NCBI GenBank assembly: GCA_036782275.1
Contig: DAIPZI010000001.1
Span: forward strand, 1 to 24,119
Length of the DNA: 24,119 nucleotides
Reading direction: 5' to 3'
From: Crocinitomicaceae bacterium
GTDB lineage: Bacteria > Bacteroidota > Bacteroidia > Flavobacteriales_D > Crocinitomicaceae
Below are positions 1-24,119 of this stretch, piece after piece. The notes under the pieces were generated by a model. The model worked only from the letters and a program-made list of their open reading frames with translations. It made no database searches and was not told where the DNA came from. The position numbers and the translations under genes are program-made. Numbering within the stretch: the stretch's first letter is position 1; every line of letters begins with the position of its first letter.

Positions 1-109
1 GGTGGGTCGACTAAAACTATTAAACTCTTATCAAACTAGAAAATGAAACTGCTTCTCCAAGCAGTTTTTATATCGCATAAGAAGTTGCCTGTGTCTCTCC
101 TTATTTCTA
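1..109 (-). ncRNA. Putative structured ncRNA, paralogue L (5' part only; 3' end runs off the left edge)
   Basis: 4-44 is identical to 476-516, 46-67 is identical to 517-538, and 68-109 is similar to 539-580. It keeps the hairpin AAACTGCTT-GGAG-AAGCAGTTT and the conserved upstream elements. There is no ORF >=60 aa. Confidence 0.62.
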
Positions 110-114
110 TTATA

Positions 115-158
115 AATGTAGAAAGTTAGTTCGGTTCTTTTATAATGAATGAATATTC
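115..158 (-). promoter_or_regulatory. Putative promoter/operator module of ncRNA copy L
   Basis: Minus strand reads GAATATTCAT-N28-TACATT. TACATTTA is one mismatch from the Bacteroidota -7 box TAnnTTTG. The layout is the same as at 585-628. Confidence 0.5.
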
Positions 159-395
159 GAGCAATTTTAACGAAAATAACAGCCTTTTGGTTTATTATTT
201 ATTTCCTATTGTTAGGCCTAAAAGGCTGATTAGATATAAATCTATTGGTTTTTTCTGTCCAATTATGATTCAAATAGATGTGTTACCGCTTTTCCTATAC
301 ATCTCTAGAATAAAAATTTAATGGAAACAAAATTTGTCCATGTTAAGATTTTAATGGCCTATTTGAGTTTGTCAATTAACTAAAAAAAAGGAAAT

Positions 396-415
396 AAAAA
401 AAGGTCTTTCGACCT
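396..415 (-). terminator. Intrinsic terminator of ncRNA copy R
   Basis: Minus strand reads AGGTC-GAAA-GACCT followed by a run of T. The plus strand has no T-tract after the hairpin, which fixes the orientation. Confidence 0.8.
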
Positions 416-575
416 GGGGTTGTGTTTTGGGTTTGATTAAGGAATACAGGAACCACTTATGCAATTGACCCGAGCGGGTCGACTAAAACTATTAAACTCT
501 TATCAAACTAGAAAATAAACTGCTTCTCCAAGCAGTTTGTTATTGCATAAGTAAGATTCCTGTGTCTCTCCTTAT
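396..575 (-). ncRNA. Putative ~180-nt structured ncRNA, paralogue R (complete)
   Basis: Closing stem: 568-573 with 439-444, 557-563 with 446-452, and 542-552 with 455-465. Hairpin A is 517-538 (9 bp, GGAG loop) and hairpin B is 467-480. A 36-nt unpaired segment spans 481-516. It has a 3' terminator and is duplicated at 4-109. Confidence 0.72.
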
Positions 576-584
576 TTCTAGTCT

Positions 585-628
585 AATGTATGATGTAAAT
601 TGGTTTTAAAAGGGATCGATGAATATTC
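585..628 (-). promoter_or_regulatory. Putative promoter/operator module of ncRNA copy R
   Basis: Minus strand reads GAATATTCAT-N28-TACATT (TACATTAG, one mismatch from TAnnTTTG). The spacing is identical to copy L although the spacer sequence has diverged. Confidence 0.5.
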
Positions 629-683
629 CCTAATTTAAATTGAAGATATCGGGGTTCTTGTTGATTATTTCTTTTTAAGAGAA

Positions 684-1133
684 TTAGTTATTAAAGGTAA
701 TTCTGCCACTGATCCAACTTGAATCTAGTTCGGTTTTGTGTTTTTTGTAAAAAGAAATGGCTGGCTCATTCCAATCGAGTACTTGCCAATCCAACCTTTT
801 TGCATTGCTACTTTCAGCTATTCTAATGATCTCTTGAAACAGCATTGATCCAACACCTAGTTTTCTACATTCTTCTTTTACAAAAAAATCTTCTAAATAA
901 AGACATTTACCTTTCCAAGTAGAGTAGGAGGTATAATACAAGGCAAAGCCAATAATATGATCTTCCTGAGATGCGACGATCGCACTACAAAGCTTGTCTT
1001 CAAATAAATGTTGTCTGAGTTGGGAAATTGTGTTGCTAACTTCTTGAGGTGCTTTTTCGTAAATAGCTAGTTCTTTAATCAATTGGAATATAGCGGTTTC
1101 ATCTCCGAATTGTGCTTTTCTTATCGAGATCAT
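684..1133 (-). CDS. GNAT family N-acetyltransferase, spermidine/spermine (diamine) N1-acetyltransferase-like
   Basis: 149 aa. It has GFALYYTSYSTWKGKCLYLEDFFV, the acetyl-CoA motif RKLGVG and the C-terminal WQVLDWNEPAISFY typical of SSAT-like GNATs. ATGA overlap with the sprA stop. Confidence 0.88.
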   Translation of the reverse strand: MISIRKAQFGDETAIFQLIKELAIYEKAPQEVSNTISQLRQHLFEDKLCSAIVASQEDHIIGFALYYTSYSTWKGKCLYLEDFFVKEECRKLGVGSMLFQEIIRIAESSNAKRLDWQVLDWNEPAISFYKKHKTELDSSWISGRITFNN

Positions 1134-4100
1134 TGTACACCCGCTAGATTAAACCTGATTTTGAATCCAGTATTAACATTACCAGTTGGGTAACTCGTTT
1201 GAACTTTTGGTGTATTCAGATTTTGGTCATAATAAAACATAAGTGTCAGATTGTTAGTCAGGTTATAATCTGCAGATATTTTTATTGACATTGTTTTTTG
1301 TCCTGCCGTAGCTTGATTGGTGTTTTCAACAATCTTTCGAATAACTGTGAGATTATCTCTAAATGAAAAATCAAACTTAATATTTACATCACTTGGCTTG
1401 ATGTTTTTGAAAGGAAGTTTTACATCCTTGATTCTGGCCGCAGTTCCAATAACGATTTCTTCTGATAATGACTCTGTAACTTGGTTGTTACTGAGCGCAA
1501 GAGTTGATTGCCTGTCTTTTTTATATTCGAAACGAGTTTGTAGGGTGTGTCCCAAAATTTTCCAGTTGGCATCAATACCGATTAATGGAGAAAAACGTTC
1601 GGAAAGCACGACGTTTTGAATTTGCATTTCTGGTATATAGTTGTTGTCTATATCTAGGTTATTTAAATTACCGTTTTGGTCTTGTGTTCCGTTTAAATTT
1701 GTTTGCATTCCATTTACAGAAACCGAAGAACTGTATCCGTGTCGAACAATAAATGATTTAAGGAATTTCTTTGTGAACTTATATTTTGTTAAGCCACTAT
1801 AATTGATCGACCAATTAGGCAGCGGCGTGTTTTGGAGAGGGTCGATGTTTTTACTGTTGATTCGGGAGTTGTTGTACGCGGTCATAAACGATCCAAGTAC
1901 GACATCCTGCTGTGACCCAGAATAACCCGAATAAAAGCCATTAGAGCTGATTAATGATGAATTAGAATTGTCTTGCCCGACTATTTGTGAAACTTGAGTA
2001 CGATTGTCGAGAAGGTTTTGAAACACCTCAGATTGATAATCGGCTCCTTCTTTTGTAAAAGCTGTACCCCATGTAATGGTTGAATACGTTAGTGTTGCGG
2101 TTTCAAATTGACTTTGTCCCTCAAATTGTGATGTGGCATCATTCCATCTATAAAATTCCCCACTATTCCGCGAATAATTTCGATTTAGATTCAGGTCAAT
2201 ATTTACATCTTTTAATGGTTCCAAAGTAGCTCTCATCGTAAGATTGTTAGAATGGGTTATTCCATATTGGGTATTCAAATTTTCATTTTGCACCAACCAG
2301 CTGTTTTGGGTGGCTAAATTAGATACGCTGTAATTATTTTTTCTGCCAAAGACATCATACCCTTGTTGCCCAAATATGAAACCAGACAGCTGAGTCGTTG
2401 AGGAGTTCATTCCTAAGAATCTCGTTTCTTCTCCATAGCCCGGTAATATTGTACCATCATTCAAGCTGTAGGTACCGGAAATGTTACGAACCGTCATGAT
2501 TAATCTTGCAAAAAATCCAGCAATTTTAGGAACTTTACGTTTCGCCCGTAATTCTTTTCGGGTTTTCTTTTTATACGTTCTGTTCTTTTTCTTGTAAGCT
2601 TTAAGCTGATCTCTATTCATGGAGTCTAGTGGCTTATCAGGTTCAAGGTCATCAACCTTTATCCATTCCCATTTTTCTTTGTCAGTATTCTCTCCAGCTT
2701 CTTCCTCACTCTCTCCATTAGATCGACTACCTGGACCATTTCTTGGGTTGATTCTTCCTCGTGAGCCTCTTCCATCAGCCAGCACTTTTTTGAAAAATGG
2801 GACTTTGTTGTAGAGGTTTACAAAATTGGCCTGAGCCGTAGTATTAATGCTTCTGTTGTTTTGTATGGTATTGCCAAATTCGCTCTGTCCAAGAGGTGCT
2901 CTTGCCCAATTGTAGCTCCCTGTATATTTTACGTTTGCGCTAATCCAATTGGTCAAAGGAAATTTGTCAAATGGGATTTTATAATTAATAGAATAATTGT
3001 GACCGTATTCCATGGTTTTTCCTAAAGTTGACATTTGAGATCGAATGGTGTCTAAGAATTCTCGATAACCGTCGGGGTTATTGATTCGATCTACACTATT
3101 ATTACCCTCTTCAAAAATGGACTTGTTAGAGGCAGAAAAGCTTGTTTTTAAATTCCTAGTAATATCGTATCCGATTTGATAATTTCTATTCCAGTCAAAT
3201 CGCTTTAAAAAGATGGGTTCAAATTCATAATCAGGGACAAGATTATTTCGGACCTGTCTCTCATTATAAATTCGAGAATAGTCATTTGTGAATGAGATGT
3301 TTTTTGGCATTAAGAACAGATTGAAGTCCTTGATGAGTTTTAAGTACTTCGATTTTTGGACAGGTTTCCATTTCTTAAATGGTTGGAACGGTTTTCCTTT
3401 GAACGTGTAATTATAATTTAACGCTCCTGTCCATGTTTTTGTAAGGTCTTTCTTCGTGTTGAAGTCTCTCTGAAGGTTTTCTGCATATGCATAACTCGCG
3501 GCCCAATTTGAGATTTTCCAAAAATGATTTTTTGAACCTGCTTTTGCTTCTTTACGAACATTTGCAAAATTGAAAGACTTTCTTTCATTAAAATCTTGAC
3601 CTAAGGCAGCTCTTTCTTTTCTTTTAGCGGGTTCGTAATCTGATAGCTTAATGTCTGGATTAAATGGGTCGTACTCTGGATTAATAATCCCGAGAGAATA
3701 ACCATAAAAGAAGGGTAGAGAAACCCGTGCTTGCTTTCCGAAGAATTGTCCAAGCTGTATGCTTGAATTGAAGTCAAAACCTATTTGCTCATTTCGTTGT
3801 CGGTCTTGAACACGGCTGTCTACGCTTCCCCAATTTATTCCTGAATAGTTTCCAGAGGCGTTGATATTCGCAAAGTCTGCGAGCTTTACTTGTACTTGAC
3901 CAACAGCTGCCGAACCTCCTTCACTTACGAAATCGGTCAATCTTAATTCATTAATCCAAGCGATGATGCATTCAGATTCTCCATCGTCAGGTTGCCAAAT
4001 ATTATTCGGGTCATTTTTTAATGGATTTCGAACACCAACCATTATGGTTTTTAGTCCTTGAAGATTTGGACTTCCTTTTACTTTAATTCGTCTATTGGCG

Positions 4101-7100
4101 TTTTTAGGGTCCGTTTTTGAATATTCAACAATGTATGAAATCCCATTAGCTCCCTCCTCGATATCCTGGTTCCTGTCTTTTTTCAATTGAATAAAATCAT
4201 CAAAAACAATTTCTATGTTATTATTTTCTGGCCAAATTTCCTCAGGAGTAGTGGATCCCCAGGGAGTGACATCTAGCGGAAGCTCATATTCGTAATAATT
4301 GTCTACAAAGTCGGTTCCTAATCGAATAAACATGGTCACATCTTTATTCTTAAGTGTATTTGGAATGACTTCTTCAGCGTGAGCAAACATTTTTAGTTTT
4401 TGATAGGTTCTCACATCAAACTGAACATTTCTATAGGCTGCTCTCGCATCTCCATCCTGTAGATTACAAATGTCCAAAACCAATGATTGCTCATTCATTT
4501 GTCTTTGGTATACTTGAGATGGATCAACCTCCCTTAGAATTCCTGGCGGAATTTCATACTTTACAGGGCTCCTTTGGTCATTCTCTTCGACATTGACAGC
4601 TCCAATATTAAAAGTGGTTAGGTTTGGGTCCTGTTGTATGCTCAGGCCGGGTTGACTTAAATCTTCATTAAATCTTCGCCATTCTCCTCGAATTAATTCA
4701 AGTCGAGCAAAACGCAATACCACCTCCTCGTCAAATTCTTTTAAAAACATTCGCATGAATCGAATAGATCTGAAATCTTGAATTCCATTCACTTTTTTCT
4801 CAAAGTCAGCAATCGGTACTTTGAATTGATACCAAGTTTCTGTTTTATTTCCGTTTTCGTAAATCTGCTTGTTAGTGATATAATTTTTACCTTCCTGAAG
4901 GTCCTCGGGCCTCATACTTACCTTATACTGAAAGTAGCTTTCGGTTTCGGATAGATTGTTATCTTGATTAATATCTTCGATATCAGGCATGTTCGTGCCT
5001 TGAGTGGGATATCCATTTGCATTTGCAGTATCAGACATTTCAGTGGTAGGAGAATTTCCTTCCATTCCGTTGAAGCGTTTGTATCTATTCAAAATGTCTG
5101 CTTCAACATTATCATAATTGTCATCCAAATAATAGTTATAATCATCATTGGAAGGGTCAGCAATCATTCTAGACTTTGTTGTTGCTGTAAGGTTAGGGTT
5201 GCTATTTACCCAATTCACATAATTTTCAAATGCGATTTTTTCCTCATCGTTTGTCCATCCATCTAAACCAACATCTTGGTTAAGCCTTGAAGCTGGGTCA
5301 TTATCAAAGGCGTTAACCACCACTTGTTGAGTGGATACTTTTGCCCACTCTGTAGTATCAATGTTGTCATTTAGAGATACCCCTTGTCCTGGCAGTCCAT
5401 TTTCAAAACTTTTCCTTGAATCAGGTAAAACATCTTCAGATATATTTCCTAAGTTGAAATAAAGGTCGCCACCATTATGAATGGCAAGGGTATCAACATT
5501 TTCTGCATCTTGATTGAATGGGTCCAAAACCCAAAACTGTATAAACTCAATGTTTGCTAATTCAAAATCATTGGTTGTAAGCCCACGCATAATTCCACCC
5601 CATCTATTTTCTGGATCGACAAAACGACCAACAGAGTCAATCGTATTTGTGGTGTCGTAATTGTACATTCCTCGTTCTTCCGGATAGAAAGCCAAATCCA
5701 ATACAGGAATGTTTTGAATGGATCCATATTGTAATTGTTGATTTGGAAAGATATCAACTTGATTTACCAATCGCATTCTGCTATCAGCAAGGATTTCACC
5801 TCCATTTTGTTTAATGTGGTCAGGCGTTAATGAATTACTTTGATAAAAAACGGGATCAATAACGTACCAGGATGTTTTGGCTCTTTTAAATCCTGTAGAA
5901 AGATCTTTTATTGAGGCTTCGGGAAATAAAGAGGGCTGGCCCTGAGGAATGGATGCTAAGCGCCACGCTGTTACAGTTCTAAGGTCTATTGCGCTCTGGG
6001 CAGCTTCAAAATCGTCAATATAGGACGTTCCTTCTTTATTGATGGCCCTAGGTTGTCCAGGGATGAGGTGAGCTACTTCCCCTGTAAAAGAGATTGTTGA
6101 TTTTTGTTTGGTCGAAATGACGGGAAGCAAATCAACAAGTTTTGTTAGAAAAGGAACTTCTGCTCTAAAAGCAAGGTCTGCACCGATTACATTATTCTTG
6201 AATGGCTCGCTTCCAAAGTCTACTTTTTGGGTTACCGGTCGTTCCATCATTCTGATCCATGTTGCACCGATTTTGAATTTATCACTAAAACGGTATTGAT
6301 AACGTCCACCAACCATAGACCGAGCTTGGAATCCAAATACGGAGTTGCTCTCAATAGAAATCTTGATTGGGGTATTGGATTCAAGAATTCCGGTATTCAA
6401 TATTTTTACACGTCCAAACGCATAATCAACGGTATAGTCAACTCCTTCTATCAATCGAATTCCTCCCGCAGTAACAGAGACTGAGCCTTCCGGGACAGAC
6501 ATGACATTTAACGGAATATCTGAAGTGATAGAAGATTGGTATTCTCCTTTAAATAAAAATCTATTTTTACTCGGAATTTGTTGGGCAGCTGTTTTTGTAG
6601 AGTCGTATAATTCATGAAATGCGATTTTATCTACAGTAATCTGTGGGATTCCCGCATCAGTCATTTTATCTGCAAGTGTTTTCCCGAAAGGTTCGACAGT
6701 TGAGAAGAATATACGTCCATTTTTTTTATTAATGGTTCCACCATTATCAATCTTGTTTCCTACCTGATTAAATGGCGCAAAATCAAAAACTCCATCCGAG
6801 AACGGTTGATTGTTTTGATTGATTTTATCCATGTCAATTAAGGTGACAATCTGCTTATTATCTACACCGTCAAGGGGCATAATTGGAAGCTCTACAGATG
6901 TTTCTGGATTGTTATATAATACATCGATCTTGAATCCCAATTGATCTACTTGATACGCACCAATGGAATACACATTTTTCATCATAAGGTCCCAAACTTT
7001 GTTGTTTGGATTTGTGATGGTTGGCTTTAATAATTTGAGAATTAAAGCATCTTGACCAGTTGATCCATCGGTTGAAAATTCACCAATCTGATATGTTTCT

Positions 7101-8485
7101 CCTCGATATGTATATTCGTATGAAACACCAAGTACTTCATCATTATTAAGTGGGGTATTTAGTGATATGTAACCGAGTAGAGCATTGTAGGTATAATCGC
7201 TTTGCTCTAATCGTCGTGCATTTTCTAATTTTTCGTATTCCACGGCTTGGTTAAAGGGGCCAGGAGAAGTAAATTGAGAGCTTAATACACCTACGGAATT
7301 TGCGAATCCTCTGACTAAAGGTTGATTAGAGGCCCAGGCGTAAAGTCCGTTAGATTCGTTTCTTGGTATGATATCCGTAGAATAATTTCCTGGATCTCCT
7401 TGGCAATTGGATTGTTGAGACTCACCAAGATCTGAAAATGCAATAATATTTCTCGTGTTTTCAATGCTATTGTTTCTATTGGTCACCCATACCTCAATTC
7501 TTGTAATATACATGGTTGAACTTACAACCGGAAGGGTGGACATGGCCTCATCATAATGTTGCTGATGATATAGATTTAAGAAGTAATGCCGATTTGCTTC
7601 ATAGTTGTCAGCGGTAAGCTCAAATTCTTGAACCTGTGATTTTCCACTTACGTTAATTTCATTCCTTTTTCCTTTAGAAGAAGCGGCGATTAGATCAACC
7701 GTAGCTCTTCCAAATTTAAGTTGTGTTTTGGCTCCAAATAAAGTTTGAGATCCTTGAATCAAAGACGTTGGAAGCTCTAAGGCGACATTACCTAAAGCAA
7801 TTTTTTGAAGAATCTGATCTTCATCCCCCGTATGTTCCAATTTGGAAATGTTTTCAAAATCAAATGAGGCTTGCGTATTGTATTTTGCTCCAATTTTTAG
7901 TTTTGTTCCAATCTGTCCCACAATATCCATGTTTATGTTCTGCTGGAAATCAAAACGAGTGACCCTTCTTTGTCGAAGAGGAAGTAGCGGATTGTCATAT
8001 CGAGAAGAGTTGGCTCCTAGAGAAAGTTCTATATTTCCCTGAGGTTTAATTGTTATTTTATCTGAACCGAAAAAATTCTCAAATGCTTTACTTCCTATTG
8101 TAATGGGCAATTCAAATGCTCTATTTTCCTCAGTCTCTTCTTCGATGAGTTCAACCCAGTCCTGTGACATCGATTTCTCTCTTTTGTATTCGAGATATTC
8201 TTCCAGTGTCATGGTAGATGGGTTTCTGTAATACAGCCCGCTACCTAATGATTCAGAAAAAATATAGGTTCCTGTCAAAGGGTCATAGGTGATGTTTTGA
8301 TTTAATCCTGATGGATCACCAAGATCAAACCTTTGATTGTCAATTTGAAACGGATTAACAGGATTCACAATTGGAAAAGGCAATTCAAATGGGTTGTTCT
8401 GCGAAAAGGCAGAAAAACCAATAAAAAGGAATAAAAAAATTAAACCCTTATTTAATTCAAAATGATATGTTCGCCTATTGTTCAA
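1130..8485 (-). CDS. sprA: T9SS outer-membrane translocon SprA (Sov)
   Basis: 2451 aa with an N-terminal signal peptide and a beta-barrel-type C-terminus (GFKIRFNL). It has SprA-typical segments (IKPQGNIELSLG, FELTADNYEANRHYF, DDFEAAQS, QDFRSIRFMRMFL) and the canonical position downstream of maeB-ruvA. The annotated start codon is TTG. Confidence 0.96.
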   Translation of the reverse strand: MNNRRTYHFELNKGLIFLFLFIGFSAFSQNNPFELPFPIVNPVNPFQIDNQRFDLGDPSGLNQNITYDPLTGTYIFSESLGSGLYYRNPSTMTLEEYLEYKREKSMSQDWVELIEEETEENRAFELPITIGSKAFENFFGSDKITIKPQGNIELSLGANSSRYDNPLLPLRQRRVTRFDFQQNINMDIVGQIGTKLKIGAKYNTQASFDFENISKLEHTGDEDQILQKIALGNVALELPTSLIQGSQTLFGAKTQLKFGRATVDLIAASSKGKRNEINVSGKSQVQEFELTADNYEANRHYFLNLYHQQHYDEAMSTLPVVSSTMYITRIEVWVTNRNNSIENTRNIIAFSDLGESQQSNCQGDPGNYSTDIIPRNESNGLYAWASNQPLVRGFANSVGVLSSQFTSPGPFNQAVEYEKLENARRLEQSDYTYNALLGYISLNTPLNNDEVLGVSYEYTYRGETYQIGEFSTDGSTGQDALILKLLKPTITNPNNKVWDLMMKNVYSIGAYQVDQLGFKIDVLYNNPETSVELPIMPLDGVDNKQIVTLIDMDKINQNNQPFSDGVFDFAPFNQVGNKIDNGGTINKKNGRIFFSTVEPFGKTLADKMTDAGIPQITVDKIAFHELYDSTKTAAQQIPSKNRFLFKGEYQSSITSDIPLNVMSVPEGSVSVTAGGIRLIEGVDYTVDYAFGRVKILNTGILESNTPIKISIESNSVFGFQARSMVGGRYQYRFSDKFKIGATWIRMMERPVTQKVDFGSEPFKNNVIGADLAFRAEVPFLTKLVDLLPVISTKQKSTISFTGEVAHLIPGQPRAINKEGTSYIDDFEAAQSAIDLRTVTAWRLASIPQGQPSLFPEASIKDLSTGFKRAKTSWYVIDPVFYQSNSLTPDHIKQNGGEILADSRMRLVNQVDIFPNQQLQYGSIQNIPVLDLAFYPEERGMYNYDTTNTIDSVGRFVDPENRWGGIMRGLTTNDFELANIEFIQFWVLDPFNQDAENVDTLAIHNGGDLYFNLGNISEDVLPDSRKSFENGLPGQGVSLNDNIDTTEWAKVSTQQVVVNAFDNDPASRLNQDVGLDGWTNDEEKIAFENYVNWVNSNPNLTATTKSRMIADPSNDDYNYYLDDNYDNVEADILNRYKRFNGMEGNSPTTEMSDTANANGYPTQGTNMPDIEDINQDNNLSETESYFQYKVSMRPEDLQEGKNYITNKQIYENGNKTETWYQFKVPIADFEKKVNGIQDFRSIRFMRMFLKEFDEEVVLRFARLELIRGEWRRFNEDLSQPGLSIQQDPNLTTFNIGAVNVEENDQRSPVKYEIPPGILREVDPSQVYQRQMNEQSLVLDICNLQDGDARAAYRNVQFDVRTYQKLKMFAHAEEVIPNTLKNKDVTMFIRLGTDFVDNYYEYELPLDVTPWGSTTPEEIWPENNNIEIVFDDFIQLKKDRNQDIEEGANGISYIVEYSKTDPKNANRRIKVKGSPNLQGLKTIMVGVRNPLKNDPNNIWQPDDGESECIIAWINELRLTDFVSEGGSAAVGQVQVKLADFANINASGNYSGINWGSVDSRVQDRQRNEQIGFDFNSSIQLGQFFGKQARVSLPFFYGYSLGIINPEYDPFNPDIKLSDYEPAKRKERAALGQDFNERKSFNFANVRKEAKAGSKNHFWKISNWAASYAYAENLQRDFNTKKDLTKTWTGALNYNYTFKGKPFQPFKKWKPVQKSKYLKLIKDFNLFLMPKNISFTNDYSRIYNERQVRNNLVPDYEFEPIFLKRFDWNRNYQIGYDITRNLKTSFSASNKSIFEEGNNSVDRINNPDGYREFLDTIRSQMSTLGKTMEYGHNYSINYKIPFDKFPLTNWISANVKYTGSYNWARAPLGQSEFGNTIQNNRSINTTAQANFVNLYNKVPFFKKVLADGRGSRGRINPRNGPGSRSNGESEEEAGENTDKEKWEWIKVDDLEPDKPLDSMNRDQLKAYKKKNRTYKKKTRKELRAKRKVPKIAGFFARLIMTVRNISGTYSLNDGTILPGYGEETRFLGMNSSTTQLSGFIFGQQGYDVFGRKNNYSVSNLATQNSWLVQNENLNTQYGITHSNNLTMRATLEPLKDVNIDLNLNRNYSRNSGEFYRWNDATSQFEGQSQFETATLTYSTITWGTAFTKEGADYQSEVFQNLLDNRTQVSQIVGQDNSNSSLISSNGFYSGYSGSQQDVVLGSFMTAYNNSRINSKNIDPLQNTPLPNWSINYSGLTKYKFTKKFLKSFIVRHGYSSSVSVNGMQTNLNGTQDQNGNLNNLDIDNNYIPEMQIQNVVLSERFSPLIGIDANWKILGHTLQTRFEYKKDRQSTLALSNNQVTESLSEEIVIGTAARIKDVKLPFKNIKPSDVNIKFDFSFRDNLTVIRKIVENTNQATAGQKTMSIKISADYNLTNNLTLMFYYDQNLNTPKVQTSYPTGNVNTGFKIRFNLAGVQ

Positions 8486-8486
8486 T

Positions 8487-9062
8487 TTACAGTTGCTTCA
8501 ACGCCTCTTTGATCAATTCTTCAACCGATTTATCATCAGAAGTAAACTTATTTAAAGTCTTTTCTGCTGCTTTCTTGTCAAAGCCCAAAGAAACTAAAGC
8601 ATTTAACGCATCAAACTTGTTTGTATTGTTTGTGCTTAAGATATTTTCATCATCAGAGCTGAATCCAACAACTTTTCCTTTTAAATCAATGATAACACGT
8701 TGTGCTGTTTTGGCTCCAATGCCTTTAACGCTTTGAATCGTAGCAACGTCATCGGACTGAATAGCGTGAGCCACTTCAGAAGGGATTAAAGAGGATAGCA
8801 TGATCATGGCAGTATTCGGTCCAATTCCAGAAACACTGATAAGTAAATTAAACATATCGCGCTCCTCTTTTGAAAAGAAACCGTAAAGTATTTGAGCATC
8901 TTCACGCACGATTAATTTGGTGTAAACCTTTATGGCCTCACTGTCGCCTAATGCGCTGAAAGTATTTAATGAAATTTTGATTTCGTAGCCCACTCCATTA
9001 CAGTCAATGATGAGATTGGTTGGGTTTTTTTCAATGAGTTTACCGTTTATTTGTGCAATCAT
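8487..9062 (-). CDS. ruvA: Holliday junction branch migration protein RuvA
   Basis: 191 aa. It has MIAQING..CNGVGYEI, the HhH motifs VSGIGP and VKGIGAKTAQR, and the C-terminal ALVSLGF...EELIKEALK. Confidence 0.97.
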   Translation of the reverse strand: MIAQINGKLIEKNPTNLIIDCNGVGYEIKISLNTFSALGDSEAIKVYTKLIVREDAQILYGFFSKEERDMFNLLISVSGIGPNTAMIMLSSLIPSEVAHAIQSDDVATIQSVKGIGAKTAQRVIIDLKGKVVGFSSDDENILSTNNTNKFDALNALVSLGFDKKAAEKTLNKFTSDDKSVEELIKEALKQL

Positions 9063-11329
9063 TATTTTTTGTTTTGAGACTGAATAGCAGCGATTTTCAC
9101 CATGTTATTAATTTCTCGGACACTTGCTCCAAGTTGCATAACATGGATGGATTTGTTCAAACCAATAAGTATGGGTCCAATCGCATCTCCATCCGTCATT
9201 TGTTGTAATAGTTTGTAGGATATATTTCCTGAAGATAGATTCGGGAAGATCAATGTGTTGACTTGTTTGTTTGCCAATTGAGAAAATGAAAACTTATCAT
9301 TCATTAGTTCGGAGTCCAAAGCGAAATTGGCCTGAACTTCACCATCCACAACAATATTAGGGTGGTTTTCGTGAAGCAATTGAACGGCTTTCGACATCTT
9401 ATCTGCATCTTCCCCTGGGGAGGATCCAAAGTTAGAATAGCTCAAGAGTGCGATTTTAGGAACGATATTGAATTTCCGAATGGTTTTTGCCACATTGACC
9501 GTAATCTCGGCAATTTCTTCAGCGTTCGGATTTAAATTAATTGTAGTGTCAGCAAGAAATAAAGGACCTCTTTTTGTGTTCAAAATGTACATTCCAGAAA
9601 CTACGTTTACATCTTTTTGGAGTCCAACGCACTGAATAGCAGGTTTGATACATGTTCTGTATCCTCTTGTGACACCAGTAATCATCGCGTCTGCATCACC
9701 CTGATCAACCATCATTGAGCCATAATAATTGCGCTCCCTCATGATCTGAATCGCTTCATATTCGGTAAACCCTTTACGTTTTCGATTTTCGAAGAATACT
9801 TTTCCGTAGCTATTCCGTTTTTCTATTTGGTCGTCCGATTTCGGGTCAATAATTTCAAGACCCGGAAGTTCAATAGCATATTCTTCCATTAAGTTTTCGA
9901 TAATGTTCTTTTTCCCGAGTAGTATAGGAATGGCAACACCTTCTTCCAGGGCCATTTGTGCAGCCCGAAGAACTTTTACATTATCTGCTTCTACAAAGAC
10001 GACCTTTTTAACATTGTTTTGAGCTTTAATTGTAATGTTTCTTAACAGTTTATTATCTAAACCAAGCCTCTTTTTTAATTGATGATCATATTGTTCCCAG
10101 TCTTTGATAGGGTTTTTGGCTACACCAGAGTCAATAGCTGCCTTGGCAACTGCTGGTGCAACAGAATAAATTAGTCTTGGGTCAAGTGGTTTTGGGATAA
10201 TTTGGTCTTTCCCAAAAGAAATATTGGATCCCCCATAGGCTTCAATTACTTCTTCAGGTATGGTTTCTTTGGCTAGAGCAGCAATAGCATGAACAGCAGC
10301 AAGCTTCATTGCCTCATTAATGGTGGTTGCTCTGACATCTAAAGCACCACGAAAAATAAATGGAAACCCGAGAACATTATTCACCTGATTAGGATGGTCA
10401 GATCGTCCTGTTGCCATTATAATATCTTTTCGAACTGAGGTAGCTTGCTTATATGATATTTCAGGCTCAGGATTGGCTAATGCAAATACAATAGGGTTTT
10501 TACTCATTTTAGCAATCATGTCTTTGGAGACAAGGTCAGCTCTAGATAAACCGAGAAAAACATCTGCCTTTTTGAATGCGTTTTCGAATTCAATACTCTT
10601 TTCATGAACAGCGAATTGTTTTTTCATGGTATCTAAACTCGTTCTGCTTTTACAAAGCAGCCCTTTTGAATCAAACATAAAAATATTCTCAAGTTTGACG
10701 CCTAAAGAATGATAAAGCTGCGCACAAGATAGCGCAGAGGCGCCTGCACCTGATACCACAACTTTAATTTTTTCAATTTTTTTATTGGCAATCTCCAATG
10801 CATTTAGAAGTGCTGCTGAAGATATAATGGCTGTACCATGCTGATCATCATGCATGATTGGAATGTTCAGCTCTTCTTTTAATCTTTTTTCAATTTCAAA
10901 GGCTTCAGGCGCTTTAATGTCCTCAAGATTTATTCCTCCAAAAGTTGGTGCAATGGCTTTGACTGTCTGAATAAAAAGTTCAGGGTCTTTTGCATTGATT
11001 TCGATATCGAAAACATCAATATCTGCGAATATTTTAAATAACAATCCTTTACCTTCCATGACGGGTTTTGAAGCTTCAGGACCAATGTCGCCGAGGCCCA
11101 GCACAGCTGTTCCATTGGATATTACTGCCACAAGGTTTGATTTACTTGTGTACTTGTATACATCATCAATGTTTTCTGCTATTTTTAAACAGGGTTCAGC
11201 TACGCCAGGAGAATAGGCCAGCGATAAATCTCTCTGAGTGGCATAAGGCTTCGTTGGGATAACCTCTATTTTTCCGGGTTTGCCCCCTGAATGATAATCT
11301 AGGGCATCTTGCTTTCTGACTTTAGACAT
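9062..11329 (-). CDS. maeB: NADP-dependent malic enzyme with C-terminal phosphotransacetylase-like domain
   Basis: 755 aa. It has [58 protein letters not shown] and a PTA-like C-terminal domain. 1-nt stop/start overlap with ruvA. Confidence 0.97.
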
Positions 11330-11348
11330 GATAAGTTGTTAAGGGCAA

Positions 11349-11381
11349 CAAAGATAACAAATACAAGGAGTCTAGCACCAA
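11349..11381 (-). promoter_or_regulatory. Bacteroidota housekeeping-sigma promoter for maeB-ruvA-sprA-GNAT
   Basis: Minus strand has TATCTTTG (11349-11356), a perfect TAnnTTTG -7 box, 19 nt upstream of the maeB ATG. TTGG (11378-11381) lies 21 nt further upstream as a possible -33 box. Confidence 0.65.
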
Positions 11382-11420
11382 TATGGAGTGCTTAAGGTGA
11401 TTCTTTTAGAATCAGTTAAA

Positions 11421-12650
11421 TTAAATGTTTGGAAACATGGTAGATGGGTCTTCTTGTGCAAACAACATTTGCTCAGGATTTTCCAATAACTCCTTAACAT
11501 TTACCAAAAACCCAACAGATTCTTTCCCGTCGATAATTCTATGATCGTAAGACAGAGCTACATACATTATAGGTCTAATTTCAACCTTTCCATCAATAGC
11601 AACAGGTCTTTCAACAATATTATGCATCCCCAATATTGCTGACTGGGGAGGGTTGATGATCGGAGTGGAGAGCATTGATCCAAAGACACCGCCATTGGTG
11701 ATGGTGAAGGTTCCTCCAGTCATTTCATCAGGGGTTATTTTTCCGTCTCTTGCTTTGATGGCCAATCTTTTGATGTCTGCTTCAATTTCGTGAAGCTCCA
11801 TTTTCTCTGCATTTCTTACAACAGGAACCATGAGTCCTTTTGGAGATGAAACAGCTATTCCGATATCTGCATATTCATGTAAAATGATTTCTTTGTCTCC
11901 TATTTGTGCATTTACTGTTGGAACTAATTTTAAGGATTCGGTTACCGCTTTGGTGAAAAAGGACATGAATCCAAGATTGACTCCAAATTTTTCAGCAAAG
12001 GCCTCTTTGTATTTTTTTCTTAAGTCCATGATTGGTTTCATATCAACTTCGTTAAAAGTTGTAAGCATGGCCGTTTCATTCTTGACAGCAACCAAACGCT
12101 GAGCAATTTTTCGTCTCAGCATCGACATTTTTTCTCTAGAGGTTTTTCTTCCTTCCGGCTCATAGCCACCACCTCCTGAGCTTGCTGTATTGATTACATC
12201 TTGTTTCGTAATTCTGCCATCTCTACCTGTTCCATGAACGTCTTCTGAATCAAGACCCTTTTCATTCATTAATTTAGATGCAGCAGGAGAAGGATGTCCT
12301 GTGGCATAGGTTTTTTTGCCTTCAGACTGAAGATTTGGTGCTGATGGAGTATCATTTTCAGATACAGGGTGATCAACCTTTTTTACTTCAGGAGCATCTT
12401 TAGGTTTTTCTGCGCTGGTATCAATTGTGCAAACCACTTGACCTACTTGAACAACATCTCCTTCTTCGGCTTTAAATGAGATTACACCACTTTCTTCCGC
12501 AGGGAGCTCTAGTGTTGCTTTGTCTGAGTCTACTTCGGCAATCGCTTGGTCTTTATACACATAGTCACCTTCATTAACAAGCCATGCTGCGATTTCCACT
12601 TCAGAAATTGATTCTCCTGGACTAGGAACCTTCATTTGTAACAAACCCAT
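11421..12650 (-). CDS. sucB: 2-oxoglutarate dehydrogenase E2, dihydrolipoyllysine succinyltransferase
   Basis: 409 aa. It has the lipoyl domain ([13 protein letters not shown]), the E3-binding domain ([13 protein letters not shown]) and the catalytic [10 protein letters not shown]. It lies next to sucA. Confidence 0.97.
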
Positions 12651-12661
12651 ATCCTAATTAT

Positions 12662-15385
12662 TTATTTTTTAGTTGTTTTAGCGAATGAAAAAATTTCTTC
12701 AAATAAAATTTCCAATCGTTTTTCATGCAGATTTTTTGATCCCTCAGCTGAAGCTGCACTAGCAGGTCTGCATATTCCTTTTATATTTTCATCTCGAAGC
12801 TGCATGGCAACATGTGTCCATGCGCCCATATTTGCAGGTTCTTCTTGTGCCCAAATAAGATTTTTCGCATTGTACTTGTCTCGAATTTTATTTAGCTGAT
12901 TTTCTGGCCAAGGATACAGCTGTTCCATACGAACGAAAGCCATGTTTTTAACATTTAAATCTTTCGCTTTTTGTTTCATTTCATAATAGATTTTACCTGA
13001 ACATAAAACCAGGCTGTCTATTTCATTTGCATTCGCCTCCGCATCATCAATAATTTCAGAAAATCCGCCTTTTGACATTTCCTCAATTGTCGATACAGCC
13101 ATAGGGTGACGAAGAAGAACTTTTGGCGTGAAAACGACCAACGGCTTTCTAAATTCTCTTTTTAATTGTCTACGCAACAGGTGAAAATAGTTGGCTGGTG
13201 ATGAGGCATTTACAACTTGCATGTTTTGGTCGGCACATTGTTGTAGAAATCGTTCCATTCTCCCGCTTGAATGTTCTGCTCCTTGCCCTTCATATCCATG
13301 AGGTAAAAGGAGGACCAAACCAGTTGGTGTTGCCCATTTATCCTCTCCCGCAGAAATAAACTGATCGATAACGATTTGAGCACCATTAAAAAAGTCTCCG
13401 AATTGAGCCTCCCAAATGGTAAGGTCATTAGGAGTGGCAAGAGAGTAACCGTATTCAAATCCCAAAACCCCGTATTCACTTAAAAGAGAATTGTAGATTG
13501 AAAAATCTGCTTGCTCTTTTGATAATAAATTCAAAGTTTCGATTTGGTCTTCATTATCTTCTGTAATAACTACAGCATGTCGGTGAGAAAAGGTTCCTCG
13601 CTCTACATCTTGACCTGAAATTCTTACGGCATGTCCTTCCACCAAAAGCGACGCATAGGCCAACATTTCTGCGCAACCCCAATCCAACGAGTTTTTTTCA
13701 AAAGAATTGAGTCGATCGTTAAATATTTTATTGATTTTTCTGAAGTATTTATTGCCTTCAGGAAGTGTAGAAAGTTTTTTGCCCAGTGATTTTAAGGATT
13801 CTAAATTAACTCCTGTTTCTGGAGAATTATCGAAATCTCTGATGTTTCCATAACGATAGTCTTTCCACGTTTGGCTTAAAAACTCATGCACTAAGGCTTT
13901 TTCAGTCTGTCGTGACAATGCGAATTCGTCTTCTAAAAATTGAGCGTATTCACTTTCTATTTCAGTGGCCCTACTTTTTTCTAATAGACCTGAATTATTA
14001 AGATCTCCAAAATAAATTTCTTTTGGGTTAGGGTGCTTTCCTATTAAGCTGTATAGCTTAGGTTGTGTAAATTTAGGCTCATCTCCCTCGTTGTGACCAT
14101 ATTTTCGATAGCACAGAAGATCGATAAAAATGTCACGATGAAAAAGTTGGCGATACTCCATGGCAATTTCAACGGCCGTAACAACGGCTTCAATGTCATC
14201 CCCATTTACATGAAATACCGGAGAAAGTGTTGTTTTTGCAACATCTGTACAATAGGTCGAGGACCTCCCGTCTAAATAATTTGTTGTAAATCCAACTTGG
14301 TTGTTCACTATAATGTGAATTGTTCCGCCGGTTCTATACCCATCCAATTGTGCCATTTGAATCGTCTCATATGCAATTCCTTGGCCAGCAATTGCCGCAT
14401 CACCATGTATAAGTACGGGGCAAACAAGTCCCTCATCTTTTAATTCATGATCAATCTTGGCTCTTGCAATTCCTTCTACGACGGTGTTCACGGCTTCAAG
14501 ATGAGAAGGGTTTGGAGCAAGAGTCATTCCTACTTTTTCCCCACTGTCTAATGTAACTTCCGAAGTAAAGCCTTGATGGTATTTCACATCTCCATCAAAT
14601 GTTGTTTCAAAGTCAAATTCCTTTCCTTCAAACTCTGAAAATATATCCTTTGGTCTCTTTTTAAAAATATTGGTAAGTGTGTTCAATCTACCTCTATGAG
14701 CCATCCCCATGACAAAGTCTTTTACTCCAAGTTCAGCCCCTTTAGACACGAGCACATCTAAAGCCGGAATTAAAGATTCACCTCCTTCAATTGAAAACCT
14801 TTTTTGTCCAACGAATTTTTTTCCAAGAAATGATTCAAATCCATGGGCTTTAACGAGCATATTAAAAAGCTTGAGCTTTCTAGCCTCATTAAAAGTGGGG
14901 CGATTTTTTATCTCTATTTTATTTCTGAACCACTCAAGCCTATCTGGTCCACGCATGTACATGAACTCAATTCCAATCGATTGACAATAGGTAAGCTCTA
15001 AATGATCAATAATTTCTTGTAGTGTTGCTGGGCCTATGTTTACTTGTTCTCCCGCTTGAAAAGTGGTTTTTAGGTCTTCTTTGGTTAATCCAAAGTTTTC
15101 AATATTCAAGTCAGGAGCGTATTTCCTTCTTTCCCTTACTGGATTTGTTTTTGTGAATAGGTGTCCTCTCGAACGGTAACCATTAATAAGATTAATGATT
15201 TTGAATTCTTTTTGAAAATTTTCAGGAATATCTCCAGATTCTTCATAATTAATGTGAGCGAACTCGAATCCTTCAAAGAACTTTTTCCAGCCCAAATCAA
15301 CGCTGTCAGGATCTTTTTGATATTCTTTATATAAATAATCTATGGCACTTGGATCGGCATTGCCGATATATGATAATTCATCCAT
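12662..15385 (-). CDS. sucA: 2-oxoglutarate dehydrogenase E1
   Basis: It has GQKRFSIEGGES, GMAHRGRLN, GDVKYHQG, the TPP motif HGDAAIAGQG...NNQVGFTT and WEAQFGDF. I moved the start from the track's TTG (15412) to the ATG at 15385 because that TTG is part of a -7 promoter box. Confidence 0.96.
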   Translation of the reverse strand: MDELSYIGNADPSAIDYLYKEYQKDPDSVDLGWKKFFEGFEFAHINYEESGDIPENFQKEFKIINLINGYRSRGHLFTKTNPVRERRKYAPDLNIENFGLTKEDLKTTFQAGEQVNIGPATLQEIIDHLELTYCQSIGIEFMYMRGPDRLEWFRNKIEIKNRPTFNEARKLKLFNMLVKAHGFESFLGKKFVGQKRFSIEGGESLIPALDVLVSKGAELGVKDFVMGMAHRGRLNTLTNIFKKRPKDIFSEFEGKEFDFETTFDGDVKYHQGFTSEVTLDSGEKVGMTLAPNPSHLEAVNTVVEGIARAKIDHELKDEGLVCPVLIHGDAAIAGQGIAYETIQMAQLDGYRTGGTIHIIVNNQVGFTTNYLDGRSSTYCTDVAKTTLSPVFHVNGDDIEAVVTAVEIAMEYRQLFHRDIFIDLLCYRKYGHNEGDEPKFTQPKLYSLIGKHPNPKEIYFGDLNNSGLLEKSRATEIESEYAQFLEDEFALSRQTEKALVHEFLSQTWKDYRYGNIRDFDNSPETGVNLESLKSLGKKLSTLPEGNKYFRKINKIFNDRLNSFEKNSLDWGCAEMLAYASLLVEGHAVRISGQDVERGTFSHRHAVVITEDNEDQIETLNLLSKEQADFSIYNSLLSEYGVLGFEYGYSLATPNDLTIWEAQFGDFFNGAQIVIDQFISAGEDKWATPTGLVLLLPHGYEGQGAEHSSGRMERFLQQCADQNMQVVNASSPANYFHLLRRQLKREFRKPLVVFTPKVLLRHPMAVSTIEEMSKGGFSEIIDDAEANANEIDSLVLCSGKIYYEMKQKAKDLNVKNMAFVRMEQLYPWPENQLNKIRDKYNAKNLIWAQEEPANMGAWTHVAMQLRDENIKGICRPASAASAEGSKNLHEKRLEILFEEIFSFAKTTKK

Positions 15386-15409
15386 CAAATCAGAATAATA
15401 ACTGTGGAA

Positions 15410-15417
15410 CAAAGGTA
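15410..15417 (-). promoter_or_regulatory. -7 promoter box for sucA-sucB
   Basis: Minus strand TACCTTTG matches TAnnTTTG, 24 nt upstream of the ATG at 15385. No clear TTTG -33 box. Confidence 0.6.
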
Positions 15418-15542
15418 TTAATTTACTGCTTTTAAATGGCCATTGATTCGCAATATTTTGCTTTAAGGAATGTATAGTGGGTAATCAGTCAATTAAAAAG
15501 ACGATTAAATCTTGAGTCAAGTCAATAAATTGTTGGAGTATT

Positions 15543-15878
15543 TTATTTCTGTTCAGTATTGTTGACCGCTAATAGAACCATGTTCTCTACTTTGAACTCT
15601 CTAATTTCTTTTATTTCACCTTCTGTTTTGAGGATGAGAAAGTAATTTCCGTCAATCAAATTATTTAAATGGATTTGCATCGATCCTTCCGTCATAATCG
15701 ATGGAATCATGATATTGTATTCAGATCTTAATTCAATCTCATCAATATGAGTATCATCCCATGAAATGGTAAGGCTCTTTGCAACCGCAGATTCTACAGG
15801 GTCTGTAGATGTTGAACTAATATTGTCATTTAATGGGCTAGCTAAAAGCGATAGGGCTAAAATGAATGGAGCAGTCAT
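15543..15878 (-). CDS. Small exported protein; C-terminal half resembles a T9SS CTD or DUF3244-type Ig-like fold
   Basis: 111 aa with a hydrophobic N-terminus (FILALSLLA). The C-terminal IHLNNLIDGNYFLILKTEGEIKEIREFKVE follows the LxxLxxGxYxLxIxxxxG...F pattern. A-rich start context and an upstream CATCTTTG box. Confidence 0.7.
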   Translation of the reverse strand: MTAPFILALSLLASPLNDNISSTSTDPVESAVAKSLTISWDDTHIDEIELRSEYNIMIPSIMTEGSMQIHLNNLIDGNYFLILKTEGEIKEIREFKVENMVLLAVNNTEQK

Positions 15879-15907
15879 GGTAATGTGTTTTCGTTGTTTG
15901 TATGTTT

Positions 15908-15915
15908 CAAAGATG
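15908..15915 (-). promoter_or_regulatory. Probable -7 box for the 111-aa gene
   Basis: Minus strand CATCTTTG, one mismatch from TAnnTTTG, 29 nt upstream of the ATG. Confidence 0.45.
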
Positions 15916-15995
15916 CGCGTCTTTTTTAGATTTTCTGATCCTTTATCAGGAGTACATGCGAAATTACATGATGCCTACGAGAAGGGACTGCGTAT

Positions 15996-16025
15996 AAACA
16001 CGTAGTTGAGATATGAAAACACGTA
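15996..16025. promoter_or_regulatory. Perfect 9-bp direct repeat AAACACGTA-N12-AAACACGTA, possible regulator site
   Basis: Copies at 15996-16004 and 16017-16025 with a 21-bp period (two helical turns), in an intergenic region. Confidence 0.45.
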
Positions 16026-16035
16026 CTTCGTAAAC

Positions 16036-16060
16036 AAAAAAAAGGGCCGAGAGGCCCTTT
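16036..16060 (-). terminator. Intrinsic terminator of the protease gene
   Basis: Minus strand AAAGGGCC-TCTC-GGCCC followed by T8, about 20 nt after the stop codon. Confidence 0.88.
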
Positions 16061-16080
16061 TCTATGTGTTTACAAATGAA

Positions 16081-18438
16081 TTATTTTTTCACAAACTGCT
16101 TCATAATGGTAGAACCATCATTTGAAACTTTTACTTGATAAATGCCATTGGCATATGCACCTAAATCAATTTGGATTTCGAGATTGGTATCAAGGATGTA
16201 AGAATCAATTGTTTTCCCTGTGATATCGATGATTTCAATAGCCGCATTCTTCGTGTTTAGCTTTGATAGATCTATCGTGATTTGATCTTCAGCTGGATTA
16301 GGATAAATTGCAACTTGATTGCTTATCATTTCATTTAGGTTTAAGGTCCCTGTGTTTTCAACAGTTACACTTTCCTCCCCTCCAAAGTCAGCAGCACTGA
16401 TGGTGAAGATTGTTGAGCCTGAATTGTTTTTTAATTGTAAGTTTCCATCCGAACCACCCCATTGTGATGCCCCAAGACCATCACCGTAATAATCGTAAAT
16501 GGCAAAGGTGTAACAATCAATTTGAGATAAGCTAACATCCCAGTCGTATTGCGTTGTGTTGGATAAAGGACTTGTTGGGTCAGCATCTGGATTTTCTTGT
16601 CCGGTGCCAAAATTGCCTGCTACATTCTCGTTTCCTTCGGACCATACTACCGTGCCACTGCTGTTTGTGACCTCTAGATATGTTTCGGAAGCATAATTGT
16701 CCGTTAATAAAGAAACTTTGAGTACAGCATTTGTTGAAAGCTCACAAGGCGTTTCTTCAACAATGATATAATTGGTTTTATTTTCTGTGTCAGAACCAAT
16801 TGAATTTGAAGCTGTGAGTTGAACAGTGTATTGACCTACCGTATTAAATGTTACCTGAGGATTTTGAGAACTCGAATTGGTACTTGCAGCATAAGACCAT
16901 CCTGATCCCGGAGTAATACTCCAAGACCATGTGTCTGGGACACCAGAGGTCATGTCAGAAAAGCTTACCGTAGTGCCCGGGGAAACATTTGTAGCATTAG
17001 CAGAGAAATCTGTAGTAGGTGCTGAAGGAGCAGAGCAAGGATCCGACGAACCATTGAGTGTCATCGCATTTGAATTAATGGGATCAAGCCATGGTTTAAG
17101 TTTTTCATTATTTGGAGACCCATTTGATGTCCAGTGATATGACATTTTTCCGTATAAATCAGGGGATGTTTGAGAAGTGCAATACGAACTACCTCCGGTT
17201 AGAGTTCCTATAATAAGACCACTATTGTTGAAAAGAGGTGATCCAGATGAACCGCCTTCGGTAACACCATGACCATTTGCATTTGATGACCAAGAAAGTT
17301 GCCAGTGAGAACCTGAAGCAGATCCCCAAGATGTACTATTTGTTGAGCCATTAAAAGTGGATATTTTTTTTATATCGCCAGCTGGATGATGAATACTTGC
17401 GCCCCCGTTCGAGGCTGAATTGTTTGCATTCCATCCGTTCCAGTAAGCGCTAAAGCTTGCTGATTTGAGGGTGTTAATTGTTGAAGTCTCATTACTTGCA
17501 GCACCCATTTGAACCAGTAAAAAGTCTGAACCAGAGTTTCCACCACCGTCATTTGAGTCGGCAATTCGGAAACAACCAGTAATGTAATGGTCGTCTAATG
17601 TTCCTGCCGAACTTGGGTTGTTGCAGTTTGGAGATTCATATCTGAAATAAAAACGCCATTGATTCATATTTGCAGTTGAGGATGTTACTCCACAATGAAG
17701 TGCGGTAAGAAAATAAGGCTTACAGTTTTGGGCCGTGTTATTTACTAAAGAACCGGTGCACCAGCCTGCTTGATTTCCTTCTACACAGTAAACACGTGCG
17801 ACTCCGTCTTTTTCGTCTTGCCAAGAATCTCCGACAGGTGAGCAATTTACATTGACCTCACATGGATCAGATTCGTTTATTTTTTGAGCATTTGGATTTC
17901 CTGTAGAACGATAATTGTAGATGACTCTGTCAATAAATATTTCAGAAGATTGTGTATTGGATGGTTCTTGAATTTCAATAATCATGTCATCACCAAAACA
18001 TAAAGCAGCATTTTGCATGTGGTGGTCTATTACGTCAGCACTTGTCATAGGCTTGTGGACGAGCTTTCCATTGAGATCTCTAATGGTTAAAACGGTCTCC
18101 CCATAAAGAACAAATTTTGAGAATAAAAAACTTAATGCCTCTGCACCTTGAGAAGAAACACGTAATTTCCAGTTTCTAGCACCATCATTACTTATATTCC
18201 ATTCGCCAAAGTCGGCGGTATTAATGTTGGATTGCAAACAAACACCTATTCTGTACAATTCTCCATTTTTTTCTCGCTCGATATCTTGTGCATGAATTAA
18301 GCTGAGGTTAGGAGACTCTAATTCCATCGTTGGAATTTCTTTCAGATTTTTGATTTGTTGAACTTCTAATGTTTTTCCTTGTGAAAACCCAACGAACACG
18401 AATTGGACACAAAAAAAGAGGGTAATAAGATTTCTCAT
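16081..18438 (-). CDS. T9SS-secreted trypsin-fold serine protease (lysyl-endopeptidase-like, family S1) with PKD domain and type A CTD
   Basis: 785 aa with a signal peptide. Catalytic triad motifs are YFLTALHC (His), SDFLLVQ (Asp) and TEGGSSGSPLF (Ser). It has a PKD repeat (FSANATNV...WSWS...NPQVTFNTVGQYTVQLTASN) and a CTD (IYPNPAEDQITIDL...GIYQVKV...KQFVKK). Substrate specificity cannot be read from the sequence. Confidence 0.9.
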   Translation of the reverse strand: MRNLITLFFCVQFVFVGFSQGKTLEVQQIKNLKEIPTMELESPNLSLIHAQDIEREKNGELYRIGVCLQSNINTADFGEWNISNDGARNWKLRVSSQGAEALSFLFSKFVLYGETVLTIRDLNGKLVHKPMTSADVIDHHMQNAALCFGDDMIIEIQEPSNTQSSEIFIDRVIYNYRSTGNPNAQKINESDPCEVNVNCSPVGDSWQDEKDGVARVYCVEGNQAGWCTGSLVNNTAQNCKPYFLTALHCGVTSSTANMNQWRFYFRYESPNCNNPSSAGTLDDHYITGCFRIADSNDGGGNSGSDFLLVQMGAASNETSTINTLKSASFSAYWNGWNANNSASNGGASIHHPAGDIKKISTFNGSTNSTSWGSASGSHWQLSWSSNANGHGVTEGGSSGSPLFNNSGLIIGTLTGGSSYCTSQTSPDLYGKMSYHWTSNGSPNNEKLKPWLDPINSNAMTLNGSSDPCSAPSAPTTDFSANATNVSPGTTVSFSDMTSGVPDTWSWSITPGSGWSYAASTNSSSQNPQVTFNTVGQYTVQLTASNSIGSDTENKTNYIIVEETPCELSTNAVLKVSLLTDNYASETYLEVTNSSGTVVWSEGNENVAGNFGTGQENPDADPTSPLSNTTQYDWDVSLSQIDCYTFAIYDYYGDGLGASQWGGSDGNLQLKNNSGSTIFTISAADFGGEESVTVENTGTLNLNEMISNQVAIYPNPAEDQITIDLSKLNTKNAAIEIIDITGKTIDSYILDTNLEIQIDLGAYANGIYQVKVSNDGSTIMKQFVKK

Positions 18439-18469
18439 AGAATTGTTTTTTTAAATTTTAGATGCCGAT

Positions 18470-18501
18470 TTTGGTTAAACCTATAATACGACCTAGATTT
18501 G
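18470..18501 (+). promoter_or_regulatory. Canonical Bacteroidota promoter for the regulator-TBDR-HMA operon
   Basis: TTTG (18470-18473), N20, TAGATTTG (18494-18501) is a perfect TTTG-N19-21-TAnnTTTG match. Confidence 0.75.
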
Positions 18502-18514
18502 TTAATTTTATACA

Positions 18515-18522
18515 CAAATATA
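18515..18522 (-). promoter_or_regulatory. -7 box for the protease gene
   Basis: Minus strand TATATTTG matches TAnnTTTG, about 76 nt upstream of the protease ATG. The -33 candidate is imperfect (TTTC at 19 nt). Confidence 0.5.
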
Positions 18523-18545
18523 AGGCTTGTAATTCACAAACGAAA

Positions 18546-19238
18546 ATGAAGAATATTTGTTTAATCGAAGATGAGGAAAACATTGTTGAACTCGTTAAGT
18601 TAAATCTTGAAATAGAGGGGTTTAAGGTGAAGTCATTTCAAAATGGAATGAGAGCGAAAGAGGCGATTTTTGAAATTATACAGTTTGACTTAATTATTCT
18701 TGATGTTATGTTGCCTGAGTATAGTGGCTTTGACCTTTGTAAGGATATTCGCGAATTGAGTGACGTACCTGTTCTCTTTTTGTCCGCTAAAGGAATAGCT
18801 ACTGATCGGATTCACGGGCTTAAGTTGGGGGCAAATGATTATTTGGCCAAACCTTTTGATTTGGAAGAGTTGATTTTGAGAATTCACAATTTGGTTTCAA
18901 GTAAAATAGATGTGAAGATCAATAGTCTGCAAATCGGCGAAGTGAAGGTGAATTTCTCTTCCTATGAAGCTAAAGATTCTCAGTCGAATACTATTCATGT
19001 TTTTTCGAAAAGAGAAATAGAATTGCTAGAGCTTTTTAATGAATATGAGGGGAAAGTCATATCGAGAGACTTGATTTTGGATAAGCTTTGGGGAAAAGAC
19101 AATTTCCCAACATCCCGGACAATCGACAATTATATCCTTACTTTTAGGAAAATTTTTGAATTAAATGCCAGGGATCCAGAATTCTTTCATTCAGTGAGAG
19201 GCGTTGGATACAGGTTTACTTTGCATTCACCAAAATAA
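18546..19238 (+). CDS. OmpR/PhoB-family response regulator
   Basis: Receiver motifs are LIEDEE, IILDVMLP (phospho-Asp), FLSAK and DYLAKPF. The winged-helix domain has SRDLILDKLWG...RTIDNYI...HSVRGVGYRF. The start is set at the ATG at 18546 because the longer ORF would start upstream of its own promoter. Confidence 0.93.
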   Translation: MKNICLIEDEENIVELVKLNLEIEGFKVKSFQNGMRAKEAIFEIIQFDLIILDVMLPEYSGFDLCKDIRELSDVPVLFLSAKGIATDRIHGLKLGANDYLAKPFDLEELILRIHNLVSSKIDVKINSLQIGEVKVNFSSYEAKDSQSNTIHVFSKREIELLELFNEYEGKVISRDLILDKLWGKDNFPTSRTIDNYILTFRKIFELNARDPEFFHSVRGVGYRFTLHSPK

Positions 19239-19239
19239 A

Positions 19240-21417
19240 ATGAAAATCTTAATTAGTCTATTGTTTTTACTAGGATTCGGAACCATTTGGTCTCAGGTCA
19301 ACGGTTTGATTCAGGGAAACAATGGAAAAAAGATGGAACCCTTATATGGTGCAAAGGTTAAACTTTTGTTGGCTAAGAAGGGTGTCGTTACTGGCGAGGA
19401 AGGATTATTTGAAATGGTTTTACCTAAAGATCTACCCGATACTATGGTGATTTCAGCAAGAGGCTATATTTCGGATACGGTTGTTCTTTTTAAAAAAGAC
19501 AGATTTTTAGCATTAAACATCGTTCTGTATTCTGAGTTACTACTTCCAGAGGTTATTGTTGAATACAAAAGAAAGTCTTTCTCAATTTCCAGATTGAAAG
19601 TTTTGCATGTGGAGGAACTAACGTCGAATGAATTGAAAAAAGCCGCTTGTTGTAATCTTGGAGAATCCTTTGAAACAAATGCATCGGTCGATGTGAATAT
19701 GACAGATGCGGTATCAGGTGCCAAAAAAATTCAAATGATGGGTTTAGAAGGGATTTACACACAAATCCAATTTGAGAATATTCCATATTTGCGTGGACTA
19801 GAAAGCTCTTTTGGTCTTGAAACTATTCCAGGCTCTTGGATTGAATCCATTCAAATCACAAAAGGTGCGGGAAATGTGGTGAATGGGAATGAGAGTATGG
19901 CGGGCTTGATTAATCTAGAATTGGAAAAGCCAGAGACCATGGATCGTTTCTTTTTAAATATGTATCAAAATAGATTTGGGAGGAGTGAGCTGAATTTTAG
20001 AACGGGTTTTGAGATGTCCGAAAAATGGGCGGGTGGAATCTTTGGATATGTGAGTTCTCAGTGGGGGGAAATAGATGAAAACGGAGACAGCTTTATGGAT
20101 GTTCCATTGGGATCAAATGTATCAGCTTTGGGCCGGTTTGATTATGAAGGGGAAAAAATGGAAGCGAAATTGGGCTTTAATATCCATGAAGATGTGAAAA
20201 ATGGGGGGCAGATAGGTTCTATCGTTAATCCTTATGGGGTTCAAATAAATAACACCCATTTTGATGTTTTCACAAAAACTGGTTTTTTTGGCAAAACGCC
20301 TGCACAATCTCTAGGAATTATCACTAATTGGAAGTATCAATTGATTGATGGAAATTTTGGCGTTAGATATTTTACTGGAGAAGAAAAGAGGGGTTATCTC
20401 AATATCATTTACGACGATTTTATTAAATCATCTGATCATAAGATTAAAACGGGGTTAAGTTATACGTATATCGATATATCGCAATCAACTTCAGATACAT
20501 TGTCCAGCAATCGAGTAGAGAATATCCCTGGAGCCTTTTTTGAATATACTTACACAGGACCTAGATTAATTACGGTTGTGGGTGCAAGATACGATTATCA
20601 CCTTTTGTATGGCCAGCAGTTTATTCCTAGATTACATTTGAAATATAAGCTTTCTGAGTATACTGATTTCCGTTTGACCACGGGGAAAGGGTGGCGAGTC
20701 CCAAATTATATCATGGACAACATCTCCTTACTTGCCAATTCATTTGCATGGATTGCTCCAAGTGAAATTACACCAGAAATTTCATGGAATGTTGGTGGGT
20801 CAATCTATCAGGAGTTTAACATGGAAAACAGCCCTGCAAGCTTAACTGTCGACTTTTATAGAACCTGGTTTGAAAACCAGCTTGTTGTGGACAGAGAAAA
20901 CGATCAGATTCGATTTATAAACTTAGAAGATCAATCTGTTTCCAATAGTTTTCAGGCAGAAGTTTCTATTGAGCCGCTGAAAAGGTTTGTATTGAGAGGA
21001 GCATATAAGTATTTGGATGTTCGCTCATTATTTGGAGATAGCCTCCAGGCCAAAGTAATGATCCCAAAACATCGTGGCTTTTTGAATATCGCCTACACCA
21101 CAAGAAATAAGCGTTGGGATTATGATATTACAGTTTCAGTTTTAGGAAGAGCAAGACTTGCATCCTCTTCTCAATCAAGTCGCGAATACAGTGATGTATT
21201 CCCAAGATTAAATGCTCAAATTACTTATAAGCTTAAAAAATGGGATTTCTATGTAGGTGGAGAAAATCTAACAAATTACAGACAAGAGAACCCCATCATT
21301 GAACCCGAAAACCCTTTTGGCCCTAATTTTGATGCTACAAGAGCATGGGGTCCCATTATTGGGTACAACATTTATGTCGGATTGCGATATTCGATTAAAA
21401 AAGAAAATGAAAAATAA
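19240..21417 (+). CDS. TonB-dependent receptor with Cys-Cys plug motif (putative heavy-metal-associated)
   Basis: Signal peptide MKILISLLFLLGFGTIWSQ and an N-terminal carboxypeptidase-regulatory-like extension. The plug is KAACCNLGESFETNASVDV...IQMMGLEG...IESIQITKG, and the barrel ends in GGENLTN...YVGLRYSI. The start is set at the ATG at 19240, 1 nt after the regulator stop. Confidence 0.88.
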   Translation: MKILISLLFLLGFGTIWSQVNGLIQGNNGKKMEPLYGAKVKLLLAKKGVVTGEEGLFEMVLPKDLPDTMVISARGYISDTVVLFKKDRFLALNIVLYSELLLPEVIVEYKRKSFSISRLKVLHVEELTSNELKKAACCNLGESFETNASVDVNMTDAVSGAKKIQMMGLEGIYTQIQFENIPYLRGLESSFGLETIPGSWIESIQITKGAGNVVNGNESMAGLINLELEKPETMDRFFLNMYQNRFGRSELNFRTGFEMSEKWAGGIFGYVSSQWGEIDENGDSFMDVPLGSNVSALGRFDYEGEKMEAKLGFNIHEDVKNGGQIGSIVNPYGVQINNTHFDVFTKTGFFGKTPAQSLGIITNWKYQLIDGNFGVRYFTGEEKRGYLNIIYDDFIKSSDHKIKTGLSYTYIDISQSTSDTLSSNRVENIPGAFFEYTYTGPRLITVVGARYDYHLLYGQQFIPRLHLKYKLSEYTDFRLTTGKGWRVPNYIMDNISLLANSFAWIAPSEITPEISWNVGGSIYQEFNMENSPASLTVDFYRTWFENQLVVDRENDQIRFINLEDQSVSNSFQAEVSIEPLKRFVLRGAYKYLDVRSLFGDSLQAKVMIPKHRGFLNIAYTTRNKRWDYDITVSVLGRARLASSSQSSREYSDVFPRLNAQITYKLKKWDFYVGGENLTNYRQENPIIEPENPFGPNFDATRAWGPIIGYNIYVGLRYSIKKENEK

Positions 21418-21433
21418 CTTTTAACTTTATATC

Positions 21434-21778
21434 ATGACTAAAAAATATATAAACGGTTTTATTATTGTGTTCTTCTTGCTTTTTACGGGAGCAATCAATG
21501 CCCAAAAATCTCAAACAGTAGTTTTTAATACCTCTGCACAGTGCGGAATGTGCAAGGACAAGATCGAAGAAGTGATGAACTTTGTCCCGGGTGTTCAATA
21601 CGCTGAACTAAATCTTGAGGATATGTCTTTGAAGATTAAGTACAAAACAAAAAAAATTACAGCCGATAAGCTCAGAAAGCATGTTGCAGCTATTGGGTAT
21701 ACGGCAGATGATGTTGAGCCGAAAGAAGAGGATGTAAAGAAATTACCTCTTTGTTGTCAGCCTGGAGCACATCTGTAA
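21434..21778 (+). CDS. Periplasmic heavy-metal-associated (HMA, MerP/CopZ-like) protein
   Basis: 114 aa with a signal peptide ending in INA. It has a CxxC motif (SAQCGMCKDKIE), an HMA fold pattern (...VAAIGY) and a C-terminal LPLCCQ. Confidence 0.85.
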   Translation: MTKKYINGFIIVFFLLFTGAINAQKSQTVVFNTSAQCGMCKDKIEEVMNFVPGVQYAELNLEDMSLKIKYKTKKITADKLRKHVAAIGYTADDVEPKEEDVKKLPLCCQPGAHL

Positions 21779-21807
21779 ATTTTTCATTGTCTTTCTTATG
21801 AAATGGT

Positions 21808-21815
21808 TATCTTCG
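21808..21815 (+). promoter_or_regulatory. Probable -7 box for purF
   Basis: TATCTTCG is one mismatch from TAnnTTTG, 22 nt upstream of the ATG. TTG lies at 21787-21789. Confidence 0.45.
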
Positions 21816-21837
21816 CCACGACCATTTAAATCGACTG

Positions 21838-23739
21838 ATGAGTGATCCAATTAAACATGAATGTGGTATAGCCCTTTTGAGGTTAAAGAAACCCCTAGAG
21901 TACTTCGTAGAAAAATATGGAACTGCATTCTATGGAGTGAATAAGCTTCATTTACTCATGGAGAAACAACACAATCGAGGACAAGATGGTGCCGGTGTAG
22001 CTAATATAAAATTAGACATGAATCCGGGCGAAAGATATATTTCGCGCATTCGTTCTATCAACAAAGCTCCCATTCAGGATATTTTCAAACAGATCAATTC
22101 TAGATTCGAGGATATTTATGAAAAACATCCTGAAAAAATAAATGATATAGATTACCTCAAAAAATCGGCAGGGTTTACGGGAGAGCTTTTTCTTGGACAT
22201 CTTAGATACGGTACTTTTGGAAAGAATTCGAAAGAAAGCTGCCATCCATTTTTGCGTCAAAACAATTGGATTACAAGAAACCTAGTTGTTGCAGGTAATT
22301 TTAACCTTACCAATGTCGATGAGCTTTTTGAAGTACTTTTAAAGGTCGGTCAGCACCCAAAAGAAAAATCAGATACGGTTACCGTGTTGGAAAAAATAGG
22401 ACATTTTCTAGATGTTGAAAATGATGAATTGTATCACCGCTTCAAAAAAGAGTACGACTCGAATTTAGAAGTGTATGGACAAATTTCAGAGCATATAGAA
22501 ATTCAAAAAATACTTAAAAAGGCCAGTGAGGATTGGGATGGTGGATATACCATGGCAGGCCTGCTTGGTCATGGAGATGCTTTTGTGTTGAGAGATCCAG
22601 CCGGAGTTCGTCCAGCTTTTTGGTACGAAGACGATGAGGTTTGTGTTGTGGCTTCCGAACGGCCTGCAATTCAAACGGCATTTAACCTGCAGGTTGAGGA
22701 CATCAAAGAGTTAAATCCAGGTCATGCTTTAATTGTGAAGAAAAACGGATTGGTTAAGGAACATCTCATCAATGAGCCAACAGTTGTAAGTAAATGTTCG
22801 TTCGAAAGAATTTATTTTTCCAGAGGTTCAGACAAAGACATTTATACGGAACGAAAGGAATTGGGACGATTGATTGTAGAGCCTGTTTTGGATACGATAG
22901 ACCATGATCTTGACAATTCTGTTTTTTCCTTTATACCAAACACAGCAGAAATTTCTTTCTATGGAATGGTTAAAGGTCTTGAGTCTCATTTGAATGAGAA
23001 GAAAATTGTTCAGCTTCAGGAATTAGGGCTAGGTGCAAGTAAAGAAGATTTAGAAAAAATCATCAACCAAAGAGCCCGAATAGAAAAAATTGCCATCAAG
23101 GATGCTAAACTTAGAACTTTCATCACTCAGGATGATTCCAGAAACGATCTGGTTTCTCATGTTTACGACATTACTTATGGAGGAATTCGTGCAAATCAGG
23201 ATAACCTGGTGGTTATCGACGATAGTATTGTGCGAGGTACAACTCTTCGACAAAGTATATTCAAAATATTGGATCGTTTGAGTCCGAAAAAAATTGTTGT
23301 CGTTTCTTCGGCGCCTCAGATTCGATACCCGGATTGCTATGGTATTGATATGGCCAAACTTGGAGATTTTATCGCTTTTAATGCCGCGATCTCTTTGTTG
23401 AGAGAACAGGGAAAAGAATCTCTTATCGATGAGGTCTATCAGCTGTGTTTGTCTCAGCTAGATAAGCCCAAGGAAGAGGTTATTAATTACGTCAAGAAAA
23501 TATATGATCCTTTTACTCCGCAAGAAATTTCAAAGCGAATTGCAGAGTTGTTGACGCCTGAAGGCATGAAAGCTCCTGTTGATATCGTTTATCAATCCAT
23601 TGAGAATTTGCATTTGGCCTGTCCGAATAATAAGGGGGATTGGTATTTCACAGGAAATTATCCAACACCTGGTGGGAATAAGGTCGTGAACAAGGCTTTT
23701 ATCAACTGGAAGGAAGACCGAAACGAAAGGGCTTATTAG
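21838..23739 (+). CDS. purF: Amidophosphoribosyltransferase
   Basis: 633 aa. It has a short propeptide with the Ntn cysteine (KHE/CG), QHNRGQDGAG, GHLRYGTFG, CSFERIYFSRG, the PRPP motif VVIDDSIVRGTT and SAPQIRYPDCYGIDM. Confidence 0.95.
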   Translation: MSDPIKHECGIALLRLKKPLEYFVEKYGTAFYGVNKLHLLMEKQHNRGQDGAGVANIKLDMNPGERYISRIRSINKAPIQDIFKQINSRFEDIYEKHPEKINDIDYLKKSAGFTGELFLGHLRYGTFGKNSKESCHPFLRQNNWITRNLVVAGNFNLTNVDELFEVLLKVGQHPKEKSDTVTVLEKIGHFLDVENDELYHRFKKEYDSNLEVYGQISEHIEIQKILKKASEDWDGGYTMAGLLGHGDAFVLRDPAGVRPAFWYEDDEVCVVASERPAIQTAFNLQVEDIKELNPGHALIVKKNGLVKEHLINEPTVVSKCSFERIYFSRGSDKDIYTERKELGRLIVEPVLDTIDHDLDNSVFSFIPNTAEISFYGMVKGLESHLNEKKIVQLQELGLGASKEDLEKIINQRARIEKIAIKDAKLRTFITQDDSRNDLVSHVYDITYGGIRANQDNLVVIDDSIVRGTTLRQSIFKILDRLSPKKIVVVSSAPQIRYPDCYGIDMAKLGDFIAFNAAISLLREQGKESLIDEVYQLCLSQLDKPKEEVINYVKKIYDPFTPQEISKRIAELLTPEGMKAPVDIVYQSIENLHLACPNNKGDWYFTGNYPTPGGNKVVNKAFINWKEDRNERAY

Positions 23740-23750
23740 TCAGAGTTGAT

Positions 23751-24119
23751 TTAATCACATTTGATTTTCTTACCTTTTTCGTCCCAGCATATTTTACTGA
23801 CAAGATTTCCGTCTTTGAAATTTCCTTCAATCTTTAACTGTCCATTTTCATACCATGTTTTTTTAACACCATTTAAGGTGCCATTTTTCCAATGAGATTC
23901 TTCTATGAGCTGGCCATTGTTTAAGGTATCAAATACAATTCCATTTACTCCCTCGTGATCAGCCTTCAAGGCTCGATAGGCTACTGGACAAGTTACCCAT
24001 TCATATATGTCATTATATGAGTCATAAATATGTTCCTGGTATTCTTCCGGCTCGAAATAGCGGGTCTCATCAACATGATACCTGTTCTGACCGATGGAGT
24101 GAAGGGAAAGTCCCAGCAT
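23751..24119 (-). CDS. MORN-variant / YwqK-like repeat protein, probably 5'-truncated
   Basis: Repeats NGQLIEESHWKNGTLNGVKKTWY and ENGQLKIEGNFKDG. The N-terminus looks like the tail of a signal peptide, and the ORF begins at the last base of the window. Confidence 0.7.
   Translation of the reverse strand: MLGLSLHSIGQNRYHVDETRYFEPEEYQEHIYDSYNDIYEWVTCPVAYRALKADHEGVNGIVFDTLNNGQLIEESHWKNGTLNGVKKTWYENGQLKIEGNFKDGNLVSKICWDEKGKKIKCD

Follow-up and report, generated by a model that had tools for sequence, protein, structure and literature searches.

The window considered here, i.e., the whole stretch of 24,119 nt that was analysed, comes from a contig assigned to a bacterium of the family Crocinitomicaceae (GenBank assembly GCA_036782275.1, contig DAIPZI010000001.1, positions 1 to 24,119). 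Positions 1-683 contain no open reading frame of at least 60 aa, as the first-pass annotation of this DNA had stated for the surroundings of its repeats, and the first frame to reach this length is a gene for a GNAT acetyltransferase on the minus strand (684-1133), which overlaps the end of the SprA gene (1130-8485, 2451 aa) by 4 nt. The same annotation had placed two repeat copies about 471 nt apart in this region, and a direct repeat is indeed present, with copies at 4-115 and 476-586, a spacing of 471-472 nt, and three blocks of 88-98% identity (4-47 versus 476-519, 98%; 41-67 versus 512-538, 93%; 82-115 versus 553-586, 88%). Two predicted RNA genes are read here from the minus strand, one complete (copy 1) and one cut by the window edge (copy 2), with the following features.

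396..577, minus strand: copy 1, an RNA gene present in full, with a predicted span of about 182 nt (start through terminator U-run)
542..573, minus strand: 5' arm of the closing rod, copy 1, from the minimum free energy (MFE) fold (P0 at 573-568; AGAC internal loop at 567-564; P1/P2 at 563-542, with a UU bulge)
439..466, minus strand: 3' arm of the closing rod, copy 1, from fold and covariation
517..538, minus strand: hairpin A, copy 1, 9 bp with a GGAG loop at 529-526
481..516, minus strand: unpaired C-poor core, copy 1, 36 nt, with the 28-mer TAGTTTGATAAGAGTTTAATAGTTTTAG at 510-483
467..480, minus strand: hairpin B, copy 1, GACCC-GCUC-GGGUC, from the MFE fold
415..438, minus strand: A/C-rich tail, copy 1, 23-24 nt, unpaired in the MFE and centroid folds
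396..414, minus strand: intrinsic terminator, copy 1, GGUC-GAAA-GACC and U7, from a terminator scan
583..590, minus strand: promoter-like -7 box, copy 1, TACATTAG
616..627, minus strand: upstream promoter element, copy 1, AATATTCATCGA, conserved in a four-species alignment
1..107, minus strand: 5' two-thirds of copy 2, hairpin B being interrupted by the window edge
114..121, minus strand: -7 box, copy 2, TACATTTA, conserved in four species
146..157, minus strand: upstream promoter element, copy 2, AATATTCATTCA
158..395, no strand: inter-gene spacer, non-conserved, with only chance ORFs of up to 58 aa

Copy 1 folds with an MFE of -56.3 kcal/mol (z = -5.9), a stability reached by none of 200 shuffled sequences. 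In its closing rod, AAGGAG (573-568) pairs with UUCCUU (444-439) to form P0, ACAGGAAUC (563-555) pairs with GGUUCCUGU (454-446), and ACUUAUGCAAU (552-542) pairs with AUUGCAUAAGU (465-455), all on the minus strand. The fold drawn by eye in the first-pass annotation, namely a stem enclosing a GGAG hairpin, a 36-nt unpaired segment and a GACCC/GGGUC hairpin, followed by a tail and a terminator, is thereby recovered; the distance of about 220 nt that it gave for the unrelated DNA between the copies needs correction, as about 290 nt (395-108) separate the terminator of copy 1 from the start of copy 2. The covariance model built for the family (R1) matches copy 1 at 418-588 with 134.8 bits, and copy 2 at 1-117 with 114.6 bits, the 3' end of the latter being cut by the window edge; hairpin A of copy 2 lies at 67-46 and its core 28-mer at 38-11. 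The same model returned no further RNA copies in the remaining 23 kb of the window.

What lies beyond the left edge can be read from marine metagenome contigs of the same species, which were gathered via the GNAT protein and extend past the window; in nine of them the sequence of copy 1 is identical. The intergenic region of these contigs spans about 1040 nt, with three RNA copies in it, so that the suspicion that the array continues to the left proved right. The full copy 2 (seen at 8537-8738 of contig L002) has AUUGCAUAAGAAGUUCCUGU as the 3' arm that is missing from the window, and this arm pairs with the altered 5' arm, ACAGG-C-AACUUCUUAUGCGAU, through helices of 5 bp and 15 bp that are separated by a bulged C, the longer one with one G.U, just as had been predicted; the full fold reaches -67.2 kcal/mol (z = -8.0). 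Copy 3 differs in the sequence of its rod, of hairpin A (AUAUACC-UUCCU-GGUAUAU) and of hairpin B (AGCCU/AGGCU), and keeps the architecture around an identical 28-nt core (z = -5.7), the core thus being invariant across all three paralogues of this species. Past the array come a convergent gene of the PF04199 "cyclase" type, glyS (GlyRS), and two more ORFs. In this marine species, the sprA-GNAT operon on one side and the convergent PF04199 cyclase gene on the other thus flank three head-to-tail paralogues; no reverse transcriptase (RT), nuclease or transposase was found in the left flank of the same-species contigs.

The family can be followed well outside this species. A search of 185,579 species-representative genomes for the 20-nt core GTTTGATAAGAGTTTAATAG gave 101 stretches, nearly all of them from metagenome-assembled genomes (MAGs) labelled Crocinitomicaceae, Flavobacteriales UBA952, Lishizhenia, Cryomorphaceae or Bacteroidota, and recovered from freshwater and marine samples; one match inside a coding region of Desulfurella is due to chance, and viral contigs gave no core match. 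In MAG contigs of 1.86 Mb and 2.2 Mb, this 20-mer is confined to a single locus. As a guard against circularity, metagenomes were also scanned with a core-independent pattern, built solely from the leader at the 5' end and the loop of hairpin A, which found 105 copies in 95 stretches. An array census with the covariance model R1 and an nhmmer profile counted 257 copies in 195 loci, always as a single same-strand array per locus, with one copy in 157 loci, two in 15, three in 22 and four in one, and a copy-to-copy spacing in the arrays of 240-520 nt. The count is one in freshwater members and two to four in marine clades, the most divergent copy being the one proximal to the cyclase gene ("type-3"). 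An extra copy in locus L044 (5879-6042), the core of which is degraded, resembles a pseudogene.

The core-independent set also describes how far the invariance of the core goes. The C-free 25-mer TAGTTTGATAAGAGTTTAATAGTTT is identical in 82 of the 105 copies, and the other 23 form a short-core subfamily (…GGCAG-AAAAGUUUCUAGUCAAAAGUUUUUUCG…), which retains only UUUCUAGU and AAGUUUU of the core, while sharing with the long-core copies the leader, hairpin A, the tail motif, the terminator and the cyclase neighbour. Because this subfamily exists, the long core is to be regarded as extremely conserved within a large clade, and not family-wide. The core is also repetitive to some degree: AGUUU units number four in the long core, five in the group of locus L011, and two in the short-core subfamily. 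This repetition is weakly significant in the long cores (the shuffle test gives 0.013-0.05, and 4-5% of composition-matched shuffles contain a 5-mer of equal frequency) and not significant in the short ones.

The secondary structure was evaluated on a MAFFT alignment of 98 distinct copies, by scoring a manually defined structure that comprises P0, P1, P2, P3 and hairpin A. In this alignment, 87.5% of the cells are paired, versus 39-48% when the partners are slid by 1-3 columns; changes on both sides of a pair occur at 24 pairs, in 182 cells, and not one of 500 shuffles reaches any of the five measures. P2 has such double-sided changes in 12 of its 15 pairs (e.g., G-C in 58 copies and A-U in 29; C-G in 57 and U-A in 34), and hairpin A is paired in 99.7% of its cells, with double-sided changes in four of its six pairs. 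Hairpin B varies and its pairing is kept, as GACCC/GGGUC, AGCCU/AGGCU, GGUCC/GGACC or UCC-GAAA-GGA, and a further helix, P3, which closes around hairpin A and the core, is restricted to freshwater members. RNAalifold, applied to the raw MAFFT alignment, recovered the structure only in part, owing to differences between marine and freshwater members near hairpin B and P3, and for this reason the manual structure was scored instead. The general fold that results is a long interrupted rod of about 26 bp (P0, P1 and P2), whose tip carries two small hairpins, the first with the GGAG loop, and between them the core, i.e., 30-36 nt of unpaired sequence rich in U, G and A and with hardly any C; the stretch before the terminator is the A/C-rich tail, also unpaired, with motifs conserved within clades.

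Signals expected of transcription units flank these structures. The -7 consensus of Bacteroidetes promoters is TAnnTTTG, and in 160 of the 193 distinct copies a box of the form TAnnTT[T/A][G/A] has its end 5-8 nt upstream of the AUAAGG anchor, versus about 1-2% expected by chance, by our own estimate from base composition. About 26 nt upstream of this box there is a strongly conserved element, for which the column consensus of the 193 copies reads GAT[A/G]TTCATTTG. Terminators made of a hairpin and a U-run are found in all 159 main copies and in all six divergent copies, and the predicted RNA is 168-241 nt long, with a median of 205. In the type-3, cyclase-proximal copies the terminator is absent from 26 of 28, and these copies abut the stop codon of the cyclase gene; lacking a terminator, they may work differently. 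Across the genomes compared for this locus the neighbouring proteins are 48-77% identical, and when whole arrays of four species are aligned, the RNA genes and the promoter elements are conserved and the spacers are full of substitutions and indels. A promoter-like box and a terminator for each main copy, covariation in the stems, and diverged spacers all agree with the proposal, already made in the first-pass annotation, of separate paralogous RNA genes under selection. Judged from these sequence features, this is very probably a real family of structured, independently transcribed RNA genes.

As for the genomic setting, the RNA is convergent to the cyclase gene in most loci, at 120-130 nt from its stop codon, and this linkage holds even where about 4.5 kb are inserted between the GNAT gene and the RNA. 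The linkage is strong, but not universal: in several genomes with no cyclase gene nearby the RNA adjoins downstream genes for cyanophycin synthetase, RNase E/G or PIG-L, and in one other clade it lies downstream of the gene for a secreted, T9SS-sorted YHYH protein, with variable genes further downstream. These alternative contexts (YHYH, cyanophycin synthetase, RNase E/G and PIG-L) share nothing that would designate a functional partner. As it is the convergent cyclase gene that is conserved next to the RNA, and as some genomes have the RNA in other contexts, the association with sprA is incidental.

The first-pass annotation did not recognise the family, and the searches made here agree with it. 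No model of Rfam 15 (4227 models, among them 6S, 6S-Flavo, Flavo-1, retron and Y-RNA-like models) matches the window at the gathering threshold; at E values up to 10, positions 1-700 give sub-threshold noise of 20 bits at most, versus thresholds of 39-113 bits; and at E values up to 1, nothing relevant is found for the freshwater, short-core, marine and divergent variants. ARAGORN found neither tRNA nor tmRNA, and in the literature searched there was no paper that ties Crocinitomicaceae to sRNAs and none with the core sequence. The sequences thus describe a new and well-supported RNA family of a known general kind, a predicted non-coding RNA that is found almost only in MAGs of Crocinitomicaceae and related Flavobacteriales.

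Several other identities were weighed against this description. Opposite the core, one reading frame is open; a peptide encoded there was rejected, as it has no conserved start, its commonest open stretch spans 11 codons, and all codon positions are invariant, and more generally no conserved ORF was found on either strand, the small ORFs of the spacers being non-conserved. The retron-like template named among the first candidate roles fell away because no RT accompanies the RNA in any flank, be it the left one, the right one (GNAT, SprA) or the other contexts. The closing stem does resemble imperfect inverted repeats, such as those of a miniature transposable element (MITE); its copies, however, are never dispersed, all 257 lying in same-strand tandem arrays, one for each of the 195 loci and at one syntenic locus, and its arms covary as the stems of an RNA do, compensatory changes holding the pairing as the sequence changes, so that a mobile repeat was rejected as well. 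With promoter and terminator signals that are strand-specific, and with no RT, transposase or nuclease in the flanks, a DNA-level repeat, a retron template and a gene for a small protein encoded opposite the RNA together retain next to no probability. An RNA array of the type III toxin-antitoxin kind, in which tandem repeats of about 36 nt stand directly upstream of the gene for a toxin endoribonuclease, was likewise rejected, because the copies recur here every 240-520 nt, come each with a promoter and a terminator, and are followed by a convergent gene. Some resemblance exists with the 6S and 6S-Flavo RNAs (RF00013 and RF01685), which bind the RNA polymerase holoenzyme by mimicking an open promoter: the size of about 180-205 nt, the long closing rod, the large unpaired region and the single conserved locus per genome are all shared. 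Even with permissive filters and E values as high as 10, the covariance models of these RNAs nonetheless give no match. The unpaired region is one-sided, with 30-36 nt 3' and 3-6 nt 5', and in freshwater members P3 closes it into a loop, so that it does not form the two-sided central bubble; tandem triplication and a variable core length are also untypical of 6S. An atypical 6S-like RNA, another of the first candidates, is therefore very improbable. Only slightly more credit than to a repeat or a retron can be given to an orphan riboswitch-like sensor, in which the junction nucleotides would be the ligand pocket and the terminator the expression platform; the RNA does have highly conserved unpaired nucleotides in a multi-helix junction with a terminator after it, which speaks for this idea, but no co-directional gene follows the terminator, the conserved stretch is long, linear, C-free and halved in one subfamily, and the RNA carries a conserved tail of its own.

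Regarding function, our best guess, by analogy with known systems, is that the RNA would be a trans-acting regulatory sRNA of the "sibling" type, working either by base pairing or by sequestering a protein, and these two, the paralogous trans-acting sRNA and the protein sponge, remain the live ones among the earlier candidates. The best explanation overall, which we place just short of the balance of probability, is a trans-acting regulator in which a rod displays an invariant strand for base pairing with mRNAs, and which exists as tandem siblings. The stable rod would act as a scaffold that presents the invariant single strand, and possibly also the tail; the presented strand would pair with the A-rich translation-initiation regions, devoid of Shine-Dalgarno sequences, of several mRNAs, and the tandem paralogues would add dosage or differ in their regulation. 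Such A-rich regions without Shine-Dalgarno sequences are typical of Bacteroidota, and base-pairing sibling sRNAs are typically tandem paralogues with a long invariant unpaired stretch in common, that of Qrr being 32 nt long. The family has these traits, with three paralogues here and one to four elsewhere, each a predicted transcription unit, and with an identical unpaired core in common.

The closest parallels, in this respect, are Qrr1-5 of Vibrio, LhrC1-5 of Listeria, AbcR1/2, PrrF1/2 and OmrA/B, which likewise come in sets of two to four paralogues per genome, frequently arranged in tandem and each equipped with its own promoter and intrinsic terminator, with a long identical unpaired stretch in common and with differing stems and tails, and which are also confined to one bacterial family. 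Unlike these sRNAs, to which it has no sequence or Rfam relationship, the RNA described here is larger (about 180-205 nt), is built on a rod of about 26 bp, and belongs to a phylum without Hfq-type biology and largely without initiation led by Shine-Dalgarno sequences. Nearer in phylogeny are the Bacteroides sRNAs GibS and those of the FopS family, and the Flavo-1 motif, which are stand-alone sRNA genes of a phylum that lacks Hfq and have Bacteroidetes-type promoters, FopS being paralogous too. The present RNA is likewise a stand-alone gene with a promoter of this type, although it differs from all three in host lineage, sequence and architecture, and gives no Rfam match to Flavo-1.

Base pairing as the specific mechanism is quite possible, by the same analogy, if somewhat doubtful. 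Complementarity of the core and the tail to the 12 translation-initiation regions of the window (RNAduplex) did not rise above background, and k-mer complements stayed at background level in the 1.58 Mb of related loci that were searched, which amount to a tiny fraction of any genome, the 12-mer matches being due to chance or specific to a species. As these searches yielded no mRNA, and as an invariant unpaired stretch of at least 25 nt exceeds most sRNA seeds, which counts against base pairing, as does the short-core subfamily, the sequestering of a protein deserves attention as the main rival, even if we consider it unlikely. The unpaired core would then be a platform of RAGUUU units, possibly joined by the GGAG hairpin loop and the 5' AAGGAG, on which several protomers of a single-strand RNA-binding protein, e.g., of the RRM, cold-shock or S1/KH type, would be bound, or which would serve as a decoy for an enzyme of the RNase E/G type (RN|WUU), in the manner of CsrB/RsmZ and CrcZ. 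In those RNAs too, a short motif (here RAGUUU and GGA-containing loops) is repeated in unpaired positions, and copy number varies between homologues; a variable number of AGUUU units, the unit itself being kept, fits a protein-binding platform as well. Against it, the units are only two to five, their repetition is statistically weak or, in the short core, not significant, the fold is a single rod versus many hairpins, and no gene for an RNA-binding protein is consistently linked, that for RNase E/G being close by in one context only; moreover, we know of no CsrA or Crc partner in Crocinitomicaceae and their relatives. A related proposal starts from the two tandem units of the invariant C-free strand, AGUUUGAUA and AGAGUUUAAUA, which, as we take it, resemble the universally conserved 5' end of 16S rRNA (AGAGUUUGAUC, the site of primer 27F) and would suit RNase E/G, whose preference is RN|WUU. 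On this ground the RNA might be a molecular decoy that titrates a factor of ribosome biogenesis, a nuclease of 5'-end maturation or another protein that binds single-stranded RNA; such a role is improbable in our estimate, but if true, it would make the RNA a global regulator of a new kind, in a phylum not known to have Hfq, ProQ or CsrA. The conserved synteny, lastly, could mean that the RNA controls the PF04199 gene, through convergent transcription or pairing at the 3' end, as it ends at the cyclase stop codon and the third copy, when devoid of a terminator, could read antisense into the cyclase gene. The constancy of this arrangement, even across the insertion of about 4.5 kb, and the 26 of 28 proximal copies without terminator speak for such control, which is nevertheless decidedly improbable, given the strong terminators of the main copies, the several genomes in which the RNA stands beside other genes with no cyclase, and the fact that tight spacing by itself can preserve synteny of this kind.

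A trans-acting sRNA with tandem siblings, if that is what the RNA is, would belong to bacteria that are common in lakes, rivers and coastal seas. To our knowledge, Bacteroidota have none of the classical RNA chaperones (Hfq, ProQ and CsrA are absent) and mostly do without initiation led by Shine-Dalgarno sequences, and for this reason riboregulation in this phylum is poorly known. The alignment and the covariance model could seed an Rfam entry and make direct tests possible, both in public metatranscriptomes and with cultured relatives (Fluviicola or Crocinitomix, for instance). The family adds to this phylum about 200 loci of an RNA with an unusually long invariant single strand and a clade-specific copy number, and it is this invariant core, together with the clade-specific amplification, that gives it a moderate interest.

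In nearly all copies of the RNA, across the family (loci L010–L205), a conserved element, GAT[A/G]TTCATTTG, precedes the −7 box by ∼26 nt, and it is present in the window at two positions:

Window 616–627 and 146–157, minus strand: conserved upstream element.

The usual Bacteroidetes −33 element is TTTG, and because GAT[A/G]TTCATTTG is located farther upstream than this motif, its position suggests that it is a binding site for an activator or that the promoters belong to an unusual class. The spacer has diverged more freely, and among its few conserved stretches is the 3′ arm region of an inverted repeat (AAUAAUAAAYCAAAAGGCUGUUAUUUUC), which is maintained in three of four species:

Window 181–235, minus strand: spacer inverted repeat, CAGCCUUUU…AAAAGGCUG, then UUAUUUUCG.

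Regarding the core, the stretch at window 483–510 includes AGUUUGAU and AGAGUUUAAU, which resemble the universal 16S rRNA 5′ end (AGAGUUUGAUC), and all three of its RNA-strand frames contain stop codons; either feature could be due to chance in a sequence made only of U, A, and G. The core also varies within the family. In a short-core subfamily, composed of L113, L117, L124, and 20 other metagenome loci, hairpin B is missing and only ∼27 nt of the unpaired region remain (AAAAGUUUCUAGUCAAAAGUUUUUUCG), while the leader, hairpin A, the tail motif ACCACUCAGGC-N4-GCCUACUAC, and the cyclase neighbor are all retained. Another variant, probably a decaying paralogue, occurs as an additional array member at one locus:

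L044 5879–6042: fourth array member, rod and tail intact, core mutated (…GUAGUUUUAUAAUUCGUAAGAGUUAUUAUUAAUCGG…).

As for the surrounding genes, some freshwater genomes (L010, L020, L022, L030, L047, L081, and others) carry an insertion of ∼4.5 kb that separates the GNAT gene from the RNA, and in these genomes the RNA still adjoins the cyclase gene. In the window, a 4-nt overlap (1130–1133) between the end of sprA, at its stop codon, and the start codon of the GNAT gene suggests that the two genes are translationally coupled. A 111-aa ORF at window 15543–15878 has no Pfam match. In a single case outside the cyclase context, L105, a gene for an RNase E/G-family protein (2938–4194) is convergent to the RNA, which may be a coincidence.

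The copy closest to the cyclase gene is found on the same-species contig that extends past the left edge of the window:

L002 8862–8994, just left of the window: third copy.

This copy has no 5′ AAGGAGAGA leader and no terminator, and the same features recur in L076, L079, L092, and L097. Across these loci, the hairpin-A loop of the cyclase-proximal copy is rich in pyrimidines (UUCCU, UUCCUU, or UUUCUU) and complementary to the AAGGAG or GGAG motifs in the other two copies. It is conceivable that the paralogues interact, either via a loop–loop contact or as a sponge.

Follow-up and report, generated by a model that had tools for sequence, protein, structure and literature searches.

A minus-strand element at one end of a Crocinitomicaceae contig belongs to a previously undescribed family of small RNAs (sRNAs) of freshwater and marine Crocinitomicaceae (Flavobacteriales). 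Judged from its promoter sequences and from the genes that accompany it, the sRNA is most likely the direct output of a two-component system made up of a TPR-histidine kinase and a LytTR regulator, and a loop within it is very probably its functional surface. We think it somewhat likely that this minus-strand RNA is LytTR-driven and acts in trans, the loop serving as an interaction surface that pairs with several mRNAs. An apparently LytTR-driven sRNA family whose genes occur in tandem and whose internal loop is invariant over roughly 36 nt is new to Bacteroidota.

A predicted transcript with its own promoter and terminator

The stretch of DNA analysed here (the window; 24,119 nt) is a whole contig (C1) of a metagenome-assembled genome that is 56% complete. 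Its first 55 bases are the reverse complement of the last 55 of another contig, C118, and this exact overlap joins the two. The joined sequence holds three tandem copies (A, B and C) of one sRNA element. Coordinates below are those of the window unless another locus is named.

Copy C
620-668, minus strand: three direct-repeat boxes (ATATTCA at 620-626, ATCTTCA at 641-647, ATAATCA at 662-668)
583-590, minus strand: Bacteroidota-type -7 box TACATTAG (consensus TAnnTTTG/A)
578 to about 395, minus strand: the sRNA, roughly 185 nt
566-578, minus strand: conserved 5′ end GAAAUAAGGAGAG, near-invariant in 110 homologues and 4-5 nt past the -7 box
542-574, minus strand: 5′ strands of closing helices P1-P3 in the minimum-free-energy (MFE) fold; in helix 3 both sides change in 12 of 12 pairs
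517-538, minus strand: hairpin P5 (AAACUGCUU GGAG AAGCAGUUU), helix 5, with 94.9% of cells paired
481-516, minus strand: central loop, RNA UUUAUUUUCUAGUUUGAUAAGAGUUUAAUAGUUUUAGUC
467-480, minus strand: hairpin P6 (GACCC GCUC GGGUC), its sequence varying by copy and species with pairing retained
438-466, minus strand: 3′ strands of P1-P3, from the MFE fold and covariation
416-437, minus strand: C/A-rich 3′ tail CAAACCCAAAACACAACCCC, between closing stem and terminator
395-415, minus strand: intrinsic terminator, AGGUC GAAA GACCU (hairpin 402-415) followed by U7

Copy B
113-156, minus strand: promoter, with -7 box TACATTTA at 113-120 and proximal ATATTCA box at 150-156
1-107, minus strand: the sRNA (covariance-model match of 94 bits), cut by the contig end, its 3′ part lying on contig C118
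95-107, 46-67 and 9-45, minus strand: 5′ end, P5 and loop, the last retaining UUUCAUUUUC

Copy A
Contig C118, further in (L003:277-404): a more divergent copy

Four features place the sRNA on the minus strand, as the first-pass annotation had it: the -7 box, the conserved 5′ end, the terminator with its U7 tract and the excess of G-U over A-C cells in the helices (299 versus 82), which fits that strand. Of 110 upstream regions, 79 have a -7 box of the TAnnTTTG/A form beginning at -12/-13, and from its position relative to the conserved 5′ end we infer a transcription start at 578. The minus-strand transcript is predicted to begin at GAAAUAAGG and to end at the intrinsic terminator; a strong G+C-rich terminator hairpin with a U-tract follows the full-length RNA in every species. 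No conserved open reading frame was found on either strand across the homologues. The element thus has the make-up of an independent non-coding unit with a promoter and an intrinsic terminator of its own, both ends being predicted.

The 3′ tail carries one to three CUACUAC(U)A motifs in most other species, whereas in the clade of the window CAAACCCAAAACACAACCCC or ACACAAACAAUCAAU stands in their place; it could be a second conserved single-stranded module. In copy C the tail could pair with the loop through AUCAAAC/GUUUGAU, but we rejected this pairing because the tail differs in most species and is unpaired in the MFE fold.

Shine-Dalgarno-like motifs are generally avoided in Bacteroidota. 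Two such GGAGAG motifs, near-invariant across genera, occur on the minus strand of the element, one in the 5′ end (AAGGAGAG, within 566-578) and one in the P5 loop (UUGGAGAG, 525-530). No start codon consistently follows them.

A covarying scaffold

A covariance model based on 33 units yielded an alignment of 114 matches, 87 of them distinct. Compensatory change is extensive: in the 87-sequence alignment, 36 of the 43 proposed pairs vary on both sides. Paired cells make up 86.8% of the total, against 41-48% (about 44%) in controls with the partners displaced by 1-3 columns, and the observed covariation values were reached in none of 500 shuffles. The layout that folding and covariation support runs from the long closing helices P1-P3 through the GGAG-loop hairpin P5, a C-poor loop of about 36 nt and hairpin P6 to the C/A-rich tail and the terminator. 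In the family P5 reads CUGCUU GGAG AGGCAG, and its stem-loop CUGCUUGGAGAGGCAG is near-invariant across genera. Most species form a further helix, P4 (GUUGAC/GUCGAC), which surrounds P5 and the loop; P4 is weak or absent in the copies of the window, so that there the loop lies in a junction.

An invariant loop on the scaffold

The two copies in the window drew attention to the loop because it had been described as identical between them and more conserved than the stem that closes it. Both observations are borne out: 4-44 and 476-516 agree at 41 of 41 positions, whereas 82-115 and 553-586, in the closing stem, are 88% identical. Over their whole length the loops of copies B and C are the same except for one deleted C.

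The contrast holds well beyond the window. Across the 87 distinct sequences of the genus, mean column identity is 94.7% in the loop, 80.4% in paired positions and 75.1% in other unpaired positions, and columns at least 98% identical make up 13 of 34 in the loop but 8 of 79 among paired positions. Comparison with homologues from other genomes thus finds the loop conserved throughout the genus and its core, UUUUCUAGUUUGAU, retained in other genera, where the loop reads ...CUAGUUUGAUUAAAGAGUAUAACAGUUCUU and UUUCAUUUUCUAGUUUGAUUAAAGAGUAUAACAGUUCUU. The universal parts are P5 with its GGAG loop, then UUU(C)AUUUUCUAGUUUGAU, and AGAGU-UAA-AGUU. One difference is systematic, the window's genus having GAUAAGAGUUUAAUAGUUUU and the others GAUUAAAGAGUAUAACAGUUCUU.

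The loop had also been called unpaired. It is relatively open, since its unpaired probability in 31 full-length homologues averages 0.51 (range 0.28-0.66) and that of the RNA overall 0.39, but it is not cleanly single-stranded, since by folding only about half of it is open. Weak A-U and G-U pairing inside the loop lies beyond the reach of covariation because the sequence is invariant.

Another early emphasis, on four repeats of AGUUU, fared less well. The plus-strand AAACT units are indeed at 486, 494, 505 and 517, but the fourth (517-521) belongs to the 3′ strand of P5, which leaves three in the loop proper. Some 5-mer occurs four times in 6.6% of composition-preserving shuffles of 481-521, so the repetition is little out of the ordinary, and it is not a conserved trait, as loops in other genera mostly have one or two units. 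The proposal of a multivalent protein-binding site made of these repeats is weakened accordingly.

What remains is the view of the loop as the functional surface, which gains from these comparisons: it is the best-conserved exposed element of a covarying scaffold. Strong selection on its sequence, together with its presentation by that scaffold, makes it very likely an interaction surface. An invariant stretch of about 36 nt is more than one short seed needs.

Distribution and novelty

Among 36 genomes from the window's genus, BLAST finds the sRNA in 33. A search with a 22-nt core pattern gave 100 exact matches, almost all in metagenome-assembled genomes of Crocinitomicaceae or other Flavobacteriales from lakes, rivers and the ocean. 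The covariance model detects the sRNA in 9 of the 29 genera of the family and, with model filters off, divergent copies directly after the regulator gene described below in two further genera. The sRNA is thus present in at least 11 genera and is widespread in a family that is abundant in fresh and marine waters.

No Rfam 15 family matches the window at gathering score, and within positions 1-800, at E values up to 10, only chance-level hits of 15-20 bits appear, against thresholds of 39-113. No tRNA or tmRNA genes were found. Full-text literature searches yielded no published account of this sRNA or of LytTR-driven sRNAs in Bacteroidota. Regulatory RNAs under two-component control are well known in Firmicutes, and post-transcriptional control in Bacteroidota beyond gut Bacteroides is almost unexplored. 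To our knowledge, the phylum lacks Hfq, ProQ and CsrA and mostly makes no use of Shine-Dalgarno sequences.

Probable link to a LytTR two-component system

The promoters of 110 distinct homologues contain two or three ATATTCA boxes each (one mismatch allowed), at -49, -70 and -91, and the spacing is 21 nt in 119 neighbouring pairs of boxes from these 110 promoters. The promoters in the window itself have one perfect proximal box and degenerate distal ones. The 21-nt geometry of the family matches the rule given for LytTR regulators, a 9-bp repeat with a 12-bp spacer (PMC2766830).

Gene neighbourhood points in the same direction. In several other genera a gene with Response_reg and LytTR domains lies immediately upstream of the sRNA on the same strand, preceded by a gene with TPR and His_kinase domains (LytS type). 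The LytTR gene is not adjacent to the sRNA in the window's genus, where each of five genomes searched has one clear orthologue elsewhere; it was not found in the window's own genome, which is 56% complete. Within the family the regulator is well conserved, at 60-100% identity. All 9 of 9 sRNA-positive genera have it, and the sRNA is missing from 12 of 12 regulator-negative genera. It is from the box geometry, the gene neighbourhood and this co-occurrence that we read the sRNA as the probable output of the two-component system. The family would thereby be tied to a TPR-histidine kinase and LytTR pathway and would open three points to experiment, namely the signal, the promoter motif and the effector RNA.

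The same 21-nt-spaced ATATTCA boxes also precede one of two sigma-70 paralogues, which are about 69% identical to each other. They lie about 110-140 nt upstream of this 289-aa gene at L201 and L202 (genomes G030 and G007), and the observation extends to loci L272, L274, L275, L284 and L278. Such boxes occur in the window's genus, in both genomes of another genus, each with three boxes, and in one genome apiece from two further genera; in five genomes of regulator-negative genera no such boxes were seen before the sigma-70 gene. The sigma gene was not found in the window's own, 56% complete genome. The paralogue may join the sRNA as the second member of its regulon.

Search for targets of the loop

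The first-pass annotation had suggested that the loop is a seed that occludes start codons, and named the start of an OmpR-type regulator in the window as a partner. We computed duplex energies for a 40-nt loop sequence against 1081 start regions, with gene starts taken from crude ORF calls in an incomplete genome. Mean energy was -11.16 kcal/mol at start regions and -11.11 kcal/mol at mid-gene controls. Compared with 36 dinucleotide shuffles, strong matches were not enriched in number, and only the mean was slightly lower. A start-codon-occluding seed thus finds no backing from either control.

The regulator start ranks 13th of 1081 in this genome, but the match is gone in 25 orthologues of the genus, where the energy of the core is -4 to -8 as against -12.8 in the window's own genome, so we set this target aside. 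The regulator ORF is listed at 18462-19238 on the plus strand; its receiver domain begins at residue 32, which makes the ATG at 18546 the likelier start. The gene lies upstream of genes for a TonB-dependent receptor and a heavy-metal-associated domain protein.

Two cautions that came with the original suggestion were sound. The CAU that would complete an anti-AUG is absent from copy C, as had been remarked of that copy, and also from the copies of its closest tandem-copy relatives. The local match had been called weak evidence, and AAAAAUGAA proves to be the commonest start context in the genome, so that the anti-start-codon match carries little information. It should not be passed on as a target prediction.

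Other searches gave a similar picture. An exact k-mer complement scan of the window's own genome gave, beyond the sRNA genes themselves, a longest match of 14 nt. When the complement of the universal core was sought in five genomes at up to three mismatches, exact matches were confined to the sRNA genes; of 26 other sites examined, only 4 are at the start of an ORF of at least 140 aa, and these are unrelated. For the 3′ half of the loop, no site outside the sRNA genes matches the complement at 20 or more of 23 positions in ten complete or near-complete genomes. The start region of the neighbouring cyclase gene gave no complementarity signal. The two top candidates from the own genome were rejected on distribution: of 30 genomes, 4 have the SiaC-like gene and none has the gene for a 149-aa unknown protein. 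Starts of the kinase and LytTR regulator genes were likewise dropped, as apparent complementarity was limited to 2 of 8 regulator starts, which we treated as chance. Neither enriched nor conserved target sites emerged, in searches whose power is limited by the incomplete genome and the crude gene starts.

Possible modes of action

In the mechanism that we favour, a LytTR-type response regulator would bind two or three 21-nt-spaced ATATTCA boxes and thereby switch on transcription of the sRNA. The loop would then, most probably, form short and imperfect duplexes with several mRNAs in their A/C-rich 5′ regions. An RRM-type RNA-binding protein might assist this pairing, as with GibS/FopS and RbpB. 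A single-stranded seed that pairs with start regions, combined with binding by an RRM protein, has a precedent in Bacteroidota (PMC11697453), and RRM proteins are encoded in all five genomes that we checked. We prefer overlapping short seeds for multiple mRNAs to a protein platform, possibly with both combined.

It is less likely, though not far-fetched, that the main role of the sRNA is to bind or sequester a protein, such as one of the RRM type, with the loop, the GGAG hairpin and the tail as contact sites. The invariance of some 36 nt together with that of the hairpin loop goes beyond what a short seed needs, no conserved complementary target was found, RRM proteins are encoded by all five genomes checked, and in Bacteroides multicopy sRNAs have a conserved, single-stranded 41-nt motif to which RbpB binds. 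Against this, the AGUUU repetition on which the multivalent idea was built is not conserved outside the genus, classical sponge models lack their CsrA or Hfq, and base pairing and protein binding can coexist. CsrA (PF02599) is absent from five genomes that are 95-99% complete, in a search with a positive control, and Hfq was not found in genomes of this group. The RNA also differs from a Csr/Rsm-type sponge, which would have multiple GGA motifs in hairpin loops: its GGAG motifs number just two, and of these the P5 loop holds one and the 5′ end the other.

A broader variant, to which we attach still less credence, has the loop, the GGAG hairpin and the Shine-Dalgarno-like 5′ end acting as a decoy that titrates a global component of gene expression. 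The component could be an RRM chaperone, the initiation site of the ribosome, or RNA polymerase with the co-regulated sigma-70 paralogue. If this were true, the LytTR signal would reset translation or transcription genome-wide.

That the sRNA is a 6S-like RNA, which binds RNA polymerase as an open-promoter mimic and is co-regulated with the sigma-70 paralogue, seems very improbable. It resembles 6S RNA (RF00013, RF01685) in size, and copies without P4, such as those in the window, would form a closing stem, a large asymmetric central bubble and a terminal hairpin. Some genera have the 21-nt-spaced boxes before the sigma-70 paralogue, and five complete genomes of the family contain no match to 6S or 6S-Flavo, although the 6S-Flavo model is silent in control genomes too. 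However, the sRNA itself matches no Rfam 6S model, its terminal hairpin has only 6-9 bp, and most species form P4 and with it a three-way junction, which covariation supports. Tandem, inducible multicopy genes with an activator-dependent promoter and a terminator would be unusual for 6S RNA, and the sRNA was not found in many genera of the family.

We give equally little weight to an internal terminator or attenuator made of the 5′ part of the loop and P5, which would yield a short RNA of about 65 nt, with the long form as read-through. P5 and the U-rich run that follows it do receive a weak terminator-like score, on the minus strand of both copies, and no parts of the RNA are more widely conserved than P5 and UUUCAUUUUCU. 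Yet covariation in P1-P3 and P4 needs the 3′ half, so that the long form is under selection, conservation runs about 25 nt past any U-tract, and every species has its strong terminator after the full-length RNA. Hardly credible is a functional plus strand with a small ORF from the ATG at window position 43 and an A-rich start region: copy B reads agaaaATGAAA and then a 28-codon frame, but we rejected it because the ATG is ATA in copy C and missing in several homologues, and because the G-U excess, the promoter boxes and the terminators all belong to the minus strand.

Comparison with known regulatory RNAs

RNAIII (agr, Staphylococcus aureus), FasX (fasBCAX, Streptococcus pyogenes) and VR-RNA (VirR/VirS, Clostridium perfringens) are outputs of LytTR-type regulators, RNAIII under AgrA and FasX under FasA. 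The Crocinitomicaceae sRNA shares with them a structured RNA gene beside a histidine kinase/LytTR pair, direct repeats of 21-bp periodicity in the promoter, a terminator of its own and conserved exposed loops. It has no sequence or structural homology with them and belongs to Bacteroidota, a phylum without Hfq. The kinase here contains TPRs and is of the LytS type, nothing points to a peptide quorum-sensing locus, the repeat is ATATTCA and up to three RNA copies stand in tandem; in the window's genus the sRNA gene lies apart from the two-component genes, and binding by the regulator is putative. The kinase, LytTR regulator and sRNA could be a Gram-negative counterpart of the AgrA-RNAIII design that does not serve quorum sensing.

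GcvB and Spot 42 of Proteobacteria have long conserved, C-poor single-stranded regions that pair through overlapping short stretches with A/C-rich leaders of many mRNAs. Pairing of this kind would explain invariance over tens of nucleotides. Both depend on Hfq, however, which is absent here, and multi-target behaviour of the Crocinitomicaceae sRNA is hypothetical.

Within the phylum, the closest likeness is to GibS/FopS of Bacteroides thetaiotaomicron, which are also multicopy paralogous sRNAs with a long conserved single-stranded region (PMC11697453). FopS uses this region to pair with translation initiation regions, and RbpB, an RRM protein, binds it (PMC11697453). The architectures differ: FopS is about 65-70 nt long, with a 5′ single-stranded R1 seed followed directly by the terminator hairpin, whereas the Crocinitomicaceae sRNA is about 185-300 nt long and its conserved region is internal to a multi-helix scaffold of about 140 nt. 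Nor do FopS promoters depend on LytTR boxes; they are canonical. With these differences, with no Rfam match and with no susC-type or other target found, we do not place the Crocinitomicaceae sRNA in the FopS/GibS family.

Genomic context and divergence of the copies

The minus strand at 684-8485 holds a 2451-aa gene, which the first-pass annotation named sprA, and a GNAT acetyltransferase gene whose start overlaps the stop of the 2451-aa gene. The sRNA array is downstream of both. Other species of the genus have a different gene upstream of the sRNA, for example one for a YHYH protein with a T9SS sorting domain, so the sprA neighbourhood is not a conserved feature of the sRNA. A PF04199 cyclase-family gene is convergent to the sRNA in the window's genus and in the loci of several other genera.

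Copy A has no GAAAUAAGGAGAG 5′ end, and its P5 and P6 are altered in sequence with pairing retained. Third copies in the related genomes G033 and G036 have a changed 5′ half of the loop (UGUAUCAUCUAAUGAU) and retain GAUAAGAGUUUAAUAGUUUU. The divergence of the third copies suggests that the sRNA paralogues are sub-functionalised.
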